Of a stretch of DNA of 64,000 nt, positions 1 to 64,000 are shown in pieces (positions within the stretch are counted from its first letter, which is position 1; each line of letters begins with the position of its first letter). The translations under genes were made by a program, and so were the position numbers. The DNA comes from a virus (lineage: Duplodnaviria > Heunggongvirae > Uroviricota > Caudoviricetes), in the IMG/VR virus record IMGVR_UViG_2778261161_000002, one strand, 5' to 3'. The notes beneath the pieces were generated by a model. That model was not told where the DNA came from and ran no database searches. It saw nothing but the letters and a program-made list of their open reading frames with translations.

Positions 1-60
1 GCGCGCACTCCATGTGTTAGCCGTACTCAACAGGGGGATCTTTTCACCGCTGGTACCGAG

Positions 61-86
61 TTCTCTTAAACCAAGGTTTAGGATTG
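61..86. other. cix/hix-like crossover site for the invertase (imperfect palindrome around AAACC-AA-GGTTT)
   Basis: TTCTCTTAAACCAAGGTTTAGGATTG resembles Hin/Gin/Cin recombination sites; overlaps the 3-prime end of cin. Confidence 0.45.
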
Positions 87-638
87 AAATGATGACGCCG
101 GAAACTTCTTATAAAGCGTGGAAACAGCCACATCATAGATGATTGCAACCTGCTTACGGGGGATGCCCTTCTCGAGCAATCGCCGCATTTGCTGCCATGT
201 TTCTTCTTGGTATTTAGGCCGACGCCCACCTATACGACCTTCTGCGCGAGCTGCATCAAGTCCAGCGCGTGTACGTTCAACGATAAGCTCACGTTCCATT
301 TCTGCCAGCGCCCCCATTACGTGAAAGAAAAAGCGCCCCATTGGTGTACTGGTGTCGATGGAGTCAGTGAGACTCCGGAAGTTAATGCCTCTGTCACGCA
401 GCTCTTCCACCAGCACAACTAAGTGACGCATGCTGCGCCCAAGACGATCTAACTTCCATACGACTAGGGTGTCACCTCTGGAAAGCATACGGAGAACCTT
501 TTTTAACCCTGGGCGTTCAGCCTTTTTGCCGCTCGCCTTATCCTCAAAAATTAGCTCACATCCTGCGCTTTCAAGGGCGTTTCGTTGTAAAGCGGTGTTT
601 TGGTCATTAGTTGATACGCGAATGTATCCAATAAGCAT
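78..638 (-). CDS. cin: serine DNA invertase, Cin/Gin/Hin/Pin family
   Basis: 186 aa; N-terminal GYIRVSTNDQ catalytic-serine motif and C-terminal HTH; near full-length match to P1 Cin as recalled. Confidence 0.9.
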   Translation of the reverse strand: MLIGYIRVSTNDQNTALQRNALESAGCELIFEDKASGKKAERPGLKKVLRMLSRGDTLVVWKLDRLGRSMRHLVVLVEELRDRGINFRSLTDSIDTSTPMGRFFFHVMGALAEMERELIVERTRAGLDAARAEGRIGGRRPKYQEETWQQMRRLLEKGIPRKQVAIIYDVAVSTLYKKFPASSFQS

Positions 639-642
639 ATGT

Positions 643-665
643 CCCCCCTTGTATGTTAAGGGGGG
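643..665. promoter_or_regulatory. GC hairpin in the cin leader that contains the cin Shine-Dalgarno
   Basis: CCCCCCTT-GTATGTT-AAGGGGGG; on the minus strand the 3-prime arm AAGGGGGG lies 5 nt before the cin ATG. Confidence 0.25.
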
Positions 666-743
666 AGATTTTAGAAGATGTCCTGTAAGGAAATAACAAA
701 CTGACTAAGTTAGTGGCGCATTAGATGTTATTTCTGGAGGGGT

Positions 744-1070
744 ATGTTTGCAGATTATGAAAATCTGGCTGTAGTAGTCATAACATCCCTACTAAGTGGA
801 ACCGGCGTATTCCTTCTCGGAGTTAGAGACGGGCGCATTTCTGCGTCCCTGCTCAATCTTGCGAGTGAATTGTTTACTGCGGTAACAGCCGGGCTTGCGG
901 GGTATGGGGTGGCGGTTAGCCAAGAATGGCCTGAAGGTATCATTTTCTGCGTTGTTCTGATTGCCAGTAACAACGGTAGTGAAATTTTACAGGGCTTGAA
1001 GTCCAGAGCTAGTAACGTCTTGAATCTCTTAAGCGTAATAGCGAATGGGGGAAAAGGTGGAGAGAAATAA
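744..1070 (+). CDS. holin-like small membrane protein (LydA-like)
   Basis: 108 aa, three hydrophobic segments; position beside cin as for P1 lydA; stop overlaps next start. Confidence 0.5.
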   Translation: MFADYENLAVVVITSLLSGTGVFLLGVRDGRISASLLNLASELFTAVTAGLAGYGVAVSQEWPEGIIFCVVLIASNNGSEILQGLKSRASNVLNLLSVIANGGKGGEK

Positions 1071-1516
1071 TGGGTAACTTTGGAAATTATTTCATTTTTA
1101 TCATGGCATTTGTTGCCATCATTGACCGTTTCATTTTTCGTCGCAAGAGTGTTGAGATTTTGAGTATTGGTGACGCTGTAGTGAAAGAATCCGCTATAGC
1201 ATTTCCTGTTTCGCTACGTGTTAAGCGAAGCTGGGTCAGCAATGCTCAAATCGAATATTGGTTGCAAGACCTGAAAAATCCATCTGTGGTTATTTCAGGG
1301 AAAACGCGACCAGTTGACGCCTCAAAACGCGGTGAGAGAGAAGAGTATTTGCTCATCGATACGAAATATCTTGAGCCAACGAAGTGGGATCTGAAAGTCA
1401 CATTGACTAACGGTAACTGCCGACTGAATCCGCTTTATCGCATTTTCCCTATCAATGACTGCATAGAGCGCCAGTTTACGATCGAAAAGCGTGAAGGAGA
1501 CTGGGATGTCAAATAA
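1070..1516 (+). CDS. LydB-like protein (possible antiholin)
   Basis: 148 aa, translationally coupled to the holin-like gene; call is positional. Confidence 0.4.
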   Translation: MGNFGNYFIFIMAFVAIIDRFIFRRKSVEILSIGDAVVKESAIAFPVSLRVKRSWVSNAQIEYWLQDLKNPSVVISGKTRPVDASKRGEREEYLLIDTKYLEPTKWDLKVTLTNGNCRLNPLYRIFPINDCIERQFTIEKREGDWDVK

Positions 1517-2126
1517 GAATAATTATGTTCTTCTTAATTATGCTGAATTAAACGAAAAGGGGCTGGCAAAACTCGTCAAAGAAATCAGCAAAGGTGGTTA
1601 CAAGATAGCGAGGGTGATCCCTGCAAGTAATGGCAGGAAGAAAGATGGGATCATGACGCGCACGTTTACCCTTATTGGTATTGATGAACAGACAATGGAA
1701 GTTCAGGTTAACGATACCGGCGATATATCTGGGATCAAACTGAATGGTAAAACAGTACCGTTCAAGCCAGTAAAAACAATGTCGGCTTTGGGGCAATCTC
1801 TTGCGGCTTTATTTAATCGCGGAGCAACTTCTTTCCAGAAGTCATTAGCTCGAAAACTTGCTCGTGCAGCAAAAAATATTGATGACGGAAATAAGAAGCG
1901 GCAGGGAGTTAAATCTAACGCTCAGAAATTAGCTGAAGCGAAAGAATCACGTGATGCACTCCGTGAAGATATCGCTAATGCTAACGACAAACTGTCTAAA
2001 CTCCAGAGCAAGTCAGACAAAGTAATGCAAGATACGGGTAACGTTAAAGCTGCCTTGTCTCAGGAAGTAGCTAAGACACGTGCTCTTAAAGAAGAAATCG
2101 CGCGTCTGGAGGATGAGCATGATTAA
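1506..2126 (+). CDS. hypothetical coiled-coil protein, dar-like operon
   Basis: ORF with GGAG 5 nt upstream of ATG at 1506; charged helical C-terminus. Confidence 0.5.
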   Translation: MSNKNNYVLLNYAELNEKGLAKLVKEISKGGYKIARVIPASNGRKKDGIMTRTFTLIGIDEQTMEVQVNDTGDISGIKLNGKTVPFKPVKTMSALGQSLAALFNRGATSFQKSLARKLARAAKNIDDGNKKRQGVKSNAQKLAEAKESRDALREDIANANDKLSKLQSKSDKVMQDTGNVKAALSQEVAKTRALKEEIARLEDEHD

Positions 2127-4062
2127 CAATCCTTTACGAATTAATATTCAGTCTACTTTTGCTGATACGATCCCCGGCTATATGCCAAGTCGCTGGTCTT
2201 CAGAAGAATTAAGCGAAGATGACCTGATTTTTGAGGCGGCGACCTTAGAAGATATTGAGCTTGCCTATATGGGCAATGAAATTCTGGTTGTGTCTGACGA
2301 AGCTATGTTTGAGTCCATAACTACAACCAGAATTCGGTTAGCTCAAACAATGCGAGCTTTCGTCCGTGCGCTGAATCGTGGCCTGAATGGTACGAATATT
2401 ATGGCAGGGACTGATGAAGCTGGGACCGATGAAAATGGACGTAATTGTATTGGTGGTGCGATTATCGGTCGTGTACGTCGGGTAGCTAATATCCCTGTTT
2501 TGACCGCGCAGATACCGCTTACTGACGGGCAGAGTACAAGCATAATTTTCCACTCTCCAACAGCTGACGGGGCAAAAATAAAGAGTAACGACGAGCTTGT
2601 TGCATTTCAGTTTTTACTTAATAAGCGTAACGTAACTCACGTTGTCGCCCCGATTGGTGGGAGAGATGTTTCTTTAAGCCAGGTATGCCAGGCGCTATCT
2701 AATTTGATTGAGCGTAACAGCGAAAAATTTAAGAAAGCAAAAGAGCGCCAGGACAAAATGAAGGCAGATATTGAGAGTTATCTCAATGAAGCAGATAAAC
2801 TGGCAGAAGAACGGTCAATAATGATTGATCAGGTGGACGTTGCGCAACGTGGGCTGACTGAAAAGCGTGCTGCTCTTACGGAGATGCAAAAAAAACTTGA
2901 TGCCCAGAAAGCTATCAATGAGGAATTACAAGCAAAACGCGATAAATTGTTGTCTGCTAAAGGTGAAAAAACGAAAGAACGAGCGTTTAGTGACCAGCTG
3001 CGACATGTAAAACATAATCTTGCCATTGACGGAAAAACAGTGCTTGATAATGGCGCTGAAGTTAATTATGTCACGTCCGGCAGTGACAATTTCGTTACGA
3101 TAGTAGCACCTGAAGGTAAATTCAGTATTGATGCCAGTGCTGTCAAAGGAGGCAGTTTGGCAGATGCTGCAACCAAATTACTTAAAGCCTACCGAGAGCA
3201 TAACGCAGATAAATATAAAGTTGATGTGTTACCAGGCCAGTTGGAAGACTCCGAACCACCACAGACAGACCCCGAAACGAACCCAGTATTACAACCAGAG
3301 AGCCAAGATGTAGGTGAATACCACTATGCACTTCAATCTCGCCCGGCTGGTGTTGGTGCTGTTCCGGATGGAAATAAAGCCGTGCTTGATCGTCCTGACC
3401 AGGCTGATCAGTATTACGAATATGCTCGTCACGGTATCATTACGTATGACCGTAAACTGACAGATGAAGAAGTCAGCCAGTACGAGTTGCTTTATCTTCC
3501 TGATGAAGATGAGCTGAAAGATTTTGCAGGCCAATTGGTTGCGTCCAGCATGTCGAAACATATTGATGGCTATGTGGACCTGTTTGGCAGTGACCTGAAA
3601 ACATTCAAGGCGCAAGTGAAAATTCTTTTCCGCAAAGCGTTTCCAAACGTGGCGTATCCACTTAGTGATGGGGAGAACCTTTTCATTATGGACGTGTATA
3701 ACGCCCTTCAAAATCATTCAAGCGAAGTAAAAACAGAGCATGTGGTTGAGCCAGAATCACAACCACAACCACAACCACAACCACAACCAGCACCAGAACA
3801 GGAGTCGGAGCCAGAAGAAGCGGGTGAATCAGCAAGTGAAGCTGATCAGGAAGCAGATAAAGCGCTGGAGTACCTGAAATCCGTGCCGGAGCAGTTTACA
3901 TCCCGCGATCTGACGGTCATCAGTGCTGAACTTGATCATGTGCAGGAAGCAGCAAACGCTCTAATCAGTGCAGGTCGATACGACGAGAACGAAGCCACTG
4001 TGGGTGCAGCAGTTGACTACCTGATCAATATTCTGGCTGAAATTCAGCAGGGAGGTGTTTAA
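2119..4062 (+). CDS. large virion-associated protein (DarA-like by position), with PQ repeat linker
   Basis: about 647 aa ORF, GGAGGA before ATG 2119; coiled-coil centre, (PQ)5 linker, acidic tail; no motif proves DarA identity. Confidence 0.45.
   Translation: MINNPLRINIQSTFADTIPGYMPSRWSSEELSEDDLIFEAATLEDIELAYMGNEILVVSDEAMFESITTTRIRLAQTMRAFVRALNRGLNGTNIMAGTDEAGTDENGRNCIGGAIIGRVRRVANIPVLTAQIPLTDGQSTSIIFHSPTADGAKIKSNDELVAFQFLLNKRNVTHVVAPIGGRDVSLSQVCQALSNLIERNSEKFKKAKERQDKMKADIESYLNEADKLAEERSIMIDQVDVAQRGLTEKRAALTEMQKKLDAQKAINEELQAKRDKLLSAKGEKTKERAFSDQLRHVKHNLAIDGKTVLDNGAEVNYVTSGSDNFVTIVAPEGKFSIDASAVKGGSLADAATKLLKAYREHNADKYKVDVLPGQLEDSEPPQTDPETNPVLQPESQDVGEYHYALQSRPAGVGAVPDGNKAVLDRPDQADQYYEYARHGIITYDRKLTDEEVSQYELLYLPDEDELKDFAGQLVASSMSKHIDGYVDLFGSDLKTFKAQVKILFRKAFPNVAYPLSDGENLFIMDVYNALQNHSSEVKTEHVVEPESQPQPQPQPQPAPEQESEPEEAGESASEADQEADKALEYLKSVPEQFTSRDLTVISAELDHVQEAANALISAGRYDENEATVGAAVDYLINILAEIQQGGV
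3758..3788 (+). repeat. (CACAAC)x5 tandem hexanucleotide repeat encoding PQPQPQPQPQ
   Basis: perfect tandem repeat read directly in the sequence inside the 2119..4062 CDS. Confidence 0.85.
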
Positions 4063-4430
4063 TGACCATCTCTGTTTTAGACCGCCTGAAATTAGGTAAA
4101 GAGCTATCAGATCTAATGCAGGCGCAGAAAACTGCGCCAGTATTGCAACGCGTCACCATTGGTAAGCAGATTGTTGATGTGATGCTGAAATTGGGCCTGG
4201 GGACTGCCGCGCAACCGGCAGCGGAACCGCAACAACAGGCTGATCCTGTTGTAGATGAAGTCCCTAAGATAGTGACTGACTTCCTGGGCGGTGTGTTCAC
4301 AAAGTCCACACAAATGGAATTTATTGATGCGCTGCGTGGGATCTCAAACTATGTTGGCGAGTTCCTTACGTTGGAGCAGGCTAAAGAGCAGACCATAAGC
4401 TGGGTGAAAGCTAACGGTTATGCCGGGTAA
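4062..4430 (+). CDS. hypothetical protein
   Basis: 122 aa ORF, TAATG overlap with upstream gene. Confidence 0.5.
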   Translation: MTISVLDRLKLGKELSDLMQAQKTAPVLQRVTIGKQIVDVMLKLGLGTAAQPAAEPQQQADPVVDEVPKIVTDFLGGVFTKSTQMEFIDALRGISNYVGEFLTLEQAKEQTISWVKANGYAG

Positions 4431-4432
4431 TC

Positions 4433-4456
4433 AAAAGGGGCTGAAATGCCCCTTTC
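4433..4456 (+). terminator. intrinsic terminator-like hairpin
   Basis: AAAAGGGGC-TGAAAT-GCCCCTTT followed by T-rich tract. Confidence 0.55.
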
Positions 4457-4512
4457 ACTTATCTGTTCTCACATAAATCACACACTTTTTACACTCACAG
4501 CTTTCTCTATAG

Positions 4513-5910
4513 TTGGAGTGTATTTTGAACAAATCAGTTACTTCTGCGCTTTCCGAGGCCGCAGATATTAACAGCGTCATTGCTCTGGTTTCTTCATTAG
4601 AGAGGAAAGAAACACACCTGGGGCGAAGTAGCTACGTAGTCACCAGCAAAGGTGCAGAGGTAAAGACGGCTTTTAAGGTCGTTGATGCCAGCAGTCTGAT
4701 CATTTCGAACAACCTTGACGGTACGATTAACCCGGCCTTCCCGGAAGAACTCCAACCACGAGATCGTACCCGGCTATCCAGCAAACTCCAGGTTAACCGT
4801 ATTGCCTCCAATTTACGCCCGGCACAATTAACGGATTCCGGTATGAGCAGCCACGGAGCGCCTATAGTTGGTCCGGACAACGTTGTTGAATCCGGCAACG
4901 GAAGGAGTATGGGTATCTGGCGTGCCTATGAGCAAGGACAGGCGGATGAGTATCGCCAGTACCTGATCGACCATGCGAAAGAGTTTGGTCTGAATCCTGA
5001 CGAAATTTCGCAAATGTCTATGCCCGTACTGGTGCGAGAAAGACTCACAGATGTAGACCGCGCTCAATTTGCCCGCGATTCAAACATTAGCGATCTGCAA
5101 GAGATGGCAGCAAGTGAAAAAGCGTATGCGGATGCGCAATTTCTCACTGAGAGCGTCATGGCGCTATTTAATCCTTCAGATGATGGAAATCTGCTGGCGC
5201 GGTCCAATGATGCGTTTATTCGTGCGTTTTTGCGCGAAATTGGCGATACAGCGACGGCAGGCTTGCTTACTGCCGATGGGCGTCCCACGAAACAGCTTAT
5301 CGATCGCATCCAGAATGCAATTTTTGCCAAAGCGTACAAGGATGAAAGGCTTGTTCGGCTGGTGTCGGAAGAGCCAGATCCGGAAATGCGTAATATCCTG
5401 ACCGCATTAAATACGGCAGCCAGCGATTTTGCGCAAATGCAGTCGCTGTCTGGCGACGCTCACCATGACGCAGTAACAGGCTTAGTGGACGGTATAGAGC
5501 AGGTTAATGGCCTGGATACACAGGCGATAGCAGCACTCCAGGAAGCAATTAATCTTGTACGTGAAGCCAAAGACAACGGTCAGGCCGTTGAAGAAGTGAT
5601 CGCCCAAAGGGGGTTATTCGGCGACAGTACACCGGAAGCTGAGGCATTGGCGCTATTCATCGTAGCAAATAATCGCAGTGCGAAGCGTATGGGGGCAGCA
5701 TTCAAAAAAATGGCGCAAAAAATCAACGACGAGCTGACTCATAAACAACAGGCATTGGGCGATATGTTCGGCGGTGGCGATGTTGATCTGCGTCGTATTT
5801 TGTCTGCTGTATCTGATGAAATTGAGGGTGAATTTGGCGAAGGGAAAGGTCTGAACTTTGCTATGTTTGAAAATTCTACGGATCTAAATAATTGCCGTAC
5901 GGAAAACTAA
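4513..5910 (+). CDS. hypothetical protein (possible virion internal protein)
   Basis: 465 aa ORF with uncertain TTG start; no recognisable catalytic motif. Confidence 0.45.
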   Translation: MECILNKSVTSALSEAADINSVIALVSSLERKETHLGRSSYVVTSKGAEVKTAFKVVDASSLIISNNLDGTINPAFPEELQPRDRTRLSSKLQVNRIASNLRPAQLTDSGMSSHGAPIVGPDNVVESGNGRSMGIWRAYEQGQADEYRQYLIDHAKEFGLNPDEISQMSMPVLVRERLTDVDRAQFARDSNISDLQEMAASEKAYADAQFLTESVMALFNPSDDGNLLARSNDAFIRAFLREIGDTATAGLLTADGRPTKQLIDRIQNAIFAKAYKDERLVRLVSEEPDPEMRNILTALNTAASDFAQMQSLSGDAHHDAVTGLVDGIEQVNGLDTQAIAALQEAINLVREAKDNGQAVEEVIAQRGLFGDSTPEAEALALFIVANNRSAKRMGAAFKKMAQKINDELTHKQQALGDMFGGGDVDLRRILSAVSDEIEGEFGEGKGLNFAMFENSTDLNNCRTEN

Positions 5911-5974
5911 ACCAACCGCTGAAATCACATACTGATTATGCTGCCGCAAAACTGGAAACGATTTGCGGTGATTC

Positions 5975-7657
5975 ATGGCAACGAAAGACAAAAACAAAGG
6001 CTTTCTGTCAGCATTGAAGAAAGCCTTCAACGGTGGTGATGTTACGCCCGCCGATCCGGTCGTTTTTACGAGCGGACATAGTGTCGTTGCTCGTTCCGGC
6101 CTGTCTGCTTTACGTCCAGGCATCCTGGGGAGCAATAGCGATGGCATGACGAGTGAGGCAGATTCAATTTCTTTATCCGCTGAACTGCCCGGCGAGCGCC
6201 TGCAAAAGTACAACATCCTGGAAACGATGGCTAAAAGCCCGACTATCTCGACGGCTTTAAACATTCACATTGCACATGCGCTTGCGCCTTCAAAAAAAAC
6301 CGGACAGGCATTCATCCTTTCGCCAAAGGATGGTTCCGATGCCGAGGCAGTAAGTAGATGTGAAGAGTTAACCGCTGATTTGGGGGCGATGATTAATGAC
6401 GGACTTCCTTCATGGGCCATGATCATGGCGATCTTTGGGGTGTCTTATGTCCGACCTTATGCTGAACAGGGCAGGGGGATAACAGGCATTGAGTCCAGTT
6501 ATTACACTCTGCCACATTTCGTCCAGGAATTTTATCGCGGTAGCCAGCTGGTTGGATTCAGTGGTGATTACATCCTGGATACGCATAGTTTGCGCAGAGT
6601 AATAACCGAACCGTGGAATCTGGTTTCCATGAAAAATCCCTATTGGACGCCACAGCATAAAGTTATTCCGGTTAGCTACGGCACAAAAGGGTACTCACTG
6701 TTAAGTGAGCAGGCTGATAAGCCGTTAATGGAGACGCAGAATTACGGAACTTCATTCCTGGAATACAGCTATGAACCTTACCTTAATTTATGTGCTTCGC
6801 TCGCCGCGCTGAAATCAACGCGAAATAATGCAGCCAAAATTGACCGCCTGATTGCTCTTACGACGAACACACTGGACCCGGTTAATGCGGCGAACTATAC
6901 GCGTGGCGTCAGCCAGGCATTGAAGCGTCATAGTGACCTGGTGGCGCAAAGGTCGATTAATGCCAACGCTATTCCGACTGTGCTTAACCATCTGATACCT
7001 GTTATGGGAGACGGGAAGAACGGCATCACCATTGATACGCAATCCATACCCGCAGATATCAGTGGTATCGAAGACGTTATGTTTCACCTCCGGCAGCTTG
7101 CTGCAAGCCTCGGCATTGACGCAACAATGCTTGGCTGGGCTGATCAGATGAGCGGAGGGCTTGGAGAAGGCGGCTGGCAGCAAACTGCTATCCAGGCTGC
7201 ATTGCGTGCGAACTGGATCAGACAGGCCGCCCAGCGAACTATTTATCGGCTTCTGGACATTCACCTCGCTTATAAATACGGCAAGGTTTACACCGAAACA
7301 AACCGCCCTTATGACGTGCAATTCAACTCAATGAACACTGCTATCCAGGAAGAGGAAAACCGGGAACTGGATGCACGCGCCAACTTTGTTGCTGTCATCT
7401 CCCAAATTATGGACCAGATCCAGAACAACCCGAAACTGGCTGGTAGTGACGCGTTTATGCGTTATCTGTTCACTGAGCAGTTGCACATCGACGATGACAC
7501 TCTCAACACCATGATCAAAGAGTTTAAGGCGAATGAATCAGAGCAAAACAACGAGCATGGTATGTACGAATCCGCGCCGTTGTCGTCCGGTGACGATCCG
7601 GAAAACTGGACGCCAGAACAGTTAATAAACTTTGCAAAATTTGTGATGAGCAATTAA
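5975..7657 (+). CDS. putative portal protein (Prt-like)
   Basis: 560 aa; size and position directly upstream of a protease/scaffold-like gene; positional inference only. Confidence 0.35.
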   Translation: MATKDKNKGFLSALKKAFNGGDVTPADPVVFTSGHSVVARSGLSALRPGILGSNSDGMTSEADSISLSAELPGERLQKYNILETMAKSPTISTALNIHIAHALAPSKKTGQAFILSPKDGSDAEAVSRCEELTADLGAMINDGLPSWAMIMAIFGVSYVRPYAEQGRGITGIESSYYTLPHFVQEFYRGSQLVGFSGDYILDTHSLRRVITEPWNLVSMKNPYWTPQHKVIPVSYGTKGYSLLSEQADKPLMETQNYGTSFLEYSYEPYLNLCASLAALKSTRNNAAKIDRLIALTTNTLDPVNAANYTRGVSQALKRHSDLVAQRSINANAIPTVLNHLIPVMGDGKNGITIDTQSIPADISGIEDVMFHLRQLAASLGIDATMLGWADQMSGGLGEGGWQQTAIQAALRANWIRQAAQRTIYRLLDIHLAYKYGKVYTETNRPYDVQFNSMNTAIQEEENRELDARANFVAVISQIMDQIQNNPKLAGSDAFMRYLFTEQLHIDDDTLNTMIKEFKANESEQNNEHGMYESAPLSSGDDPENWTPEQLINFAKFVMSN

Positions 7658-7670
7658 CCGGAGGGAAATA

Positions 7671-8669
7671 ATGCAATCACTGAATACTGTTACGGATCGC
7701 TTCTCCCTGGTAGAGAAAATCCGCAAACACACACCGCAGAACAACCGAAATTATGTCATTCAGTCGGTACGAGACACATTCAACTCGCCAGAAACAAAAG
7801 AGCGTATCGCGCTGGGTGAGATGTATGGTTATTACGGTCATGGTCGCCGGGCGATGCACTATAACAAAACGAAAAGCCTGAACTTGCCGGAAGTCTCTGT
7901 TGTGATGGTAGATGGGAAGCCTGTTGTATTGGAGAACGTGCCGTCAAACAGGACTATCGACATTTCGATTGACGACAACGGCATTGTTACGCATACGCAG
8001 GAAATACTGGATACAGACACCGGGCGTATTGTTCAGGGCATGATTAATTCTGGTGCTGGTGGTTGGTCGTGGGCTACATCTGGTCCAGATTCATCGGTAT
8101 CCCTGGTAAAGTCTTTCCACGGCTTTGATTACGTAACTGTGCCTAACTATATCAGCCTCGACAAGAAAAGCCTGATGCTTGAATCAGCAGAAGAGCGCGA
8201 TGCGGCTATTCATGCAGCACTTATCGAACAAGGTTTTACCGATAACGCTGCTACGGATCTGGTTCACCACTTTTCAGCAATGAAAAATCAGCAAGCCATG
8301 CTCGAATCTGCACATCGTGAAGCCCTGGAATCAGAATTGATGCTCCTTGAAGTGGAAAACATACAGCTTCGAGATAAGCTGCGCGCTCAAACAGCGATGA
8401 TGGAAAGCCAGGGGGAAAATGCAAAGCAATGCCGCCGGATTTTGCGTGACGCTATCCAGGAAATGCCTGTTTTTATCAGCGCAGAACAGCGCCGGGCGCT
8501 CTGCCGTATGCAGTCTGAAGATGATGCCCGCATAGTGGCTGCGATGCTTGAATCTCTTGGGGCAAATGCTACTTATGGCTTACCGGTATCAGGCAAGAAA
8601 GAACCAGAGTTATCACCGAAGGAGAACAAAAACACCACCCCGTTACTCTTCGTTTCTAGAAGGGGGTAA
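7671..8669 (+). CDS. putative head maturation protease / scaffold (Pro-like)
   Basis: 332 aa with C-terminal coiled coil; follows the portal-like gene. Confidence 0.3.
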   Translation: MQSLNTVTDRFSLVEKIRKHTPQNNRNYVIQSVRDTFNSPETKERIALGEMYGYYGHGRRAMHYNKTKSLNLPEVSVVMVDGKPVVLENVPSNRTIDISIDDNGIVTHTQEILDTDTGRIVQGMINSGAGGWSWATSGPDSSVSLVKSFHGFDYVTVPNYISLDKKSLMLESAEERDAAIHAALIEQGFTDNAATDLVHHFSAMKNQQAMLESAHREALESELMLLEVENIQLRDKLRAQTAMMESQGENAKQCRRILRDAIQEMPVFISAEQRRALCRMQSEDDARIVAAMLESLGANATYGLPVSGKKEPELSPKENKNTTPLLFVSRRG

Positions 8670-8675
8670 TCGCCT

Positions 8676-8697
8676 TGTTAAGTTAAATTTCTAACAT
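8676..8697. promoter_or_regulatory. TGTTAAG...TTTCTAACA motif (operator-like site A)
   Basis: member of the dispersed TTTCTAACA/TGTTAGAAA family; upstream of the RepL-like gene. Confidence 0.4.
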
Positions 8698-8782
8698 AGT
8701 GTATTTATATACACTGTTGATCCTGGTGGATGGGATCGAGTAGGATCGCGGTCACTGCTCCGGTAGCGACTGCCAAAAAAGC

Positions 8783-8808
8783 AAAAGCCGCTGAGAAGCG
8801 GCTTTTTG
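8783..8808 (+). terminator. rho-independent terminator
   Basis: GCCGCT-GAGA-AGCGGC followed by TTTTT. Confidence 0.65.
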
Positions 8809-8869
8809 GGTGTATAAATCCACTGCCATAGATTTATACGGTAGATAGATTTTTTCACGGAACTATCTG

Positions 8870-9832
8870 GTGAGTATTTTAAATTCAGTTTCAGTAACTT
8901 TCAACACTTCTGAGTATAAAAACAACACTGAATACCACAAAAAAATCAAAGGTCATCAGTTGAGTTTTTTTGCTCGTCATAGCGGTCTTCTTTCCCCTTC
9001 ACATAGCGCCATTATTGCCGAGTTCGCCAACCTGGCAGGGTCTACCGATGAATACATGATCCGTCGCTCATATGCTGATATGTCCGAGATTACAGGACGC
9101 AGCATTTCTACTGTGCGCCGGGCATTTGCTGAAGCGACGAAGTGCGGAATGCTTGTTAAGCAACATCAGGTAGCGAATAACAATGCCCAGGTGTGTAACG
9201 TATATCGGTTTACGACACAATTTCTCCACTTCATTCATGTAGCAATGGAGATAGGGGGTAAGCAGGGCATCAAATTTGCCAACGCCACAAAGCTGGTTAA
9301 GCAATTGATTTCAAAGGTACGTTATTTTTTTGAAACTGGGAACCCCCTGTTCAAATTGAACAAGTCCCCCCATGTTCAAAATGAACAGCCAATAGAAAAT
9401 AAGAGTCACTCTATAGCCAAAAGAAGAGAAAGATCATGCGCGGTTCAGCCAAAGGCTTCACCAGCAGATAGTACTCAAGCGGATAATGGGGGACTGGATA
9501 AAAAAACAGTAATCAGGGAAGAACATACCAACCACTGCCTGGCGGCGGCAAAAGCGAGAGCTGCAAAGCGTCGTTCAGACGAGGGGCACGCAAAACGGCA
9601 GGCTCTGTATCGTACCGCTGAAAAGCTGGCAAAAAAATTTGCATGGATACGTAGTGCCGCTACCGCAGTGAATAAGCCTAAACAATCCAGTGCCCTGGAT
9701 TTCTCAATGGATTATTCTGGCTCCCAGGGGTGTGTAACCATTGGTGAAGCCTTTGACCTGATGAAACAACGTGGCTATCGGTCTGAATTTGACCGGGAGG
9801 ATTGGTCAATCCCTGCGGGATTTAGGGGATGA
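8870..9832 (+). CDS. putative replication / DNA-binding protein with winged-helix region (RepL-like)
   Basis: 320 aa; HTH-like segment ITGRSISTVRRAFAEATKCGMLVK; preceded by operator-like motif and a GATC cluster. Confidence 0.35.
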   Translation: MSILNSVSVTFNTSEYKNNTEYHKKIKGHQLSFFARHSGLLSPSHSAIIAEFANLAGSTDEYMIRRSYADMSEITGRSISTVRRAFAEATKCGMLVKQHQVANNNAQVCNVYRFTTQFLHFIHVAMEIGGKQGIKFANATKLVKQLISKVRYFFETGNPLFKLNKSPHVQNEQPIENKSHSIAKRRERSCAVQPKASPADSTQADNGGLDKKTVIREEHTNHCLAAAKARAAKRRSDEGHAKRQALYRTAEKLAKKFAWIRSAATAVNKPKQSSALDFSMDYSGSQGCVTIGEAFDLMKQRGYRSEFDREDWSIPAGFRG

Positions 9833-9886
9833 CCTGTGTGTCTACAAAGCATCCCAATGATCGGAAAATGCTCGCTCGATGATTTG

Positions 9887-9916
9887 TGTTAGAAAATTAA
9901 TTTGCTGTTTCTAAAT
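9887..9916. promoter_or_regulatory. paired TGTTAGAAAA / TTTCTAAAT motif (operator-like site B)
   Basis: motif family member ahead of the c4/icd/ant module. Confidence 0.4.
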
Positions 9917-10094
9917 CGGAATGTATGATCTGCATCATCGACTGAAGTCATCCATTGCTGAAATTTTTAGTTGATCTTCCATGTTTTCAGGCTTATATTC
10001 ATGCCGTCGTAGCAAATTCTGCGACCAGGTTTGACAGCCTGAATGTTAGTGCGGACAACCGCAGATTTCCGATATTGCGGTATTTTTGTGTCCG

Positions 10095-10215
10095 TAAACC
10101 GCGTTACGCCCGAATTATGGTGGGGCGTGATGGGGAGGCTTCGGCCTGCTGGTCTCACTAACGCCAGTCTGTCAACCCTGTCACGTCCTGCCACCTGTTT
10201 GACAGCGGGTAGCAG
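10095..10215 (+). ncRNA. c4-like antisense RNA region of an immI-type module
   Basis: GGTCTCACTAACGCC (10151-10165) is complementary to the direct repeats CCTGAATGTTAGTGCGG (10037-) and CCTGTTAGTGAGGCC (10224-); the latter overlaps the icd RBS; exact RNA ends unknown. Confidence 0.4.
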
Positions 10216-10245
10216 GTTGTTAAACCTGTTAGTGAGGCCGTAACT

Positions 10246-10470
10246 ATGGTTAATGCCAATCCTTGCTCACGTCCAGAATTCATCTGGCGTTTCCACTCCC
10301 TGCAAAAACACTGCGATCACTTCGCAATTGCCGCAACCGAAAAAGAAGCCCGTTCTCTGATCCCTGATCAGCATGGTGTTCTTACTGGTCGTTTCTCTAC
10401 TTCCCCACAACCAAACACTAATCCCTGGTATCGCAATATTACCAATCCCGGCATTGCGGAGGCACACTGA
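10246..10470 (+). CDS. icd: Icd-like small protein
   Basis: 74 aa ORF overlapping (ATGA) the antirepressor start; paralogue at 50240..50455. Confidence 0.45.
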   Translation: MVNANPCSRPEFIWRFHSLQKHCDHFAIAATEKEARSLIPDQHGVLTGRFSTSPQPNTNPWYRNITNPGIAEAH

Positions 10471-11177
10471 TGGATATCTGCATTCTTGAAAAGCCATCAA
10501 TGACCAGCATTGAGATCGCGGAGCTGGTGGGAAAACGTCATGACAATGTGAAGCGTACCATTGAAACATTAGCCGAATCCGGCGTTATTGTTCGTCCTCA
10601 AATTGAGGATGAACCAAAAATAGATGTAATGGGGCGTTCTCGATTAATTCAGGTGTTCCGATTTAGCGACGAGCAAGGCAAACGAGACAGTATCATTGTA
10701 GTCGCACAGCTTTGTCCTGAGTTTACTGCCCGGCTGGTGGACCGCTGGCGCGAACTGGAAGAACAAGTACGCCAGCCGTTGACCGAAATAGAGATGATCG
10801 CCGCAATGGCTGCAAATGCAGTTCAGCAGCAAAAGCGGCTTCATGCTGTTGAGTCAAAGGTTAGCCAGGTCGCTGAAACCGTCGAGCAAATCAAGAAGGG
10901 CAATATGCCAGATGGTTACATTGGCTACCGCCAGCTGGCGGCGAAATGCGGCCTGACTGAAGCCAAATGTCGCAACCTTGTCAACGCTTACCGGATTCCC
11001 ACCGATACACATGAGTTTTTAACTCCAGAGGGGGTATTGTCGCGTCGTTCCATCGTGGCCTTATCTCCCTTCATGAATGCTTTTAACCGGATGATGTCGG
11101 AGGCTGAACACCGAGGAAAACGCTGGTATCACCCCAAAATGGGGCAATTCCAGGTGATCGGTTGGGGAGGTGAGTGA
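10470..11177 (+). CDS. ant: Rha-family antirepressor-like regulator
   Basis: 235 aa; N-terminal SIEIAELVGKRHDNVKRTIETL matches the Rha domain signature as recalled; paralogue at 50455..51396. Confidence 0.55.
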   Translation: MDICILEKPSMTSIEIAELVGKRHDNVKRTIETLAESGVIVRPQIEDEPKIDVMGRSRLIQVFRFSDEQGKRDSIIVVAQLCPEFTARLVDRWRELEEQVRQPLTEIEMIAAMAANAVQQQKRLHAVESKVSQVAETVEQIKKGNMPDGYIGYRQLAAKCGLTEAKCRNLVNAYRIPTDTHEFLTPEGVLSRRSIVALSPFMNAFNRMMSEAEHRGKRWYHPKMGQFQVIGWGGE

Positions 11178-11382
11178 TGGACATCATGCAGGCGGTAAAA
11201 AAAATCAGGGAAGGACAGGCTGAAGTGTGCCGCCGTAAAGCATGGAGTGTTGGTGTATGGGCCTGGCCTGATAATTACTCTACTACCGGATGGTTTTGTA
11301 TTAATGGACTCCAGATCCGGGAAGTTGATTTATCGACGGCTGATATAGTCGGTAATGATTGGATCGTGACTTGAAGCGTGAT

Positions 11383-11407
11383 GCCCCGGCCTGGCCGGGG
11401 CTTTTTT
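11383..11407. terminator. bidirectional intrinsic terminator
   Basis: GCCCCGGCC-T-GGCCGGGGC followed by TTTTTT. Confidence 0.7.
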
Positions 11408-11892
11408 CATGCCTCATTAGTTGAGGTTGCTGCGTCTCCGACTGGTAACAGAGCGGTATTGTGTGGTTCGCCAGCAGGCCAGCGATAGCCAGACACTCTT
11501 GATGTTGGGAATGCGCGAATATTAACCGCATCCCCCTGGTTCCCACCCAAGACAAGCAGATCGCCATTGGCGCGGCGTCCGACAACGAAGCCTACGTGCC
11601 CACCGCCTACGCGGGTAAATACAACGATACATCCGTATGCCGGTGTATCTAATTTCTCGCCCCAATCCAGATAGGATTTTGCCGACTCAAATCTTGTTGA
11701 GCGGATGCCTACACGTTCCAGCATTGCACCGACAAATGCTGCGCACCACGGCGTTTCATCGTCTTTAATTCCGCCGCGCTTGATGTCGCGCCAGAACTGA
11801 ACGATTTCAGGGTTGTGTTTAGCGCCTTTTATTTCAGTCAGGCCAATGTGCTTACGGGCTTCAATTAGCCAGCGAGGTTCAATGTTTGCCAT
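11407..11892 (-). CDS. NlpC/P60-CHAP-like cysteine peptidase (phage-associated)
   Basis: 161 aa; Cys in PWCAAFVG and His in GGHVGFVVG spaced as in CHAP-type peptidases. Confidence 0.45.
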   Translation of the reverse strand: MANIEPRWLIEARKHIGLTEIKGAKHNPEIVQFWRDIKRGGIKDDETPWCAAFVGAMLERVGIRSTRFESAKSYLDWGEKLDTPAYGCIVVFTRVGGGHVGFVVGRRANGDLLVLGGNQGDAVNIRAFPTSRVSGYRWPAGEPHNTALLPVGDAATSTNEA

Positions 11893-12043
11893 ATTTTTCT
11901 CCCGGTCATGGGTTAATAAGTAGGCAAACTATGGGGAGTATGTGATTTTGACGGTAGTATCGTCCCCCTGAAAATAACATTCTCCATACCCTCTCAACCG
12001 TACCGCATAGCGGAATTTTTTACGGTTTAGAGGGGGAAATCCT

Positions 12044-15000
12044 TTGGACAAACTACTTCATTCAATCAGTGAAGCCTCCAGCTTAGGCGAACTGATTGAA
12101 ATTGTTAGTCGGTTGCATAAATTACGTGCTGTTGCGACCTTTGGCGTCAGGAAAGCCGATGGCGTCAGTATTCAGAAAACACGCCGGGCAGCAAACAATG
12201 CCGCAGTAAATCTTCTTAATTCCCTTCCGCCCGGCTTCGATGGGGCGAAATTAACTGACGAACAACGTCAGATTCTTGCTGGGTATACCGGTGAAGGCGG
12301 CCTGACAGATGGTGAGGGCAGCCAATACGAATACTACACGCCACAGTTTATGGCTGAAGGTATATGGGATCTGTTTGCTGACTACGGTATTGATGGCGGG
12401 CACGTACTGGAACCATCAGCGGGCACAGGTATTTTCCAGGAGACAAAACGGCAGGGCATGATAATGACCAGCGCCGAACTGTCTCCGATTTCTGGTCGAA
12501 TAAACCAGCTTTTGCACCCGGAAGACGATGTGAATATCGGGGCGTTTGAGGCGCTGGCGGCGAAAGATGCAATGTATGACCACGCTGTTGGTAACGTACC
12601 GTTTGGTGAAGGGCGTTCCGGCGTTGCCGGGCTTGATCCGGCATATGCAAACGAGAAGAACGTTGGCAATTACTTTGTGCTGCGCACGATCGACAAGGTT
12701 AAGCCTGGTGGGCTTATCGTATTGGTGGTGCCAAATGGCATGACCGATGGTACGAAATATAAAAAATTGCGCGATAAAGTCAGCCGTAAAGCGGAATTTT
12801 TGGGCGCGCATCGTATGCCTTCCGGTACGTTCAGTGAATCAGGTACAGATACCGTGGTGGACGTATGGGTATTGCGTAAACACCCGGAAGCCTTCCTGGA
12901 GATGATCCCCGATACGGATGATTCGACGCTCAAATCGGCAAACGTCCTTTGGGATACCTTCCTCAAAGGAAAATGGTTTACAACCGAAGGGAAGCGATTT
13001 GTTTACGGCGACATGGAACGTACCAGCTTCCGCAATACCCTGGTGGTGAAAAAAGACGGTCGTGTATCCAATGAGTCGATGAAAACCGCGCTATCTCGTC
13101 GCTTTGATAGTCGCATCAATTGGGATTTGCTCGGCGTAACTACTCAGGCATGGCAGGGCGCGAAAGTGGGCGATAAACGCCTTGTAGGCGGTATCTGGCA
13201 TGAGTTTGATGGTCTGAAATGGGTTAAGGACACGACAACCAAATCCTCCGCGCTTGATGTAAGTCGATATGGTGTTTCGACGTTTGGCGATCTGCAGATC
13301 GCGTTCCAGTCAACAAACGGGATTCTGGCTTTGTCATGGGACCAGATATCGGCGATCGCGTCCGACTATCCATCGGTTGTCAGTGATGAAGTGGCAGCAA
13401 TGATTCGCTTTGCTGGCAAGCAGCGAGAAAAAGACAGGGAGCGCGTTATGCGCGGTGCACTGATAGGTCAGTTGATCAACAAGGCACTTGATTTGCGTAA
13501 CCTGGGGGTGAACGTTGATGACAAACTGGCAGATGCATCCCGCCTGGCGGCAGCAGAAGTTGCGAAGTATGGACCACCGCACGCGATTAAGCTGAATGGG
13601 CTTGCTGAAGCTGGCGCTAAAAACTGGATGACGTTCACTGGCAATGTGAAACAGGATGGTTCCACTTCTGACCTTCTGGCAGGGCGACTTGATGTAACGG
13701 ATGGTGCTGCCGGTATTGACTTTACGCGTCCTGAACAAGTGATAGCACATCTTTTTAGTGATGTAGCCCTTAATCCTATAACGCTGGGCGACTTTCGTGA
13801 GGCGTTTGCTGGTGAACTGCCAGAGGACGACGACGCGGCCCTTGAATACCTGGCGAAATTTGATGATATCGCTATTGATGGGTATGGCTGTCTGCTGCCG
13901 ATGGACCGCGCCACCAGCGGCGATGTTGCAACCAAAACAGCACTGCTGGTGGGTTGGCGTGATGCGTCAACAGGTGAGCAGAAAGCGAACTTTGAGCGTC
14001 AGTTGGCGAAAATCGAAGAGAAACGCATTTTCACGCCACTAAATAAAGTCACCGTTAATCTGAACGCCCGCTGGCTGGATCGCCGCTTGATAAAAGAGTT
14101 CCTGGCAGAGCAGGGCTATGACGAGTTTAAGTACACTGAACCTGATCTGAAGGTCGTCGATGGCATTCTGGTATCTCCGGACGATTACGAAGGTAAGGAC
14201 GGGGTATTTACCGGCTATCAGCTACGAACCGTAAACGGCAAAAACGGGAATGAGTTCAAGAAGGCCAACAATAAAGACGGCTTCCTGAACCAGTTAGAAA
14301 ACTACCTGAACGGTGTTAAACCGCGTGGGCAGAACGCTAACGAGTACCTGGATAAAATTGCTCAACTGGAAGTTAGCTTTAACGACTGGTTACGCACTCA
14401 CCCGCAGGCTGATCAGATAGCCCGCGAGTATAACGACGCATTCAATGGTTTCATTCCGTTCACGCATTCTGACGCACCGCTTGGCCTGGAAGGGATTAGT
14501 GGAAAGCGCATTCCTCTGACTTATCAGAATGAAGAAGTTCGGCGCTTGTCAGAAGATGGGCGCGGCATCATGGGATTTGGTACCGGGCTGGGTAAAACCA
14601 CGACCGCGCTTGCGCTTGAGGCGTATAACTTCGAAACAGGTCGCACTAAACGCACGTGTATTGTTGTTCCGAAGGCGGTTTATCAGAACTGGTATCACGA
14701 GGCACAGAGTTTCTACAGTGCTGATGCCTTCGCCAATATGATGTTTATCGGTTTGGATGAAGTTCGTGATGACAGCGGAAATATTCTGACCGCGCCGGTG
14801 CTTGATGAAAATGGCGAACCACGCCTCGACAGTAACGGGCAGCCTCTTACCAGAAATGTTGTGAAAGAGTCCGCCAGCGCCGTTATCGTTCAGCGCATGA
14901 ACATGATCCCGTCGTCAAATTGGCGAACGGTCATCATGACAAAAGAACAATTCGCGTCTATCCCGCTACGAGAAAAAACCATCGAGGAGAACTCACAGCA

Positions 15001-18000
15001 AGCTGTCTTTAATGCTGTGGAAATGGGGCGTCTTGACCTGGCGTCTGGCAAACACCGTGATGCACAGAAGAAGAACAAGATTAAGGATCAGGCCGCGAAT
15101 ACCGGTACAACGAAGAAGCAGAATATCCCGTACTTTGAGGATATGAACTTCGATAGCGTGATTGCCGACGAGGGGCATAACTACCGCAACTCCTTTAATG
15201 CCGGGCGTGAAGCGGGACAACTGGCATATTTGCCTAACCCGGCAGTATCCAAGATGGCCCGCGACATGGCTGTAAAAGCTGCGTACATGATGAAACGCAA
15301 CAACGGACGTGGTGTAGTCATGCTGACGGCAACTCCGCTGGTGAACAGTCCGATTGATGCCTTCAACATGCTGTCTACTGTCATTCCGCAGGAAGAGTGG
15401 ATGCGCATGGGCATCATTACGCCTGATGATTTCGTTCGTGTGTTTGGCAAAACAGCCACAGTTCAGGTCCAGAAAATTTCCGGGGAAGTGGAAGAGAAGC
15501 AGGGGCTGGTGGGCTTCCAGAACCTTGATGGCCTGCGTGGTATTTTCCATCGTTGGACCACTCTGAAGACTGCCGCAGATGTCGGAGCGACGGTTAAAAT
15601 TCCCGACATCATCGAGAACACCTTGCAGATCCCGATGACAGGGGAGCAGGAGTCTGCTTATGAAGAACTTCGTAAGCGTGCTCAGGAGTTAAGTCGCAAT
15701 GATGAGCTGACAGTCGATGAAAACGGGCATATCACTAACGACAAACCGGATGATTTCATCTTCTCCATCATCCGTGACATGGACAAGGTTGCTATAGACC
15801 CGGATCTGTATGCCAGTGCGATTACATTCCAGTTCCCCGTTGAGCTTGCAGACCAGGTAAAAGCTATTGCTGATGCCTTGCCAAAAGTAGCTGGTGGTAA
15901 AGTGGCAGATGATGTTGATGAGGCCGAGGAAGACGGCGCTGGCGGGCTGGTCAGTACGCGTACCAGCAAGGTAGTGAAGACCGCTTTTAGTGAACATCCG
16001 ACGCATGTTGAAATACGTGCCAGCATTGAACTGGAAGCTGAAATACTGAAGGCCATTGCGGCTGCCGGTATTGATATGCAGCAGGTATCGCACCCCATCC
16101 CGCCGAAGTATGCCGCGCTGATCGAAAATCTTCGTGAAGGTCTGAAGAACGGTAAGCAGATCGTCTTTATTGATGAAAAAGCCCAGCACCAGAAGCTGCG
16201 CCGTATTATCGCCAGTGCACTGCAAATGCCGGAGCAGGAGATTGGCATTATCAATGCGACGACAGTTAGCCAGGCTGGCGGCATCAAGCTGAAGAAGGTG
16301 AATAAGCCGACCGAACCTACTCCAAACAAAAACGGTGAATACAAAGAAGGGGCATGGGAAACCTACTACAGCAAACTTGCCCAATATGAGGATTATCTCT
16401 CAGCTAAAAATGATGCTGGCCTTGAGGGCATGGAAGGTATTGCCGCCGACTATAACGAAGGTCGCACGCGCATCATAATCTGTAACAAGAAGGCTGAAGT
16501 AGGTATTAACCTGCACATCGGGACAACCGATATCCACCACCTGACACTACCCTGGACACCAGCCAGTATCGACCAACGAAATGGGCGCGGTGCGCGCATA
16601 GGTTCACCGCAAGAGAAGGTCAATGTTCACTACTATTGTGGCAAAGGCACATTCGACGACTTCCGTCTGGATACGCTGAAACGTAAGAAAGACTGGATCA
16701 AGATGGTGATGACCTCCGACATGTCAGAGATCGCCAATGGTGATGTGGATGATGCTGATGAACGCGCCATTATGCTGGCGGCAAACCCGGAAGAACGCCG
16801 CGCAATCATGGCTCGCCAGGCGCAAGAGCGTGAAGAACGTCTGAAACTGAAAGCACAGCGCGAGGCCAACAATGCTCTCGATATCTACCTGAAAGCGGCA
16901 AACGCCGCCGGAAAAGATATCGGCATGATGGAGACAGAACTGAAAAGCGCGATGGAACAGATAGAGTATTACCAGCGCAATCTTGACGACCTGATAAAAG
17001 CGGGTACGAACAGGAATGGGCAAAAATACGCGCTTGAGCAGTTGAGTAGCTACAGAAAACGTGCGCGGGTGCTGCGGTTTGCGATCACCAGGGCAAAAGA
17101 CGCGGATACCATAATGAAACGCTCTCGTGGTGATGTGGAGCGCGCTATTAAGTCTGGTGTGCTGGATATCAGTATCGATGTTATTCAGAACCCACAGGAA
17201 TATATGCGCACTGACAAGAATATCCTGTTGCATAAAGGTAGTTATTACCGTGCAGTCATTGATGATCGCGAAACAACAGCGATTGTCCGGGTGGAAAAAA
17301 TTGACGGTGAAAAAGCACAATACATCTGTCGTATCGCCTGGCTGGATAGAGCAAGTCGTTACGCTCGATCACCGGGGTCAATCGTTACATTGCCGTTTGA
17401 CTCTGTGATTGAAGCGGTAACTTTTGAAGAGGGGGTTGCTGAATCGCGCGCAACGGCTGCGCGTGGTGTTCAGTGCCACCAGCTATCAACAATACTTACT
17501 CGCGATCAGTTCTATGATGCTATTCGCAATGGGGTAATGAATGTTATTGCTGGTAAACCTGGTAATGCATGGGGCGGTGGATCAGCTATTAAATACTGGG
17601 CATATCGCACAGAAGATGGTCAGATCGCGCTGTCATCGGCCTATGATGGCGTGATAGGCCAAAAAATCGGGCGAGCATCGGATATAGCACCTGAACGATG
17701 GATATATCCTGATGGCAACGACGAGGCGCTGAAGCGTGAAGTGGCAAAAATACAAGCCAGTGATAACCCGCTGAATATCGTGGACGGAGAGGGATTCCTC
17801 CAGGCATTGTATGGGTATGATTACATCCAGGGAATGCAGGCATGGGGCGCACAGGCAACGATGGATGATGTTGCCAAGGAGTTCGAAAACTGGATGGCTG
17901 GGCGTGGTCTGTCAGGTCGTTCGCTTAATAAAGTCACTTCTGAAGATATTCTTAGCTTGTTCCGTAAACCGTCCGGAGAAGGTCTGGAATCATTCTGGAG

Positions 18001-18880
18001 GACCGTGCTGGCATACCGTTTATTCCAGGGCAGGATGAAAGCCTTTAGCAATATCGATGATATTGAACGGATGTTTAATCAGGTCAAGATCGCGAAAATT
18101 AAGGCGAAGATCGAAAAAACACGTTCTGCGCTGGTGGCCTGGCGCGATGCATTGTTTGAGCAATATAAATCACTCAGTGATGCAGATGGATGGGCGGCGC
18201 TGGAACAGTTGGCGAATAATGGGGTAGATGGGGCGAAACTCGCCATTGTCCAGGCTGATAACCCCCTGGAATCACCGGCAGCACAGTGGATTAAGGTGGG
18301 GGCTGTCATCAATGCATTTGATGAAAAACACATTAGTAAGGACGATTTTGCTGATGCTGTTTCTGTTAATCGCCTGGTAGAAATGGCTACCCGCCGCGCC
18401 CGTGAGTTGAAAGATGGCGACTATGTGAATGAGTTGCCGGATACGCTCAAATCGGCAACGTGGCAGGACTATGTATCGCTGAAAAACGGCGGGGCCACTG
18501 AATCAGAGATCGCGGAAAGGCTTGAGCAGGCTGAAAGCAAAAGAGAAGAGCAGGCGGCAGTGGCTGAAGCCAGAGCTGATGAAGCGGCAAATGATGACTA
18601 TATCATTGTGGTTAATGATAAGCCTATTCGCGCTAAGGCGCGTGTTCGCGGGCGCTGGTGGAGCGTCAGCGAGGACGTTGGCGCGGTTTATCTCATTGCC
18701 GACCAACCAGGTTCCTCGACAATACGGAACGCCAAAGACGCGATTAAGAAGATTGGCGGGCGTTTCTGGAATTTTGAAGTGAATCCGGTCGCGGATGTGG
18801 ACTTTGACCGTCCGGCGTGGATGGTATCTACGCGTTACTCGGTAGATGAACTGCGTAAAATAATCGCCGATGCGGCTTAA
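12044..18880 (+). CDS. darB: DarB-like methyltransferase-helicase giant protein
   Basis: 2278 aa; N6-adenine MTase motifs (LEPSAGTGIF, NVPFGEG) then SF2 helicase motifs (GTGLGKTTTALA, DEGHNYRN, TATPLVNSP, QRNGRGARIG). Confidence 0.8.
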   Translation: MDKLLHSISEASSLGELIEIVSRLHKLRAVATFGVRKADGVSIQKTRRAANNAAVNLLNSLPPGFDGAKLTDEQRQILAGYTGEGGLTDGEGSQYEYYTPQFMAEGIWDLFADYGIDGGHVLEPSAGTGIFQETKRQGMIMTSAELSPISGRINQLLHPEDDVNIGAFEALAAKDAMYDHAVGNVPFGEGRSGVAGLDPAYANEKNVGNYFVLRTIDKVKPGGLIVLVVPNGMTDGTKYKKLRDKVSRKAEFLGAHRMPSGTFSESGTDTVVDVWVLRKHPEAFLEMIPDTDDSTLKSANVLWDTFLKGKWFTTEGKRFVYGDMERTSFRNTLVVKKDGRVSNESMKTALSRRFDSRINWDLLGVTTQAWQGAKVGDKRLVGGIWHEFDGLKWVKDTTTKSSALDVSRYGVSTFGDLQIAFQSTNGILALSWDQISAIASDYPSVVSDEVAAMIRFAGKQREKDRERVMRGALIGQLINKALDLRNLGVNVDDKLADASRLAAAEVAKYGPPHAIKLNGLAEAGAKNWMTFTGNVKQDGSTSDLLAGRLDVTDGAAGIDFTRPEQVIAHLFSDVALNPITLGDFREAFAGELPEDDDAALEYLAKFDDIAIDGYGCLLPMDRATSGDVATKTALLVGWRDASTGEQKANFERQLAKIEEKRIFTPLNKVTVNLNARWLDRRLIKEFLAEQGYDEFKYTEPDLKVVDGILVSPDDYEGKDGVFTGYQLRTVNGKNGNEFKKANNKDGFLNQLENYLNGVKPRGQNANEYLDKIAQLEVSFNDWLRTHPQADQIAREYNDAFNGFIPFTHSDAPLGLEGISGKRIPLTYQNEEVRRLSEDGRGIMGFGTGLGKTTTALALEAYNFETGRTKRTCIVVPKAVYQNWYHEAQSFYSADAFANMMFIGLDEVRDDSGNILTAPVLDENGEPRLDSNGQPLTRNVVKESASAVIVQRMNMIPSSNWRTVIMTKEQFASIPLREKTIEENSQQAVFNAVEMGRLDLASGKHRDAQKKNKIKDQAANTGTTKKQNIPYFEDMNFDSVIADEGHNYRNSFNAGREAGQLAYLPNPAVSKMARDMAVKAAYMMKRNNGRGVVMLTATPLVNSPIDAFNMLSTVIPQEEWMRMGIITPDDFVRVFGKTATVQVQKISGEVEEKQGLVGFQNLDGLRGIFHRWTTLKTAADVGATVKIPDIIENTLQIPMTGEQESAYEELRKRAQELSRNDELTVDENGHITNDKPDDFIFSIIRDMDKVAIDPDLYASAITFQFPVELADQVKAIADALPKVAGGKVADDVDEAEEDGAGGLVSTRTSKVVKTAFSEHPTHVEIRASIELEAEILKAIAAAGIDMQQVSHPIPPKYAALIENLREGLKNGKQIVFIDEKAQHQKLRRIIASALQMPEQEIGIINATTVSQAGGIKLKKVNKPTEPTPNKNGEYKEGAWETYYSKLAQYEDYLSAKNDAGLEGMEGIAADYNEGRTRIIICNKKAEVGINLHIGTTDIHHLTLPWTPASIDQRNGRGARIGSPQEKVNVHYYCGKGTFDDFRLDTLKRKKDWIKMVMTSDMSEIANGDVDDADERAIMLAANPEERRAIMARQAQEREERLKLKAQREANNALDIYLKAANAAGKDIGMMETELKSAMEQIEYYQRNLDDLIKAGTNRNGQKYALEQLSSYRKRARVLRFAITRAKDADTIMKRSRGDVERAIKSGVLDISIDVIQNPQEYMRTDKNILLHKGSYYRAVIDDRETTAIVRVEKIDGEKAQYICRIAWLDRASRYARSPGSIVTLPFDSVIEAVTFEEGVAESRATAARGVQCHQLSTILTRDQFYDAIRNGVMNVIAGKPGNAWGGGSAIKYWAYRTEDGQIALSSAYDGVIGQKIGRASDIAPERWIYPDGNDEALKREVAKIQASDNPLNIVDGEGFLQALYGYDYIQGMQAWGAQATMDDVAKEFENWMAGRGLSGRSLNKVTSEDILSLFRKPSGEGLESFWRTVLAYRLFQGRMKAFSNIDDIERMFNQVKIAKIKAKIEKTRSALVAWRDALFEQYKSLSDADGWAALEQLANNGVDGAKLAIVQADNPLESPAAQWIKVGAVINAFDEKHISKDDFADAVSVNRLVEMATRRARELKDGDYVNELPDTLKSATWQDYVSLKNGGATESEIAERLEQAESKREEQAAVAEARADEAANDDYIIVVNDKPIRAKARVRGRWWSVSEDVGAVYLIADQPGSSTIRNAKDAIKKIGGRFWNFEVNPVADVDFDRPAWMVSTRYSVDELRKIIADAA

Positions 18881-18916
18881 CAGATAAGGAGCGGCCCCAA
18901 CCGGGGCCGAATTTGA

Positions 18917-19351
18917 ATGACGACACTAATTGACACTGTAAAACCGACGGAATCCTACCTTGAGGACATTTTGCCGCAGGCGCTCAATGGCAGGAGTGAA
19001 GAGGCGTTTCTGGATGCATATCTGAATGGCATGGTGGAAAGGCTGAAACGAGATCCACAGCTTTATCACCTTTATGGGCCGTGGTGGCCTGCGCTTAAAA
19101 CGTTATTGCTGGAGCGCGGCGACATATCATTTGGACAAGTTGTAGATAGTGATGTGGCAGAGATCTACAAAATGAGTCGCCCGGCGCTTACGGTTTTGGC
19201 TGGGCATCTGTATTCGAGCGATCGCCTGGAAAATGACGCGGTATACAATCCTGTTCATGCTCTGGAAGTCGCACCTTATGCCGATGATACAGAGCCATAC
19301 GTGTACACAAGTTACGACGAGTCTATAGAGAAATATCGAATCATGGGGTAG
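18917..19351 (+). CDS. hypothetical protein
   Basis: 144 aa ORF directly after darB. Confidence 0.45.
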   Translation: MTTLIDTVKPTESYLEDILPQALNGRSEEAFLDAYLNGMVERLKRDPQLYHLYGPWWPALKTLLLERGDISFGQVVDSDVAEIYKMSRPALTVLAGHLYSSDRLENDAVYNPVHALEVAPYADDTEPYVYTSYDESIEKYRIMG

Positions 19352-19353
19352 CC

Positions 19354-19614
19354 ATGCGAAAGAATCGTAGGTTTACGGTCGAAGACCTAAAGGAATATTC
19401 CATATCGAAGGGGTATGTCCTTGAGTTCCACCGATACAAGAAGGTTTTTACGCTGCGAAAAGCAGAAAACCCCGCGAACTGGAGCTGGGTATACTTTCCT
19501 CACACCGATGATAAGTTGGTAGAACTTGTTGATGATTTAACCTATGAAGGTTGGTTGATCGCAATCGACAAGACAATCAAAGAATTATCCGAACAGGATA
19601 AAATAACCCTTTAA
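19354..19614 (+). CDS. hypothetical protein
   Basis: 86 aa ORF, tightly spaced. Confidence 0.4.
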   Translation: MRKNRRFTVEDLKEYSISKGYVLEFHRYKKVFTLRKAENPANWSWVYFPHTDDKLVELVDDLTYEGWLIAIDKTIKELSEQDKITL

Positions 19615-19750
19615 AAATAACAGGTTGGGTAAATGCCATGCGATTTACCCTCCTTGTTGATTAAGGTCACTCTTTACTCTAAAAGCAAATCCGACCTGTT
19701 GCATATAGACCATCCTTGAGTAGTATCTCTCTTGTTTTATAAATCTAACG

Positions 19751-20245
19751 TTGTTGTTATTATTTCGCATATTTACTATCAATAGGTGTGTTAGAAAAAT
19801 AGCGCGAAAGAGAAGGCGTCGCAGTGAATATTCTGAAACATCCCCACATGCCGCAGCTCTTAGAGAACTGGAGAAAAACCCAGATCTAATCAAAAGGAAC
19901 CATGAGCATTACGAGCAGGTTCGCGTCCTGGACTGGTTGTATCGCAATATGCGTTATGTGTATGAGCATACTCACGCCACTCCAAACGGTGGCCTGCGAG
20001 GCATAAGGACGGCAATAAAAATGGTGGCAGAGGGCCAAAAGAAGGGATATCCCGATCTTTCTATAGACCTTGCTTGTGGGGGATACCACGGAATGCGCAT
20101 TGAGATGAAACATGGGAGAAATCGCCTGACTCCCGAACAACTCGTCTGGATGACCCGCCTCACTGAAGCCGGTTACTACTGCTTTGAGGCGCGCAGTGCC
20201 GCTGAAGCCATAAAAGCTATCACGGAGTATGTTTGTCTTGATTAA
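19751..20245 (+). CDS. VRR-NUC domain nuclease (start uncertain, probably near 19937-19949)
   Basis: C-terminal 100 aa carry the VRR-NUC pattern TPNGG...GYPDLSIDL...RIEMKHG...LTPEQLVWM; track start is TTG and an operator-like motif lies inside the 5-prime part. Confidence 0.5.
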   Translation: MLLLFRIFTINRCVRKIARKRRRRSEYSETSPHAAALRELEKNPDLIKRNHEHYEQVRVLDWLYRNMRYVYEHTHATPNGGLRGIRTAIKMVAEGQKKGYPDLSIDLACGGYHGMRIEMKHGRNRLTPEQLVWMTRLTEAGYYCFEARSAAEAIKAITEYVCLD

Positions 20246-20259
20246 ACGGAGAAATCGTT

Positions 20260-20460
20260 TTGCGTTTACTTAACGTGGCAGAACTTATCCCTGCAGGAAC
20301 TAATGCTATCGCTCGTCGTCGCTCATGGCAGCAGGCTCTATGTATTGAGATCTCGAAACGTATCAATGGAAGTTTTGAAGCTCGCAATATTGTTACTGGC
20401 GATAAGGTTCACATAACCCCGGAAAGTGCAAGCGCTGATGATTGGGAGTTTGTGCATTGA
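20260..20460 (+). CDS. small DUF2829-like protein (Tad2-like fold candidate)
   Basis: 66 aa; ARRRSW ... ADDWEFV fits the DUF2829 signature as recalled. Confidence 0.4.
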   Translation: MRLLNVAELIPAGTNAIARRRSWQQALCIEISKRINGSFEARNIVTGDKVHITPESASADDWEFVH

Positions 20461-20756
20461 GCAAAAAATATCATGTGAGTCTGGCGTTCGCTGACGATGC
20501 GGGGAGGACGCGGAGTATCACGTTGAGCACGCCGGTTAAGGCTGTGACAGCGCCGTTAATCCGTGAAGCTCTCAGAGAGCTGGAATTGGGGGAAAACTCG
20601 GCACTGTTGTCGGTTAGTTGGTTAGGGAAAATGTCAGAGAAACAATACGTGGATGGAGTTACCCCAATAACAGTAATGAGGCTACTTTCATTGCTGCAAT
20701 GGGCCATCGTACCTGTATTTATCGCGTATCTTATTTATCAGGCTGCAACACAGTAA
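20442..20756 (+). CDS. small C-terminally membrane-anchored protein
   Basis: about 100 aa, C-terminal hydrophobic helix LSLLQWAIVPVFIAYLIY; overlaps upstream gene; start uncertain. Confidence 0.35.
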   Translation: MGVCALSKKYHVSLAFADDAGRTRSITLSTPVKAVTAPLIREALRELELGENSALLSVSWLGKMSEKQYVDGVTPITVMRLLSLLQWAIVPVFIAYLIYQAATQ

Positions 20757-20763
20757 TTGCATA

Positions 20764-20790
20764 AAAACCCGCCAATTAGCGGGTTTTTTG
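20764..20790 (+). terminator. rho-independent terminator
   Basis: AAAACCCGC-CAATTA-GCGGGTTTTTTG. Confidence 0.75.
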
Positions 20791-20831
20791 TTTATTGCAT
20801 CTTCCGATACCGTCATCAAACTAATAAAATA

Positions 20832-20852
20832 TGTTAGAAAACTAATTTAACA
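20832..20852. promoter_or_regulatory. TGTTAGAAAACTAATTTAACA palindromic motif (operator-like site D)
   Basis: motif family member 18 nt before the ATG at 20870. Confidence 0.4.
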
Positions 20853-20869
20853 AAGTGACGGGAACAGCA

Positions 20870-21982
20870 ATGAGTCAACACACTGATACTTCTAATCTGG
20901 AAATTATCTCGACAGCAATTGAAACGCTGCGCACACAAATCGCTCTTATACAGAAACGGAATCCGGGTGATGACCTGTCAAAGCGACTGCACGAGAGTGT
21001 CATTGCCACTACAGATAACCTGGTGGCGGAAATCAACAAGCTGCTTGATGATGGGGCAGTTGATTACAATAAGCTGGTGGATCAGTTTGAGGAATACCAA
21101 CAAGCTGTTAATGATGGCTTGATCCGTTTTTCACAAGTCACAGGCGTATCAGCGACAGTTGAAAGCCTGGGTGATGCAGTTAATCAATTTGCCGCGAATA
21201 TGCGTAATGAGATCGGCAATCTGGAAGCGCGTCTTGAACAGGCAAATACACTGCGTAAATCTGCCGAAGCCGATTTGAACCGTTACAAAAAAGACTATCC
21301 GCCCAGCCTGACAAAGCGGCTGGATGTTGCGGAGAAGGATAACCGCGCGCTGAAAAGAGAGCGCCGGGAACTAAAAGAGCGTTTAACCAAGCTCAATCAG
21401 CAATGCATTGATTATCAAGGCGAAGGCGTCACACTGCGTAAAAAGTTAGCTACAGCGCAGAGCATTATCGAAACATTAAAGCGAGAGTGCTCACAGCTTG
21501 GTCACGATCTGAACCGTGCTTGTGGCATGGGACAAAGACCAGAGACATTTCCACTCATGTATGATGGGCGGGATGCCATTGCCTACATCCATGAGTATCC
21601 GCACGGCCTGGTTGCGGAAACTGGGCAGCGTGGCGAAGCACTGCTGACGGCTAATTACCATCAACAAATCAGAACCAATCGCCTGTTAACGATGGATGTG
21701 ATCCCATCGGTATGGGGAACGCCGCTTTACTATCGCCTGCCGGGCTTCGAAAAGGACTGGAATACCGACATAGACGAATGTCTCGCAGATAAAATTATGG
21801 CGTACCTGGAGACGGATTTTCCGCGCTTATATCGCCGGATTATGGACTCTAAGGATGCGCCAATCGATGAATTAAAAATGCGTCCGGAGACGCTGGAGGC
21901 AATCAAGCAGACGGAGTTTGATACTGTATTCAGTGTGGCCTGCATTCCAAGCTGTTTCCATGAAAGCATCCCGTTCATGTAA
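20870..21982 (+). CDS. hypothetical coiled-coil protein
   Basis: 370 aa; long N-terminal coiled coil, Cys/His-containing C-terminus. Confidence 0.5.
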   Translation: MSQHTDTSNLEIISTAIETLRTQIALIQKRNPGDDLSKRLHESVIATTDNLVAEINKLLDDGAVDYNKLVDQFEEYQQAVNDGLIRFSQVTGVSATVESLGDAVNQFAANMRNEIGNLEARLEQANTLRKSAEADLNRYKKDYPPSLTKRLDVAEKDNRALKRERRELKERLTKLNQQCIDYQGEGVTLRKKLATAQSIIETLKRECSQLGHDLNRACGMGQRPETFPLMYDGRDAIAYIHEYPHGLVAETGQRGEALLTANYHQQIRTNRLLTMDVIPSVWGTPLYYRLPGFEKDWNTDIDECLADKIMAYLETDFPRLYRRIMDSKDAPIDELKMRPETLEAIKQTEFDTVFSVACIPSCFHESIPFM

Positions 21983-22078
21983 GGAGATCGTCGTCAGGAA
22001 ATCATTGACGCTTGCCGGGTATGGGCGAACGAATGGGATAAGAAGAATGGGGGGGTAGAAGATCTTTATGGGAAATAA

Positions 22079-22250
22079 TGTGTTAGAAATCTAAAATCAC
22101 AATTCGAATGTATTGATTGTGAAGATAACTTAACATAGAATTTTCCTTGCTGGTGGGCGGTACCCACGTTTCGCTTGCTGGGCTTGATAGTCACTTATTG
22201 GTTATTGTTCTCCCACCAGCATTTAACAAATTAAAGTGTTAGAAAAATAT
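22079..22250. promoter_or_regulatory. cluster of TGTTAGAAA-type motifs (sites E/F)
   Basis: TGTTAGAAATCTAAAATCACA at 22081 and TGTTAGAAAAA at 22238, plus TTAACATAGAA half-site. Confidence 0.35.
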
Positions 22251-23312
22251 GGTAATACAAGAGCACGCTTTGGCACCGTGCAGGCCAAAGTTCAGCAGGT
22301 TTAGTGCGGAAAGTGGTTTCAGAGAGAGCACTTTGCGGAGTAAACGACAATACATGTTGAGCCACGGAAGGTCTTTTTAAGGTGTTCATTGATGATGGTC
22401 CGGCAGAGAGTAACGGTACATGCTGTATCTAATCATCAATGCACATCTTCAACATTAAGGAGGCATAGGGATTTTTGTGGCGGTTACCTTTTGCCCTGAG
22501 TCTCCTTAATGTTGCGGTAATGCACCTATGCGGATGTGGCCTTGCATTGTGTCTTGAAAGAATGGGGTAAGGCCGGGGATATCCCCAGGGGGAGGCACCC
22601 CCGCTGCAACGAACAGCCACAGACGGCAGTCGAGTGATGGAAACGTGTAAAGACTTTAAACCTCGTTACGGCTGGCGTGGCAAACGCGACAACCGAGACA
22701 GAGCGGTGACGGGCGGAGAGAGTGCCGCATCAAGAAAGAAGCCGACTTGTGATCCCTTTCTGCGGGCATTTGAAAGTGAATCCAGCTCAGGCAGTCGGCT
22801 TCTTTCTTGTGTGAGATGTAGCGTATTTGCCCATCTTCGGGTGGGCTTTTTTAGGGTTTTCGTCATGGTTAGCGACTTTGCGGCGGTTTAGAAACCGACC
22901 ATTAAAGTAAATGCAAACGATGATCTGATGATGGTAGCGGCCTAAGAAGCCTGACGCCACGGGGTATGAGTCGTCCCCCGTCAAAAAATCGACCGCAGAG
23001 TGTCCCCGTCTGTGTATTAGGGAACGGGGAGGCATAACAGGCAAGGGCGCTGGTGTGATTAACCAGATGAATGAGAAGGGTCAGGTCTTTCTGGTCAGCG
23101 CCCTTACCTGTTACGTCCCTCCAGCGTAACAGCCATTGCTTGATGGCACCCTGGGAGAATTTCTTGTAACGGGTAAATCCCGTCATGCTGAAGGCGCTAA
23201 TCACGCTGGAAGCCAGGGTTATGCATCCCCTGTTACCGAATTGCAGCCAGGGCGCGATGCGCCGAAAAGCATACGGAGGTGGAAGCCCTCGCCGGAGACG
23301 TACCCGGCAAGT

Positions 23313-23389
23313 GATGGTGTAGCTCAGTAGGATAGAGCAGCAGCCTTCTAAGCTGTCGGTCGGTGGTTCGAATCCATCCACCATCGCCA
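23313..23389 (+). tRNA. tRNA-Arg (anticodon UCU)
   Basis: hand-folded cloverleaf: 7-bp acceptor GATGGTG/CACCATC, anticodon loop CTTCTAA, T-loop TTCGAAT, encoded CCA; resembles E. coli argU. Confidence 0.85.
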
Positions 23390-23391
23390 AT

Positions 23392-23464
23392 GCCGGTTTA
23401 GCTCAGTTGGTAGAGCGCCTGCCTTGTAAGCAGGATGTCAGCGGTTCGAGTCCGTTAACCGGCA
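23392..23464 (+). tRNA. tRNA-Thr (anticodon UGU)
   Basis: acceptor GCCGGTT/AACCGGC, anticodon loop CTTGTAA, T-loop TTCGAGT. Confidence 0.85.
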
Positions 23465-23476
23465 CCGACACAACAG

Positions 23477-23550
23477 GTAAGGGTATTTTGCGACGTCGGA
23501 GATCGCCGTGCTTGGCAGAGGGTTCGAATCCCTACGAAGTACCCTTACCG
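23477..23550 (+). other. tRNA-like remnant (non-canonical)
   Basis: GGTTCGAATCC T-loop motif inside a 10-bp stem GGTAAGGGTA/TACCCTTACC; no canonical cloverleaf. Confidence 0.3.
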
Positions 23551-23921
23551 TTGTGATGAAGTGCAGCTCTTTGAAGCAACCAGAAGATAAGCATCTGGCT
23601 TCACAACATAAACCGCATGAACGACCAATAAACGGTAGTCCGTATGGAGAACACCCCGTTGAGGAAGAGGCCTGGCCGGAACCGTAACCGGCACTACAAC
23701 GTTGAGAACACTGGCGTAACGGGGTCATATCCCAATCTATGAATAAATGTTGCGTTGCAGCGTGACAACCAGTGTTCTCAACATTGTGGTGAATGCGCAG
23801 GCTGATGCGCGAAAGACATTGCAGCTATTGCGGAAAAGAGCTGTTCGGCGGGGCAATTAAACGCCCGTGAGAGTCTGAAATAACCGCAAGCCGGAGATCA
23901 GCACCGGTCGCCACAATCAGC

Positions 23922-24008
23922 GGAGAGTAGGGGGCATGGTGCTCAAGCGGTCTTGAAAACCGTCCCATTGCGCAAGCGATGATGGTTCGATTCCATTACT
24001 CTCCGCCA
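23922..24008 (+). tRNA. tRNA-Ser (anticodon UGA), type II with long variable arm
   Basis: acceptor GGAGAGT/ACTCTCC, anticodon arm GGTCTTGAAAACC as in E. coli serT, T-loop TTCGATT, CCA encoded; D-arm atypical. Confidence 0.55.
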
Positions 24009-24168
24009 TCGCAACGTTAAGAGTATTTGGCTAATTAAGCGAATGCCGGAAGCAGAACCGGATCATCAAATGCGTACAGGCGTCATCGCCGCCCAGCCAG
24101 CCAAGTGCTCTTACCATTGCGGTGAATGCGGCTAAGCGCACGCGGAACAGTTAAAACAATCCTCCTTA

Positions 24169-24492
24169 GTGGTTAAGTCAAACATCCCGGCGTTAATTGT
24201 TAACTGGTTAACGTCACCTGGAGGCACCAGGCACCGCAATCTAATAAAGTTTCAAGCAATGGGGTTTTTGTTGTCAGACTTCAGATATAGATGGTTGTGG
24301 AAGGAGAGCCTGTACATAGTGCAGTTATTTCTTCCGCTATTTGTCTGCTTTGTCATGCTTCCTGAGCTGAAATACGCAATTTCAGACACTTTAAGCACTA
24401 TCGTTACTTTTGTGTTTTATCTTTACTTTGATTACTTATTGAGCACTAAAATCAATGAATTATCCGAGGAAATGCAAGGTGGCTGTAAGTGA
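24169..24492 (+). CDS. small hydrophobic protein in tRNA island (start uncertain, possibly 24259)
   Basis: AT-rich ORF with two hydrophobic helices. Confidence 0.3.
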   Translation: MVKSNIPALIVNWLTSPGGTRHRNLIKFQAMGFLLSDFRYRWLWKESLYIVQLFLPLFVCFVMLPELKYAISDTLSTIVTFVFYLYFDYLLSTKINELSEEMQGGCK

Positions 24493-24620
24493 TGGATTTT
24501 TGGGCGTTTGCCGATAAGAACCCTGGTTGGACATTTTTATTTTTGCTGGTGGTTGCATATGGGGTCGAGCAAGCGGCTAAAGCCTTACGCGGTTCTGGCA
24601 AAAAGCGTAAGCGGAATTAA
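24492..24620 (+). CDS. 42-aa membrane peptide with basic tail
   Basis: MDFWAFADKNPGWTFLFLLVVAYGVEQAAKALRGSGKKRKRN; TGATG overlap with upstream ORF; ends 10 nt before tRNA-Ile. Confidence 0.3.
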   Translation: MDFWAFADKNPGWTFLFLLVVAYGVEQAAKALRGSGKKRKRN

Positions 24621-24629
24621 CAGTAATCT

Positions 24630-24705
24630 GGCCCTTTAGCTCAGTGGTTAGAGCAGGCGACTCATAATCGCACGGTCACCGGTTCAAATCCGGTAGGGGC
24701 CACCA
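24630..24705 (+). tRNA. tRNA-Ile2 (anticodon CAU, ileX-like)
   Basis: near-identical to E. coli ileX over the D and anticodon arms; encoded CCA. Confidence 0.8.
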
Positions 24706-24759
24706 TATTTGGTTGTAACACGGCGTATGGCACATGCGTCGTTAGCGGTCTGGTGTAGC

Positions 24760-24779
24760 TGTTAGGTACCTTACTAACA
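24760..24779. promoter_or_regulatory. TGTTAGG...CTAACA palindromic motif (operator-like site G)
   Basis: TGTTAGGTACCTTACTAACA upstream of 25160 gene. Confidence 0.35.
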
Positions 24780-25159
24780 CTGCATGGGCACATCAGGTAG
24801 CCGGAATGTGCAAGTCACCGCTGGAGGGATAGCGGACTCAGGGACTCACCATCCTGGCGATTCGGTGTGACAGCCGGAATAGCACGGCGCACAACAGGAA
24901 AAGGCGTTTAATTAACGCGAGCGCCGTTTCCGTTGTGGTAATTGCGGCTATGCGCTCGTGACGAAGCCATTTTCATTCACTACGTTCTGATAAGTGACGT
25001 CGCCGGGAGTGGCTAACCTGGCAGGTGGAGGCACCACCGCCACAACTCCTCTCAATTCATCATATAGCCGCTCAGGCTGTACCTCTTAATTAATACGAAG
25101 TTACGACATCACTACCGGTACTTCCGGGGGATAGTCGCGCGTGTAAAAAAGGAGACGTT

Positions 25160-25735
25160 ATGTTAATGGCGAACGATAACGCATATGCAGAAGAAGATCT
25201 CATTTTGAGTGACTTCATAGGGAAGCGGGAACGCTGGACCCAAAAGCGAGAGGAACTTTACGCCTCATTAGTTCGCAAAGGCGTCAATATCGAAACCGCA
25301 CAGAGCGGCGATATGACAGTGGTAAGCGTTGGATTGCACGGTGTAAGCGTGTCAGCAATCAATCATGAGCCATACGTTGCGTTATCCGAGTCAATGGTAA
25401 GGTTAGTTAAGTTCCTGAAGTACACAGAAGCGAATAATGTAATCATTGGCAAAAAGAATATCCCTTTTTCCTCGGCTTTTTACTGGATGATGAAAGGGCT
25501 TGATGCCCGGCGGACATCATGGCCTAAAGGGAGCTATATATCGATGTTCCGTGGCAGCATTGGCAGCAAAGAAAAGCTCTTCGAATTCTTGCCGGAAGAG
25601 GCATTCGATATTGTGGAAGGGTGCGATGTGATGGTGATGCCTCGCCTGGTAATGATGAATGGGGATTTACAGGCGCAGACAGACTGGTTTGCAACTGGTG
25701 TGGATATTATCGCGACTGACTGGGAGGCTTTCTGA
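25160..25735 (+). CDS. protein with C-terminal DUF2829 (Tad2-like) domain
   Basis: 191 aa; C-terminus FSSAFYWMMKGLDARRTSWPKGSYISMF ... DIIATDWEAF parallels the 33382..34083 C-terminus. Confidence 0.5.
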   Translation: MLMANDNAYAEEDLILSDFIGKRERWTQKREELYASLVRKGVNIETAQSGDMTVVSVGLHGVSVSAINHEPYVALSESMVRLVKFLKYTEANNVIIGKKNIPFSSAFYWMMKGLDARRTSWPKGSYISMFRGSIGSKEKLFEFLPEEAFDIVEGCDVMVMPRLVMMNGDLQAQTDWFATGVDIIATDWEAF

Positions 25736-26127
25736 TGTACGGGACTACCAAATTAAGCACTCAACAGGCCACCAATATGGAGTGGTCTATCGCTAACTGT
25801 AAGATCGTGTCATGCAATGTCACGCGTACTGATGTGGGCCATAAAAGCACTATAACAGGCTATCTAGTAATGACCACCAGGGGGATGAGGGTTAGATTTC
25901 GCTGGAAAGCAGAGCAAGTAACGCCATTCAGAGAGCCATCAATGCCGCTGCAGGTTGAGCAGGATTATCTATGTTTACCAGAAATAGATGGAGGAATGCT
26001 GGTGGAGTCTGATGGTAGTAAGGCTGATTTTGAAGCCAATTTGAAGCTGGCACAGGCCGTAATCAATAGTTATCGCGGAAAGTGGATCGCAAAAGTGAAA
26101 CATGTTGTTCGTTTGTCTCGCTGGTAG
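25735..26127 (+). CDS. hypothetical protein
   Basis: 130 aa, ATGA overlap with upstream gene. Confidence 0.45.
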   Translation: MYGTTKLSTQQATNMEWSIANCKIVSCNVTRTDVGHKSTITGYLVMTTRGMRVRFRWKAEQVTPFREPSMPLQVEQDYLCLPEIDGGMLVESDGSKADFEANLKLAQAVINSYRGKWIAKVKHVVRLSRW

Positions 26128-26128
26128 C

Positions 26129-26162
26129 GTTAGATATTTAATATTAATTTTCTAATATAATC
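26129..26162. promoter_or_regulatory. GTTAGATA ... TTTTCTAATATAAT motif (operator-like site H)
   Basis: motif family member about 75 nt upstream of the lpa-like gene. Confidence 0.4.
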
Positions 26163-26235
26163 ATCTTTTTACCAGTCTATACAGTTTTAACATTCTCATT
26201 ATCATCCCCTCGGTCATTTCCTGCCCGGGGGATTA

Positions 26236-26628
26236 ATGGAACAAATCAGCAGCGCAGAAATTGCGGATATCATGATCAGGGCTGACTGCTATCTGACAGT
26301 CACTGAAATTACCACTCTCGCCAAAGAAAAATACCCTCATCTCCATGTTTCACGAGTAAGTGTAACTAACATCATTCGTCATTTTGTTCGTTCAAGCAGG
26401 GCAATCTGTGAGCTGGATGATCGTGTGTATCCACGAAAATACTGGCTACATGGTCTGAACGGATATCAGTTCAAGGTGCGCGGGCGCACGCCTGAATACG
26501 GTAGCTTACTGGTTAAAAACTGTAGCAGGAAATCAGTCGAACAGGCGCGAAAAGAGCAACGAGAGCTGGTGGACATGGCGAATAAGCTGTGGAATGCCGC
26601 CGTTAAAAAGCGTGGTGTTGCTTTATGA
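26236..26628 (+). CDS. lpa: Lpa-like late promoter activator (positional)
   Basis: 130 aa basic protein overlapping the start of pacA, as gene 10/lpa does in P1. Confidence 0.45.
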   Translation: MEQISSAEIADIMIRADCYLTVTEITTLAKEKYPHLHVSRVSVTNIIRHFVRSSRAICELDDRVYPRKYWLHGLNGYQFKVRGRTPEYGSLLVKNCSRKSVEQARKEQRELVDMANKLWNAAVKKRGVAL

Positions 26629-27989
26629 GTCTGGTTAATTGGGAGGAGCACCGCGCCCGCTTTATAGCGTTGCGTGAAGAAAAAGGGATCACTGTAAAGG
26701 AATACTGTGAGGAGCATGGCCTTAGCTTCAATACAGCCAGAAAGCATCTCAATATGAAAAAAAATGAGGTGCGGTCGCAGGTAAAGACAACAAAAAAAAG
26801 CACCAAATCACCTGAAAAAAAACGGGCGGGAAGAGCAACAAAAAAGCTGGAAGAGGGCGCAGAAAAAACAAAATTTACAGAAATTGACAATTCGCAGGGT
26901 GCAGGTTCTTTCCGAAGTATGCCAAGAAAGAAAACTCCGGATCATGAAAGTAATACCAATAATAACAATGAGATAAAAGAATCTGTCAGGAGATCATTGC
27001 GCGAAAAAATGGCGAAAATGATCCCCGAAGAAGATAAAAGCGCCCCAAAAATTGAGGGATCTTCAGCAATGATCCCTGGCGGTGCTGTGCAACGTGCCAC
27101 ATTGCCCACTACGAATGTGGCTCGCGACATGATGAAGAACGGCGCAGAAGAACACCTGCGGTTAGCAATTCAAATGGCGCAAGAGCGCGCACTTCAGTAT
27201 CAAAGCATTGTTGATCAGGAGGCCGAACGTCTACAGGCGGAAATAGACGCCTTGGGCGATAAAGAGCCAGAAGGAATGCACCCTGGGCAGCGCCTTCTCG
27301 GTCTAATCAGTGACGCGGCCTACTACATGAATGATTTTATCAGTAGGTTGGCAGCTATATATCAGTCCGAACAAAAGCTGCGACAGGGGGATGAAAAGCT
27401 TCGTCAGAGCGCTCGCCAGCAAGCATTCAAAGAGGCTGAGGCCAGAGAAAAACTCGAATTAGCACGCCTACAGGCCGAACAGCGTGGCAAAGAGATTGAA
27501 TATCGCATTGGCGCTGACGCACGCGCAGCCAGAGTTATCGCCGCCGCTATACGTATGCGTGAGCGCGAGGAACTGGATGATATCGGTGTTGCTGAATACA
27601 TCGAGCGCCAGGGGGTCAGCGTCCCGGCTATCCTCGCGGCGCGCGCGGCGAAAGCTATCACTCTTCTCGAACCACCTGTTTCTGACGTCAATGATGTTGA
27701 TGATGAACAGCTGGACAAAGAGGCAAGGGAGTTTGCGACGCTTCAGGCTAACCATCCGCAATGGCTGGCAGAGCGCCGGGCGGATGTGGCAACCATTGTT
27801 GAAGAATTGGGGTGCGGAGATTACGACCGCAATGGCGAGCGTAAAGCTGGAGAATTCGAGGCCAACGACGAAGAGCTGGATATTGACCCTTCGGCAACGG
27901 CTGAAATTTACGGTGATTATGATGCATCTGATGCAGGGTATGACGCCGGAGATGATGATATCGCGATAGAACCGCCGGAGGATGATTAA
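26625..27989 (+). CDS. pacA: terminase small subunit-like (PacA-like)
   Basis: 454 aa, N-terminal HTH-like region, charged centre, acidic tail; immediately precedes the large terminase. Confidence 0.55.
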   Translation: MSLVNWEEHRARFIALREEKGITVKEYCEEHGLSFNTARKHLNMKKNEVRSQVKTTKKSTKSPEKKRAGRATKKLEEGAEKTKFTEIDNSQGAGSFRSMPRKKTPDHESNTNNNNEIKESVRRSLREKMAKMIPEEDKSAPKIEGSSAMIPGGAVQRATLPTTNVARDMMKNGAEEHLRLAIQMAQERALQYQSIVDQEAERLQAEIDALGDKEPEGMHPGQRLLGLISDAAYYMNDFISRLAAIYQSEQKLRQGDEKLRQSARQQAFKEAEAREKLELARLQAEQRGKEIEYRIGADARAARVIAAAIRMREREELDDIGVAEYIERQGVSVPAILAARAAKAITLLEPPVSDVNDVDDEQLDKEAREFATLQANHPQWLAERRADVATIVEELGCGDYDRNGERKAGEFEANDEELDIDPSATAEIYGDYDASDAGYDAGDDDIAIEPPEDD

Positions 27990-29497
27990 TGGCTGGAGGG
28001 CGCAAGATTAAATGCGTCACCAGCGATCCACGCTGGCGCGATATGGTAATCAAATACCGCTACAACTTTACCCAGGCTGTTGTCGATATTTTTGGGATGT
28101 TCCCCTCCCACCAGCAGCAGCAGATCATTCAGTCCGTGCAGGAAACGGGGAGTAGGACGACCGTCACGTCCGGACACGGAACGGGGAAGTCGTCCCTTAC
28201 CGCGATGTTGCTGTTGATTTTCATGATCCTGTTCCCCGATGCCCGTGTCATCATTGTTGCTAACAAGATAGGCCAGGTAAAAACAGGCGTATTCAAATAC
28301 GTTAAACAGTATTGGGCGAATGCAGTTAAGCGTCATGGGTGGTTGCAGACCTATTTTGTCCTCTCTGACACCATGTTTTATGAGCGCTCCCGTAAGGGGA
28401 TTTGGGAAGTTCTCTGCAAAGGTTATCGACTCGGCAACGAAGAAGCGCTGGCGGGGGAACACGCGGCACATTTGCTTCTAATTCTGGATGAAGCATCTGG
28501 TATATCTGATAAGGCGATCGGCGTAATGACCGGTGCTCTTACTGAAGAAGATAACCGGATGTTGATGCTATCCCAGCCAACAAGGCCAAGTGGTTATTTT
28601 TACGATTCGCACCATTCTCAAGCAAAAACCCCAGACAACCCGAAAGGGATCTGGACAGCAATTGTTCTTAACTCGGAAGAATCACCGTTCGTCACACCAC
28701 AATTCATCAAGCAGAAGCTTCTGGAATATGGGGGGCGCGATTCTATTGAGTACATGGTCAAGGTGCTTGGTCAGTTCCCACGAGAAATTAACGGCTATTT
28801 GCTTGGTCGTGATGAATGCGATCGCGCTGCTCGCCGCAAGGTGCTGTTGGAGAAAAACTGGGGATGGGTGGCAACGGCTGACGTTGGTAATGGGCGAGAT
28901 AAGTCGGTCCTCAACATCTGCAAGGTATCTGGTCACAGGGATAAGCGGCGCGTTGTTAACTTTAAGGTAATGGAGATGCCTGGCACTATGGACCCATTGG
29001 CCTTTGCTGACTTCATATATAACGAATGTACGCCGGAAAAATACCCGAATATAACAATCGCGGTTGATGCTGATGGTTTTGGTTCTGATACGTGTGCGCA
29101 GTTGGTGCGTCGTGGTGCGAACCCGGTACGTATTCGGTGGGGAAAACCCATGTTTGCGAACAAAGACAGGGAGCGATTTGTTAATCAGCGTGCCTACGCA
29201 AATATTATGGCGCGAGATGCCATAAAGTCAGGGCGTATGCGGATAGACAGTGACCCTAAAACGGCAGAGCAAGCGTCAAAAATCCCCTTTTTACTGAATG
29301 AAGAAGGGAAAATGGCGATGATGCGCAAAGAGCACATGCGGCAAAAGCTAAACATCAAATCGCCTGACCGATGGGATACCTACTGCTTCACTATGCTGGT
29401 GGACTATGTGCCTGCTAATGAAGATATTGGTGCCGAAATGGCAACTTTCCGAGATCAGGTTCTGGCGGATATCGAAATGCCGGATCTGGATATATAA
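27989..29497 (+). CDS. pacB: terminase large subunit (PacB-like)
   Basis: 502 aa; Walker A SGHGTGKS, Walker B LLLILDEASG, C-terminal nuclease-like region with VDADGFG. Confidence 0.8.
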   Translation: MAGGRKIKCVTSDPRWRDMVIKYRYNFTQAVVDIFGMFPSHQQQQIIQSVQETGSRTTVTSGHGTGKSSLTAMLLLIFMILFPDARVIIVANKIGQVKTGVFKYVKQYWANAVKRHGWLQTYFVLSDTMFYERSRKGIWEVLCKGYRLGNEEALAGEHAAHLLLILDEASGISDKAIGVMTGALTEEDNRMLMLSQPTRPSGYFYDSHHSQAKTPDNPKGIWTAIVLNSEESPFVTPQFIKQKLLEYGGRDSIEYMVKVLGQFPREINGYLLGRDECDRAARRKVLLEKNWGWVATADVGNGRDKSVLNICKVSGHRDKRRVVNFKVMEMPGTMDPLAFADFIYNECTPEKYPNITIAVDADGFGSDTCAQLVRRGANPVRIRWGKPMFANKDRERFVNQRAYANIMARDAIKSGRMRIDSDPKTAEQASKIPFLLNEEGKMAMMRKEHMRQKLNIKSPDRWDTYCFTMLVDYVPANEDIGAEMATFRDQVLADIEMPDLDI

Positions 29498-29524
29498 AGC
29501 CCCGCGATGCGGGGCCGGTTGTGA

Positions 29525-30562
29525 TTACCAGAGCTTCGCGGCGTACTGCGTTTGGGGGAATGTGTATCCGTAACGTTCTTCGATTGCTTTGCCGTATTTT
29601 TTACGAGCTTCATTCAGTTTAATGCCGGTCAGGTCGTCTCCAGAGGCCATCATTACGTCTAACAATTCCAGATCCATTTTATCCAGCCTTGCCATTGCTT
29701 CACGTGATGTACGTATCTTACGTTCAATGATATGGCGAATAGCCGGATCGGCATCCTCCAGCATCTTAGCGGATTTCTGCTTAAGGCTTTCATTGCGAAT
29801 ATCGATGTTCCTTAAGATGTACGACTTCGCAACGTAGCTTGGCTGGTGTTTTTCCAGGTCACGAACACGATATAAGTTAAAATCGCCGAGAAGGCTGCAA
29901 GGTACCGATTCGACGCCAGAATAAATTGTAATGCTCCGGCGTTCACCAACATTATTGACAACGGGGATCGTTGTCTTCGGTAGTCTTGCGAAAACCAATG
30001 CGCCATGTGCGCCAACTCTAAAGCGAGAAAGGGCATTGCTGCCTTCGATGTTTGTTGTCAGCACAACATCTGTATATGCCTCTTTACGCGCCCGGTAGAT
30101 CTCGCCTTCAGGCTCAGCTTCAAAGAAGCGCTGTTCTTCTTCAAGAGCACCTACGATTTGAGAAAAAACCCTATTTTTCAGGCTTTTCTTTATGATTTTG
30201 TCGTATTTTTTTAGCAATTGTTCACGTGTAAATGTACGTGTTGTTGTAGCGCTTTGCACAACGACATGCGTGCTTTGATTGGTGTCCTCAATGATGAATG
30301 GGATCGGAGAATATACAGACTCAACAATGTTCGACGCTTTGCCGTCGGCATCGCGGCACATGTCAACGAAGGCTTTCCATTCAGCAAGACATTTTTCAGC
30401 TTCTTCTAATATGTTTTGGTCATGCGTTAATGCAACATGGCGGAATTCCTCGCCAGCATAACTGGTATCATGGAAAACAGAGTTTGCGACCACCAGCTCT
30501 TTCCACCGTTCAGCGGTTTGCAGGAACCGTTTGTACTCTTTCTCGATCGACTTCTTACTCAT
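29525..30562 (-). CDS. hypothetical protein at immunity-region position
   Basis: 345 aa, transcribed from the rox side toward pacB; operator-like motif at its 5-prime end; no recognisable domain. Confidence 0.45.
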   Translation of the reverse strand: MSKKSIEKEYKRFLQTAERWKELVVANSVFHDTSYAGEEFRHVALTHDQNILEEAEKCLAEWKAFVDMCRDADGKASNIVESVYSPIPFIIEDTNQSTHVVVQSATTTRTFTREQLLKKYDKIIKKSLKNRVFSQIVGALEEEQRFFEAEPEGEIYRARKEAYTDVVLTTNIEGSNALSRFRVGAHGALVFARLPKTTIPVVNNVGERRSITIYSGVESVPCSLLGDFNLYRVRDLEKHQPSYVAKSYILRNIDIRNESLKQKSAKMLEDADPAIRHIIERKIRTSREAMARLDKMDLELLDVMMASGDDLTGIKLNEARKKYGKAIEERYGYTFPQTQYAAKLW

Positions 30563-30577
30563 TATTCCTACTCGATT

Positions 30578-30598
30578 TAGTTTTCTAACATAAAATTA
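30578..30598. promoter_or_regulatory. TTTTCTAACATAAAAT motif (operator-like site I)
   Basis: reads TGTTAGAAAACTAA on the minus strand about 20 nt before the 29525..30562 start; TTTTAGAAAA at 30664. Confidence 0.4.
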
Positions 30599-30771
30599 CT
30601 ATGACAAATTTATGTCGAATAACAGAGTGAGTAAAGGATCGAACTGTGATTTTTTGTCATCAATTTTAGAAAACCAACCGTAGAAACCACACTTCGCAAA
30701 TTAAAGACCATGAAGGCAACGTGTTACTGGTCATCATCAATCTATGATGGATTTAAAAAAATCGGCATTTT

Positions 30772-30805
30772 ATAACTTTAAATAATTGGCATTATTTAAA
30801 GTTAG
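30772..30805. other. rox-type recombination target site
   Basis: TAACTTTAAATAAT-TGGC-ATTATTTAAAGTTA; arms and (reverse-complemented) spacer match the rox site of phage D6 as recalled. Confidence 0.8.
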
Positions 30806-30956
30806 GCTATAATCATGTGTAGATGAACAGTGTTGACATCACTGAAAATACGTGCCTCGAATCAAAGGCTTGTATTTTGAAAATTAACTTATAGCTACCC
30901 TGTCATTTTTATATTTTTCGCGTAGCGTCATCTGTATATAGAGGTGTAATAGTTTC

Positions 30957-31985
30957 ATGAGTGAATTAATTATCTCTGGCAGTTCCGGTGGTTTTCTGCG
31001 CAACATTGGCAAAGAGTACCAGGAAGCCGCAGAAAACTTTATGCGGTTCATGAATGACCAGGGGGCTTATGCGCCGAATACTCTGCGCGACCTCCGGTTG
31101 GTGTTTCATTCCTGGGCGCGCTGGTGTCACGCTCGCCAGCTTGCCTGGTTTCCGATCTCACCAGAAATGGCCCGCGAGTATTTTCTTCAGCTGCATGATG
31201 CCGATCTGGCTTCGACCACCATTGATAAGCACTACGCCATGCTGAACATGCTGCTTTCGCATTGTGGCCTTCCGCCACTTTCGGATGATAAAAGTGTTTC
31301 TCTGGCTATGCGGCGCATCCGGCGCGAAGCGGCAACTGAAAAAGGCGAACGAACAGGCCAGGCTATACCGCTTCGGTGGGACGATCTGAAACTGCTCGAC
31401 GTCCTGTTGTCCAGGTCAGAACGGCTGGTGGACCTGCGCAACCTGGCTTTTCTCTTTGTTGCATACAATACGCTGATGCGTATGTCGGAAATATCGCGTA
31501 TTCGTGTAGGTGATCTGGACCAAACAGGTGACACTGTCACGCTACATATTTCACACACGAAGACAATAACGACCGCCGCCGGGCTTGATAAGGTGCTTTC
31601 CCGTCGCACTACCGCTGTGCTGAATGACTGGCTGGATGTTTCCGGGCTTCGCGAGCATCCTGACGCTGTGCTGTTCCCGCCGATACACCGTAGCAATAAG
31701 GCCAGGATCACGATAACGCCCCTTACTGCACCTGCAATGGAGAAAATATTCAGCGACGCCTGGGTGTTGCTGAATAAAAGAGATGCTACGCCAAACAAAG
31801 GAAGATACCGGACGTGGACCGGGCATAGTGCACGCGTCGGGGCCGCTATTGATATGGCTGAAAAGCAGGTGTCTATGGTGGAGATCATGCAGGAAGGAAC
31901 CTGGAAGAAACCGGAAACACTTATGCGGTATCTTCGCCGTGGCGGCGTGTCTGTGGGGGCTAATAGCCGCCTGATGGATTTGTAA
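30957..31985 (+). CDS. dre: Cre-family tyrosine recombinase (Dre-like)
   Basis: 342 aa; colinear with P1 Cre (WFP..PE, NLAFL..AYNTL.R..EI.RIRV.D, HSARVGAA.DMA); rox site 150 bp upstream. Confidence 0.9.
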   Translation: MSELIISGSSGGFLRNIGKEYQEAAENFMRFMNDQGAYAPNTLRDLRLVFHSWARWCHARQLAWFPISPEMAREYFLQLHDADLASTTIDKHYAMLNMLLSHCGLPPLSDDKSVSLAMRRIRREAATEKGERTGQAIPLRWDDLKLLDVLLSRSERLVDLRNLAFLFVAYNTLMRMSEISRIRVGDLDQTGDTVTLHISHTKTITTAAGLDKVLSRRTTAVLNDWLDVSGLREHPDAVLFPPIHRSNKARITITPLTAPAMEKIFSDAWVLLNKRDATPNKGRYRTWTGHSARVGAAIDMAEKQVSMVEIMQEGTWKKPETLMRYLRRGGVSVGANSRLMDL

Positions 31986-31989
31986 ATTA

Positions 31990-32020
31990 AATTTCTAACA
32001 CATCTTTTTAGATTAACATC
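31990..32020. promoter_or_regulatory. TTTCTAACA ... TTAACAT motif (operator-like site J)
   Basis: motif family member before the 32059..35983 operon. Confidence 0.4.
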
Positions 32021-32058
32021 TTTGCTGTAAAGTACCCTCGCCTATTTAGGAGGGTGCT

Positions 32059-32403
32059 TTGCAGAGTCAAATCACGGAATCAAGACGCTTCAAGGTGGAT
32101 GGTTACACCGTAACCTTCGCCGCTGGTGTTAAGAACAGTCATGCTGTCGTTGTGTTCGGCATCATGACCGGGCTTGAGGCCGTCCCTGTGTTTACCCTCG
32201 AAAAAAACTGGCGAAATCTGGAGGAAGCAGAAAGCTACGTCCGGAAAGTAACCATCATTGCCGCCGAAAAACTCCTGGCCCACTATCAGGAAAATTATCG
32301 CACTATGGTCGAGAAGATTAATCTCGCTTTCACTCGCCCCACTACCGGCTTTATTGCACCGGATACTAATGCAGGTCGATATCCTGCAAGGGGGCGTCGG
32401 TGA
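32059..32403 (+). CDS. hypothetical protein
   Basis: 114 aa ORF, first gene of operon. Confidence 0.45.
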   Translation: MQSQITESRRFKVDGYTVTFAAGVKNSHAVVVFGIMTGLEAVPVFTLEKNWRNLEEAESYVRKVTIIAAEKLLAHYQENYRTMVEKINLAFTRPTTGFIAPDTNAGRYPARGRR

Positions 32404-32876
32404 AAACTTATTACCCATCTCTGAATTGTTACCCGTCTTCCTATCCAGAATTATCCGGGAAGCTGTTAGCTCTATTAGCTAAAGCACCTACGGAATGGTT
32501 TAAGCCAGTCGTTATCAATCCACACTTCCTGGATTACGGAACTGTTCGCACTCGTAACGAACTCAAAAACCTACTGGCGCATGGATTCATTCGACACCGT
32601 GCCGGGAAAGGCTATCAGTTAGCGATTGCGCCAGAAGAGGCCGTGCGGCTATTCGCATATCGTGACAGCCAGACAAAAGCTCGGGTAATAGCTCAAATAC
32701 TTCATAACGGCAGCACCTATGCCCGCCAGTTTGGCGGCGACACGTCGCAGTTCTTGCGGGCGGTGCGATCGCTGGAGGAGCAAGGAGTTATTGAAAGTTC
32801 CTGTCTTCCTGTTCCTACCGTTCCACATATCAAACGTCGGGTTTACACCTTCACGCAGAGAGCTAAAAAACAATGA
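32400..32876 (+). CDS. hypothetical protein, possible winged-helix
   Basis: 158 aa; overlapping start/stop. Confidence 0.4.
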   Translation: MKTYYPSLNCYPSSYPELSGKLLALLAKAPTEWFKPVVINPHFLDYGTVRTRNELKNLLAHGFIRHRAGKGYQLAIAPEEAVRLFAYRDSQTKARVIAQILHNGSTYARQFGGDTSQFLRAVRSLEEQGVIESSCLPVPTVPHIKRRVYTFTQRAKKQ

Positions 32877-33367
32877 TTTACGTAAAAGTGAAACGCCTAC
32901 ATCCGGCAGCAAAACTTCCAGCTTATGCCACCTCCGGATCGGCGGCGATGGATTTTGAGGCTGTTGAAATAAAACCATGCGTCGATAGCAATGGTGCAAT
33001 TTCCTCAAGCTGGTGGGTGTACACCGGACTGGCTATGGAGATCCCGCCCGGCTGGTGTCTGAAACTCTATCCGCGCTCCGGATTGGGCTGCAAAAAACAT
33101 ACTCGCCTGGCTAACTGCGTAGGAATTATCGACTCCGATTATCGCGGTGAAATCATGGCAAAACTGATTACTGATCCCGGCGGGGAAGGCGTTTGTCTCA
33201 AGCCTGGAATGGCTGTCATGCAAGGCATTTTTGAGCGTGTTGAACAAGTCTCACTAGTCGAGGTTGAGGAACTCAACGAAACGGAACGTGGTGCTGGTGG
33301 CTTTGGTAGCACATCGGAAGACCACTTTGAAATCAAGCGCACACCGCTTCAGTACGCAAAGTTTTAA
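32873..33367 (+). CDS. dut: dUTPase
   Basis: 164 aa; GIIDSDYRGE and other dUTPase motifs. Confidence 0.8.
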   Translation: MIYVKVKRLHPAAKLPAYATSGSAAMDFEAVEIKPCVDSNGAISSSWWVYTGLAMEIPPGWCLKLYPRSGLGCKKHTRLANCVGIIDSDYRGEIMAKLITDPGGEGVCLKPGMAVMQGIFERVEQVSLVEVEELNETERGAGGFGSTSEDHFEIKRTPLQYAKF

Positions 33368-33381
33368 GCAGAGGAAAGGCT

Positions 33382-34083
33382 ATGAATTACATGACAACGA
33401 AAGAGCTTTTTAAGTTCCTTCCCAAATACAAAGCTCACAAAAACGTTAGTGCATCGAAAATCAAAAATGTTGTTATTTTCGGAGTAACTGCTTCCCCACT
33501 TTGGGGCTGCATCGAACTCGTTGAACCAAAAGGGGCAACAGTTTGTGTTGACGCAATTTTTTTACAAAAACACCGACCAAAAACTGGCGGGTATCTGATC
33601 GTTTATGAAAACGGTTATCTGTTCTATGCCCCGGAGAAACCATTTGAGCAATGCTATGGCCTGGTTAACGACGCCTCCGAAAATGGGGTATCGCTCAGCA
33701 TTGAAGGTCACAATGGGGTGACATTCATTACAGCCAGGGACGTAACTATTTCTGCTGGCGGTATCGCTACTCTACAAGAAGAAATCGACCTTGAAGCAGC
33801 CGACTTTTCTGACGCGCTGATGTGGCTGAAGGATGGCAAGAAAGTTGCTCGACGCGGGTGGAACGGCGAAAACCAATTCTGCTGGCTGGTTCCTGACAAA
33901 CAGGGTGCTTCAAGACTAACCCCTATAAAACATGCCGCAAACGGAGAGCTTGAAATCAATTTCGACTCTCCTCTTGCTCCTTATGGTGCGCATTTCGTTT
34001 TGAAAAATGCACAAGGTGTAGTTGTTCCATGGATGCCTTCTGTAGGTGACCTGCTGGCATGTGACTGGTTTGTAGTGGAGTGA
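33382..34083 (+). CDS. protein with C-terminal DUF2829 (Tad2-like) domain
   Basis: 233 aa; FSDALMWLKDGKKVARRGWNG ... VVPWMPSVGDLLACDWFVVE fits DUF2829 as recalled. Confidence 0.55.
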   Translation: MNYMTTKELFKFLPKYKAHKNVSASKIKNVVIFGVTASPLWGCIELVEPKGATVCVDAIFLQKHRPKTGGYLIVYENGYLFYAPEKPFEQCYGLVNDASENGVSLSIEGHNGVTFITARDVTISAGGIATLQEEIDLEAADFSDALMWLKDGKKVARRGWNGENQFCWLVPDKQGASRLTPIKHAANGELEINFDSPLAPYGAHFVLKNAQGVVVPWMPSVGDLLACDWFVVE

Positions 34084-34089
34084 TTTAAC

Positions 34090-34896
34090 GTGGAAAATAC
34101 TAAAGCAATTCAATACCGCTTGCGTAATGGCCTGCTGGTGGCTGTTAACGCCGACATGTCACTGCCGTTTGACACGATTGAACGCACCATAATGACGTAT
34201 CTCGGCTTTAATGAAGAACTGAATGAAGAGCATGGCGTAGCTATATGGAGTGATGCAGACAGCGGCGTTCGTCGTTACATCACCGCCAGGGGCAAAGACT
34301 ACTCTCTGGAAGAACTGTTTGCCCTTGCGCAGTCTTTCGAATGTGTAGCATTAGACCTGTTTAATGATCCTGCTATAGCGCAACGACTTATACGCGAGCT
34401 TGGGCTATCCGTTACACCAATTATCTTTAAAAATGGCAGCCTGACTGGCACATGGCGCGTAGAACGCATATCAAACTACCTTCCATATAACCGACAGTTA
34501 AATGGAGTAATCTCCGGCGTTAATCAGCCCGTAGCATGTGAAAATGTAAACCTGGTTGTCGCTGTTTTGGCAACCGCATGTCGTGTTATCGGTTTGGCTA
34601 AACAGGCATTTATTCATTTCCCAAATGGTGCAGAAGGTAGCGCAGAGATTATCGCGTGTGATTTCGAATTTACCTGGATGCTACGCGAATATCTGGACCA
34701 AACAGTATTCCGTGCCGAAGAACTGGATATGTATATCACGTCAACGATTCCAGACGATGTGCGAGCTGAAGCAATCGCTACAGCCAGGGCGAAATGCCGT
34801 GCGGCGATTGCAGAACAGGCCAAAGAAGAACAGTCCGATGAAGTCGCGGCAGATGTGGAGGCAGAGGTAGCGGAGGATGCTGATGCTGACGCCTAA
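34090..34896 (+). CDS. hypothetical protein with acidic C-terminal tail
   Basis: 268 aa; C-terminus EEQSDEVAADVEAEVAEDADADA; overlaps downstream terminase-like gene. Confidence 0.45.
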   Translation: MENTKAIQYRLRNGLLVAVNADMSLPFDTIERTIMTYLGFNEELNEEHGVAIWSDADSGVRRYITARGKDYSLEELFALAQSFECVALDLFNDPAIAQRLIRELGLSVTPIIFKNGSLTGTWRVERISNYLPYNRQLNGVISGVNQPVACENVNLVVAVLATACRVIGLAKQAFIHFPNGAEGSAEIIACDFEFTWMLREYLDQTVFRAEELDMYITSTIPDDVRAEAIATARAKCRAAIAEQAKEEQSDEVAADVEAEVAEDADADA

Positions 34897-35983
34897 AAAC
34901 ATCACCGAATTACCAGAGTGGAGAGAGCTGGTAAGCAAATATAGCCATGACTGGGCATTAGCAGCAGAAGAGTTGATGGGTGTTAAGTTAACCCACCAGC
35001 AAAAGCTAATTGTTGAGGCGATTCAACAAAAAGGTTCAGCAGTCAGCGTCACCACTCCTGAAGGGATAGGCCAAAAGACGGTTATCGCTATAATTAGTAT
35101 TCTTTATACAATCCTGATGCCTGAGTCTAAAACGGTTATTGTTTCCCCAAAGTTCTATAATTGTCGCAGGCAAGTTATCCAATACATAAGTACGTATTGG
35201 GATAGAGTCAGTAACAGAATCCCATTGCTGGGAGAATATTTTAAAGTCGATGGAAACGGCATCAATCATCGTTACCGGGAATATTGGGGCTGCGAAATTA
35301 AGCCATATCACCGAAATTATGAGGAAGGTTTCGGTGGATATTATGCTGAACATCTTTTAATCATTGTTACGGAGGCGGCTCTTGCTGGCGATCGGCTATT
35401 CAGCATGTTAAGAGCATCGTTAGTAAGTGACGATTCACGTATACTTTTAATGTCCGCTCCTTCAGAGGAGGAGCATGGACACTTTTACGATTCCCATCAT
35501 GGTCGTGCTAAATCAGAAGAAAATCCATGTGGTATTTATACAGCCATCAAGCTGAACGCAGAAGATACCCCCATTATTTCTCAAGGTTATCTTGATAACA
35601 TTGCAGAAATATATGGTGGTAAAAACAGCGATTACTACCGTCGTATGATTCTTGGTGAGTTTCCTGGTATTAGGGAGGCTGTTCTTGAATCAGATATGCC
35701 GAAGACAATGCGCTTTTCGATGCCTGATGGTAGTGAATGGATAATGCCATTACGAGTGATAGCCCGGCATCATGCACAGCACCACGCCAAAAAACATGGC
35801 GTTACAACATTGGAGTGGTTGAAATCGCACACCATTCCACTCTTCACTGCAGATCACAATGCTATCGTTGAGTGGGCAAAAACAATTCCGTGGGAGAATG
35901 TTGCTGAATACGCCCACATGCTAAAACCGCCGAAAGACAGGCAAGAAATTAGCTGGCTGACAGCAGAAAAAATCATTGAGTGA
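34877..35983 (+). CDS. terminase large-subunit ATPase-domain paralogue lacking the nuclease domain
   Basis: 368 aa; aligns with PacB ATPase region (GIGQKT vs GTGKSS; shared FYDSHH); Walker B reads LLIIVTEA (D to T); C-terminal 100 aa unrelated to PacB nuclease. Confidence 0.6.
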   Translation: MLMLTPKNITELPEWRELVSKYSHDWALAAEELMGVKLTHQQKLIVEAIQQKGSAVSVTTPEGIGQKTVIAIISILYTILMPESKTVIVSPKFYNCRRQVIQYISTYWDRVSNRIPLLGEYFKVDGNGINHRYREYWGCEIKPYHRNYEEGFGGYYAEHLLIIVTEAALAGDRLFSMLRASLVSDDSRILLMSAPSEEEHGHFYDSHHGRAKSEENPCGIYTAIKLNAEDTPIISQGYLDNIAEIYGGKNSDYYRRMILGEFPGIREAVLESDMPKTMRFSMPDGSEWIMPLRVIARHHAQHHAKKHGVTTLEWLKSHTIPLFTADHNAIVEWAKTIPWENVAEYAHMLKPPKDRQEISWLTAEKIIE

Positions 35984-36018
35984 TAGTAGGAAGCCCGCCT
36001 GGTTGAGCGGGCTTCTTT

Positions 36019-36399
36019 TCAAATATTGGAACCATATAGTTCACGTAGTTTTTCCGCTACTGAAGATACGGGGATTTCACCAGTTGCAGCCCCCACCGCA
36101 AGTTCCACCAGCACGGGAGAATCATATACCTGTATACCGTTACGGCGTAGAAATAGCAGCGCACTGTTTAGCGCGGTACGCTTATTGGCATCATTGAATA
36201 TATGCCCTCTCGCAGTAGCCACCAGGTAGGTTGCGGAGACTTCGAAAAGGTCGGTGATCTCTTCGTAGGCAACTCTGGCCTGAACTCTCCCGATAATGGC
36301 CTCTGCCCTACCCGGATCTGACATTCCCGGCAGGCCGCCGTAGCGGCTTATATTCGCATCATGAAGCGCAATAAGTTCTTCCGGTGATATATGCCTCAT
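36019..36399 (-). CDS. doc: Doc toxin (Fic-fold kinase)
   Basis: 126 aa nearly identical to P1 Doc as recalled. Confidence 0.9.
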
Positions 36400-36620
36400 T
36401 ATCGGTTAACCAGTTCCTTGTTGGTGGAGTCCAGGGTGTCAAACAGGGATGCAAATTCAGCATCCAGCGCCGCCTTTTTGTAGGCTTCGAAAGTAGCCTT
36501 GCTGACAATTACTGCTGGTTCACGGCCTCTGCGGGTGATTTCAACCTCTTCCCCGGCTTCAACATTGTTGAGCAATTCAGAAAGGTTGCCGCGCGCGGTA
36601 CGGAAGTTAATGGACTGCAT
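36399..36620 (-). CDS. phd: Phd antitoxin
   Basis: [15 protein letters not shown]... matches P1 Phd; overlaps doc. Confidence 0.9.
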
Positions 36621-36628
36621 AAACACCT

Positions 36629-36650
36629 CGTGTACTCGTTATGTGTACAC
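36629..36650. promoter_or_regulatory. phd-doc operator-like palindromes
   Basis: GTGTAC-N7-GTGTACAC directly upstream of phd. Confidence 0.45.
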
Positions 36651-36692
36651 AATCATAAACTTCACAGGCATAAAGCACCAGCACTTTGCAGC

Positions 36693-37082
36693 TTAAATGA
36701 CCGGACAATCATCAAACTCCCCACTTCGGGCATCATTGATGACATGAGTGATCACACCAAAAACAGCATTACTACCCGTGTAACCATCGTCATCTACTGG
36801 TAACGCCTCTTTCTTCCCGGTGCTTAAATCCTCCAGGTGCTGGCGCGGATACTTTCGGTATCTCTTTATGCGATATTCACCCTCCATAGCGCACACAAGC
36901 AGCGAACCATCAACTGGAGTAAGCGAAGAATCAACCACCAGCAAAGCACCCTGCAATATTCCCTCACGGTGATGGCTGTCTGCCGCCCGCATGAAGTATG
37001 TCGCTGATGGATGCCTGATTAGTTGCTGATCAAGAGAAATTCTGCTTTCAACATAGTCCGCCGCAGGAGAAGGGAAGCCCAT
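36693..37082 (-). CDS. humD: UmuD-like S24 peptidase (HumD)
   Basis: 129 aa LexA/UmuD-type fold; LexA box upstream. Confidence 0.75.
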   Translation of the reverse strand: MGFPSPAADYVESRISLDQQLIRHPSATYFMRAADSHHREGILQGALLVVDSSLTPVDGSLLVCAMEGEYRIKRYRKYPRQHLEDLSTGKKEALPVDDDGYTGSNAVFGVITHVINDARSGEFDDCPVI

Positions 37083-37102
37083 AGCGTTTTCACCTCAATA
37101 AT

Positions 37103-37122
37103 ACTGTTCATTTATACAGTAT
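37103..37122. promoter_or_regulatory. LexA (SOS) box
   Basis: TACTGTTCATTTATACAGTA = CTGT-N8-ACAG consensus. Confidence 0.75.
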
Positions 37123-37169
37123 ACATTAAAGAGACACCTTTGGTGCAAACGCGTTATCGCCGGTCATCA

Positions 37170-37454
37170 TTAACTCCTACATTCAGGGCAAGAGTTCCCT
37201 TCCGCAAAATAGGGGAAACTGCTATCAAGCTCATCACACCATCTGCGATGGTCGTAGCACCAAAACGCCTCCCACGGTGCACGGAAATACTTCATCCACC
37301 AGGACACTCGATCAGGTATATCTGCTGGTGGCAGCTCTTCTGGCAATAATTTGCCTGATAATTCCCTTTCCGCCCGCGCCAGCATTCCTTTTAGACTCGC
37401 ATTCTCTTTTTCAAGAATCTCTATGCGCGCCTGTAACTCAGCTTTCGTTGGCAT
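37170..37454 (-). CDS. hypothetical protein with coiled coil and Cys-rich C-terminus
   Basis: start set to internal Met to avoid long overlap with upstream gene. Confidence 0.35.
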   Translation of the reverse strand: MPTKAELQARIEILEKENASLKGMLARAERELSGKLLPEELPPADIPDRVSWWMKYFRAPWEAFWCYDHRRWCDELDSSFPYFAEGNSCPECRS

Positions 37455-38205
37455 GGTCCGCCTCATGTTTATCAGCCACCAGCGGCAATAAAGCCTTCGC
37501 CATTTCATGAACCAACATGGCATCAATGACGCCTAGCGTATGGCCCGGCTTAATCTTTAATGCGGCCTCAAGATAGCCTCTTTCCAGAGTGGTTTTTACG
37601 CTTTTCCTGGGCGCTTGTTGGGAACTATCCGGAAAATCCGGATGGTTCCCAGCCTCATAAGCTACCCGCAACCAGTGCATGAATGTTTCCGCAGACACAC
37701 AACCGCAGTCCACATCGATTTTCCCGCGTTGCTGTTCCAGCCATTGCTCAAAATCTAACTTGTAAGCCTTACTTTCAGACTTAACTTTCTGAGACGCTAT
37801 GCGAGCTGCTTCATACTGTTCACGAGTGACAACCGATGTAAACGCACTGCGATCAAGGTCACTGATATCGCAAATAATGCCATCAATGGAATAATTCTTT
37901 GATGATTGGTAATTTTTATGGCGCGTACCAAAAAGAACCGTAGCGCGACTACTACCTGGCATCGTAATGGATAGATGGCAAAAATCTTTTCCATCAGGCC
38001 ATCCACGCCCCTTAGATAATTCCTTCACTAACAAGTCAATCAGTGTCATAGCTTTACCATCCTTGCAAGGCGCTAAAGCTATTTTGGCAAGCTCCAATAC
38101 TTCATCTGCTGTGTATCCAGCACCGTGACCATACATTTCGATACGGGAAATAATATCTGAAATACGCTCTTTAGTGATTCTTGTCATAGTTTTATTTCCT
38201 TGCAT
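37438..38205 (-). CDS. hypothetical protein
   Basis: 255 aa; N-terminal about 40 aa paralogous to the N-terminus of 39254..40174. Confidence 0.45.
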   Translation of the reverse strand: MQGNKTMTRITKERISDIISRIEMYGHGAGYTADEVLELAKIALAPCKDGKAMTLIDLLVKELSKGRGWPDGKDFCHLSITMPGSSRATVLFGTRHKNYQSSKNYSIDGIICDISDLDRSAFTSVVTREQYEAARIASQKVKSESKAYKLDFEQWLEQQRGKIDVDCGCVSAETFMHWLRVAYEAGNHPDFPDSSQQAPRKSVKTTLERGYLEAALKIKPGHTLGVIDAMLVHEMAKALLPLVADKHEADHANES

Positions 38206-38393
38206 GGTTCGCCTTTACGGCAAACAGCTACACGGTCATTTCTTACATTAACCACAGTCACCGTTCCGTCATCGCATTGAATAACGATGAAAGGGTGTTC
38301 ATTCTCTTTTGTGCAATGTTGCTGTTCCCCTGCTGTAACAGTGAGGGGAATTAATAAAATAATAATTACTGCGAATTTACTAAATGTTGCCAT
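38184..38393 (-). CDS. small secreted protein
   Basis: 69 aa; signal-peptide-like N-terminus, four Cys. Confidence 0.35.
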   Translation of the reverse strand: MATFSKFAVIIILLIPLTVTAGEQQHCTKENEHPFIVIQCDDGTVTVVNVRNDRVAVCRKGEPCKEIKL

Positions 38394-38417
38394 AGCAATC
38401 TTTCTTTCTGTTTTTCA

Positions 38418-38711
38418 TTATGGTTGAATCCAGTTATCTTCAATAGCAATGCTCAATCTTTGTAACCATTCTGCTAATTTCAGCATTGCTTCTCTTTCGC
38501 TTAAACCACGAGGAAAATCATCAAGCGATATTGTTGGCTTGAAGTTTCCCAAATTATCCATTTCAACGGTCAGATTTTGCTCCAGCACGGTATTCCTTAC
38601 GCGGCTATTGTGCCGAAGCAAATATACTGAACGTGATTTATTGGTTTTGTGGTCGAACGTATATTCGGTAAGTATCATCTGGCTTCCGCCATGATTATTA
38701 CCGCGCCACAT
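38418..38711 (-). CDS. hypothetical protein
   Basis: 97 aa ORF. Confidence 0.35.
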   Translation of the reverse strand: MWRGNNHGGSQMILTEYTFDHKTNKSRSVYLLRHNSRVRNTVLEQNLTVEMDNLGNFKPTISLDDFPRGLSEREAMLKLAEWLQRLSIAIEDNWIQP

Positions 38712-38997
38712 AATTACTCCGTGTTAATTTTACCTTTATCGCGAACACCTTTACCGGTTTATCGCCGAAGTGCGGGTGTGTGATTATCTTGATTTCATAG
38801 CCGTCATACGGAACATCAATTCTGCGGCTGGAATCGTCGCGCTTCGGATATCCCTTTGTGATAATCAGGCGGTCATACTTACGGTTAACGAGGCGCTTAT
38901 TCCAGTAGTCATTACACAGGCGATACTCTTCCGTTTTCTCCCCGCGAATCATGGCATCGAAGTATTCACCTTTAACGGCAAGTTGCAGGTTAGCCAT
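38698..38997 (-). CDS. ASCH-like (DUF3850-type) small protein
   Basis: LQLAVKGEYFDAMIRGEKTEEYR resembles ASCH-domain N-terminus. Confidence 0.4.
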   Translation of the reverse strand: MANLQLAVKGEYFDAMIRGEKTEEYRLCNDYWNKRLVNRKYDRLIITKGYPKRDDSSRRIDVPYDGYEIKIITHPHFGDKPVKVFAIKVKLTRSNYVAR

Positions 38998-39257
38998 TAC
39001 CTCACCTCCAGTCTCCATACCGCCTGACCAATCCGGCTGGCATGGGTATCTTTGGATACTGTTCCGTCTTTAGCCAGCTCCATAAGAATTTTGCGCAAAT
39101 CTGCCGAACGCCATTCTTCATCAGGAAATTCCTTCTCCATTGCCAACCGCAGATTCCAGGTTGCCATCCTGAATGGATATTCCCCGCCGAGAGCTTTATC
39201 TTGCAGGGCAGCCCGGGAACGCATCACCTGCAAAACCTTCTCTTTTACATCCATCAT
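38997..39257 (-). CDS. hypothetical protein
   Basis: 86 aa ORF in operon. Confidence 0.35.
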   Translation of the reverse strand: MMDVKEKVLQVMRSRAALQDKALGGEYPFRMATWNLRLAMEKEFPDEEWRSADLRKILMELAKDGTVSKDTHASRIGQAVWRLEVR

Positions 39258-40174
39258 TCCGCCTCCTGCGGCGGTTCTGGTAGCGGCATCCAGTGAGTTA
39301 CTTTCGATGCCGGTTCTTCCCCATCGTCAGTAACTGCCCACCATTTGTTTCTCGACCAATCGTAATACCCTTCGAAGGTATTGCACTCAGTCCAGCCGTA
39401 AGACTTACCCCAACACCAAACATACTGTTTATCGTTCGGCATTCGCTCACTACAGCTTATCCAACTATCCGGAGTTCCCGGAGAGTTGCCATTTACATCG
39501 AAGTTTGGCTCTGCGTCCTGAACCAGGAGGATGTAACCATTCTTGGCCGTATCAAGTTCTAACGCCTCGGTGACGGTGCCGAAATAGCGATTACCTAAAT
39601 CAGCATCACAAGTGCTTACATCAATGGAAACTTCCATGCCTTCGATTAATTCTGGCAAGTTGTAAGTTTGGCTTACAGGTTGGCTACCCTGAAGCATGGC
39701 AGCGTGGCAGGCTTCATCAACCATAGCTTCTACGTTTTCGAGAAGTACGTAACTGTACTGCTGCCCACTAACCCATTCTTTTCTGCGAGGTAATGCGCGT
39801 GGGTCCGCTACAATGGTTCGCAAACGTTCCAGAACAGCAGGCACTACCGGCTCTACTGCCAACTGACTGGCATATTTGTTAATGGTAACGATAAGCTCTT
39901 GCTCGGCCTCATCCAGACAATCACCGATACCTCGCCTGTCACCGTCAAAATCATCGAAATCGGCACGAATCCTGGCAACCTCCCGGATTGCGGACAACAC
40001 TTCACCAGGAATAAGCGGAGAGTTGCCCGATAGTACATTCTGCTCCAGTGATGCCAGAGCAATTCGTGCCAGTTCTTCCGCTTCTTCTGCTGGCAGTACA
40101 ACGTTGCTACCAGGTCCGTATGTTTCGCGCCACTGCTTGATTGTCAGCAGTCGCTCTTTGGTAATAGTGGTCAT
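39254..40174 (-). CDS. DUF551-like C-terminal domain protein
   Basis: 306 aa; C-terminal WISC...W.W...HWMPLPEPP pattern. Confidence 0.45.
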   Translation of the reverse strand: MTTITKERLLTIKQWRETYGPGSNVVLPAEEAEELARIALASLEQNVLSGNSPLIPGEVLSAIREVARIRADFDDFDGDRRGIGDCLDEAEQELIVTINKYASQLAVEPVVPAVLERLRTIVADPRALPRRKEWVSGQQYSYVLLENVEAMVDEACHAAMLQGSQPVSQTYNLPELIEGMEVSIDVSTCDADLGNRYFGTVTEALELDTAKNGYILLVQDAEPNFDVNGNSPGTPDSWISCSERMPNDKQYVWCWGKSYGWTECNTFEGYYDWSRNKWWAVTDDGEEPASKVTHWMPLPEPPQEAE

Positions 40175-40180
40175 AGTTAG

Positions 40181-40561
40181 TTACTCTCCATAGTCTAATT
40201 TAACAAGTCGGCATTTGAGATATCCAAAATTCTCTGGCTTGGCATCTCTTAAATAAAATTCTTCAGGGAGTTTCCCCCTTATTTTTAATCTGCATAATTC
40301 TGTAAAAAACAACCCCCTATGATTTACAGGCTCACAACGCGGCATTATCACAAACAACCCAATCCTGCTACCTGATATCACAGGACATAACGCGGCATCG
40401 TTAATTGTCGACATTTGGCGCTCCTGCAAGTTAGCCAGCAAACCATGTAAAAATAGTTTCCATGATTTAAATGTTGGAATTTTTATCACGTAATGTCGCA
40501 AAACTATTACTACACGCGTTGCACCACGCCGGTTAATATAAGCTCGCCTGAAGTTTGTCAC
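40181..40561 (-). CDS. hypothetical protein
   Basis: 126 aa ORF; start uncertain. Confidence 0.3.
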   Translation of the reverse strand: MTNFRRAYINRRGATRVVIVLRHYVIKIPTFKSWKLFLHGLLANLQERQMSTINDAALCPVISGSRIGLFVIMPRCEPVNHRGLFFTELCRLKIRGKLPEEFYLRDAKPENFGYLKCRLVKLDYGE

Positions 40562-40615
40562 GGTCTAATCTCCACCCTCTGAATCTGACAGAGTTCGCGG
40601 TGTGTTAACGCCATA

Positions 40616-41113
40616 TCACTCTCCTTTGATGCGAATGCCAGTGGTACTCATTCTCCTGATTTCCCAGAGCACACGAGGAACACCACCGTTTCCGACCGGA
40701 TCGCGTTTACTCCGCAGGGCGACGCTTGATTCCGCCCAGCTTTTTCTTGGAGGAAGCTCTTTCACACGAACAAAACCAGCTGCGCGAAGAGATGCTCCTG
40801 ATTCATCTGCCTGGGTGTACGTAATACAACGTTGATAACCCATAGCTTTTGCTGCCCGCCAGATAGCACCATAAAGCGCGCTGTTAGCGTTGCGTTCTCC
40901 TGTGGTACATGTGCGATTTACTTCAAGCGTTAATCCATCGTCCAAATGTCGTGCAACAGGTCTACCGGCTGTCGCCACACCTATCAATTCTCCGGCATCA
41001 TTTCTCAGACCAATGCTGAATTTATGCCCCACCGGGGGTTTATTGTGTCGGTGATGTCTGGATATAAACGCCTTCGCAACACGAAGAGTAACCGGTGAAA
41101 TCTGCACTCTCAC
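40616..41113 (-). CDS. GNAT-fold-like phage protein
   Basis: 165 aa, GTG start overlapping upstream stop; C-terminus GIRIKGE shared with upstream gene. Confidence 0.35.
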   Translation of the reverse strand: MRVQISPVTLRVAKAFISRHHRHNKPPVGHKFSIGLRNDAGELIGVATAGRPVARHLDDGLTLEVNRTCTTGERNANSALYGAIWRAAKAMGYQRCITYTQADESGASLRAAGFVRVKELPPRKSWAESSVALRSKRDPVGNGGVPRVLWEIRRMSTTGIRIKGE

Positions 41114-41586
41114 TCTCCTTTGATGCGAATGCCAGCGGCGCGTGGCACATTAACTTCCACGATGCGCACTGTTGGTTTGTACATCTCAATTGCTGTCAGC
41201 CAGTCAGTTCCTGTCATGCGCTTTTCTGCATCGCCATTAGTCCACTGAACTGGTACACCAATAGCCTTCATCGCGATTTCTATTTCCCCGGCAATGGCGC
41301 TTTTTCCGCAACCAGTAAAACCAGATACAACGACAAGAACTTCGCCTTTTGCTGGTTTTATTTCCCGCGCCTCCACCTCTGCAATTCGGCACATAGCATC
41401 GATATTTGTGTCTTCCTGGCGTTTAACTTCATCCAATAATGCCAACGCGATATCTGGCGAAAAGTGCTTCATAAAATCGTTAAGCGCATTAATTCGCTGA
41501 TCGAAAGGCATTACAGGCGCTTCACCAGCAATTTTTGTTTTTTCAGCAATTTCACGAAGCTTTTGATAGTCAATTTTGTTTGTCAT
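41110..41586 (-). CDS. P-loop containing small phage protein
   Basis: 158 aa; Walker-A-like SGFTGCGKS; C-terminus GIRIKGE. Confidence 0.35.
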   Translation of the reverse strand: MTNKIDYQKLREIAEKTKIAGEAPVMPFDQRINALNDFMKHFSPDIALALLDEVKRQEDTNIDAMCRIAEVEAREIKPAKGEVLVVVSGFTGCGKSAIAGEIEIAMKAIGVPVQWTNGDAEKRMTGTDWLTAIEMYKPTVRIVEVNVPRAAGIRIKGE

Positions 41587-42461
41587 GCCACTACCTCTTC
41601 GAATTTCAACTCCAATTGGTCACCCCAGATTTCACATGATTCGGAACACGAACCAGTATCAAACCGCTTGGCCTGCACCATCGCCTGATACAAATTTCTG
41701 TAGTCGCTGTCGGCATACATTCTGGCAATCCCGTCAAGCGTCAGGTGACCACGGTACATAACGTCTTTACCTGTTCTGCGATGACCATCCCTGACGTGTT
41801 TGCCTGTAACCAGTTCATTAAAAACCCGCATCAGACCTGGTTCGTCTTTACATGCAAGCCCCAGCTTTTGCGTTGACTTTTTGATGCAAAAAACACAGTT
41901 CCCGAGGTGCTCCGGGATTTGCAAATCAAAAGGTTGTTTTCGCCACCACCGGATAACATCCGACTTATCAAAATCTGACAGCTCGGCAAGATACCGGACG
42001 CCCGGTTTCGGTTTCAGCCTACGGGGTTCGTCCGCACGAATACCCAGCCATGTGATGTAATTCCCTCGCCCAAAATGGTCATCGCAATATTTCGTGAAAG
42101 GGGTGAGTTTTAGCCTGTCAGTACAGAACGCGCCGCCGATGTATGGCGTACCGTACTTTTTAACCATGTCCATAAACGGTTTAAGCACCGGCATTCGCGT
42201 CTGAATATCCTTTGGTTCCCATTCCGTATAACCATTTGGCTGCCCAAGTTCTGGATTTATATCGACCTGCAACACCGTTAGCGGTACATTCCAGAACTTC
42301 ACAACCTCACGAATAAAGCGATACGTCAGAGGATGTTCACAGCCGGTATCCATAAAAATGAAATGGACGCTAGCGCCAGCTTTTCGCTGTGCTTCCATCA
42401 GATGAACGAGATAAGCCGATGTTCGTCCACCTGAAAAGCTGACGACTTGATGCATACTCAC
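41583..42461 (-). CDS. PAPS reductase-family ATP pyrophosphatase-like protein
   Basis: 292 aa; SFSGGRTS PP-loop motif. Confidence 0.65.
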   Translation of the reverse strand: MSMHQVVSFSGGRTSAYLVHLMEAQRKAGASVHFIFMDTGCEHPLTYRFIREVVKFWNVPLTVLQVDINPELGQPNGYTEWEPKDIQTRMPVLKPFMDMVKKYGTPYIGGAFCTDRLKLTPFTKYCDDHFGRGNYITWLGIRADEPRRLKPKPGVRYLAELSDFDKSDVIRWWRKQPFDLQIPEHLGNCVFCIKKSTQKLGLACKDEPGLMRVFNELVTGKHVRDGHRRTGKDVMYRGHLTLDGIARMYADSDYRNLYQAMVQAKRFDTGSCSESCEIWGDQLELKFEEVVA

Positions 42462-42464
42462 GGT

Positions 42465-43157
42465 TTATTCCTGAACGCGCTTAAACTCGATTACCCATAC
42501 CCACGGGTTAGATAGCCAGTTATCCTGCCCGTAAATACTGCGCCAGATATCACCAAAACCAACGCGATAAACAGCTTCCGGCGGCGTAATTTTGTACATC
42601 GCCGGAGATGCGCCTTCTGCTTTAGCATCTGCCTCGCTCATATCACGCAGCCGTTCCACACGCACGTCGGTAATTTCCAGCAAAATGCGCGATGCCCAGC
42701 GCGGCATGTGAATTGATGGACGCCACCCGCCATCAAATTTTTCATTCACAGTGTGAGGTTTCCAGTCGGCATCATCGGGTATCGACCACAAGCCGTAATC
42801 ACCCGGCTTTTGCTCACAACTGGCCCGATAAATCCTTGCTGCGTTCTTCTCATCGCCACGACAAAGGTTGTCGTTCCAGTCCACACTGCAACCATCCTCA
42901 TTGCCTAATATCGCCCACGCCTCACGGACCCATATGCGATCACCAACGTTACCGAACGGGCATAAACCATGTTCAGGTGCATCCATAACGTGGGTATAGA
43001 CACCATTGCGTTTCTTGGTCGGTTTACGGATAACCAGGCAGTTATCGGCCCTGACATTTTTTACAGGTCGGCGAGTCTGCGTCTTCCTTCCTTCGAGGAT
43101 GGCCCTGACCATCTCATCGTTAAAAATCATCCCGCGTTCTTTCATTTTTTGATCCAC
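42465..43157 (-). CDS. ASCH/PUA-like domain protein
   Basis: 230 aa; FNDEMVRAILEGRKTQTRRP N-terminus. Confidence 0.4.
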   Translation of the reverse strand: MDQKMKERGMIFNDEMVRAILEGRKTQTRRPVKNVRADNCLVIRKPTKKRNGVYTHVMDAPEHGLCPFGNVGDRIWVREAWAILGNEDGCSVDWNDNLCRGDEKNAARIYRASCEQKPGDYGLWSIPDDADWKPHTVNEKFDGGWRPSIHMPRWASRILLEITDVRVERLRDMSEADAKAEGASPAMYKITPPEAVYRVGFGDIWRSIYGQDNWLSNPWVWVIEFKRVQE

Positions 43158-43161
43158 CTCA

Positions 43162-44157
43162 TCAGTTATTGAACGTGATCACTCCGCGCTCGATGGCGAA
43201 GTCGAAAAGCTGGTTAGCTGCTACGTAAAGGCGTATGCCATGTGCTTTTTCCCATGCCCGGACATCGTTTTCTGCGCTTCTGGCGCAGTCATCGCAAAGA
43301 GGAACAGCCCAGCGGTCGTGTTCGTTTAACGAGCGGGCGCGGTACATGAATGGGTGATTAACCTTGCCGCCGCAGCCTACACACGGGCGAGACACCACAA
43401 ACCGGAGATAAGCCGGGCTTTTTCCGAGTAAGGTTTTTGGACGGCGCATATATAGGAGGCCAGAATCTTCATCGACGGACAGATTGACGATCTGCTCTGC
43501 GGAAATATCCACCAGCTCGCGGGTACTATGCTCCCAGGTAATATCCGACTCTTTCAGAGTGCCGGTAGGGATTTCAGTTTTTGGCTGACAAAATGCAATG
43601 CGACCAGCTTCATCAGGCAGTTCGTCTTTAAGATTCCGGCGAATGGCCCAAAAGGTGAGTTCAACCATGCTCAGATCGCGATCTGGCGGAAGTTTTAACT
43701 CGCTGGCAGCCCAGTTCATAATCCAGTTGGCGCGATTCAGTGACAGTTGGTCTTCCAGCTTGCCGTATCCCTTCATCATGTATTCCGCATCATGCTTCCA
43801 GCACAGGCGAACGGCAGAACCGTTATAGAAATGGGTGGTTAACTGGTGGCTGCAATCGCGCTTATCATGCGCCTGGCAATCGTGAATGTTGGTGCTAACC
43901 CAGTGAACGAGAGAATCCTCACCACCTAACGCGTTAAATACGCGCTCACTTTGAAAAAAGGGTGCCAGTGACTGGTTGGTAACCAGTGAATAATTCAGGT
44001 CAACGACACCATCAGGGGTGTTTTCAGCCTGTTCACGCGGCAATGGGGATATAAGAAAACGACGTCCTGCGCCGATGTAATTGCTGGTGGGCTTATCTAC
44101 AGGAAAGACAGCCACACCAGTTTCATTTACGACATATGGGGTGATTATTGCACTCAT
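43162..44157 (-). CDS. DUF968-like protein with C-terminal Cys-rich motif
   Basis: 331 aa; CVGCGG...H...CDDC cluster. Confidence 0.35.
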   Translation of the reverse strand: MSAIITPYVVNETGVAVFPVDKPTSNYIGAGRRFLISPLPREQAENTPDGVVDLNYSLVTNQSLAPFFQSERVFNALGGEDSLVHWVSTNIHDCQAHDKRDCSHQLTTHFYNGSAVRLCWKHDAEYMMKGYGKLEDQLSLNRANWIMNWAASELKLPPDRDLSMVELTFWAIRRNLKDELPDEAGRIAFCQPKTEIPTGTLKESDITWEHSTRELVDISAEQIVNLSVDEDSGLLYMRRPKTLLGKSPAYLRFVVSRPCVGCGGKVNHPFMYRARSLNEHDRWAVPLCDDCARSAENDVRAWEKAHGIRLYVAANQLFDFAIERGVITFNN

Positions 44158-44199
44158 AATGCATACCGACTCTGTTTTGTTCCGAGCGGTAAAATAATA

Positions 44200-44229
44200 T
44201 GTTAGAAAACTAAAATCAATGTTCTAACG
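44200..44229. promoter_or_regulatory. TGTTAGAAAAC ... TGTTCTAACG motif pair (operator-like site K)
   Basis: motif family member inside the leftward operon. Confidence 0.4.
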
Positions 44230-44255
44230 CATTTTTGAGTGCGTAAGTGATTTGA

Positions 44256-44948
44256 TCAGACTTTAAGCTGCCCTCCCTTCACCTGCATTAGCGTCAGATT
44301 TCCGCAAAAAACCGCGCCCGTGTCTATGTAGTGCTGATTCCAGTATGCTTTTGGTCTTCGTACCGGTGTGTGCCCAAAGATAAAGCGATCTGCGCCTGTA
44401 ATTTCTCCACCAATGCCATCTATCGAATCACCGACGCGACTGCGCGACCAGACAACATCAAAAAGCGACACATCCTTACCGAACTGGTACTCTCCACCTG
44501 GATAGTCGGCATGGGCTATAACGATAGTTTCATGCCCGGTGTTCAACTCAATGATATATGGCAGACGCTTTACCAGCTCCACCAGCGCCCTGGCTAATAT
44601 TTCCTGATCAGCGTCCAGCATGAAGAACCATTGTCCGCCATTCATTAGCCAGTTATTCACGTTGCCATCAGGACTTAACGCATCGATCATTAATCGCTCG
44701 TGGTTTCCCATAACCGACCGAAACCAGGGCATCTGCAATAGCTCCAGGCATTCAACATTTTCGGTGCCGCGATCGATAAGGTCGCCAACCGATATCAGTA
44801 AATCCTGCGCCGGGTCAAAATCCACACGATGGAGTTCGGACATCAGTCTGGTGTAGCAACCATGCAGATCACCAACAACCCATATGTTTCTGTAGCCAGA
44901 ACCATCAATACGGCTATATAAATTCACTTCATGCATAGCCTGTGTCAT
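44256..44948 (-). CDS. Ser/Thr protein phosphatase (lambda PPase-like)
   Basis: 230 aa; GDLHG, GDLIDRG, GNHE metallophosphatase motifs. Confidence 0.8.
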
Positions 44949-45256
44949 GCGGCAACCTTCTCACGCAGCCAGATACAAACCGGACCATCTTCAGTGTCAT
45001 GAATAGAGCCAACAAACCAGCCTTCACCCTCTGGTCGCTCCGGTTCCCAGGCGGCAATATCGGGACCAGCTGCGTCCAGATCAAAATCATCTTCATCCAT
45101 ACTGCGAATAGTCCACTGAAGATTATTTCCCTTCATCCAGGCGTCAAATTCCTCAGTGGAAATATATTCACGGCCTGCGCAAAACTTTTCATACTCCGGA
45201 TGTGTCCAGCAGCCATATTCATCACGTTCTACCGGCATTTCTTTAATTGTGCTCAC
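44945..45256 (-). CDS. hypothetical acidic protein
   Basis: 103 aa ORF. Confidence 0.35.
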
Positions 45257-45477
45257 TCTTCATCCTCCAAATCGGCAACGGCCTCCATCACATCAGAACC
45301 GCGAATAAACTCAAAAGCACGGCAAGCCATTTCAAACACCTGTTGTTCTTGCGGATGCGGTGACTCCCAATACTTAAAACCAGGTCGATGCTCGTAACCC
45401 ATCATGGAATAAAAATCGCCAGCAAGTTCAATCGCGGCATCAACAAGTTCGCGATTTGTCATCGTCTGTTCTGTCAT
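45253..45477 (-). CDS. hypothetical protein
   Basis: 74 aa ORF. Confidence 0.35.
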   Translation of the reverse strand: MTEQTMTNRELVDAAIELAGDFYSMMGYEHRPGFKYWESPHPQEQQVFEMACRAFEFIRGSDVMEAVADLEDEE

Positions 45478-45749
45478 TTTGTTTTCTCCTGTCTGAACAT
45501 CACTATCATCAGGTCGCCTTTTGTCGCTATCCTGGCTGTTGTGCCTGGTTCTATGCGGCTAAGTTCAAATGCGTCATAGAACGCTTCTAATGCCTTCTGG
45601 CGTAGTTCCTGTTTGCGCCGTTTTTTCCACTGTTTTAGGAAAATGGAACCCAGCCATCGCCATGTACTGGACATGATGTAAAGCCAACCGAGAAGTGCCA
45701 GTCCGGTATTTAGGGCCGTATCGATCGTTATCGTGGTGTCGATATTCAC
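45474..45749 (-). CDS. small membrane protein
   Basis: 91 aa, one TM helix, basic C-terminus. Confidence 0.35.
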   Translation of the reverse strand: MNIDTTITIDTALNTGLALLGWLYIMSSTWRWLGSIFLKQWKKRRKQELRQKALEAFYDAFELSRIEPGTTARIATKGDLMIVMFRQEKTK

Positions 45750-45994
45750 TGTGGAGGCTCCTGCTTTTCTGCCTTCAATACCATGCGAGAACCATCATCC
45801 AGCTCCCAATTAATTTCACCGCCTTCAGCCATGACTAGATGCCAAACGAGTTGTGCGGCCTCGTTGGTTACATCGCGACCGCGATCATTGCCGACACGAC
45901 GTTTTGTTCCATCCCCTAAGTCACGCATTTTTGCCAACACGATTGTTTTTGATAGCGGTGAAAAACCAAGCTGTAGTCGTGCTGAATTGCTCAC
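45746..45994 (-). CDS. hypothetical protein
   Basis: 82 aa ORF. Confidence 0.35.
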   Translation of the reverse strand: MSNSARLQLGFSPLSKTIVLAKMRDLGDGTKRRVGNDRGRDVTNEAAQLVWHLVMAEGGEINWELDDGSRMVLKAEKQEPPQ

Positions 45995-46755
45995 TGTTTG
46001 CCTCCTTTTCCAAGCTGGGCGGCGATATCTTCGAGAACGCCATCAGAGAATGAGCGGTCAAAATCACCTTCCGGCGCATTAGCCATAAACTCAGTAGAGG
46101 TAAGAATCATCCGGGCAATATCCGCGGCGTTCTTCGCAGTATCATCAATAAAACCAGCTTCCCAGGCAGCCAGCATTCTGTTCGCCACAAAGTAAGCGCC
46201 CTCCTTGCGTGCTTCAGTCTTCACTTCAGCCAGAAAAGCATCGGTGGCTGGTGTTTGCGGCATCCCTCCATCTGTTGCGCAGATATACGCATCAGATATT
46301 TCATCCTGCTCGCCATCAAACACGTAGCAACTCTGTGCGATAAATTTATTCAGCCCTGCATTCTCCGCCGCCAGCGCCGCGCGATTACCCTCCAGCTCTG
46401 CAATGCGCTGTTTTGCGGCATCAAGTTCAATCGATAATTTTTCCAACTGCTCTTTATGCTTCTTGTATTCCTGATATGCGTGCCAGGACTGACCTTTGCG
46501 CACACTATCAGTAATATCAGTAATCTGTTCTGGTGTTAGCGTGGTCAGTGGCTGTGCTGGGAAAATCAGCACTTTCCCGGAATCCCAATCAAAACCAGCG
46601 TGAATTGACTGAACCTCAACTGAGGGTGTTGAACCAATGCTGCCAGGCGAATGAACAACGATCGTTACATCCATATCGCGACGATGGCTGTGGTTATTGG
46701 ACAAAATACGATTCACCAACTCAGAAAATTTGGAGAATTTCATGCGGAGCCTCAA
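45991..46755 (-). CDS. early-operon coiled-coil protein (paralogue of 47159..47662)
   Basis: 254 aa; shares C-terminal domain TDAFLAE...A.R.LAA...GFI. Confidence 0.4.
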   Translation of the reverse strand: MRLRMKFSKFSELVNRILSNNHSHRRDMDVTIVVHSPGSIGSTPSVEVQSIHAGFDWDSGKVLIFPAQPLTTLTPEQITDITDSVRKGQSWHAYQEYKKHKEQLEKLSIELDAAKQRIAELEGNRAALAAENAGLNKFIAQSCYVFDGEQDEISDAYICATDGGMPQTPATDAFLAEVKTEARKEGAYFVANRMLAAWEAGFIDDTAKNAADIARMILTSTEFMANAPEGDFDRSFSDGVLEDIAAQLGKGGKQ

Positions 46756-47162
46756 TATGCAAAATAGACAGTTGCCACACCGTTATAGTGATCAAACGAT
46801 ACGGCGTTTACTTCATAGCTGGCAGGAAGCTTCGAGCCGAGAACGTATCCGGGCCACGTTTTCCATGGAATTTCTCTACTCTCACTATCCCCATATACCG
46901 TACATCCAAGTGAACCTACAGCCTCGTCATAACGTTTGCCGCATGTTATGAAACCTATATTTTTCTTGCCGGTCTTAATGGCGATTGGGTGAACACTAGC
47001 TGATGCATTGGCAGCACGCTGTGACTGTTGGTTTGCGATATTCGCAGAGTTCGCAGCAGCTACAGCAGCCGTGGTCGCGGCGGTAGATGCCACAATAACT
47101 GCTGAAGCCTGCGCCTGTTGGGTAATGGTCAGCAATGCCGCCACAAAAATCATCCTCTTCAC
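46752..47162 (-). CDS. secreted protein with Ala/Thr-rich N-terminal region
   Basis: 136 aa; signal-peptide-like N-terminus. Confidence 0.4.
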   Translation of the reverse strand: MKRMIFVAALLTITQQAQASAVIVASTAATTAAVAAANSANIANQQSQRAANASASVHPIAIKTGKKNIGFITCGKRYDEAVGSLGCTVYGDSESREIPWKTWPGYVLGSKLPASYEVNAVSFDHYNGVATVYFAY

Positions 47163-47662
47163 TTGTCAGCTCCTTTGCGAATCTGTTCCGCCCATTCTTC
47201 AAGGGATTTCTCCGCATATTCACCGGACAGGCCATCAATCGGGTGCGGTTCATTAGCCAACTCTTCTTTCGCTGACAGAATCATGCGCGTAACGTCGAAA
47301 ACTTCACGTAAAGACTTATTGATAAATCCGTGGTTGAAAGCAGCAGCAAGACGGCTTGCGGTATAGTTAATCCCCTCGTTGCGAGCCTCCGCACGAATTT
47401 CAGCCAGGAAAGCATCGGTGACTGGCATATTTCCTGTTGCCTTCATGGCCTCCAAAATAACCAGAACGCCATCTCTCCCTGCCACCTCGCAGATAACCTC
47501 GGTGTTGTCGCCAACAACATCGCAGAATGCCTGAACTGCTTTACGAGCAAGTGCATTCTCCGCCGCCAGCGCAGCACACGCTTTCTCAAGTCGGGAAATT
47601 TCCGTTACATACTCAGCGTTACGCTCTGCCAGTTGTGCGGGCGTTAAACCTTCAGACTTCAT
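47159..47662 (-). CDS. early-operon coiled-coil protein (paralogue of 45991..46755)
   Basis: 167 aa; shared C-terminal domain. Confidence 0.4.
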   Translation of the reverse strand: MKSEGLTPAQLAERNAEYVTEISRLEKACAALAAENALARKAVQAFCDVVGDNTEVICEVAGRDGVLVILEAMKATGNMPVTDAFLAEIRAEARNEGINYTASRLAAAFNHGFINKSLREVFDVTRMILSAKEELANEPHPIDGLSGEYAEKSLEEWAEQIRKGADK

Positions 47663-47969
47663 ACACTCTCCTTTCGAAATAAACGTACTGATTAATCATG
47701 CCCAGGGGCATTTCGAGTTTTTCCGCGATCTCACGGCGGGGAACACCACACTGATGAAGCTGCCGTGCCAGTTCTATATCGCTCTGCCGGTATTTGGCTG
47801 ACGGATGAAAGTCTCCTTTCAGAATCATGCTGATCCCCAACTCCCGCGCTTTAGTCCTGACGGCATCACCGGTACGACCGATCAGCTTCCCAATACTCTC
47901 GACCGTCATAGTTCCGGCGCACTGGCGGAGTATCATGATTTCTGCCCTTCCCCATCCCCGCCAGCTCAC
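47652..47969 (-). CDS. hypothetical protein, possible HTH
   Basis: 105 aa ORF. Confidence 0.35.
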   Translation of the reverse strand: MSWRGWGRAEIMILRQCAGTMTVESIGKLIGRTGDAVRTKARELGISMILKGDFHPSAKYRQSDIELARQLHQCGVPRREIAEKLEMPLGMINQYVYFERRVYEV

Positions 47970-48577
47970 GCAGAACTCCTTCTAACCAAAAGAACGCCAT
48001 CTTCAGAAACAACGTTGCAGGACTTCAGGTAATTCATTGCCTCTTTCGGTAATGGATTCTTTGGATCGGCGTTTGCCAGGGATTTCGATAACCTCATGAT
48101 AAATTTGATCATTACCTTCTGGCGGAGCTTGTGCTCATGAGATAAAGAAAGGTAATAGGAAATGGTATGGGCTAAACGCTCACGAAGCTGTTCTGTGCCG
48201 TGATATACAGCAGCGATATCACGCAGTGCATTGACCAGTTCCCGGTAAATATGCGGAGCAACCTGGCATTCAATGTTGGTTGGTGACTCATAAATTACAG
48301 TCAGCCCCAGCTTTTCAGCCAGCGCGTGCTCTGCACGAGCACCAACCGATTCTTCCCATCGATTGAGCAAATAAATCGCATCAGCAGAACGCACCATTGC
48401 CAGGCAAATATCCATGTATTCACTCTGGCAAAGGCCACCAGGTAACACCGCTGGATTCAGAACGATATGCCCTTCAGCCATCAGCTCGCTCGCTTTCGCA
48501 TTAAACGCCGCACGGTTGTAATCTGGATAACCAGTCATCGGCCCCGCGATGTAAATTTTCAAAACACGTTTCACCAT
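47966..48577 (-). CDS. DUF4406-like (nucleoside 2-deoxyribosyltransferase-like) protein
   Basis: IYIAGPMTG...NRAAF motif near N-terminus; start set to Met after the coupled small ORF. Confidence 0.5.
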   Translation of the reverse strand: MVKRVLKIYIAGPMTGYPDYNRAAFNAKASELMAEGHIVLNPAVLPGGLCQSEYMDICLAMVRSADAIYLLNRWEESVGARAEHALAEKLGLTVIYESPTNIECQVAPHIYRELVNALRDIAAVYHGTEQLRERLAHTISYYLSLSHEHKLRQKVMIKFIMRLSKSLANADPKNPLPKEAMNYLKSCNVVSEDGVLLVRRSSA

Positions 48578-48731
48578 CAAAATTTCCCCAAAATCGTGAC
48601 GCAAAACATAAGCACTGCGAAAAGCTCAATACCAAGTTCAAGTAGCGCCAACGCCCCGAAAAACAACACATAGAACAGGCCAATCTCATTCACAGATGGC
48701 TGGTGGATCGCACTTAAAGCTATAAGCATCA
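48576..48731 (-). CDS. 51-aa hydrophobic peptide, first gene of the leftward operon
   Basis: GGAGGA 4 nt before ATGATG; two hydrophobic helices; stop overlaps next start; below ORF-track size cut-off. Confidence 0.35.
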
Positions 48732-48770
48732 TGTCCTCCAAACAGTTATCAGGAATGATATTAATGTTTT

Positions 48771-48800
48771 GTGTTAGAAAATCAATTTTGAATATCTAAC
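48771..48800. promoter_or_regulatory. TGTTAGAAAA ... ATATCTAACT motif pair (operator-like site L)
   Basis: in divergent region between ref and the leftward operon. Confidence 0.45.
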
Positions 48801-48849
48801 TGTTTTGATCAATCATAGAAAAATAGCTGAAAAGTAAGAGGCAGCCATC

Positions 48850-49428
48850 ATGCAGAAACAGAGCTATTGGGAGAAACAGAGACAAAAAGCCATGCAAAAA
48901 TTGGCTGACCCAGCCTGGCGAGAGGAACAAAGGGCAAAGCGCCTTCAACAAGCTCAACGCCAGCAGCAGCGAGCGAGAGAAAAAGCCGCATCGCCTGAAT
49001 ATCGGCAAAAGAAAATTGAAAAAGCAAAGCAATATGAACAGCGGAGAAAAGATAAAGCTGTATCCGCTCCGCCCAAAAAAACACGCACGTCACGCGGCCT
49101 GAAGGGCAGATCACTCACAGCCGATGAACGCCGGATACAGACCGCTATCGGTACTCTCCCCTGCATTGCCTGCCATATTCACGGGCAACATAGCCCAGTG
49201 GTATCCCTGCACCATATCTTCGGGAGAACGGCAGAGAACGCACATAAATATGTCCTCCCTTTGTGTAAATGGCACCACCAGTACGCAGCGCCAGCCGAGG
49301 TCCGAGAACAATATCCCTGGCTGGTCCCTGTTCATGCTGATGGAAAAATAGGCGGAAAAGCAGATTTCATACGGCACAATGCCGATGAAATGGCGTTGTA
49401 TCAGATGGCGATTGAATTAATAAATTAG
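48850..49428 (+). CDS. ref: Ref-like HNH endonuclease (recombination enhancement function)
   Basis: 192 aa; basic N-terminus and C-terminal GLKGR...LPCIACHIHG...SLHHI...WHHQ.AAPAEVRE.YPWLVPVHADG matching P1 Ref as recalled. Confidence 0.8.
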   Translation: MQKQSYWEKQRQKAMQKLADPAWREEQRAKRLQQAQRQQQRAREKAASPEYRQKKIEKAKQYEQRRKDKAVSAPPKKTRTSRGLKGRSLTADERRIQTAIGTLPCIACHIHGQHSPVVSLHHIFGRTAENAHKYVLPLCKWHHQYAAPAEVREQYPWLVPVHADGKIGGKADFIRHNADEMALYQMAIELIN

Positions 49429-49446
49429 TTTTCTAACATTTTAAGT
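49427..49446. promoter_or_regulatory. TTTTCTAACATTTTAAG motif (operator-like site M)
   Basis: motif family member just after ref. Confidence 0.35.
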
Positions 49447-49759
49447 TGAATTGTAAATTTCTCCGATGTACATTCACTACCGATTGGCACACCGGTCAAC
49501 TTTTTGAGACAAACTGTTTAGTTTTTCGTATTATTGCCCCCGCCATACCTATGGCGGTGCAATATAGGTGGCTGAAAAGCCCCCGTTGACTCACGGTGTT
49601 CCAGCCTTTATTGCGCCGCCACCAGACCGTGGAACAGTCGATGGCGGCTCCGAAAGCAAGGAGTCACTACACTATGAACAACTACAGTCTTTTCCCATCA
49701 CTCGTCGTCCACCACTCACGCGATAATCTGCATTCTTTATTCGCGCTGGGGGAGTCAAA

Positions 49760-49927
49760 ATGACTGTTCGCTACCTCAACTTTCAAATCAAGAACATTAC
49801 TGGCGGTTGCTATGACTGGTTTGTCACTCTCGGAAAAGAAGTGATTACCGGGAAGCTGGATGAAGTGAAAGCTAAAGCAATGGCCTACGCCTGCAAGCAA
49901 GCCCGGAAGAAATCCGCCAAAGCATAA
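49760..49927 (+). CDS. 55-aa basic small protein
   Basis: GGGGGAG RBS then ATG; below ORF-track size cut-off. Confidence 0.3.
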   Translation: MTVRYLNFQIKNITGGCYDWFVTLGKEVITGKLDEVKAKAMAYACKQARKKSAKA

Positions 49928-50094
49928 AATACTGACTGTTGCGCCCTGGCATTATCGTGGGGTATATTTCTACGGCACCTTAGAAAAACGGGTGCCGGGA
50001 TTGGAACCCCGGATAATGCAAAAGGCGACACAGACGCCGAAAGCGTCTTTTCTTGTGTCATGCCATCGCACAGCCATACGTAGCGTTTAGCTCA

Positions 50095-50215
50095 GAGATC
50101 AATGGTAGTGCTGGCTGGGCTGCCGAAAGGCAGGCCGGTTCCCTTTTGCGCCGGTAGTTCCAACCCAGTCAGTGCTACCGCCATTGAGATTGGAACCTCA
50201 CGCGGTAGCTCCTTA
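50095..50215 (+). ncRNA. second c4-like antisense RNA region (distinct specificity)
   Basis: GGTAGTTCCAACC (50152-) complementary to repeated GATTGGAACC elements at 50000 and 50189; same layout as 10030-10240 with different sequence. Confidence 0.35.
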
Positions 50216-50239
50216 AATTAGCAAAAGGAGGCTGCCAAT

Positions 50240-50455
50240 ATGGCTACTATCCCTACCCCAACTCATTCTGAATTTATCTGGCGTTTCTATTCCTGCCAAA
50301 AACACCTGTATATCTGCGTCATGGCTGCAACCGAAGCAGAAGCTCGTTCATACCTTCCTGAAGAACCCTGCATTTTTGCCGCACGCTTCACTCTTGATGC
50401 GATGGAGATCCTCAATTACTGGAATCTGCCAATGAACTGCGTGGAGGTGCACTGA
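50240..50455 (+). CDS. icd: Icd-like small protein (copy 2)
   Basis: 71 aa; paralogue of 10246..10470. Confidence 0.45.
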   Translation: MATIPTPTHSEFIWRFYSCQKHLYICVMAATEAEARSYLPEEPCIFAARFTLDAMEILNYWNLPMNCVEVH

Positions 50456-51396
50456 TGAATCTGTCCATCTCTCAAAAAGCGACAATGACCAGCATTGAGA
50501 TCGCGGAACTGGTAGGAAGTCGCCAAGATAGTGTGAAGAGAACTATCGAAACACTGGCTAAAAAGAGTGTGATCCAATTTCCACAATCTGTGGAAATTGA
50601 AAATAAACAATCAGTTGGCCCTCGTCGATTTTCCAAGGCTTACATCTTTGAAGGCGAACAAGGCAAGCGCGATAGTATCATTGTCGTCGCACAGCTCTCT
50701 CCGGAATTCACCGCCCGGCTGGTGGACCGCTGGCGCGAACTGGAGAATGCCAGGGGACCGTTAAAATCAAAAGCCGAAATCCTGGCTGAAATGGCGCAAA
50801 TGCATCTTGAGCATGAACGCCGGATCAACGCCGTAAATGCCCAGGTAGCCGAGGTATCAGCACAAGTATCGATGGTCGCTGAAACACTCGAGCAAATAAA
50901 GAAAGGCAATATGCCGGAAGGCTACATTGGCTACCGCCAGCTGGCGGCGAAATGCGGCCTGACTGAAGCCAAATGTCGCAACCTGGTTAACGCTTACCGG
51001 ATACCCACTGATACGCATGAGTTTTTGACTCCCGACGGTTTGCTTGCGCGACGCTCAATTGTGGCCCTGGCCCCCTTCCGGAAAGCCTTTAAGCAGGTTA
51101 TGTCGGAGGCAGAACCACGCAACAAACGCTGGTATCATCCAAAGATGGGGATGTTTCAGGCAATCCACCATCCTGTGCCTGAAAGTCCAAAGGCAAACCT
51201 GTCGTTGCATACCGCCAGAGAGAGGATTAAAACAGGGTATGCAATCGTATGCCGTCGAGCATCTTGGCCTGAAGGTGTATGGGTATGGCCCGAAGGTGGA
51301 TCACGAAAGCACTGGCGCACTATCCGGGATGGGAAAATCCATGCGATTGATTTAGCTCCAGAGGATGTTGTTGCTACGGACTGGATTGTTAGTTAA
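50455..51396 (+). CDS. ant: Rha-family antirepressor-like regulator (copy 2)
   Basis: 313 aa; N-terminal and central regions nearly identical to 10470..11177, different C-terminus. Confidence 0.55.
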   Translation: MNLSISQKATMTSIEIAELVGSRQDSVKRTIETLAKKSVIQFPQSVEIENKQSVGPRRFSKAYIFEGEQGKRDSIIVVAQLSPEFTARLVDRWRELENARGPLKSKAEILAEMAQMHLEHERRINAVNAQVAEVSAQVSMVAETLEQIKKGNMPEGYIGYRQLAAKCGLTEAKCRNLVNAYRIPTDTHEFLTPDGLLARRSIVALAPFRKAFKQVMSEAEPRNKRWYHPKMGMFQAIHHPVPESPKANLSLHTARERIKTGYAIVCRRASWPEGVWVWPEGGSRKHWRTIRDGKIHAIDLAPEDVVATDWIVS

Positions 51397-51404
51397 TTAC
51401 TGTT

Positions 51405-51426
51405 GCCCCGGCCTGTCCGGGGCTTT
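51405..51426 (+). terminator. intrinsic terminator-like hairpin
   Basis: GCCCCGG-CCTGT-CCGGGGC then TTT; same design as 11383-11407. Confidence 0.5.
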
Positions 51427-51455
51427 AACTACTAAATAACCGGATTCTCCGCACG

Positions 51456-51740
51456 ATGAAGAAAATAGATTTCACTTACTCTGCTGCCACAATCCAGCGA
51501 CGTTTCAGTCTCATAAGGGAAGTGGAACTATCAAAAAACTGGTATCAAATTCTACTGGATGAAGAGTTTTCACTGATGGTTATAGCAGAAAAATTGGCTA
51601 TGCCGAATGACCGGCACAAGGTCATAGCCAGCCTGGATCTGGTGACAAACAGATACTGGGAATCCGAGGAACTACTTGAAGTTGGCTTGATACGCGAGAT
51701 GATAGAACAGGCTGTTCCCCTCCACTTACAGCAACCATAA
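51456..51740 (+). CDS. hypothetical protein
   Basis: 94 aa ORF. Confidence 0.4.
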   Translation: MKKIDFTYSAATIQRRFSLIREVELSKNWYQILLDEEFSLMVIAEKLAMPNDRHKVIASLDLVTNRYWESEELLEVGLIREMIEQAVPLHLQQP

Positions 51741-51876
51741 TTGAAAGGTCTTAACGATAGTCTGCCACGAATAGTTACTTTCACTGCCTAAAGTTATTTA
51801 ATTGCATTACAAAGTGTAAATTAGTAACATTAGAATCTCACACAGCACTATAACTATATGTTTTTTATGTAAAAGG

Positions 51877-52236
51877 ATGATAATCGTGGCTACTAAAATT
51901 AAACTTGAAAACCCTCAAACTGGCGAATCAATCACCGGTTTTTATGGTTTTTCCTGGACTACATTCTTGTTTGGTGCTTTTCCAGCTTTGTTCAGGAAAG
52001 ACTTTATAACTTTTATTGGGGTATTCGTAGTGATGCTGATACTGGCATTCCTCACAGCCGGAATTGGCCCGTGGATTGCCTCATTTATCTGGGCGTTCAT
52101 GTATAATAAATATTTCACCGTAAATAAGATAAAACAAGGCTTCATTTTTGCTGGTTCTCACACAGAAAATGAGTTGGCTGCTAGCAAGCTAGGATTGTCA
52201 TTAAATCAAAACAACTGCAAAACTATTACCGAGTAA
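51877..52236 (+). CDS. two-TM inner membrane protein (DUF2628-like)
   Basis: GFYGFSWTTFLFGAFPALFRKDF motif and two hydrophobic helices; AT-rich; start may be GTG 51886. Confidence 0.45.
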   Translation: MIIVATKIKLENPQTGESITGFYGFSWTTFLFGAFPALFRKDFITFIGVFVVMLILAFLTAGIGPWIASFIWAFMYNKYFTVNKIKQGFIFAGSHTENELAASKLGLSLNQNNCKTITE

Positions 52237-52276
52237 TAGCCAAAAAGCAGGCTTAATAGTAAGCCTGCTATGTCAA

Positions 52277-53098
52277 TCACGAATCTCTCTGACAATTCAG
52301 AAACATAAACGCCCGCTTGTCTGTTAAATCCGTAACATAATACTCTCTCATGCCTGTAGGTTTTATTCTACGAGCATATACAAACTTATGAACTGGTTGT
52401 TTTTCCCCATAACTTACATCAGTCCTAAATTCATCAACCACGCTACCATCTTTTTCGACTTCCTTCCTCACCAGCTTATTTTCTAATGCTGGCTTTAATT
52501 CGTCCATGCCACTAAAAGCATCCTGGCCTGTACTATTGCCTCGATTTCCGCGCGGCAAATCCCAGGAGAAATAAGTGCCATAGTCAGTAATCACACGATC
52601 CCAGACTCCGGTATCCCCCATATAGTTAGAGCGCTTTCCATTGTAGGTTACAGCCACTTTACAGGAGTACGTTTCTTCATTCCCTCCAGCCTTACTCGCT
52701 GTGGTTGCAGGGATATTTTGGATAGATGCGCTTACGTCATCTTGCGTTAATTCCTCAACTGGAGCAAATTCATATATGGGTGTGCCGAGGCTATTTAAAT
52801 ATAACTTATATCTAACCCTAAGCGCACTTCCATCTGAGAATTCATACGTTCCCAGGCATTGGAGCTTATTTTTTTCTCTTATCTCATTGATCTGATTATA
52901 AGCATCAATTACAGAGATTGCTTCCTGATCGTCCTTCAGCAGTTCATTATAATCATCAATTAACATCTGTCTGGTTTTAGGGGCATTGCAGTCAATTTTG
53001 CTAAAATCATAAGCAAAGGCAAATGTGGGAACAGAGAGAGCAACAACAGTAGCAAGTATTGTTGAGGAACATCTTTTTCCATTTTTTATAAAAAACAT
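52277..53098 (-). CDS. secreted protein of unknown function
   Basis: 273 aa from Met with GGAG RBS; signal peptide ending AFA; AT-rich. Confidence 0.45.
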   Translation of the reverse strand: MFFIKNGKRCSSTILATVVALSVPTFAFAYDFSKIDCNAPKTRQMLIDDYNELLKDDQEAISVIDAYNQINEIREKNKLQCLGTYEFSDGSALRVRYKLYLNSLGTPIYEFAPVEELTQDDVSASIQNIPATTASKAGGNEETYSCKVAVTYNGKRSNYMGDTGVWDRVITDYGTYFSWDLPRGNRGNSTGQDAFSGMDELKPALENKLVRKEVEKDGSVVDEFRTDVSYGEKQPVHKFVYARRIKPTGMREYYVTDLTDKRAFMFLNCQRDS

Positions 53099-53393
53099 TT
53101 CATTAACTCCATACTTTACCATCTTAGCCGCGAGCGCGGTCCCTAAAACCATTAACTTCACTGCACCGTTCCTTCATGCAATCAAAATGACTTTTATGTT
53201 ATAAAAATAATCAGCCAAATCAACATGATTTAGGCCAAATTTCTGTCAAAAAATAAAATCCACAAAAAGTGGTTGACACTATTTTGGAAATCACAAACTG
53301 CACATAATCCATCGCGCTAACGGCTCCCGTTGAAGGTTCTTTTGACGATTAACTTTCAGCCGAAGCGCGGTAGGGAGTCATAACGCCAAAGCA

Positions 53394-53417
53394 GGCCGCC
53401 ATGTGCGGCCTTTTTTT
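53394..53417 (+). terminator. plus-strand intrinsic terminator
   Basis: GGCCGC-CATGT-GCGGCC followed by TTTTTTT, 28 nt before the 53445 start. Confidence 0.65.
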
Positions 53418-53444
53418 GTATCCGTCATCCGTGGAGGAAGGACA

Positions 53445-54098
53445 ATGGAAAAGATCGCAATATTCAGCCTGACCACCAGCAAGCCTCAAATGCTCACTGC
53501 AATACTGAAAGACGGTGCTCTCATTATTAACGAAGTAAAACCCCTTCCCGCGTCAGCATTGGAGCAAAAGCAAAAAATTCCTCCAGCTATAGCAGCCCTG
53601 CGGAAAAGCAAATTTAAGGTACTGGTAGACGAAATTACGCCAACGATCTCCGCTGGCACCGGAGCAAGCCAGGTGACTCTCAAGACCCGTCATGCCGATG
53701 GCAGAGCAGCAATCATCGTCGGGATGGAGAGATACAGAGAGTTAAAACTCCAGAAGCTATTATCCCTGCCGCAAAATAACAAAGGTGCTTTCGAAATCCC
53801 CGACTCCATCGTTGACACCGAATACAACGGTAACGGAGAAGAAGTCTACCGGGTGAACTGGCAGGATATCAGGCCGGAACATATTCTGATGATCCTGTGT
53901 TGCTACGCGACCGTATACCACAACGTTGCCAGTGCAGATTACGTAGAGCAGATGACCGGTACAGTCGAGAAAGAGCAAAAAACAGGCATACTCGCTTCGT
54001 TCCTTTCCATTATTGGGCATGAAAAAGTTAAAGCAGGCACCTCCCAGCCAAAGTCACTGGCCGGGAAAGAAGTTGATGAAGATACCGTGATACTTTGA
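53445..54098 (+). CDS. hypothetical protein (tail-cluster position)
   Basis: 217 aa from Met with GGAGGAAGG RBS. Confidence 0.45.
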   Translation: MEKIAIFSLTTSKPQMLTAILKDGALIINEVKPLPASALEQKQKIPPAIAALRKSKFKVLVDEITPTISAGTGASQVTLKTRHADGRAAIIVGMERYRELKLQKLLSLPQNNKGAFEIPDSIVDTEYNGNGEEVYRVNWQDIRPEHILMILCCYATVYHNVASADYVEQMTGTVEKEQKTGILASFLSIIGHEKVKAGTSQPKSLAGKEVDEDTVIL

Positions 54099-54233
54099 TC
54101 ACATTAGTAGCTTTGTTAACTCCCTCAATACCAGGTAGAAGAGTAACAAAAATATTGACGCAAGTATTTGCGTGGTCAATGAGGCGTTCATAAACAGATC
54201 AATAAGCTTTAACAATTCTAGAATAACATCCAT
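54099..54233 (-). CDS. 44-aa hydrophobic peptide
   Basis: MDVILELLKLIDLFMNASLTTQILASIFLLLFYLVLRELTKLLM; GGAG 8 nt upstream; below ORF-track size cut-off. Confidence 0.3.
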   Translation of the reverse strand: MDVILELLKLIDLFMNASLTTQILASIFLLLFYLVLRELTKLLM

Positions 54234-54411
54234 GTCATTCACTCCGTTTAATTTTTAATCTAATGCCAGCAAATGAAGCTGGCCCCCGCATAAAGATTAA
54301 TGAAAGTCACTTGTCACCAGTGAGGGGATCCCTGAACTGGTGGCCTGTCTGTTTCTCGCATTTCACACCCTGCATACAGTTTCCCCCAGGTTATGACTGA
54401 GAGGCTTTGTT

Positions 54412-54741
54412 ATGGGCTATAGCAGACTCGACGATAGGTACATTGAAGACGATATTTTTCGTGCGCTGTTTCACCAGGAAATGATTAAGCGGGTATCGGA
54501 GTATCACTCTGATAATTTCCAGTACACGATAAAGATTGATGAAGTATATCGTTCAGACCTTGCAGCCTACAGGGCGTATGGCAATGCAGATTTGCGCTGG
54601 GTATTCCGGGTGCTGGTGGGCCATGAGTCAGAAATGGAAGAAATGCCCGCAGGGACCACGTTAACTCTTCCTGATGTGGCATGGCTGAGGAACAAGATCC
54701 GTGATTACGCAAGCGCGGAACCGGAGATAGAAAATGCCTGA
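54412..54741 (+). CDS. tail protein X-like (LysM-like) protein
   Basis: 109 aa; YRAYGNADLRWVFRVLVGHESEMEEMPAGTTLTLPDV resembles P2 gpX. Confidence 0.35.
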   Translation: MGYSRLDDRYIEDDIFRALFHQEMIKRVSEYHSDNFQYTIKIDEVYRSDLAAYRAYGNADLRWVFRVLVGHESEMEEMPAGTTLTLPDVAWLRNKIRDYASAEPEIENA

Positions 54742-55927
54742 TTTCCTGAAAAACCAGGACGGGCGCTATATCACTGACGGCCTGTCCTCTAAGGACTTCA
54801 CGCGTTTATTCGACCTTATCAGGAAAGAACAAACCCGTAAGCGCCGACAAGCTCACCGGACGCTGACGCCAGGTAGACTGAGGAACAAATCCGCCGAAGA
54901 TATTCTCAAGTTAGGGAAGAAAAAAGGCGGCACGTTCTTCACGCGAGACGACCTGAAAGGTTTCGAAAAGCTACGGAGTAAAACGCGCGAAAAATATGAC
55001 AGCAAGACGGCTGGCATCACATACGCCCAGCTGGTGGCATCCAGCCAGGCAATCGATATTAAGCGTGCAAATAACGCCGTGGATGACGGATCTGGTATCA
55101 AAAGAGCTACACCCGTATCTCTTCGCCACAATGTGATTAATATCCGCGTAGAAGCATCGGATATATCCGTCCACCAGCACCATATCGTCCGGATACGCTT
55201 TGAAGAATGGGAGCAGATGGTTGATGACATCGCAGAAGACGATAAATCAGCTCTCAAAATCACTAAATCACTGTGCGCCGGGCGAGTGTCTTTCGATTGT
55301 GACTGTGGTCGTCATCAATACTGGTATCGTTACATCGCCACTGCGGGTAACTTTGCCCTGGCACCGCCAAAAGAATACGCCTATCCAAAAGTTCGCAACC
55401 CGAAGCTGCAAGGCGTCGCCTGTAAACACGTGATCCACTCAATGACGCGGTTACAGTCCGCCAGTTGGCAAATGAGTATTGCTCGTGCGCTACAAAAGGC
55501 TGCAACGCAAATTGCATTTGGTGACGATCGCCGCCGTACAACCAAACACTTCTCAAAAGAAGACGAGAAGGAGTTTAATCGCAATCGTAGCAGTAAAACG
55601 AACGTTGAAGCCGCCAAACGCGAATGGAGGCTCTATCAGAAGCGCCAGGCAGCTTTAAGTACAAAACTGGCAAAGGACAACGGCAAGATCGACAAACTAC
55701 GTGACCAATTGACCAAGGCCAGAAAGTTGTCAGATGCACAGAAAAAACGGGCGGCAGCAAAAGAAGCGGCCTTGCAACGTGAGAAACAGAAAAACAAGGA
55801 GCTTCAGCAACGCCTTGCCGATCAGTTCGCACTGAAGAAGCAGGCGTTCATTGATGCGCTTGTCATGGCTGGAACACCACCAGCACAAGCTGAAAAAATG
55901 TTCATGGAGTATGTAAAAAAAGCATAA
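54734..55927 (+). CDS. SWIM zinc-finger protein with C-terminal coiled coil
   Basis: 397 aa; CxC...CxH arrangement (FDCDCGRHQ ... GVACKHVIH). Confidence 0.45.
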   Translation: MPDFLKNQDGRYITDGLSSKDFTRLFDLIRKEQTRKRRQAHRTLTPGRLRNKSAEDILKLGKKKGGTFFTRDDLKGFEKLRSKTREKYDSKTAGITYAQLVASSQAIDIKRANNAVDDGSGIKRATPVSLRHNVINIRVEASDISVHQHHIVRIRFEEWEQMVDDIAEDDKSALKITKSLCAGRVSFDCDCGRHQYWYRYIATAGNFALAPPKEYAYPKVRNPKLQGVACKHVIHSMTRLQSASWQMSIARALQKAATQIAFGDDRRRTTKHFSKEDEKEFNRNRSSKTNVEAAKREWRLYQKRQAALSTKLAKDNGKIDKLRDQLTKARKLSDAQKKRAAAKEAALQREKQKNKELQQRLADQFALKKQAFIDALVMAGTPPAQAEKMFMEYVKKA

Positions 55928-55960
55928 ACCACACATAGCCTAGCTGCCTAGGCTAGGCTT

Positions 55961-56689
55961 TCATCTTTTTGAAAAATCAATTTCCGTTTTATCAAATAAA
56001 TTTGAAATATCAGCAACCAATTTATTAAAATCATGATCGCCATTATAAAGCGAAGTCTTCTTTATTGCCATTACAAAATCATATAACTTTTCTGGGGAGT
56101 CAATACCAACCCCTCTACTTTTAAAAAGCTCAATGATAACTCCAACATCATCATATAATAACTTTATTGCCGCCATAATCTCTTTTTGCTGCCTAAGCAA
56201 TCTCTCAAGTTCATTTTTATTTTCATCCATAATTCTTTTGTTGAATTGTGTATCATTAATACTTTTTATTATTTCAGTCTCTTTTATTTGCAACGCCTTT
56301 CTTTTATTTTGATCCATGTCGGCATCCAAATACCTTATCTCTGTATATATTTTACTTGTTAGCTTTGATACGCAAAGAGTGACAATCGGAGCTGCAATTG
56401 ATGCAATAATTCCAAAAATAAATGGCAAGCAAAAATGATAAAGCCAAGGAGACAAAACGCCTTCATAAACTAGAGGAATCTTACCTCCAACAAATGTTAC
56501 AGATAAAGTATATAGGATATCATCCTTTGACTTCATCAATATTAGTATATCTTTCCAATTAATAATTAGAAAAGAAATTAATATATATGCAAACACTTTA
56601 TTAAAAAGCTTGTCTTTTATGGCATCTCCAAAAGATACTTTTATTAGATCATTTTCAGTCAATTTTTCTGTTGATGAATCTGTATTCAT
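55961..56689 (-). CDS. AT-rich two-TM membrane protein with long helical C-terminal domain
   Basis: 242 aa; TM helices about residues 33-53 and 80-105; very low GC; no family recognised. Confidence 0.6.
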   Translation of the reverse strand: MNTDSSTEKLTENDLIKVSFGDAIKDKLFNKVFAYILISFLIINWKDILILMKSKDDILYTLSVTFVGGKIPLVYEGVLSPWLYHFCLPFIFGIIASIAAPIVTLCVSKLTSKIYTEIRYLDADMDQNKRKALQIKETEIIKSINDTQFNKRIMDENKNELERLLRQQKEIMAAIKLLYDDVGVIIELFKSRGVGIDSPEKLYDFVMAIKKTSLYNGDHDFNKLVADISNLFDKTEIDFSKR

Positions 56690-56751
56690 ATAAACTACCG
56701 TGATTTCTAATATCTATTTTATGAAAATAGCGGTCATCCAGACCGCCAAAC

Positions 56752-57111
56752 TCAAATACCAACCAAGCTTTCAAGAGGAATGCCAAACTGGGAATGTAAA
56801 CGGCGAATCATAGGTAACGTCAAATTTCGTGTCCCATTTAGCACTTCGTAAACACGATTTGACTTACCAATCGCCGGTTCCAGATCCTTCACGGTCAGCC
56901 CTTGCTGTTCCATACGGAATTTAATGGCCTCAATAGGTGATGGTGGCTCAATTGGGTAATGTTTTTTCTCGTACTCCTCAATGAGAAGACTCATAACCTC
57001 AAAGAAATCACCTTCCGGAGTATTCATTTCCGGTTCGTTATCGAACATCGGTTCGACCGCACGCAGTGCGGCCTCATAATCTTGTTCTGTACGGATAGGT
57101 TTAATGTTCAT
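56752..57111 (-). CDS. HigA-family (COG5499-type) HTH antitoxin-like regulator
   Basis: 119 aa; C-terminal GLTVKDLEPAIGKSNRVYEVLNGTRNLTLPMIRRLHSQFGIPLESL parallels E. coli HigA. Confidence 0.6.
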   Translation of the reverse strand: MNIKPIRTEQDYEAALRAVEPMFDNEPEMNTPEGDFFEVMSLLIEEYEKKHYPIEPPSPIEAIKFRMEQQGLTVKDLEPAIGKSNRVYEVLNGTRNLTLPMIRRLHSQFGIPLESLVGI

Positions 57112-57123
57112 TAATTACAAAGG

Positions 57124-57150
57124 AAAGCCCACTTGCTAAGTGGGCTTTTT
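57124..57150. terminator. intrinsic terminator hairpin (bidirectional)
   Basis: AAGCCCACTT-GCTA-AAGTGGGCTT with flanking T/A runs. Confidence 0.6.
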
Positions 57151-57167
57151 GTATGTGTTTTACTATA

Positions 57168-57506
57168 TCAGGCTGCTTTTTTATTCAGGTTCCGCTGAGA
57201 AATAAATTTTTCAGCAGTATTGATACGACTTAACTCTTCCTGAACGCGCATATCATTTTCGACTTCCCACAGATCTACTGCGGTCTGAAGATTAATCCAA
57301 AAATCTACAGAAGTATCGAATGCTTTTGCCAGGCGATATGCCATATCCATCGTTAGCTTACGATTATTATTAACAAGAGCACTTACGGTGTTACGATGAA
57401 CATGAAGTATTTCTGCTAACTCGTTGATCTTCAGCTCTAACGGCTCCAGGTATTCGTACAGCAGGATATCACCTACGGTCGTCGGTTTTCTGGTTGCCTG
57501 TTTCAT
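57168..57506 (-). CDS. higA: HigA antitoxin (XRE-family HTH)
   Basis: 112 aa; canonical HigA HTH pattern. Confidence 0.8.
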   Translation of the reverse strand: MKQATRKPTTVGDILLYEYLEPLELKINELAEILHVHRNTVSALVNNNRKLTMDMAYRLAKAFDTSVDFWINLQTAVDLWEVENDMRVQEELSRINTAEKFISQRNLNKKAA

Positions 57507-57576
57507 TTTTTGCCCTTACTAGCGTGCGTATTAAGTGGACTCTGGTCAGAACCCGGTCCGTAACCGGGTATCTGTT

Positions 57577-57879
57577 TTAGTATTTGTGAGGGTCGAGATA
57601 CAAGTCCTCGGCCTTTCCGTTAACCCACTTAAAAATTAACCTATATTGCTTATTCACCCTTACTGATGAATAGCCATTTAGCTTCCCTGACAGTTCCTCA
57701 TACCGATTACCTGGTGGTGATCTTAAATCCTTACAGGTAGTTGCGGCATTGATAATGTCCAACTTCCGTGACAATGTCATATGAATATCAGGAGGTATCT
57801 TTCTATGTGGTGTTGAAAATTCAAAAAAATCATCAAGCCACGCATCCCTGAAATCCTTTATGTTAATTTTTTTGGTCAT
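57577..57879 (-). CDS. higB: HigB toxin (RelE/ParE superfamily killer protein)
   Basis: 100 aa; F.D.WL..FFE ... GNRYEELSGKL ... QYRLIF killer-protein signature. Confidence 0.8.
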   Translation of the reverse strand: MTKKINIKDFRDAWLDDFFEFSTPHRKIPPDIHMTLSRKLDIINAATTCKDLRSPPGNRYEELSGKLNGYSSVRVNKQYRLIFKWVNGKAEDLYLDPHKY

Positions 57880-58041
57880 TAGTCATTTGATCCTCCGTGA
57901 TGATTACCGAATGCCATAACTATAGCGCACCGTTGCACTGTGCGCAAGTGCATTTTATGAATTCCCCCTCCTTCATCCAAAATCACAATCTCCCGAAAAT
58001 CTTCCTTTCGATACCTGACAGATCGACCTTTGAGGATGCTT

Positions 58042-58833
58042 ATGGGCCGTTTTGACGAATGGTTTGCTGACGATGTAAACCTGGCAAGTAAGGAGTCAGA
58101 ACATGACTGCACGCAGAGAGAAACGCCAGCGCCGATTGAAGCGAATGCAGGAGGCGCGCCGGAACATGGCAATACCAGTTCGGATTCATTCAGCATTCTG
58201 GAAGAGCAACCCGCCGCCAAAGCTGATAGCCATGATAATTTTGCTGATAGCAACGGTGGCCTTACTCCGGACGCTGGCGAATCAAATATAGCCACACTTC
58301 CACCTTCCCTGGCTGGCAGAGAACCGACTCCACAGCTAAAAGCACGCTATAACGGGCATAAAGCCTTTAACGACCAAATCCGCGCAGACTGGATGCTGAT
58401 TATTGAATCCAGCCCAGACGCGTTTCAGGCTCTCTTATATCGACCAGATGTTGGCACATATGGGGTAGTCAGCGACGAAACAGGAGAAGAGTCATTCACT
58501 GAACTGGATAACAACCAGCGCGAACTGACTTACCAGGAACCTGAAATCGTTTATGTGCTGGATAACCCGGACGGGCGTGACTCTCTCCATGCGATTGACG
58601 CAGACGGTGAGCAGGATGGCTTAACCGATGATGTTCTGATTCTGCGTATTGCAGCAAATAACGTCCCCGTCGGATCAATTCTTGAATGGAATGAAGAGAT
58701 GGTAAACGGCGTAGCCCGCCGCTGGTGGTACGTGCACCGTATTTTTAGCTACGGCACACAGCATGTTGGTTCGCTTTACTACTGCATACCGGCCAGGAAT
58801 TTTGATACGACTCAAAACGGAGTGATCGAATGA
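58042..58833 (+). CDS. putative tail/baseplate protein
   Basis: 263 aa from Met with GAGGA RBS; in cluster ending with spike gene. Confidence 0.4.
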   Translation: MGRFDEWFADDVNLASKESEHDCTQRETPAPIEANAGGAPEHGNTSSDSFSILEEQPAAKADSHDNFADSNGGLTPDAGESNIATLPPSLAGREPTPQLKARYNGHKAFNDQIRADWMLIIESSPDAFQALLYRPDVGTYGVVSDETGEESFTELDNNQRELTYQEPEIVYVLDNPDGRDSLHAIDADGEQDGLTDDVLILRIAANNVPVGSILEWNEEMVNGVARRWWYVHRIFSYGTQHVGSLYYCIPARNFDTTQNGVIE

Positions 58834-59597
58834 CTTCAAATAAAACCCTCCTGGCGCGAACAGGTGAATGGCAAACCTCACGCACAGGAAAATTCCAGAC
58901 CACGGGCTTTGAAAGCGTGGATAACGCGTTTGCTACGCTAATCAGCAATATCTTTTCTGATATCTTACTGGTGGCCCCCGCGCCGGAAGAAAAACGCTTT
59001 GCGTCATTCCTGAATCGTCCACCAGCAGAGCGTGTCTATGTGGCCCGTTTCGACAATGCGATCGAGTTTCTTAAAGCAGTTCGTCGCGCAAATGCCGGGC
59101 AAGGGAGAAAACCTGAAAACCAGAACATTAACCGGGATGCTCTCCCCCTGGTCAATATCTCACGCACTATGGATATCAATTATATCAACGATGATCAGCA
59201 GATTGACCGCAAAAAAGTAGCCAGTTTTTGCGAACCGGATACCGGAATGCCTTTAGCAGAACTGGAATACACCCAGGCCATTCTGACGTATGACGTTACG
59301 TTAATGGCAACTGATAAAGCGACCATGAGTCTGATGTGTAATTCGCTGGGCGCACGGCTTCGCCTGATGACAGGTACACAATTTGAAGCAACCACTCACC
59401 TTGTTCGTGTCCCGGTCCCGCTGATTTGCTCGATACAGGATGCCAAAGAAGTCGGATTTACGGATGTTTCGGCACCAATTGGAGAAGAGCGTATTTATGC
59501 CACACAAGCGCCGATAAGTGTGATTGCAGACGTGATCACAGCATGGGAGTTGGACGCAAAACGTATTATTACCGAAACCTCGATATCTATGGGGTGA
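58830..59597 (+). CDS. putative tail/baseplate protein
   Basis: 255 aa; overlapping start/stop. Confidence 0.4.
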   Translation: MTSNKTLLARTGEWQTSRTGKFQTTGFESVDNAFATLISNIFSDILLVAPAPEEKRFASFLNRPPAERVYVARFDNAIEFLKAVRRANAGQGRKPENQNINRDALPLVNISRTMDINYINDDQQIDRKKVASFCEPDTGMPLAELEYTQAILTYDVTLMATDKATMSLMCNSLGARLRLMTGTQFEATTHLVRVPVPLICSIQDAKEVGFTDVSAPIGEERIYATQAPISVIADVITAWELDAKRIITETSISMG

Positions 59598-59600
59598 TAA

Positions 59601-60581
59601 GTGGCCCAGGAGTTACAACAATATTTTCTACAGTCAGTGCTCATTAACGATAACAAAGTGCCACGAGACTGGATTTTTACCGCAGTATATGTAGAAAAAA
59701 CCAGCCTCAAAGCCCCTTTGCTAAAACTGGAAATTCATGACGCTACCGGCACCGTAATTGATGACTGGAAAGCCAAATACGGTGCATCGCTGGTGGCTGA
59801 AATGGGCGATCCAAACGGTAATGTAGGCACTTTTAAAACAGATTTCTTTGTTACGTCTGCAATGCTGGCTGGTGATGTTGTTACCGTTATTGCTGTCAGT
59901 GAAGACGTGCGCAGGTTTAAGATCCCCTCCCCGCGCACAAATTTACATACCAACAAAACACCAGACGCTATATTCAAGGCATATTCCGGCAAGCTTAAAA
60001 TTACCAGCAGCGTGCTAAAACGCGCAGTTACATATCATCTGAATGCTGGTGACAAACCGTCAAAAATGCTTTCGGAGATAGCGCGAGACAAAGGTGCATT
60101 GTGTTGGGTATGTCGGGGGGAATTTAACTTTTACACCCTGGCTGATCTGATGAAGCAAACGCCATCATTTACCTACGAGGGGAATAACCCTAAAGCAGAA
60201 TACACTTTGTCAAAAATGCGCCTACTCCAACAGGAACATGCGTCAACAGCAAAGAATCAATATCGTTTTGTTGGGTATTCCATGACCGATGGCTACGTCG
60301 AATATGGCGATAGCTCACTCCCAGTGCGTTATATATCCGACTCTGATATGGAAACTCTTCGCAATATGCAGCTGTCTCTCGTCCCCAAAATGGATATAGA
60401 AGTCGCAGGCAATCCTGATATAAAACCGGGGATGGTAATAGAGATTATCGTATACCGCTATGACCAGGAAAACCGCATTGATGAATCAATGCCCCGTAAG
60501 CTGATAGTAAAAAATGTTGCGCACTTTGAGGACCGCGTAGGCTACACAACACGAATGATATTGGGAGTGCCGAACAAATGA
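59601..60581 (+). CDS. putative baseplate hub protein
   Basis: 326 aa directly upstream of, and overlapping, the spike gene. Confidence 0.35.
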   Translation: MAQELQQYFLQSVLINDNKVPRDWIFTAVYVEKTSLKAPLLKLEIHDATGTVIDDWKAKYGASLVAEMGDPNGNVGTFKTDFFVTSAMLAGDVVTVIAVSEDVRRFKIPSPRTNLHTNKTPDAIFKAYSGKLKITSSVLKRAVTYHLNAGDKPSKMLSEIARDKGALCWVCRGEFNFYTLADLMKQTPSFTYEGNNPKAEYTLSKMRLLQQEHASTAKNQYRFVGYSMTDGYVEYGDSSLPVRYISDSDMETLRNMQLSLVPKMDIEVAGNPDIKPGMVIEIIVYRYDQENRIDESMPRKLIVKNVAHFEDRVGYTTRMILGVPNK

Positions 60582-61231
60582 AGCGTAGAGCGCAAATTGT
60601 TGGAACTGTGCACCCGGCAGGGCTTATGCGTGCTCAAGTCCGTGTTTTACCTGACTGGAATGGCGTTCCTGATGACGATCTACCCTGGGCGGAATACCAG
60701 TTACCCATCGGGAACGCTTTTGTACCTACAGTCAAAGGTGACCTGGTCTGGGTAGAGTTTCCTTATTTAGATGTTAACGGTCGAATAGACACCAGACGCC
60801 CAATGATAGTTGGTGCCGCTCAGGATGCACCGGGAGGAATTCCAAACGTTGCACCAGAAGCATCTGGCAAAGGCAACGGCTGGACGCCGCCGGAAGTAGA
60901 TGGAGCACCTCCCCGCCCCCAAATCTCAGCAACGAAAGACTTCGTTATTCACCGCAACAATATTCTTGAAGTACGAACTGCTGGTGGCGGCTATGAAATT
61001 GCCAATACGGCAGCTGGCTCAAGGATTGGCATGAATGAGTCCGGGCAGATATATATCATTGGTCCGGCTGATGTAATCGTGAATGCAGGAGGGAGTGTTA
61101 ACGTCAAATCAGCCAACAACATCAATGTTAATGGGGAAAATATAGCTGTCACCGCTAACGGGGACATAGCTTTCAAGGCAGGAGGAACCTTTCAGGCCAC
61201 TGCTGGCAACTTCGATTTCAAGAAAGGATAG
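60578..61231 (+). CDS. baseplate spike protein (gpV-like)
   Basis: 217 aa; N-terminal OB-fold pattern (GDLVWVEF) and Gly-rich beta-helical C-terminus. Confidence 0.55.
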   Translation: MKRRAQIVGTVHPAGLMRAQVRVLPDWNGVPDDDLPWAEYQLPIGNAFVPTVKGDLVWVEFPYLDVNGRIDTRRPMIVGAAQDAPGGIPNVAPEASGKGNGWTPPEVDGAPPRPQISATKDFVIHRNNILEVRTAGGGYEIANTAAGSRIGMNESGQIYIIGPADVIVNAGGSVNVKSANNINVNGENIAVTANGDIAFKAGGTFQATAGNFDFKKG

Positions 61232-61247
61232 AAAATGCACCCATTTA

Positions 61248-61282
61248 TGTTAGATAATTAACATGCATTTTCTAACATAAAT
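61248..61282. promoter_or_regulatory. TGTTAGATAATTAACA palindrome plus TTTTCTAACATAAAT (operator-like site N)
   Basis: motif family member immediately upstream of the rdgC homologue. Confidence 0.45.
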
Positions 61283-61290
61283 GGTGAGAC

Positions 61291-62196
61291 ATGAGATCAG
61301 TCGCTTTCAAAAATATCTTCATCTATCGTCTTTCACGCGAAGTTAACTGGGATACCGCAGAAGTAAATGCTGCCCTTAGCAAGTTTGTGTTTACCCCATG
61401 CGGTTCTCAGGATATTGCTAAAGCTGGTTGGACCCCCGTCCTTGGCGACAACCTCACCCATGAATACAAGGGTTTTCTTCTGATACAGCATAAACGAGAG
61501 GAAAAAATCCTACCTTCTCAAGTGCTCAAAGAAGAGCTACAGAAAAAAATCCTGAAACTTGAAGAAGAACAAGACAGAAAGCTGAAGAAGACCGAAAAAG
61601 ATTCGCTGAAGGATGAAGTGCTTCACTCTCTTCTTCCTCGTGCTTTCACGAGAAAATCAGTCGCTAAAATCCTGATAGACCGAAGCAATCATCTGGTTTT
61701 TGTCGAGGCGAGCAGTGCTAAAAAAGCAGAGGATCAGCTGGCTTTGTTACGGAAATCTCTTGGCAGCTTGCCCGTTGTCCCCTTCTCTCCGAAAGACCCA
61801 TTAGAACTGACCATCACTGGCTGGATTAAAAATGGCTTCCCGAACGGTTTCCGTGCCGGTGAGGAAGCGACCTTAAAAGCATTGCTTGATGATGGCGGCG
61901 CGGTCCGCTGCAAAAAAGTGGACCTGCTATCCGACGAGATCATGAGTCATATAGAAGCTGGTAAGGTTGCAACCACAGTTGCGGTTAACTGGCAAGACCG
62001 TGCATTTTTCAGACTGAATGACGATATGAGTATCAAGGCTTTGTCGTTCAGCGACGAATTGTACGACCAGAACGACGATATTGATCGAGGGGATGTTGCT
62101 CAACGATTTGACGCTGACTTTATCCTGTTTACTGCTGAATTATCAGCGATGTTCACTTCGCTGGTGGAGGCCGTTGGTGGTGAAGCAGAACGTTAA
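61291..62196 (+). CDS. hrdC: RdgC homologue (recombination-associated protein)
   Basis: 301 aa colinear with E. coli RdgC ([50 protein letters not shown]). Confidence 0.85.
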
Positions 62197-62209
62197 CAAT
62201 AGACCTCTT

Positions 62210-62860
62210 ATGGTGAGTCTTTGTGATTTCACGGGGAAAATGGTCGCCCCCTGGCTGGAGCATGGTATAGATGCTGTTATCGTCGATCCACAACACGCAA
62301 AGACCACAGATGAGCTGATGCAATCAGGCGCAGTTCTGACACGTATCAGTGCGATTATCGATAGTGATGAAGTTTATGCTTTTCTCCGAAATAATTTACA
62401 ACGTATTGTGTTTTTAGCTGGTTTTCCGCCGTGCACGGACCTTGCTGTTTCCGGTGCGCGCTGGTTTGCACATAAGGCTGACAAAGATCCGGTTTTCCAG
62501 TTCAAAGCGATGCAAGTCGTCTGGCAGTGTTACGACATTGCAAAGATGATTGGTTTCCCGTACATGATTGAAAACCCGGTCAGCCAAATATCGACATTCT
62601 GGCGTAAACCTGATCACATCTTCCATCCTTACCACTTCACTGCATATTGCAAGGAAGACAATTACACCAAAAAAACATGCCTCTGGAGCGGGCAGGGCTT
62701 TGTCATGCCTGATGCCCTAATGGACGAATCATTAGGCAAGCCAGATAACAGAATCCATACCGCGCCACCTGGGCCTGAAAGGGCTAATTTTCGAAGTGCT
62801 ACTCCGAATGGATTCGCAAAAGCAGTTTTCGAAGCAAATAAGGGGGTGCTCTATGAGTAA
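62210..62860 (+). CDS. compact C5-cytosine methyltransferase-like protein
   Basis: 216 aa; FPPC (motif IV-like) and IENP (motif VI-like); no separate target-recognition domain. Confidence 0.5.
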   Translation: MVSLCDFTGKMVAPWLEHGIDAVIVDPQHAKTTDELMQSGAVLTRISAIIDSDEVYAFLRNNLQRIVFLAGFPPCTDLAVSGARWFAHKADKDPVFQFKAMQVVWQCYDIAKMIGFPYMIENPVSQISTFWRKPDHIFHPYHFTAYCKEDNYTKKTCLWSGQGFVMPDALMDESLGKPDNRIHTAPPGPERANFRSATPNGFAKAVFEANKGVLYE

Positions 62861-63758
62861 ATCTCTAGTAAGCACAGCCATAGAAAGACATGATTCGATG
62901 GCGGAAATTAGCTATATGCGCACCATTCGGACTCCGGATGAATACGAGCGTCCGATCTTCAAATGGGTAGGCGGTAAATTTTCAGAGTTGCCTATAGTGC
63001 TTGAGCATCTACCACACGGTAAGCGGTTAATAGAACCATTCGTTGGTGGCGGTTCCGTATTTACGAATGCAGGATTTCGCCACAACCTGCTTAATGATAT
63101 TAACGGTGACTTGATTAACTTCTATCAGACATTGCAGCGAGAAAGACATTCTCTAGTCACGCTGTCATATAGTTTTTTCCAAAATTACAACAACGCTGAC
63201 GCTTACCTCGAAGTGCGTGAGGCATTTAACAGAGGAAAGTATGACCAACTACATCATGCTGCTGCCTTTTTGTACCTTAATCGGCACTGTTTTAATGGCG
63301 TAACACGGTACAACCAAAATGGCGAGTTCAACGTAGGGTATGGTAAATACAAAGCGCCCTACTTCCCACATGCAGAGATGGAGGCATTTTTGGCTGATGA
63401 CGTACTCAAAAACACTTCCTTTGTATCAGGTGACTTTGCTGGCGTCATCGAGGCGGCTGGTGAAGGCGATGTGATTTTTTGCGATCCGCCGTATGAACCG
63501 CTGCCGGATACAGAAGGGTTTACCAGTTATTCAGGAAATAGCTTCCGTTTCGACGAACAGAAACGGCTGGTATCTCTATTGGTGGAAGCCCACCAGCGCG
63601 GCGCTAAGGTAGTGATTACAAATAGTGGTGCGCCAAACATCCGTGAACTATATGAAGGAAACGGGTTTAAAGTACATCATATGGCAGCCAGACGGTCGGT
63701 TTCCTGCAAGGCGTCAACACGTGTAGTTGCTAACGATATAATTGCAATAATGAAGTAA
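62853..63758 (+). CDS. Dam-like N6-adenine DNA methyltransferase
   Basis: 301 aa; FKWVGGK, EPFVGGGS, DPPY motifs; start overlaps upstream stop (ATGAGTAA). Confidence 0.8.
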   Translation: MSKSLVSTAIERHDSMAEISYMRTIRTPDEYERPIFKWVGGKFSELPIVLEHLPHGKRLIEPFVGGGSVFTNAGFRHNLLNDINGDLINFYQTLQRERHSLVTLSYSFFQNYNNADAYLEVREAFNRGKYDQLHHAAAFLYLNRHCFNGVTRYNQNGEFNVGYGKYKAPYFPHAEMEAFLADDVLKNTSFVSGDFAGVIEAAGEGDVIFCDPPYEPLPDTEGFTSYSGNSFRFDEQKRLVSLLVEAHQRGAKVVITNSGAPNIRELYEGNGFKVHHMAARRSVSCKASTRVVANDIIAIMK

Positions 63759-63761
63759 AAA

Positions 63762-63787
63762 ACGCCGCAGTAGCGGCGTTTACTTTT
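63762..63787. terminator. bidirectional intrinsic terminator between convergent genes
   Basis: ACGCCGC-AGTA-GCGGCGT with A-run before and T-run after. Confidence 0.7.
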
Positions 63788-63806
63788 TCATGTGGCGAAA
63801 TACCTA

Positions 63807-64000
63807 TTAACCTAACTTCGCCCAGGTATCACGCAGCCCAACGGTGCGGTTAAATACCGGTTTTTCCGCCGTAGAATGGCGGCTGTCGAGGCAGAAATAA
63901 CCTTCACGCTCAAACTGGAATGCTTTACCCGCTACCGCTTCTTTCAGCGACGGTTCAGCAAAGCCTTGTTTGATCACCAGCGATTCCGGGTTAATCACCG
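63807..64000 (-). CDS. glnS: glutaminyl-tRNA synthetase, 3-prime end (partial, continues beyond window)
   Basis: minus-strand translation [18 protein letters not shown]...[35 protein letters not shown] matches E. coli GlnRS C-terminus as recalled. Confidence 0.8.

What the first reader, a model, noticed from the sequence alone, without database searches (positions are those of the whole stretch)
55940..58041. Accessory island splits the tail/baseplate late gene cluster
Plus-strand tail genes (53445..55927 and 58042..61231) are interrupted by about 2 kb of minus-strand genes with lower GC (membrane protein, HigA-like HTH, higA, higB), bracketed by hairpin terminators at 55936-55957 and 57124-57150. 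This looks like a moron insertion at a late-operon junction.
Basis: seen in the sequence. Interest (0 to 1): 0.45.

Follow-up and report, generated by a model that had tools for sequence, protein, structure and literature searches.

The report
Toxin-antitoxin cargo island splitting phage tail genes
A 2.1-kb block of four backward-facing accessory genes (a HigB/HigA toxin-antitoxin pair, a leftover second antitoxin and an unknown membrane protein) interrupts the tail-gene operon of a phage D6-like plasmid prophage. It is real, but it is already annotated in phage D6, so it is an ordinary "moron" at a cargo hotspot.

Summary
Window 53400-61300 is 98.9% identical to Escherichia phage D6, and the island is D6 orf70-73. 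Four minus-strand genes lie between the homologues of P1 tail genes 25 and 7: higB, higA, a 119-aa HTH protein and a 242-aa two-TM protein. Island GC is 37.6%, against 47.5% for the window. In P1, P7, Cronobacter phage JK004 and three IMG/VR relatives, genes 25 and 7 abut or overlap, so the moron reading is supported.

Comparison of 37 distinct islands adds three points.
- The 25|7 junction is a long-lived cargo hotspot in the whole D6 clade. Its borders are fixed (about 55922 and 57980) and all cargo is antisense.
- The island is a mosaic of three units, each ending in its own hairpin.
- The 119-aa HTH is the antitoxin of a different, E. coli K-12-type HigB (PF09907; PD-lambda-2_A-like). Here the Rts1/GraT-type higBA pair has displaced that toxin. 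The orphan is truncated or frameshifted in most relatives.

The membrane protein belongs to a rare uncharacterised family that also sits antisense in P2-like and lambdoid prophages. Its function is unknown. How genes 7-24-6-5 are transcribed is unresolved. Low novelty.

The parts
54734..55927 (+). Left flank: homologue of P1 tail gene 25 (D6 orf74). Backbone homology to divergent relatives ends at about 55922, five bases before the stop codon.
   Evidence: (57% aa identity to P1 gp25)
55937..55959 (.). Hairpin T1. It lies directly after the gene 25 stop and after the 242-aa gene. It is terminator-like on both strands, with the better T-tract on the + strand. Sibling islands have different sequences here that still read by eye as a stem-loop.
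   Evidence: (z -3.75 on +)
55961..56689 (-). X73 (D6 orf73). A 242-aa protein with two TM segments, a predicted helix spanning residues 81-191 and a small helical C-terminal domain. GC 29%. Rare uncharacterised family.
   Evidence: (phrog_8191)
56728..56748 (-). Hairpin T2, the terminator-like stem after the 119-aa HTH gene. In two-gene sibling islands (L011) the equivalent hairpin directly abuts gene 25.
   Evidence: z -4.49
56752..57111 (-). HTH72 (D6 orf72). A 119-aa antitoxin of the E. coli K-12 HigA (YgjM) type with a C-terminal HTH. Here it is orphaned, because its PF09907 HigB partner is absent.
   Evidence: (PD-Lambda-2_B positions 1-119 of 402, 4e-43)
57122..57150 (.). Hairpin T3 (13-bp stem) after higA, 12 nt upstream of the HTH72 ATG. 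The T-tract is good on the + strand and poor on the - strand. It marks the recombination joint between the higBA unit and HTH72; homology to HigB2-type islands ends at about 57118.
57168..57506 (-). higA (D6 orf71). A 112-aa HigA-family antitoxin, closest solved relative E. coli YbaQ.
   Evidence: TIGR02607, 8e-30; 2EBY, 1e-53
57551..57569 (-). Stable hairpin in the 70-nt higB-higA spacer. Role unknown.
   Evidence: z -4.04
57577..57879 (-). higB (D6 orf70). A 100-aa RelE-superfamily HigB toxin of the Rts1/GraT type.
   Evidence: PF05015, 4e-35; GraT 6F8S_B, 2.8e-14
57919..57952 (-). Candidate higBA promoter read by eye: TTGCGC, 17 nt, TATAGT (8 of 12, below the scan threshold). It is overlapped by inverted repeats (GCGCAC..GTGCGC; TGCAC..GTGCA) that could be HigA operators.
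   Evidence: read from the sequence; not listed; inference
57980..58041 (+). 62-nt leader of gene 7, recovered as a match in nearly every D6-clade island compared, whatever the cargo. It marks the right border of the variable region.
   Evidence: (H145)
58042..58833 (+). Right flank: homologue of P1 tail gene 7 (D6 orf69). Genes 24, 6 and 5 follow, up to 61231.

Best explanation
The 55928-57979 block is accessory cargo sitting at a conserved hotspot: the junction between tail genes 25 and 7 of the D6 lineage of P1-like plasmid prophages. In P1 these two genes are adjacent in one late operon.

The cargo is a mosaic of three independently exchangeable units. All are transcribed against the late operon, and each ends in its own hairpin.

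1. higB-higA, a complete Rts1/GraT-type type II toxin-antitoxin pair. By family knowledge, HigB is a ribosome-dependent mRNA endonuclease, and HigA neutralises it and represses the promoter. Its most likely job is post-segregational killing that stabilises the low-copy plasmid prophage. Abortive infection is a possible extra role.

2. HTH72, the antitoxin of a different, E. coli K-12-type HigB (PF09907). That toxin is still its neighbour in sibling islands, but here higBA has replaced it. HTH72 is left as an orphan without its own promoter.

3. X73, an AT-rich two-TM membrane protein with a long predicted helix. It behaves as a free-standing prophage moron and is probably a lysogenic-conversion function, such as superinfection exclusion.

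Shown here: gene identities, the contiguity of genes 25 and 7 in P1-type phages, the hotspot borders, the mosaic structure, and purifying selection on the genes.

Inferred: promoter use, the addiction or defence function, and the role of X73.
For: Identity with D6. The region is 98.9% identical to D6 and corresponds to orf70-73.

Family assignments.
- HigB: PF05015, 4e-35.
- HigA: TIGR02607, 8e-30, and E. coli YbaQ 2EBY, 1e-53.
- HigB also matches GraT (6F8S_B), 2.8e-14.

Genes 25 and 7 are contiguous in P1, P7 and L046, as are the corresponding ORFs in JK004.

Survey of 37 distinct islands.
- HTH72 is present in 33, X73 in 30, HigB+HigA in 20 and HigB2 in 11.
- All named cargo genes are on the minus strand.
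- Borders are fixed at about 55922 and 57980.

HTH72 and its missing partner.
- In sibling islands HigB2 (PF09907 3e-34; PD-Lambda-2_A 1e-41) lies 3 nt upstream of HTH72.
- HTH72 is intact in 11 of 11 HigB2 islands but only 9 of 20 HigBA islands. At least three separate lesions are seen: a roughly 200-nt deletion and two frameshifts.

Module independence. X73 occurs alone (L042, L043), and HigB2+HTH72 occur alone (L011, L045).

Selection. dN/dS is 0.21 for HigB, 0 for HigA, 0.05-0.10 for HTH72 and 0.18-0.32 for X73. X73 has dS above 1.3 while the flanks are 96-100% identical.

X73 relatives elsewhere. They sit antisense in the tail/baseplate gene cluster of P2-like prophages and in a lambdoid prophage.

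Distribution. This higBA allele is found in 76 of 5426 complete E. coli genomes, always on plasmids, mostly of about 90 kb.

Composition and hairpins.

Literature. The D6 higA-higB pair has been read as post-segregational killing (PMC6799933).
Against: - No expression or phenotype data exist. The higBA promoter is only an 8/12 consensus match read by eye and was not reported by the scan.
- D6-like plasmids already carry phd-doc, so a second addiction module is not obviously needed.
- HTH72 shows strong purifying selection where it is intact (dN/dS 0.05-0.10). That fits a retained function better than a decaying orphan.
- X73 has no family, defence-model or fold match. Its role is a guess from genomic context.
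- No promoter was found for genes 7-24-6-5 downstream of two competent-looking + strand terminators. The transcriptional logic of the split operon is therefore not explained.
Confidence: 0.78

Rival explanations
1. The island is primarily an anti-phage defence locus rather than an addiction module. It would be a PD-lambda-2-like or HigBAC-like abortive-infection system, with X73 as a membrane effector that protects the lysogen from other phages.
For: - HTH72 matches the N-terminal HigA-like domain of PD-Lambda-2_B (4e-43).
- The sibling toxin matches PD-Lambda-2_A (1e-41).
- PD-lambda-2 is an experimentally shown three-gene Abi system (PMC9519451).
- Prophage hotspots inside tail clusters often carry defence genes.
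- X73 relatives occupy analogous slots in P2-like and lambdoid prophages.
Against: - This window lacks the PD-lambda-2_A-type toxin. The window's own HigB has no PADLOC hit.
- HTH72 covers only positions 1-119 of the 402-position B profile, so the peptidase domain is absent.
- None of the X73 proteins tested matched the PD-Lambda-2_C model or any other PADLOC model meaningfully.
- The units occur independently of one another.
- A DefenseFinder survey found a complete defence system in only one D6-like element.
Confidence: 0.2
2. The cargo is ancestral to the whole P1/D6 group, and the P1 lineage lost it by precise deletion. On this view nothing was inserted.
For: - Every D6-clade member examined has cargo, including ones with gp25 only 63% identical.
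- More distant outgroups (Acinetobacter ABMM1, Xanthomonas Rb1) have no recognisable gene 7 homologue after gene 25, so they cannot polarise the event.
Against: - P1, P7, JK004 and L046-48 all show a 3-nt gap or a 4-nt overlap typical of an undisturbed operon.
- Cargo composition is foreign: GC 0.376, against 0.475 for the window.
- Cargo content differs between D6 relatives. Its gene families occur in unrelated elements.
- In the outgroups, the gene after the gene 25 homologue is co-oriented with it and either overlaps it or starts 4 nt downstream.
Confidence: 0.07
3. The block is largely non-functional debris from past recombination, kept only because deleting it precisely without harming the tail genes is unlikely.
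For: - HTH72 is truncated or frameshifted in 11 of 20 HigBA-type islands.
- X73 is shortened or split in L020 and L028.
- L039 is a 306-nt scar holding a higB2 remnant.
- HTH72 has no promoter of its own here.
Against: - HigB and HigA are full length in all 20 islands that carry them. HigA is 100% conserved at the protein level despite synonymous change (dS up to 0.07).
- dN/dS is 0.05-0.32 for all four genes.
- X73 is at least 229 aa in 28 of 30 islands despite saturated synonymous divergence.
Confidence: 0.05

Closest known systems
Escherichia phage D6 orf70-orf73 (MF356679 / NC_050154) and the D6-like plasmid prophages of E. coli and Salmonella (e.g. pYU39_89)
   Same: The locus is the same. 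The tail region is 98.9% identical and the island is 99.8-99.9% identical to Salmonella plasmids CP032492 and CP111090. Gene order and flanking genes match. The higA-higB pair has already been called a second post-segregational killing system (PMC6799933).
   Different: Nothing material differs. The most common D6-like variant has a net 200-nt deletion that truncates HTH72 to 66 aa and carries a 58%-identical X73 allele. The window has the rarer version with an intact HTH72; 7 of 114 plasmids cover at least 80% of the island.
Morons of temperate phages (the Juhala/Hendrix HK97/HK022 concept, cited from my own knowledge) and accessory-gene hotspots of P2-like phages (Z/fun and old/tin hotspots; the orf30 site between S and V, from my own knowledge)
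   Same: An extra transcription unit lies between two genes that are adjacent in relatives. It has foreign base composition, predicted terminators of its own and a candidate promoter, and it is oriented so that it could be expressed from the prophage. The same slot holds different cargo in different relatives. A distant X73 homologue sits antisense between the Phage_tail_S and Phage_base_V genes of P2-like prophages, separated from tail gene S by one unannotated ORF.
   Different: The host element is a plasmid prophage, so an addiction function makes sense here in a way it does not for integrated prophages. The slot splits what is a single late operon in P1, and no replacement promoter for the downstream half was found.
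HigBA of plasmid Rts1 (Proteus vulgaris) and GraTA of Pseudomonas putida (type II TA with the toxin gene first)
   Same: The gene order is toxin then antitoxin. HigB matches PF05015 (4e-35) and HigA matches TIGR02607 (8e-30). GraT is the closest solved toxin and shares the motif DLRSPPGNR.E.LSG...S.RVN.Q.RL.F.W. Inverted repeats overlap the candidate promoter.
   Different: HigA is closest to E. coli YbaQ (1e-53). A 70-nt higB-higA spacer holds a stable hairpin. Toxicity and neutralisation are untested.
E. coli K-12 HigB/HigA (YgjN/YgjM) and the PD-lambda-2 defence system (Vassallo et al. 2022, PMC9519451)
   Same: HTH72 aligns with K-12 HigA (5IFG/5YCL, 8e-8) and with the N-terminal domain of PD-Lambda-2_B (4e-43). 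In sibling islands its upstream partner is a PF09907 HigB that matches PD-Lambda-2_A (1e-41).
   Different: The toxin is absent in this window. HTH72 is a stand-alone 119-aa protein with no peptidase domain. The third gene is X73, which did not match the PD-Lambda-2_C model.

Membership tests
Moron (extra transcription unit in a temperate phage genome) | Present between two genes that are adjacent in related phages | tested here: met
   In P1 and P7, the gene 25 stop and the gene 7 ATG are 3 nt apart; the corresponding ORFs of JK004 show the same gap, and L046 shows a 4-nt overlap. The gap is 2114 nt here.
Moron (extra transcription unit in a temperate phage genome) | Base composition different from the surrounding genome | tested here: met
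   Island GC is 0.376 against 0.475 for the window. GC3 is 0.23 for X73 and 0.40-0.43 for the other three genes; the six tail/baseplate genes span 0.43-0.53, so only X73 stands clearly apart on GC3.
Moron (extra transcription unit in a temperate phage genome) | Own promoter and factor-independent terminator | tested here: inconclusive
   Three terminator-like hairpins have z-scores of -3.75 to -4.84. Only a weak 8/12 sigma-70 candidate lies upstream of higB, read by eye. No separate promoter was found for HTH72 or X73.
Moron (extra transcription unit in a temperate phage genome) | Expressed from the repressed prophage | not testable with these tools
   Needs RNA-seq or reporter fusions in a D6 lysogen.
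HigBA type II toxin-antitoxin system (Rts1/GraTA type) | RelE-fold HigB toxin domain | tested here: met
   PF05015 at 4e-35, 120.5 bits against a cut-off of 27. GraT 6F8S_B at 2.8e-14.
HigBA type II toxin-antitoxin system (Rts1/GraTA type) | HigA-family HTH antitoxin encoded immediately downstream of the toxin (reversed TA gene order) | tested here: met
   TIGR02607 (an equivalog model) at 102.5 bits against a cut-off of 47.7. higB lies upstream of higA on the same strand with a 70-nt spacer.
HigBA type II toxin-antitoxin system (Rts1/GraTA type) | Toxin arrests growth, antitoxin neutralises it, and the complex autoregulates the operon | not testable with these tools
   Only indirect support. 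Both genes are full length in all 20 islands that carry them. dN/dS is 0.21 for HigB and 0 for HigA. Inverted repeats lie at the candidate promoter.
PD-lambda-2 anti-phage system | Component A: HigB-like toxin of the PD-Lambda-2_A family | tested here: not met
   The window's HigB has no PADLOC hit. The A-type toxin is present only in sibling islands.
PD-lambda-2 anti-phage system | Component B: HigA-like Xre domain fused to a C-terminal peptidase domain | tested here: not met
   HTH72 covers only positions 1-119 of the 402-position B profile. Its ORF ends at 56752 and is followed by a hairpin and the start of X73.
PD-lambda-2 anti-phage system | Component C: P4 antitoxin-like third protein | tested here: not met
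   The window's X73 and three sibling X73 alleles gave no PADLOC hits. Hits among 38 family members are generic coiled-coil matches only.
E. coli K-12-type HigA (YgjM-like) antitoxin | N-terminal toxin-binding domain plus C-terminal HTH, encoded directly after a PF09907 HigB | tested here: inconclusive
   The domain layout and similarity are met: HTH_3 at residues 63-115 and 5IFG/5YCL at 8e-8. The PF09907 partner is present 3 nt upstream in L009 and L011. In this window the partner is missing.

The most novel reading that the evidence does not exclude
X73 may found an undescribed family of prophage-encoded inner-membrane proteins (two TM segments, one long predicted helix and a small C-terminal domain). 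These would repeatedly occupy antisense moron slots of unrelated temperate phages: D6-like plasmid prophages, P2-like prophages (in the tail/baseplate cluster) and a lambdoid prophage (next to replication genes). They would act as a new superinfection-exclusion or abortive-infection effector, possibly pore-forming. In addition, the orphan HTH72 may be kept as an anti-addiction antitoxin. It would let this plasmid displace incompatible sibling plasmids armed with the PF09907 HigB without the host being killed.
Probability: 0.2. Interest if true: 0.5.

Novelty: already known. Interest (0 to 1): 0.25.

Why it matters
Very little is new for the locus itself. It is D6 orf70-73, it is annotated, and its higBA pair has been discussed in print as a plasmid-addiction system.

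The comparison does add a tidy case study.
- A single inter-cistronic junction of a conserved late operon has become a long-lived cargo slot in one lineage of phage-plasmids.
- One toxin-antitoxin pair has displaced the toxin of another and stranded its antitoxin.
- A rare membrane-protein family recurs in antisense cargo slots in three kinds of temperate phage.

These points could guide searches for new exclusion or defence genes. They also raise a concrete question about how the downstream tail genes are transcribed once the operon is split.

Tried and rejected
- **Flanking repeats.** I looked for target-site duplications or inverted repeats that would indicate transposition or site-specific insertion. 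None were found beyond chance-level AT-rich matches.
- **Late promoter for gene 7.** I derived the P1 late-promoter pattern from four annotated P1 promoters. The pattern is a -22 box (AAGTGATTT, AAGTTACTT, AAATGACTA or TAGTCATTT), 4 nt, then a -10 element. The only perfect box in the window is at 54294-54312 on the minus strand. Nothing convincing lies upstream of gene 7. A 9-mer identical to the P1 LP26 box overlaps the higB start codon but lacks a -10 element. Its expected chance frequency is about 0.5 per window (my calculation), so I treated it as chance.
- **Shared motifs in the gene 7 leader.** None were found elsewhere in the window.
- **Rfam scan of the island.** Only two sub-threshold chance hits on hairpin T3.
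- **X73 function.**
  - Pfam, NCBIfam and PADLOC gave nothing for the window's X73. PHROGs gave only unknown-function families.
  - Scans of three sibling alleles and of 38 family members added only sub-threshold or generic coiled-coil hits.
  - The first AF2 model was too poor to use (pLDDT 59.8). The second was good (pLDDT 87.4).
  - Foldseek against PDB and BFVD gave no hit with E at or below 0.001. The top, non-significant PDB hits were two-TM cation-channel pores.
  - The afdb50 library was unavailable.
- **Outgroup polarisation.** Acinetobacter ABMM1 and Xanthomonas Rb1 were tried, but their genes downstream of the gene 25 homologue show no detectable similarity to gp7.
- **Papers.** The D6 genome paper (PMC5800970) and the P1 genome paper (PMC523184) are not held. 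I could not check whether the D6 authors explicitly described the split operon.
Full report
**What is there**

Between 55928 and 58041 the window carries four minus-strand ORFs:
- 55961-56689 (242 aa, called X73 here)
- 56752-57111 (119 aa, called HTH72 here)
- 57168-57506 (112 aa)
- 57577-57879 (100 aa)

Plus-strand ORFs flank them, ending at 55927 and starting at 58042.

The 7.9-kb stretch 53400-61300 is 98.9% identical over its full length to Escherichia phage D6 (MF356679 / NC_050154). In the D6 record the four genes are orf73 (hypothetical), orf72 and orf71 (both called HigA-family antitoxins) and orf70 (RelE-family toxin). The flanking genes are annotated as homologues of P1 mat, 26 and 25 on one side, and 7, 24, 6 and 5 on the other.

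**Family assignments**

- The 100-aa protein is a HigB-like toxin: PF05015, 4e-35. Its closest solved relative is the GraT toxin, 6F8S_B, 2.8e-14.
- The 112-aa protein is a HigA antitoxin: TIGR02607 equivalog, 8e-30. It is closest to E. coli YbaQ, 2EBY, 1e-53.
- HTH72 has a C-terminal HTH_3 domain. It resembles E. coli K-12 HigA/YgjM, 5IFG/5YCL, 8e-8. It also matches positions 1-119 of the 402-position PADLOC profile PD-Lambda-2_B at 4e-43.
- X73 has no Pfam, NCBIfam or PADLOC hit. It matches only PHROG families of unknown function.

**Composition and hairpins**

GC falls to 0.29-0.31 over X73. It is 0.385-0.44 over the remaining island windows, against 0.46-0.51 in the windows over tail genes 25 and 7-24. 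The island as a whole is 0.376, against 0.475 for the window. GC3 is 0.23 for X73 and 0.40-0.43 for the other three genes. The six tail/baseplate genes span 0.43-0.53, so only X73 stands clearly apart on GC3.

Terminator-like sites are enriched: 10 against 2.1 +/- 1.3 in shuffles. There are three strong hairpins, not two (folding z-scores):
- T1 at 55937-55959, z -3.75
- T2 at 56728-56748, z -4.49
- T3 at 57122-57150, z -3.95 and -4.84

T3 does not bracket the island. It separates higA from HTH72, 12 nt before the HTH72 start codon. T1 and T3 have better T-tracts on the plus strand than on the minus strand.

A further stable hairpin lies in the 70-nt higB-higA spacer, 57551-57569, z -4.04.

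No flanking direct or inverted repeats suggest transposition. Rfam finds nothing.

**Are the tail genes contiguous elsewhere?**

Yes. In P1 and P7 the gene 25 stop and the gene 7 ATG are 3 nt apart, within the operon 26-25-7-24-6-5 that P1 transcribes from late promoter LP26. The corresponding unnamed ORFs of Cronobacter phage JK004 show the same 3-nt gap. In an IMG/VR relative with P1-level similarity the two genes overlap by 4 nt.

Every D6-clade element examined has something between genes 25 and 7. I compared 37 distinct islands from PLSDB plasmids and IMG/VR contigs. Their lengths run from 306 to 2890 nt, and all named cargo genes are on the minus strand.

The right border is constant. 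The last 62 nt before gene 7 (57980-58041) are recovered as a match in nearly every island compared. The left border lies in the last codons of gene 25, at about 55922.

**Cargo types at the hotspot**

Gene clustering gives these counts among the 37 islands:
- HTH72: 33
- X73: 30
- HigA and HigB: 20 each
- A second toxin, HigB2: 11
- A 179-aa "stationary phase growth adaptation protein": 3
- An AlpA-like small HTH gene: 1 (L033)
- A 306-nt scar: 1 (L039)

HigB2 is a PF09907 HigB_toxin (3e-34) and matches PD-Lambda-2_A (1e-41). It lies 3 nt upstream of HTH72 in L009 and L011. HTH72 is therefore the cognate antitoxin of a K-12-type HigB.

The architectures seen are:
- HigB2+HTH72 alone. This includes a distant relative with gp25 only 63% identical.
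- HigB2+HTH72+X73. This includes a relative at 82% gp25 identity.
- X73 alone (gp25 73% identical).
- HigB+HigA+HTH72+X73, which is the window type.

The hotspot is thus old within the D6 clade, and the three units move independently.

**The mosaic in this window**

Homology between the window and HigB2-type islands covers HTH72 and T2 only (56730-57118, 94.9% identity). It stops at the HTH72 start, where T3 and the higBA unit begin. The simplest reading is that the Rts1/GraT-type higBA pair, with its own terminator T3, replaced the PF09907 toxin gene. HTH72 was left as an orphan with no promoter of its own.

Consistent with this, HTH72 is intact in 11 of 11 HigB2 islands but only 9 of 20 HigBA islands. 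At least three independent lesions are seen: a net 200-nt deletion in the most common 1914-nt variant, and frameshifts in L032 and L034. The window carries the rarer version with an intact HTH72. Only 7 of 114 plasmids cover at least 80% of the island.

Against simple decay, intact HTH72 copies show dN/dS of 0.05-0.10.

**Evidence of function**

HigB and HigA are full length in all 20 islands that carry them. dN/dS is 0.21 for HigB. HigA has no amino-acid change despite synonymous differences.

This higBA allele occurs in 76 of 5426 complete E. coli genomes, always on plasmids, mostly of about 90 kb, and never on a chromosome.

Upstream of higB I read a candidate promoter on the minus strand at about 57947-57919 (TTGCGC, 17 nt, TATAGT). 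Inverted repeats overlap it. It scores only 8 of 12 and was not reported by the scan, so it is an inference.

The D6 higA-higB pair has been described as a second post-segregational killing system alongside phd-doc (PMC6799933). By family knowledge, HigB is a ribosome-dependent mRNA endonuclease, and HigA neutralises it and represses the operon. None of this has been tested for this locus.

**X73**

The protein has two hydrophobic segments, at about residues 32-52 and 82-112.

An exhaustive profile search of 1.84 billion representative proteins found only 56 clusters at E at or below 1e-3.

With a 38-sequence alignment, AlphaFold gives a confident, all-helical model (pLDDT 87.4). TM2 runs into one long predicted helix (residues 81-191), followed by a small helical C-terminal domain.

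X73 alleles in otherwise 96-100% identical backbones are only 39-58% identical. dS exceeds 1.3 and dN/dS is 0.18-0.32. This indicates allele replacement by recombination under purifying selection.

Distant family members occur in other temperate-phage contexts:
- One lies antisense in the tail/baseplate cluster of P2-like prophages, between the Phage_tail_S and Phage_base_V genes and separated from tail gene S by one unannotated ORF.
- One lies in a lambdoid prophage, next to replication genes.
- One lies in another D6-like island.

X73 therefore behaves as a free-standing prophage moron. A role in superinfection exclusion or abortive infection is plausible but rests only on context.

**Relation to PD-lambda-2**

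PD-lambda-2 has three components: a HigB-like protein, a HigA-like Xre domain fused to a peptidase, and a P4-antitoxin-like protein. The second component is the toxic one (PMC9519451).

The window has none of the three defining components in full. Its HigB has no PADLOC hit, HTH72 lacks the peptidase domain, and X73 did not match the component C model. It is a relative of parts of that system, not a member.

**Unresolved**

In P1 one late promoter serves genes 26 through 5. Here T1 and T3 both look like competent plus-strand terminators between gene 25 and gene 7.

Using the P1 late-promoter pattern taken from four annotated P1 promoters, I found one perfect -22 box in the window, at 54294-54312 on the minus strand, between mat and gene 26. 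Nothing convincing lies upstream of gene 7, and there is no good sigma-70 promoter there either. How genes 7-24-6-5 are expressed is not explained by the sequence.

**Verdict**

The locus is already annotated in phage D6, and its TA pair is already in the literature, so novelty is low. What this work adds:
- the hotspot picture
- the three-unit mosaic
- the orphaned K-12-type antitoxin
- the recurrence of the X73 family in antisense cargo slots of other temperate phages

I could not read the D6 genome paper. I therefore cannot say how much of this its authors already noted.

Noticed in passing
window 54099-54411 (between mat and gene 26); compare L007 1236-1807 and L008 1236-1807: This is a second cargo slot. 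Here the mat-to-gene-26 spacer holds only two tiny minus-strand ORFs (D6 orf76 and orf77). In some D6-like plasmids (NZ_CP115379, NZ_CP035876) a plus-strand RelE/ParE toxin plus HigA antitoxin pair is inserted at the same place.
   Followed up: partly
window 54294-54312, minus strand: This is the only perfect match in the window to the P1 late-promoter -22 box (AAGTGACTT, 4 nt, TAATCT). It lies in the spacer upstream of gene 26, mirroring the divergent LP26/LPpmgL arrangement of P1. The plus-strand reading of the same box lacks a recognisable -10 element.
   Followed up: partly
window 57880-57888: The 9-mer TAGTCATTT (AAATGACTA on the minus strand) is identical to the -22 box of P1 LP26/LPpmgL. 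It overlaps the higB start codon and has no -10 element. My calculation gives about 0.5 such matches per window by chance, so it is probably coincidence.
   Followed up: yes
window 57551-57569: A stable hairpin (z -4.04) lies in the unusually long 70-nt spacer between higB and higA. It might affect the relative expression or processing of toxin and antitoxin mRNA.
   Followed up: no
window 51600-53400: This is another low-GC patch (0.37-0.41). It holds a 119-aa hydrophobic protein (D6 orf80, plus strand) and a minus-strand simB-like gene (D6 orf79). It looks like a further accessory or superimmunity region next to the tail cluster.
   Followed up: no
L052-L055 4001-4651 (P2-like prophages); L056 4001-4666 (lambdoid prophage): Distant X73-family genes sit in the opposite orientation to their neighbours. 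One lies between the Phage_tail_S and Phage_base_V genes of P2-like prophages, next to a 247-aa unannotated gene. Another lies between the replication and late-regulatory genes of a lambdoid prophage.
   Followed up: partly
L012 2983-3522, L041, L034 (island coordinates 226-765): Some D6-like elements (E. marmotae plasmid NZ_CP099353 and two IMG/VR contigs) carry a 159-179-aa 'stationary phase growth adaptation protein' at the 25|7 slot, with or without the TA genes. It has no Pfam or PADLOC hit.
   Followed up: partly

What the first reader, a model, noticed from the sequence alone, without database searches (positions are those of the whole stretch)
55961..57111. AT-rich HTH + two-TM membrane protein gene pair: candidate undescribed toxin/abortive-infection module
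56752..57111 encodes a HigA-type (COG5499-like) HTH protein, separated by a terminator from the canonical higBA pair, so it is not the higB antitoxin. Immediately downstream, 55961..56689 encodes a 242-aa protein with two TM helices and a long charged helical tail. That gene is far more AT-rich than the flanking tail genes and matches no family I recognise. An antitoxin-like regulator coupled to a small membrane effector is the layout of several abortive-infection and toxin-antitoxin systems.
Basis: partly seen in the sequence, partly recalled or inferred. Interest (0 to 1): 0.7.

Follow-up and report, generated by a model that had tools for sequence, protein, structure and literature searches.

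The report
Orphan HigA antitoxin beside hypervariable membrane gene
The two genes are real but are probably not a toxin-antitoxin pair: the HTH gene is a HigA antitoxin left behind when its own toxin gene was swapped out, and the AT-rich membrane gene is a stand-alone, highly variable prophage accessory gene of unknown function that may act in phage-phage conflict.

Summary
The window is a phage D6-like P1-type phage-plasmid (99.8% identity). Both ORFs exist as described.

**orf72** (56752-57111, minus strand) is a YgjM/COG5499-type HigA. In sibling D6-like elements the same 119-aa protein (97-98% identical) sits 3 nt after a PF09907 HigB toxin. Here that toxin gene and its operator-bearing promoter were replaced (57119-57979) by an unrelated PF05015 higB/higA cassette with a terminator. 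orf72 is therefore an orphan antitoxin. About two thirds of related plasmids carry it truncated to 66 aa.

**orf73** (55961-56689, minus strand) encodes 242 aa with two hydrophobic segments and a long helix, at 29% GC.
- It is intact in nearly all D6-like loci examined, whatever lies upstream: either HigBA type, a truncated HigA, or umuDC.
- A terminator-like hairpin separates it from orf72.
- Its alleles are only about 40% identical, while the flanking genes are 97-98% identical.
- Within allele classes dN/dS is 0.08-0.65.
- Distant homologues occur as single genes in P2-like and lambdoid prophages and other islands, never with a HigA.
- It has no Pfam, PADLOC, NCBIfam, PDB or fold match.

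The pair hypothesis is not supported. A stand-alone exclusion or abortive-infection role for orf73 is plausible but untested.

The parts
55961..56689 (-). orf73 homologue: a 242-aa inner-membrane protein. It has two hydrophobic segments (about 32-52 and 86-108), a long cytoplasmic helix or coiled coil to about 191, and a small C-terminal helical region. It is a hypervariable accessory gene of unknown function.
   Evidence: ORF; hydropathy and GC 29.2%; AF2 helices 13-43, 45-64, 81-191, 199-211 and 219-234, pLDDT 71; phrog_8191 only; alleles at median 39.8% identity against 97-98% for flanking genes; dN/dS 0.08-0.65 within allele classes; wider family of 106 representatives.
56752..57111 (-). 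orf72 homologue: a 119-aa YgjM/COG5499-type HigA antitoxin (N-terminal toxin-binding region plus C-terminal HTH_3). Here it is orphaned, with neither its cognate PF09907 HigB nor its operator.
   Evidence: Pfam HTH_3; PDB HigA 5ycl/5ifg at 8e-8; PD-Lambda-2_B positions 1-119 of 402 at 4e-43; 97-98% identical to the antitoxin that follows PF09907 HigB in L003-L005; no PF09907 HigB in the window or in the D6 record.
56728..56748 (-). Terminator-like hairpin (GC-rich stem of 8 pairs followed by UAUUUU) between orf72 and orf73.
   Evidence: fold -16.6 kcal/mol, z = -2.15. An equivalent hairpin is present in the locus types examined that keep a full-length HigA, and is deleted in the truncated variant.
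57124..57148 (-). Strong intrinsic terminator ending the PF05015 higB-higA cassette, 13 nt upstream of the orf72 ATG.
   Evidence: fold z = -4.7, with 0 of 200 shuffles as stable.
57119..57979 (-). Replaced segment. In this window a promoter, PF05015 higB, TIGR02607 higA and a terminator occupy the place where sibling elements carry an operator-bearing promoter and PF09907 higB.
   Evidence: blastn homology to L003/L004/L005 stops at 57980 and resumes at 57118; gene content of the loci.
57168..57506 (-). HigA antitoxin, 112 aa (TIGR02607), partner of the upstream PF05015 HigB.
   Evidence: NCBIfam antidote_HigA at 7.9e-30; Pfam HTH_3.
57577..57879 (-). HigB-like toxin, 100 aa (PF05015).
   Evidence: Pfam HigB-like_toxin at 4.4e-35.
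55936..55959 (.). Bidirectional terminator-like hairpin between the convergent orf73 and tail gene 25.
54734..55927 (+). P1 gene 25 homologue (tail protein), the conserved right-hand flank of the island.
   Evidence: In P1 itself gene 25 is followed 3 nt later by gene 7, with no island.
58030..58833 (+). P1 gene 7 homologue (tail protein), the conserved left-hand flank of the island.

Best explanation
The 2.1-kb minus-strand island between tail genes 25 and 7 of this D6-like phage-plasmid holds two independent things.

**(a) An orphan antitoxin (shown).** orf72 is the antitoxin of a YgjN/YgjM-type HigB-HigA pair. The toxin gene and its autoregulated promoter were replaced by a different (PF05015/TIGR02607) higBA cassette. 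orf72 sits directly behind that cassette's terminator, with no promoter or operator of its own, and is on a decay path: it is truncated in most relatives.

**(b) A stand-alone membrane gene (context shown, role inferred).** orf73 is an autonomous single-gene accessory element ('moron'). I infer that its product inserts in the inner membrane as an N-in/C-in hairpin. The membrane domain is conserved and rich in polar residues, with family-invariant N44, P89, G93 and P101. The long cytoplasmic helix probably drives oligomerisation. The highly variable C-terminal part probably sets specificity.

I judge the most likely role to be lysogen-expressed protection against other phages or related phage-plasmids, either superinfection exclusion at the membrane or abortive infection by membrane permeabilisation. 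orf73 would act alone, without being neutralised or regulated by orf72.

Shown: the gene history, the independence from orf72, the hypervariability with purifying selection, and the moron contexts. Inferred: topology, oligomerisation and the defence or exclusion role.
For: **Orphan antitoxin.** The operator TCCCA-N3-TGGGA occurs upstream of PF09907 higB in all type I loci, in lambdoid prophages and in a 42-kb plasmid, but the window has none. The junction census gives 18 of 112 plasmids with an intact orphan and about two thirds with the 66-aa truncation.

**Independence of orf73 from orf72.**
- orf73 is intact downstream of PF09907 HigBA, PF05015 HigBA plus orphan HigA, a truncated HigA, and umuDC.
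- The HigB-HigA pair occurs without orf73 in E. coli chromosomes and plasmids and in phage JK004.
- Hairpins lie between the two genes.
- There is no co-variation: orf72 pairs are at median 97.9% identity, orf73 pairs at 39.8%.

**Single-gene family.**
- The profile search found 106 representatives at E<=1e-3 with the same architecture.
- One sits alone on the opposite strand between gpV and gpS/gpR in P2-like prophages.
- One sits between the replication and nin/lysis genes of a lambdoid prophage.
- Others lie in other islands.

**Conflict-type signature.**
- GC is 29% against 49% in the flanks.
- dS between allele classes is saturated (1.1-2.7) inside a backbone only 2-4% diverged, while dN/dS within classes is 0.08-0.65.
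- Alleles are shuffled relative to the TA type.
- The gene stays intact in a degraded Klebsiella grimontii prophage remnant.
- P1 has no insertion at this site.
- Accessory and defence hotspots within P2 tail genes are described in bioRxiv 10.64898/2026.02.27.708500.
Against: - No functional evidence of any kind exists for orf73. It has no match to any PADLOC model; a single distant member hits a CBASS 2TM effector model at 4e-4. It has no structural analogue beyond generic long helices.
- Expression in this window is doubtful. Two terminators lie between the higBA promoter and orf73, and only weak promoter-like and Shine-Dalgarno-like sequences precede it.
- In every D6-like element orf73 does lie next to a YgjM-type HigA gene or its remnant. 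In another plasmid family a homologue lies 380 nt downstream of a TacA-TacT pair. Some link to TA modules therefore cannot be excluded.
- Hypervariability partly reflects the low constraint on coiled coils.
- The AF2 model is of modest quality (pLDDT 71, pTM 0.30).
Confidence: 0.6

Rival explanations
1. Three-component HigB-HigA-membrane protein system, analogous to PD-lambda-2 (HigB-like A, HigA-like B, accessory C required for defence). orf73 would be the accessory or effector third component. The window would then carry a degenerate version that has lost the toxin.
For: - Sibling loci have PF09907 HigB, HigA and orf73 in the same order and orientation.
- Their HigB hits PD-Lambda-2_A at 2.6e-42 and their HigA hits the PD-Lambda-2_B N-terminus at 7e-43.
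- The same three-gene order holds in a lineage whose backbone is only about 70% identical and whose HigB and HigA are only 27-29% identical.
- PD-lambda-2 needs its third gene for defence (PMC9519451).
- Another family member lies just downstream of TacAT.
Against: - The HigB-HigA pair is a self-contained bicistron elsewhere, in about 150 E. coli chromosomal places and in plasmids.
- orf73 stays intact and under purifying selection after loss of the toxin and after truncation of HigA, which is the majority state.
- A terminator-like hairpin lies between HigA and orf73.
- orf73 alleles assort independently of the TA type.
- Wider family members are solitary.
- The B homologue lacks the peptidase, and the C component is unrelated.
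Confidence: 0.15
2. One reading: orf72 (an HTH antitoxin or repressor) and orf73 (a membrane toxin) form a two-gene toxin-antitoxin or abortive-infection module.
For: The two genes are adjacent and on the same strand. orf72 belongs to an antitoxin family, and orf73 has the 2-TM layout of many membrane effectors.
Against: - orf72's cognate partner is identified as a PF09907 HigB.
- The variant with the HTH deleted is the commonest and keeps orf73 intact.
- orf73 occurs with umuDC, or alone, elsewhere.
- The two proteins do not co-vary.
- The window has no operator.
- A hairpin lies between the genes.
Confidence: 0.08
3. orf73 has no conflict role. It would be a lysogenic-conversion or housekeeping-type membrane protein for the element itself (for example helping lysis timing, DNA ejection or entry, or plasmid maintenance), or a nearly neutral passenger.
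For: - It always lies inside or next to tail and late gene clusters in D6-like and P2-like elements.
- A few members give weak coiled-coil or spanin-like PHROG hits.
- There is no defence-model match.
Against: - It is transcribed opposite to the late operons and is AT-rich.
- It is absent from P1 at the same junction.
- Deep allelic polymorphism sits in a 97-98% conserved backbone, and the neighbouring tail genes do not co-vary.
- It also occurs in non-phage islands.
- Purifying selection argues against a neutral passenger.
Confidence: 0.17

Closest known systems
E. coli K-12 HigB/HigA (YgjN/YgjM; PF09907 toxin with COG5499-type antitoxin; PDB 5ifg, 5ycl)
   Same: orf72 aligns over residues 6-112 with solved HigA. 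It has the same N-terminal region plus C-terminal HTH_3. In sibling loci it directly follows a PF09907 HigB and an operator palindrome.
   Different: In this window the toxin gene and the operator are missing. The protein is 119 aa rather than 138 aa.
PD-lambda-2 (Vassallo et al. 2022, PMC9519451): HigB-like A, HigA-HTH-peptidase B, P4-beta-like C
   Same: orf72 matches the first 119 positions of the B model at 4e-43. The sibling HigB matches the A model at 2.6e-42. A third gene follows in the same orientation.
   Different: There is no ImmA/IrrE peptidase domain, because the protein ends at model position 119 of 402. There is no A component in the window. The third gene is an unrelated membrane protein with no hit to the C model.
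Orphan antitoxins / 'anti-addiction' modules (concept from my own knowledge: Saavedra De Bast et al. 2008)
   Same: An intact antitoxin gene is retained without its toxin on an element that competes with siblings which still carry the toxin.
   Different: Nothing has been tested. orf72 sits behind a terminator with no promoter, and it is truncated in most relatives, which suggests decay rather than selection.
Prophage single-gene membrane exclusion/Abi proteins (e.g. P22 SieA/SieB, HK97 gp15, T4 Imm) and 2-TM effectors of CBASS and similar systems (from my own knowledge)
   Same: It is a small inner-membrane protein encoded as a moron on the opposite strand to late genes. It is AT-rich and highly polymorphic, and its N-terminal TM region is followed by a cytoplasmic domain.
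   Different: There is no sequence or fold similarity to any of them. One of 25 family members hits a CBASS 2TM effector model at 4e-4. No phenotype is known.

Membership tests
YgjM/COG5499-type HigA antitoxin | C-terminal Xre/HTH_3 DNA-binding domain | tested here: met
   Pfam HTH_3 at 3.4e-5 over residues 63-115, above the gathering score.
YgjM/COG5499-type HigA antitoxin | Full-length homology to characterised HigA, including the N-terminal toxin-binding part | tested here: met
   PDB 5ycl/5ifg at E=8e-8 over residues 6-112; phrog_1373 at 4e-43.
YgjM/COG5499-type HigA antitoxin | Cognate PF09907 HigB toxin encoded immediately upstream | tested here: not met
   Absent from the window and from the D6 record. 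Present 3 nt upstream of the 97-98% identical gene in L003-L005 and others.
YgjM/COG5499-type HigA antitoxin | Autoregulatory operator in the operon promoter | tested here: not met
   TCCCA-N3-TGGGA palindromes lie upstream of higB in sibling and prophage loci. The full 15-nt site has no match in the window at up to 2 mismatches. Only a non-conserved 1-mismatch core site lies inside orf72. Actual binding is not testable here.
PD-lambda-2 defence system | Component A: HigB-like toxin | tested here: not met
   No PF09907 or PD-Lambda-2_A homologue in the window. Present only in sibling loci.
PD-lambda-2 defence system | Component B: HigA-like HTH fused to a C-terminal ImmA/IrrE peptidase | tested here: not met
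   orf72 covers model positions 1-119 of 402 only. The ORF ends at 119 aa.
PD-lambda-2 defence system | Component C: P4 beta-like protein required for defence | tested here: not met
   orf73 and its alleles have no PADLOC hit.
Two-gene type II TA / Abi pair (orf72 with orf73) | Conserved co-occurrence of the two genes across homologues | tested here: not met
   orf73 occurs with a truncated HigA, with umuDC, or alone. HigA occurs without orf73.
Two-gene type II TA / Abi pair (orf72 with orf73) | Co-transcription or tight coupling of the two genes | tested here: inconclusive
   They share a strand and are 62 nt apart, but a terminator-like hairpin lies between them. No transcript data are available.
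Two-gene type II TA / Abi pair (orf72 with orf73) | Toxicity of one product neutralised by the other | not testable with these tools
   Needs expression experiments.
Known membrane defence effectors, holins/spanins, and TraS-type entry exclusion | Significant profile or fold similarity | tested here: not met
   - PADLOC: none for orf73; 1 of 25 family members hits a CBASS 2TM effector model at 4e-4.
- Pfam TraS: 4 of 13 members, best E=0.031, below threshold.
- Rz-like PHROG: 2 of 13 at 0.003.
- Foldseek PDB and BFVD: E>1.

The most novel reading that the evidence does not exclude
orf73 defines a previously undescribed family of single-gene inner-membrane anti-phage or exclusion proteins with deeply diversified alleles. 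The conserved 2-TM domain would be the effector and the variable cytoplasmic coiled-coil/C-terminal domain the specificity determinant. The family is carried in moron sites of P1/D6-like, P2-like and lambdoid prophages of Enterobacterales. It may give allele-specific exclusion between competing phage-plasmids.
Probability: 0.3. Interest if true: 0.6.

Novelty: new member of a known kind. Interest (0 to 1): 0.38.

Why it matters
**For annotation.** The 'second HigA' of phage D6 and its relatives should be read as an orphan remnant of a displaced HigBA pair. It is neither a spare antitoxin for the neighbouring HigB nor a regulator of the membrane gene. The locus is also a clean natural example of cassette replacement followed by stepwise decay of a toxin-antitoxin module.

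**For discovery.** The membrane gene is a defined, testable candidate. D6-like phage-plasmids almost never score for known defence systems (bioRxiv 10.1101/2025.09.12.675607). Yet this gene shows the population signature of a conflict gene, with ancient alleles recombined into a nearly clonal backbone, and it has solitary relatives in two other prophage types. If it excludes phages or rival phage-plasmids, it would add a small single-gene membrane system to the prophage defence repertoire. If it does not, the finding is an ordinary moron of unknown function.

Tried and rejected
- **Family and fold assignment for orf73.** Nothing informative came from any of these:
  - Pfam, NCBIfam and PADLOC on orf73; Pfam and PHROGs on 13 homologues; PADLOC and Pfam on 25 family members. 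Only coiled-coil noise appeared.
  - The PDB sequence profile matched designed helical bundles only.
  - Two AF2 models reached pLDDT 60 and 71.
  - Foldseek against BFVD and PDB gave E>1.
  - The afdb50 library was unavailable.
- **tblastn in the phage collection.** Two divergent alleles found only D6 itself.
- **Klebsiella IncFIB plasmid as an independent context.** Rejected. The copy carries about 50 nt of phage gene 7 and is a captured fragment of a phage-plasmid island, with orf73 split by IS903B.
- **HigA operator upstream of orf73.** None found. One 1-mismatch core site lies inside the orf72 coding sequence and is not conserved.
- **An own promoter for orf73.** Only weak matches, no more than shuffled sequence gives.
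- **Rfam scan of 55000-58500.** One sub-threshold Trp_leader match, which is simply the terminator hairpin.
- **The D6 genome paper** (Gilcrease and Casjens 2018) could not be read.
- **Literature.** Four further searches and five papers read turned up no description of this membrane protein.
Full report
**What the window is.** The region 55900-57950 is 99.8% identical to Escherichia phage D6, a P1-type phage-plasmid. In the D6 record the four minus-strand genes are:
- orf73, hypothetical;
- orf72, 'HigA family';
- orf71, 'HigA family';
- orf70, RelE-family toxin.

They lie between the homologues of P1 tail genes 25 and 7, which are on the plus strand. In P1 itself gene 7 starts 3 nt after gene 25. 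The four genes are therefore a 2.1-kb insertion specific to the D6 lineage, antisense to a late operon.

**Checking the observation.** The ORFs are at the stated coordinates.
- orf72 (119 aa) matches three references:
  - Pfam HTH_3;
  - solved E. coli K-12 HigA structures (5ycl/5ifg, E=8e-8, residues 6-112);
  - the first 119 of 402 positions of the PADLOC PD-Lambda-2_B model at 4e-43.
- A strong terminator (57148-57124, z = -4.7) separates orf72 from the upstream higA.
- orf73 (242 aa) has two hydrophobic segments, at 32-52 and 86-108, and a charged 132-residue tail. The better AF2 model (pLDDT 71, pTM 0.30) makes residues 81-191 one continuous helix followed by two short helices.
- orf73 is 29.2% GC (GC3 23%), against 49-50% for genes 25 and 7.
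- orf73 matches nothing in Pfam, NCBIfam or PADLOC, and only the unannotated phrog_8191.

**What orf72 is.** Contexts of orf73 homologues, 23 IMG/VR loci and plasmid records were typed by tblastn. Every D6-like element carries the island at the same gene 7 | gene 25 junction, in one of four layouts:
- Type I: PF09907 HigB (100 aa), then the 119-aa HigA 3 nt later, then orf73. Loci L003-5, L026-28, L030 and L032.
- Type I': a 27-29% identical version of the same pair (103 and 139 aa), then orf73, in Enterobacter/Klebsiella-lineage elements. Loci L007, L010, L031 and L037.
- Type II, the window's layout: PF05015 HigB, TIGR02607 HigA, a terminator, the 119-aa HigA, then orf73.
- Type III: as type II, but the 119-aa HigA is cut to 65-66 aa.

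Several results show how type II arose and that orf72 is an orphan.
- The window's orf72 is 97-98% identical to the type I antitoxin.
- Nucleotide homology between the window and type I loci stops at 57980 and resumes at 57118, 7 nt before the orf72 ATG. Exactly the promoter plus PF09907 higB was exchanged for the PF05015 higBA cassette with its own promoter and terminator.
- The type I promoter carries two TCCCA-N3-TGGGA palindromes. The same palindrome lies about 26 nt upstream of homologous higB genes in lambdoid prophages and in a 42-kb plasmid. The window has no such site.
- No PF09907 HigB is encoded in the window or in the D6 record.
- A junction-spanning query against PLSDB found 112 plasmids. 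Eighteen have the intact orphan. In the evenly spaced listing, about one sixth are type I and about two thirds are the truncated type III. The P0002 cluster, which is the orf73 allele of type III, is also the largest, with 535 member sequences.

orf72 is therefore an orphan antitoxin, and most relatives have already lost its HTH half.

**Is orf73 functionally tied to orf72?** Six lines of evidence say no.
1. The close HigB(100)-HigA(119) pair, at about 79% nucleotide identity, is a self-contained bicistron. It occupies about 150 chromosomal places in E. coli, in lambdoid prophage immunity regions, and also occurs on other plasmids, with no orf73-like gene downstream. The 103/139-aa version sits at a different locus in Cronobacter phage JK004, again without orf73.
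2. orf73 stays intact downstream of a truncated HigA (type III). In Klebsiella grimontii prophage remnants it sits downstream of umuD-umuC, with no HigA at all, although the adjacent gene 25 and mat are degraded.
3. In 14 E. coli and Salmonella loci the median pairwise protein identity is 97.4% for gene 7, 97.9% for the HigA, 98.0% for gene 25, and 39.8% for orf73. Within orf73 it is 52% for the membrane half and 27% for the tail. A binding partner would be expected to co-vary.
4. orf73 allele classes assort independently of the TA type. The pYU07-18_89-type allele occurs with types I and II, and the L005-type allele occurs with types I and II.
5. A terminator-like hairpin lies between the HigA gene and orf73 in the locus types examined that keep a full-length HigA; the type III deletion removes it.
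6. A profile search of 1.84 billion representatives found 106 proteins at E<=1e-3, of which 32 are at <=1e-10. They are 200-300 aa long with the same layout, and all are annotated 'hypothetical' in Enterobacterales. Their contexts vary:
   - one sits alone on the opposite strand between gpV and gpS/gpR of P2-like prophages;
   - one sits between the replication and nin/lysis genes of a lambdoid prophage;
   - others lie in assorted islands or chromosomal sites;
   - one lies 380 nt downstream of a TacA-TacT pair on plasmids of about 92-97 kb.

None of these has a HigA neighbour.

**What can be said about orf73.**
- It is a real gene under constraint. dN/dS is 0.08-0.65 between close alleles, while dS between allele classes is saturated at 1.1-2.7, inside a backbone that differs by only 2-4%. 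The alleles are therefore old and were brought in by recombination, not evolved in place.
- Recombination breakpoints fall inside the gene, after the conserved membrane half.
- Conserved positions cluster in the membrane domain and include polar residues:
  - among the 15 closer homologues (window, D6-like alleles and close relatives) the invariant positions include K25, D26, K27, N30, K31, S39, N44, W45, D57, T61, H85, P89, G93, S97, P101 and T104;
  - across the wider family only N44, P89, G93 and P101 remain invariant.
- This pattern suggests that the membrane part is more than an anchor and that the tail carries specificity.
- Five features are the usual signature of lysogen-expressed conflict genes:
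  - antisense placement inside late or tail clusters of three unrelated prophage types;
  - low GC;
  - deep polymorphism;
  - absence from P1 at the same junction;
  - retention in a decayed prophage.
- Accessory and defence hotspots within P2 tail genes have been described.

I therefore favour a stand-alone superinfection-exclusion or abortive-infection role acting at the inner membrane. This is inference only. No defence model, fold or paper supports it directly. Expression in this window is uncertain, because two terminators precede the gene and no convincing promoter is present.

**Rivals.**
- A three-part HigB-HigA-orf73 system modelled on PD-lambda-2 keeps some weight, about 0.15. Type I loci match the A model and the N-terminus of the B model very strongly, the three-gene order is kept in a diverged lineage, and PD-lambda-2 needs its third gene for defence (PMC9519451). 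However, the peptidase domain and the C homologue are missing, and orf73 clearly outlives the TA.
- A non-conflict role for the element itself, or as a passenger, gets about 0.17.

**Comparison with known systems and novelty.** orf72 belongs to the YgjM-type HigA family by sequence, but it fails two context criteria, cognate toxin and operator, so it is best called an orphan antitoxin. The island is not a PD-lambda-2 system, because all three component criteria fail in the window. orf73 belongs to no described family. Its relatives form an unannotated family that includes phrog_8191 and is weakly related to phrog_13369 and phrog_4780.

Overall this is an ordinary product of cassette turnover in a prophage accessory island, plus one uncharacterised and unusually polymorphic membrane gene that is worth a simple phenotypic test.

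**Scores.** Interest is 0.38. The proposed module is not supported, but the gene history is clear and orf73 is a reasonable candidate for a single-gene defence or exclusion function.

Noticed in passing
window 57119-57979 (junctions at 57118 and 57980): This is a clean cassette replacement. The PF05015 higB/TIGR02607 higA pair, with its own promoter and terminator, occupies exactly the place of the operator-bearing promoter plus PF09907 higB found in sibling D6-like elements. Both TA states coexist in the population.
   Followed up: yes
L002, L012-L019, L033 (window equivalent about 56620-56930): In the commonest variant of the island, orf72 is truncated to 65-66 aa (only the N-terminal, toxin-binding part remains). 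The hairpin and the first 70 nt or so of orf73 are replaced by another allele's 5' end, which has a better Shine-Dalgarno sequence.
   Followed up: partly
L006 (Klebsiella quasipneumoniae IncFIB conjugative plasmid NZ_AP022144) 3977-6732: Large Klebsiella plasmids (about 55 records) carry a captured fragment of the island, including about 50 nt of phage gene 7. HigB-HigA is intact but the orf73 homologue is split by IS903B.
   Followed up: partly
L034-L036 (Klebsiella grimontii chromosome CP067380 and related contigs): A degraded D6/P1-like prophage remnant keeps an intact orf73 homologue directly downstream of umuD-umuC. Gene 25 is frameshifted and mat is reduced to a fragment. A Cap4-nuclease gene and a HicAB pair lie nearby.
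   Followed up: partly
L003 4246-4289; L040/L041 2670; L042 2666: The palindrome TCCCA-N3-TGGGA is conserved upstream of PF09907 higB genes in phage-plasmids, lambdoid prophages and a 42-kb plasmid. It is probably the HigA operator of this subfamily.
   Followed up: partly
window 56781-56793 (-): A one-mismatch copy of the operator core (TCCCAGTTTGGCA) lies inside the 3' end of orf72, about 100 nt upstream of the orf73 start. It is coding sequence and is not conserved in L003/L004, so it is probably chance.
   Followed up: partly
L053-L055 (Citrobacter/Salmonella contigs, 66-95 kb): A distant orf73 family member (P0039) lies 380 nt downstream of a TacA-TacT (GNAT toxin) pair. This is a second case of the family sitting next to a type II TA module of a different kind.
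   Followed up: no
L044-L046 (Klebsiella pneumoniae P2-like prophages): A family member (P0034, indexed in 42 blocks of the contig collection) is a solitary opposite-strand gene between the baseplate spike gene gpV and the tail completion genes gpS/gpR. This mirrors the antisense position between tail genes in D6.
   Followed up: partly
window 51650-53300: This is a second AT-rich stretch (GC 0.34-0.39). It holds a 119-aa membrane protein (51877-52236, +; phrog_4915, unknown function) and a simB-like gene (52277-53161, -; the D6 record annotates it as a superimmunity accessory function). It looks like another accessory island.
   Followed up: no
window 57077-57153 (+): A sub-threshold Rfam Trp_leader match (21.6 bits against a gathering score of 41, E=0.41). 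It coincides with the bidirectional terminator hairpin after higA and is taken as chance.
   Followed up: yes

Follow-up and report, generated by a model that had tools for sequence, protein, structure and literature searches.

Phage P1 combines two DNA methyltransferase domains in one gene, dmt: its 754-aa product is a fusion of PF00145 and PF02086, in agreement with the single bifunctional gene mentioned in a first-pass annotation of the DNA described here. P1 hrdC and dmt lie behind the C1-controlled promoter Pdmt. In phage D6 (MF356679, whose GenBank annotation is used for all comparisons here), three genes stand between the baseplate genes and a phage-borne glnS: orf65, labeled RdgC; orf64, labeled putative DNA-cytosine methylase; and orf63, labeled Dam and "similar to C-term half of P1 dmt only."

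A third described system is the small Dcm of phage K42, which is 95.4% identical to phage KarlJaspers. The 711-bp K42 gene, whose product is nearly identical to its KarlJaspers orthologue, alone gave 5-methylcytosine (5mC) on the msDNA of retron Ec86, as detected by LC-MS, and triggered the retron, while a C82A/E128A/K175A/K176A mutant was inactive; the reported specificity is CCWGG (bioRxiv 10.1101/2023.08.16.553469, a preprint using a dcm+ host).

Gene layout and flanking elements

The window, the whole 64-kb stretch of DNA analyzed here, is a D6-like phage-plasmid of E. coli: it is 89.7% identical to phage D6 in this region, and 99.9% identical to ~90-kb E. coli plasmids (phage-plasmids). 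An rdgC homologue (61291–62196), a putative compact C5-cytosine DNA methyltransferase gene (62180–62860), and dam, for an N6-adenine DNA methyltransferase (62853–63758), are all present as an overlapping trio on the plus strand. Because the open reading frames are long and their family matches very strong, chance is not a plausible explanation for the three. From gene structure, family membership, catalytic-residue conservation, the similarity in fold, and the synteny shared with P1 and D6, the trio is probably the operon for DNA methylation in a D6-like phage-plasmid, a counterpart of the P1 Pdmt-uhr-hrdC-dmt operon with a minimal C5 enzyme. The gene arrangement is already known, since the D6 record carries the same annotation and agrees in both the order and the orientation of the three genes. 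Differences between the D6 operon and this one are allelic only, including a mirror-image pair of substitutions in a repeat upstream of rdgC; the D6 compact methyltransferase is 90.7% identical to the one in the window, and the orf63 product 97.3% identical to its Dam. The trio recurs in two P1/D6-like elements that are more distant (62% and 76% identity), and on a D6-like plasmid in about 85 of 5,426 complete E. coli genomes.

The rdgC product (301 aa) is the counterpart of P1 HrdC and D6 orf65. Its initial description as an RdgC homologue was confirmed by a full-length match to PF04381 (E 4.6e-101; 338.5 bits, cut-off 25; residues 6–298); it also passes the NCBIfam RdgC model NF001462 (383 bits, cut-off 330), matches phrog_724 (E 8e-126), and is 54% identical to P1 HrdC (E 4e-112). 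The RdgC protein of E. coli forms a ring-shaped dimer, binding duplex DNA and inhibiting RecA.

Upstream of rdgC is a perfect 14-bp inverted repeat (61241–61284, with arms CCATTTATGTTAGA ... TCTAACATAAATGG), which ends 6 nt before the start codon and overlaps the Shine-Dalgarno sequence of rdgC (GGTGAG) with its 3′ arm. Folded as RNA it gives −18.8 kcal/mol (z −4.7), and a weak sigma-70-like site (61229–61258) overlaps it. In D6 the substitutions relative to the window fall at mirror positions of both arms, so that the symmetry of the repeat is kept. The repeat may regulate the operon, either as an operator or as a hairpin. That it is one of a set of dispersed operators, as the C1 sites are in P1, was considered and rejected: the two arms are the sole copies in the window, with no others found at up to 2 mismatches and a count at 3 mismatches equal to chance. 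The promoter/operator differs from the P1 C1 operator, and in contrast to P1 there is no uhr gene upstream.

The dam gene begins at ATG 62853, with AAGGGGG upstream, and ends at 63758. Its start codon overlaps the stop of the middle reading frame (ATGAGTAA), which is closed by TAA at 62858–62860, in a different frame. That the second enzyme is Dam-like, as first proposed, is well supported for its 301-aa product by PF02086 (E 2.9e-56; 191.5 bits, cut-off 22) and TIGR00571 (248 bits, cut-off 115), and direct reading of the sequence gives a SAM motif, FVGGGS, and a catalytic CDPPYEP (DPPY). Residues 6–300 are 66.4% identical to residues ~462–753 of P1 Dmt, with the first ~32 homologous to the Dmt interdomain linker; this degree of identity to the Dam half of Dmt predicts GATC specificity for the window Dam. 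RefSeq (PGAP) labels the gene "incomplete; missing N-terminus" (a partial pseudogene), a status that we reject: reading frame, Shine-Dalgarno sequence, motifs, and conservation are all intact. Between dam and the convergent phage-borne glnS is a bidirectional, intrinsic-type, terminator-like hairpin (63760–63781; six of the 9 base pairs in its stem are G-C, and both strands carry T-runs), which marks the predicted end of the operon.

The first-pass annotation saw the methyltransferases as split relative to P1. There are indeed two separate genes, but they are not simply the two parts of dmt, of which only the Dam half has an ortholog here. The alignment to P1 Dmt that it had proposed gave the Dam match described above, but no similarity for the compact enzyme: BLASTP against the N-terminal half of Dmt found nothing, hhalign gave a probability of 0.25%, and the PHROG assignments differ (757, vs. 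116 and 363 for Dmt). Since the C5 parts are unrelated in sequence, simple fission of a P1 dmt is rejected. In P1 a canonical PF00145 domain of ~460 aa makes up the C5 part and shares one polypeptide with Dam, whereas in the window the C5 enzyme is a separate protein of 216–226 aa. What is shared is an RdgC-family gene followed directly by cytosine-C5 and Dam functions, with HrdC and the Dam half, including its linker, recognizable in sequence. The operon is therefore as in P1, with a different, minimal C5 enzyme where the canonical domain stood.

The compact methyltransferase and its family

From ATG 62210 to its end at 62860, the middle reading frame encodes exactly 216 aa; an alternative in-frame GTG at 62180, the start picked by the D6 annotators, gives 226 aa and has GGAGG upstream (62166–62170). 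Residue numbers below refer to the 216-aa form. The protein matches no Pfam or NCBIfam model, PF00145 being absent even at E ≤ 10, and neither phmmer nor a profile search found a C5 methyltransferase for it in the PDB. With all sequence searches for known C5 enzymes negative, the assignment rests on motifs, on the predicted fold, and on a homologue in the literature. The protein does match a phage "Dcm-like" family, PHROG 757 (E 1.7e-76, residues 2–214), which comprises over 6,800 clusters when grouped at 90% identity and 2,521 representatives when grouped at 50%; RefSeq calls it "hypothetical" because this family has no Pfam or NCBIfam model.

It holds a motif I-like LCDFTG (4–9), D26, I50-D51, and FPPC with Cys75, the Pro-Cys of motif IV; then follow ENPV with Glu121 (motif VI), K154-K155, and RSATPNGFAKAV (195–206). 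In an AlphaFold2 model (pLDDT 81.8), strands and motifs succeed one another as in a C5 methyltransferase and the fold is of that type, with Cys75 in a low-confidence flexible loop after strand 69–71 and Glu121 at the end of strand 118–121. Structurally it comes closest to DNMT3A/B, to bacterial C5 enzymes and, in BFVD, to phage "DNA-cytosine methylases." Among 130 representatives of the family (50% clustering), C75, E121, and P123 are invariant, the N of ENPV is found in 124, and D26, G82, K154, T156, W159, R195, and P199 are nearly invariant. In one member (P0215) an intein is inserted exactly ahead of the cysteine, between FPP and C, which is further evidence for the importance of the catalytic Cys.

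The original reading of a 216-aa C5-methyltransferase-like protein is thus sustained by the Pro-Cys and ENx-Glu motifs, the DNMT3-like predicted fold, and homology to a studied phage Dcm; the catalytic Cys and Glu, whose presence on alignment had been named beforehand as the check, are both there and invariant. Motif I is less regular: LCDFTG compares with a canonical F-x-G-x-G and a family consensus of [F/C/Y]-D-x-[T/S]-G, of which the last Gly alone is conserved (103 of 130). Because CDFTG deviates from FxGxG, SAM binding is something we infer only. By its motifs, its model, and its studied relative, the protein is a putative SAM-dependent DNA cytosine-C5 methyltransferase, cut down to the catalytic core.

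The same annotation found no obvious target-recognition domain. There is no large one: the interval between motifs VIII and IX holds no sizeable domain. At its position, however, is a conserved segment of ~55 residues (136–190), between WRKPD and RANFRSATP and including DNYTKKTCLW.G.GF.MP. The target-recognition domain is therefore minimal rather than absent, with the segment placed as in DNMT3. Identity to the catalytic domains of DNMT3A and DNMT3B is just 10–15%, without a sequence-level relationship. The DNMT3 enzymes also carry regulatory domains, and act as oligomers with DNMT3L.

The studied relative is closer. Over its full length the compact protein is 37% identical to the Dcm of KarlJaspers (Bas06; BLASTP E 3e-42), itself a phrog_757 member (E 6e-86), and this Drexlerviridae enzyme of KarlJaspers and K42 shares with it a size of 216–236 aa and a DNMT3-like model. 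The catalytic and DNA-contact residues are shared as well: C82, E128, K175, and K176 of the homologous 236-aa protein align with C75, E121, K154, and K155 here. The T1-like enzymes differ, however, in having a canonical FDGSG motif I, where the D6-type clade has LCDFTG and DPQH; in a 14-residue insertion in the target-recognition segment; and in gene position, beside neither rdgC nor dam (dam is ~6 kb off in KarlJaspers). Formation of 5mC by the D6-type enzyme is probable by analogy with this 37%-identical relative. The D6-type clade has its own invariant LCDxTG and DPQH, and is ~60% identical between the E. coli phage-plasmids and prophages of Pseudomonas, Agrobacterium, and Kushneria.

Observed/expected oligonucleotide counts in the 64-kb window gave no clear hint of a target site (GATC 0.73, CCWGG ~0.94, CCGG 1.25); the values for CTAG and GGCC, as ratios from the window alone, were 0.25 and 0.59 and likewise gave nothing decisive.

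Other explanations for the two methyltransferase genes

A C5-methyltransferase scaffold might be put to some other use, such as transfer of a non-methyl group (e.g., carboxymethyl from Cx-SAM), action on single-stranded DNA or RNA, or one step of a hypermodification. This seems unlikely: the K42 family member is reported to make plain 5mC, the operon has no genes for cofactor synthesis or further modification, its other members being RdgC and Dam only, and the same compact protein is found standing alone in lambdoid nin regions. It is also conceivable that the protein has no sequence recognition of its own and that Dam serves as its partner, the two forming a non-covalent Dmt acting on, for example, cytosines at or near GATC. 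The overlapping stop and start codons suggest translational coupling, the target-recognition segment is very small, the P1 C5-Dam enzyme is a fusion, and the triad is conserved across P1/D6-like elements. One natural protein (P0121) fuses the compact domain to a D12 Dam domain, although it carries little weight, since it is known from a single 2-kb metagenomic contig. The recurrence of the triad and the P0121 fusion do point to a functional link of the compact methyltransferase to Dam. Dependence on Dam for recognition nevertheless seems very unlikely, as most phages with a family member do not have it beside dam (among them T1-like phages, Cedecea and Pseudomonas prophages, and KarlJaspers), and the K42 enzyme alone was enough for 5mC and retron triggering (bioRxiv 10.1101/2023.08.16.553469).

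That both methylase genes are decayed remains of a broken P1-type dmt, with at least one non-functional, is hardly credible. The PGAP labels for dam and the middle reading frame would fit such a history, as would the ~32-residue stretch homologous to the Dmt linker that Dam retains at its N-terminus. Both reading frames are intact, however, each with its own Shine-Dalgarno sequence and with complete catalytic motifs; Dam is 97% identical to D6 orf63; the middle reading frame is unrelated to the N-terminal half of Dmt; and the two-gene layout persists in other elements at 62–76% protein identity, which indicates purifying selection. A methylation operon with a minimal C5 enzyme of its own remains the preferred reading.

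Proposed working and significance

Expression timing and the biological role of the operon can be set out conditionally. The three overlapping genes would be expressed from one transcript ending at the 63760–63781 hairpin. The RdgC homologue, if it behaves like that of E. coli, would bind duplex DNA and keep RecA-dependent recombination on phage or plasmid DNA in check. In the compact enzyme, the target cytosine would flip out and the Cys75 thiolate, in the FPPC loop, attack C6, with Glu121 of ENPV holding or protonating N3, and C5 would receive the methyl group; the ~55-residue segment with K154 and K155 would stand in for a target-recognition domain in the DNMT3 style. Dam would methylate the adenine of GATC. 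Jointly, the two methylases would pre-modify the DNA of the element, and that of the host during plasmid carriage, blunting restriction when the element enters a new host. If P1 is a guide, methylation of GATC would also license pac cleavage for packaging.

A more speculative idea, which we rate as a minor possibility, is that the D6-type enzyme is not a plain mimic of a CCWGG Dcm. Its target might be very short or relaxed, or its cofactor altered, so as to provide broad anti-restriction cover. During plasmid carriage it might also leave a distinct 5mC pattern on the host chromosome, or set off methylation-sensing defenses such as retron Ec86.

As a discovery the locus has little value, the trio being annotated in the D6 record and the compact enzyme's large phage family already having one member that has been studied. 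What it offers in practice concerns annotation: the family has no Pfam or NCBIfam model, and an intact dam is flagged by RefSeq as an incomplete pseudogene. The operon is also a clean case of one enzyme type being replaced by a sequence-unrelated one at a fixed position in P1-like operons. In E. coli strains that carry it, the host genome could acquire additional methylation at cytosines and adenines through the module, which could also interact with methylation-sensing defenses.

Gene structure and genomic setting of the trio

The first-pass annotation had described an RdgC homologue followed by two separate methyltransferase genes, and all three open reading frames are present as it described them (61291-63758, + strand). 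rdgC (61291-62196) encodes 301 aa; a whole-length match to the Pfam RdgC model (E 4.6e-101), a score above the cut-off of an NCBIfam RdgC model, and 54% identity to the P1 homologue HrdC bear out its identification. The middle gene, encoding the compact methyltransferase, ends at 62860 and has two possible starts: ATG at 62210 yields exactly 216 aa, while an in-frame GTG at 62180, 9 nt downstream of a GGAGG, yields 226 aa. The GTG is the start used in the D6 record, and would make the gene overlap the rdgC 3′ end by 17 nt. The dam gene (62853-63758, 301 aa) begins with an ATG behind AAGGGGG, overlapping the stop codon of the middle gene (ATGAGTAA). Its product is a D12-class enzyme (PF02086, E 2.9e-56; TIGR00571 dam, 248 bits) containing FVGGGS and DPPY, as expected from the proposed Dam-like assignment. 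With a bidirectional terminator-like hairpin downstream of dam (63760-63781), the three genes form a compact overlapping unit closed by that hairpin.

A perfect inverted repeat with 14-bp arms (61241-61284) ends 6 nt upstream of the rdgC start, its 3′ arm overlapping the rdgC Shine-Dalgarno sequence. Folded as RNA it has a free energy of -18.8 kcal/mol (z -4.7). D6 differs from the window here by changes at mirror positions of both arms, so that symmetry and pairing are kept; no further copies of the repeat were found in the window. It could serve as an operator (in P1, Pdmt is under repressor control) or as a hairpin with a regulatory role.

The trio shares 89.7% identity with Escherichia phage D6, and the trio with its flanks (61000-64000) is 99.8-99.9% identical to ~90-kb plasmids from many E. 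coli strains, which by sequence similarity identifies the window as a phage-plasmid of the D6 type, related to P1. At least 80% of this 3-kb query is present in 85 of 5,426 complete E. coli genomes. On one side of the trio lie baseplate and tail genes similar to P1 genes 7, 24, 6, and 5. On the other side, convergent to it, is a phage-borne glutaminyl-tRNA synthetase gene, glnS (63807-64000, minus strand, running past the window end); D6 (orf62) and the near-identical plasmids have it at full length. Because its portion in the window matched 5,425 of the 5,426 E. coli genomes, mostly at 95-99% identity, it was apparently captured from a host; a possible part for this glnS in maintenance or fitness has been discussed (PMC6799933).

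Elsewhere, inserted among tail genes (55961-57879), a 242-aa ORF without a Pfam match (55961-56689, minus strand; D6 orf73) adjoins two genes for HTH antitoxin-like proteins (56752-57111 and 57168-57506) and one for a HigB-like toxin (57577-57879). The surrounding patch is markedly AT-rich (GC 0.30-0.35 over 56000-57000, versus 0.475 for the whole window), and the ORF may be cargo that the element picked up recently.

The compact methyltransferase and its family

The compact protein matches no Pfam or NCBIfam model, even at permissive thresholds, and no PDB entry by sequence. It does match PHROG 757 (“DNA methyltransferase,” E 1.7e-76), and its family is large: clustering at 90% identity leaves more than 6,884 clusters, and at 50% identity there are 2,521 representatives (E <= 0.001). 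A tblastn search finds it in 1,588 phage records, T1-like, Webervirus, Dhillonvirus, rV5-like, and Campylobacter phages among them. With few exceptions the proteins are 200-260 aa long. Conservation within the D6-type clade is remarkably strong, the enzyme of this E. coli element being ~60% identical to those of Pseudomonas, Agrobacterium, Cronobacter, and Kushneria prophages.

In an alignment of 130 family representatives, Cys75 (FPPC) and Glu121 and Pro123 (ENPV) are invariant, and D26, G82, K89, K154, T156, W159, R195, T198, and P199 nearly so; the catalytic Cys and Glu, whose absence would have told against the C5-type reading, are thus both in place. The AlphaFold2 model (pLDDT 81.8, pTM 0.82) arranges its elements in the order typical of C5 cytosine methyltransferases. 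Strand 1 leads into a loop with a glycine, strand 2 closes with the acidic D26, and I50-D51 come next; strand 4 is followed by a flexible Pro-Cys loop, and strand 5 ends in Glu-Asn; last come a short conserved segment and a C-terminal helix (GFAKAVFEAN) at the place of motif X. Its top Foldseek match is DNMT3A/B (probability 0.99), and the best matches in a viral structure library are phage “DNA-cytosine methylases”; these searches of a predicted structure agree with the assignment. Very large phage proteins with helicase regions also match the predicted fold (BFVD).

One relative has been studied experimentally. In a preprint on retron Ec86 and the T1-like phage K42, 95.4% identical to KarlJaspers Bas06, a 711-bp “Dcm-like” gene is reported to be disrupted in escape mutants; its product, modeled on DNMT3A, was reported to put 5mC on retron msDNA (by LC-MS), and a C82A/E128A/K175A/K176A mutant to be inactive (bioRxiv 10.1101/2023.08.16.553469). 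The 711-bp gene lies at 40087-40797 in KarlJaspers (MZ501090), and its product belongs to phrog_757 (E 6e-86), with 37% identity to the compact protein (E 3e-42). By direct counting, positions 82, 128, 175, and 176 of the 236-aa tonnikala homologue are C, E, K, and K, aligning with C75, E121, K154, and K155 here. The compact enzyme therefore has an experimentally active relative, and its own 5mC formation is putative, by extension from the literature on this homologue. Together with Cys75/Glu121 and the fold, this upholds the C5-cytosine methyltransferase-like reading.

Comparison with the P1 and D6 operons

The P1 operon has the order Pdmt (C1-controlled)-uhr-hrdC-dmt. Its 754-aa Dmt carries PF00145 in the N-terminal part and PF02086 at 493-725, in line with the single bifunctional gene cited in the first-pass annotation; even the P1 record grants it C5 activity only with a “perhaps.” The D6-type Dam is 66% identical to Dmt residues ~462-753, including a ~30-residue interdomain linker. 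In contrast, the compact enzyme gives nothing against the Dmt N-terminal half by BLASTP, an hhalign probability of 0.25%, and a different PHROG, which rules out a simple split of P1 dmt: the contrast of two genes with one stands, but the C5 parts are unrelated in sequence. At a conserved operon position, then, the canonical ~460-aa C5 domain and the minimal ~220-aa enzyme have replaced one another, with an accompanying fusion or fission event.

The D6 record already annotates the same arrangement. In RefSeq/PGAP, locus L001 of NZ_AP022217 has the compact methyltransferase (7211-7861) as a “hypothetical protein” and the intact dam (7941-8759, window ~62940-63758) as [quoted passage not shown] Both labels probably came about because the reference proteins were longer, fused ones of the Dmt type and because no Pfam or NCBIfam model covers the compact family; the flag on dam probably arises because D6-type Dam aligns only with the Dmt C-terminal part and linker.

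Distribution and proposed roles

Two P1/D6-like elements that are more distant also carry the RdgC-compact methyltransferase-Dam triad (compact-enzyme identity 62 and 76%). Other lineages have the compact gene on its own, in the early or nin region of lambdoid prophages; it adjoins an RdgC gene in a Kushneria prophage, and the Agrobacterium copy has an RdgC gene seven genes upstream of it. In one 563-aa homologue (P0121; locus L015, 218-1909), a compact C5-type domain (2-253) is joined to a D12 Dam domain (303-546); this counterpart of P1 Dmt, made with the minimal enzyme, is seen on a single 2-kb contig only. Other members have a C-terminal HNH domain (P0177). A further one, of 548 aa (P0215), is interrupted by an intein (Hint plus LAGLIDADG homing-endonuclease domain), which sits exactly between GFPP and the putative catalytic Cys (...GFPP/CFTGDTLV...VVHN/CTNLSVSGARW), so that the FPP/C cysteine doubles as the +1 splicing nucleophile; this position fits a role for that cysteine as active-site nucleophile.

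That the compact protein is an obligate Dam partner is very improbable, given its many stand-alone occurrences and the K42 enzyme, which acts alone. The idea that the two methylase genes are decayed remnants of dmt is harder still to credit: ORFs and motifs are intact, and the layout is conserved at 62-76% identity. Less improbable than either, but still unlikely, is that the C5 scaffold serves another reaction or acts on another substrate.

On the preferred reading, that of two functional methyltransferases, established knowledge of such proteins suggests that the compact enzyme would use covalent catalysis through Cys75 and Glu121 with SAM, and that Dam would methylate GATC. Methylation by the two enzymes may protect from restriction, GATC methylation may license pac cleavage as in P1, and the RdgC homologue would modulate RecA. 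The k-mer composition of the window offered no clear clue to the D6-type enzyme's target sequence.

The observation and interpretation in the first-pass annotation are right, and the arrangement is already known: it is annotated in D6, and the compact enzyme comes from a phage family that is widespread and includes a studied member. The remaining points of interest are modest, namely the target specificity of the D6-type clade and its odd motif I, how the operon is regulated, and a gap in annotation, in which a compact family lacks a Pfam or NCBIfam model and RefSeq mislabels both the compact methyltransferase and dam.
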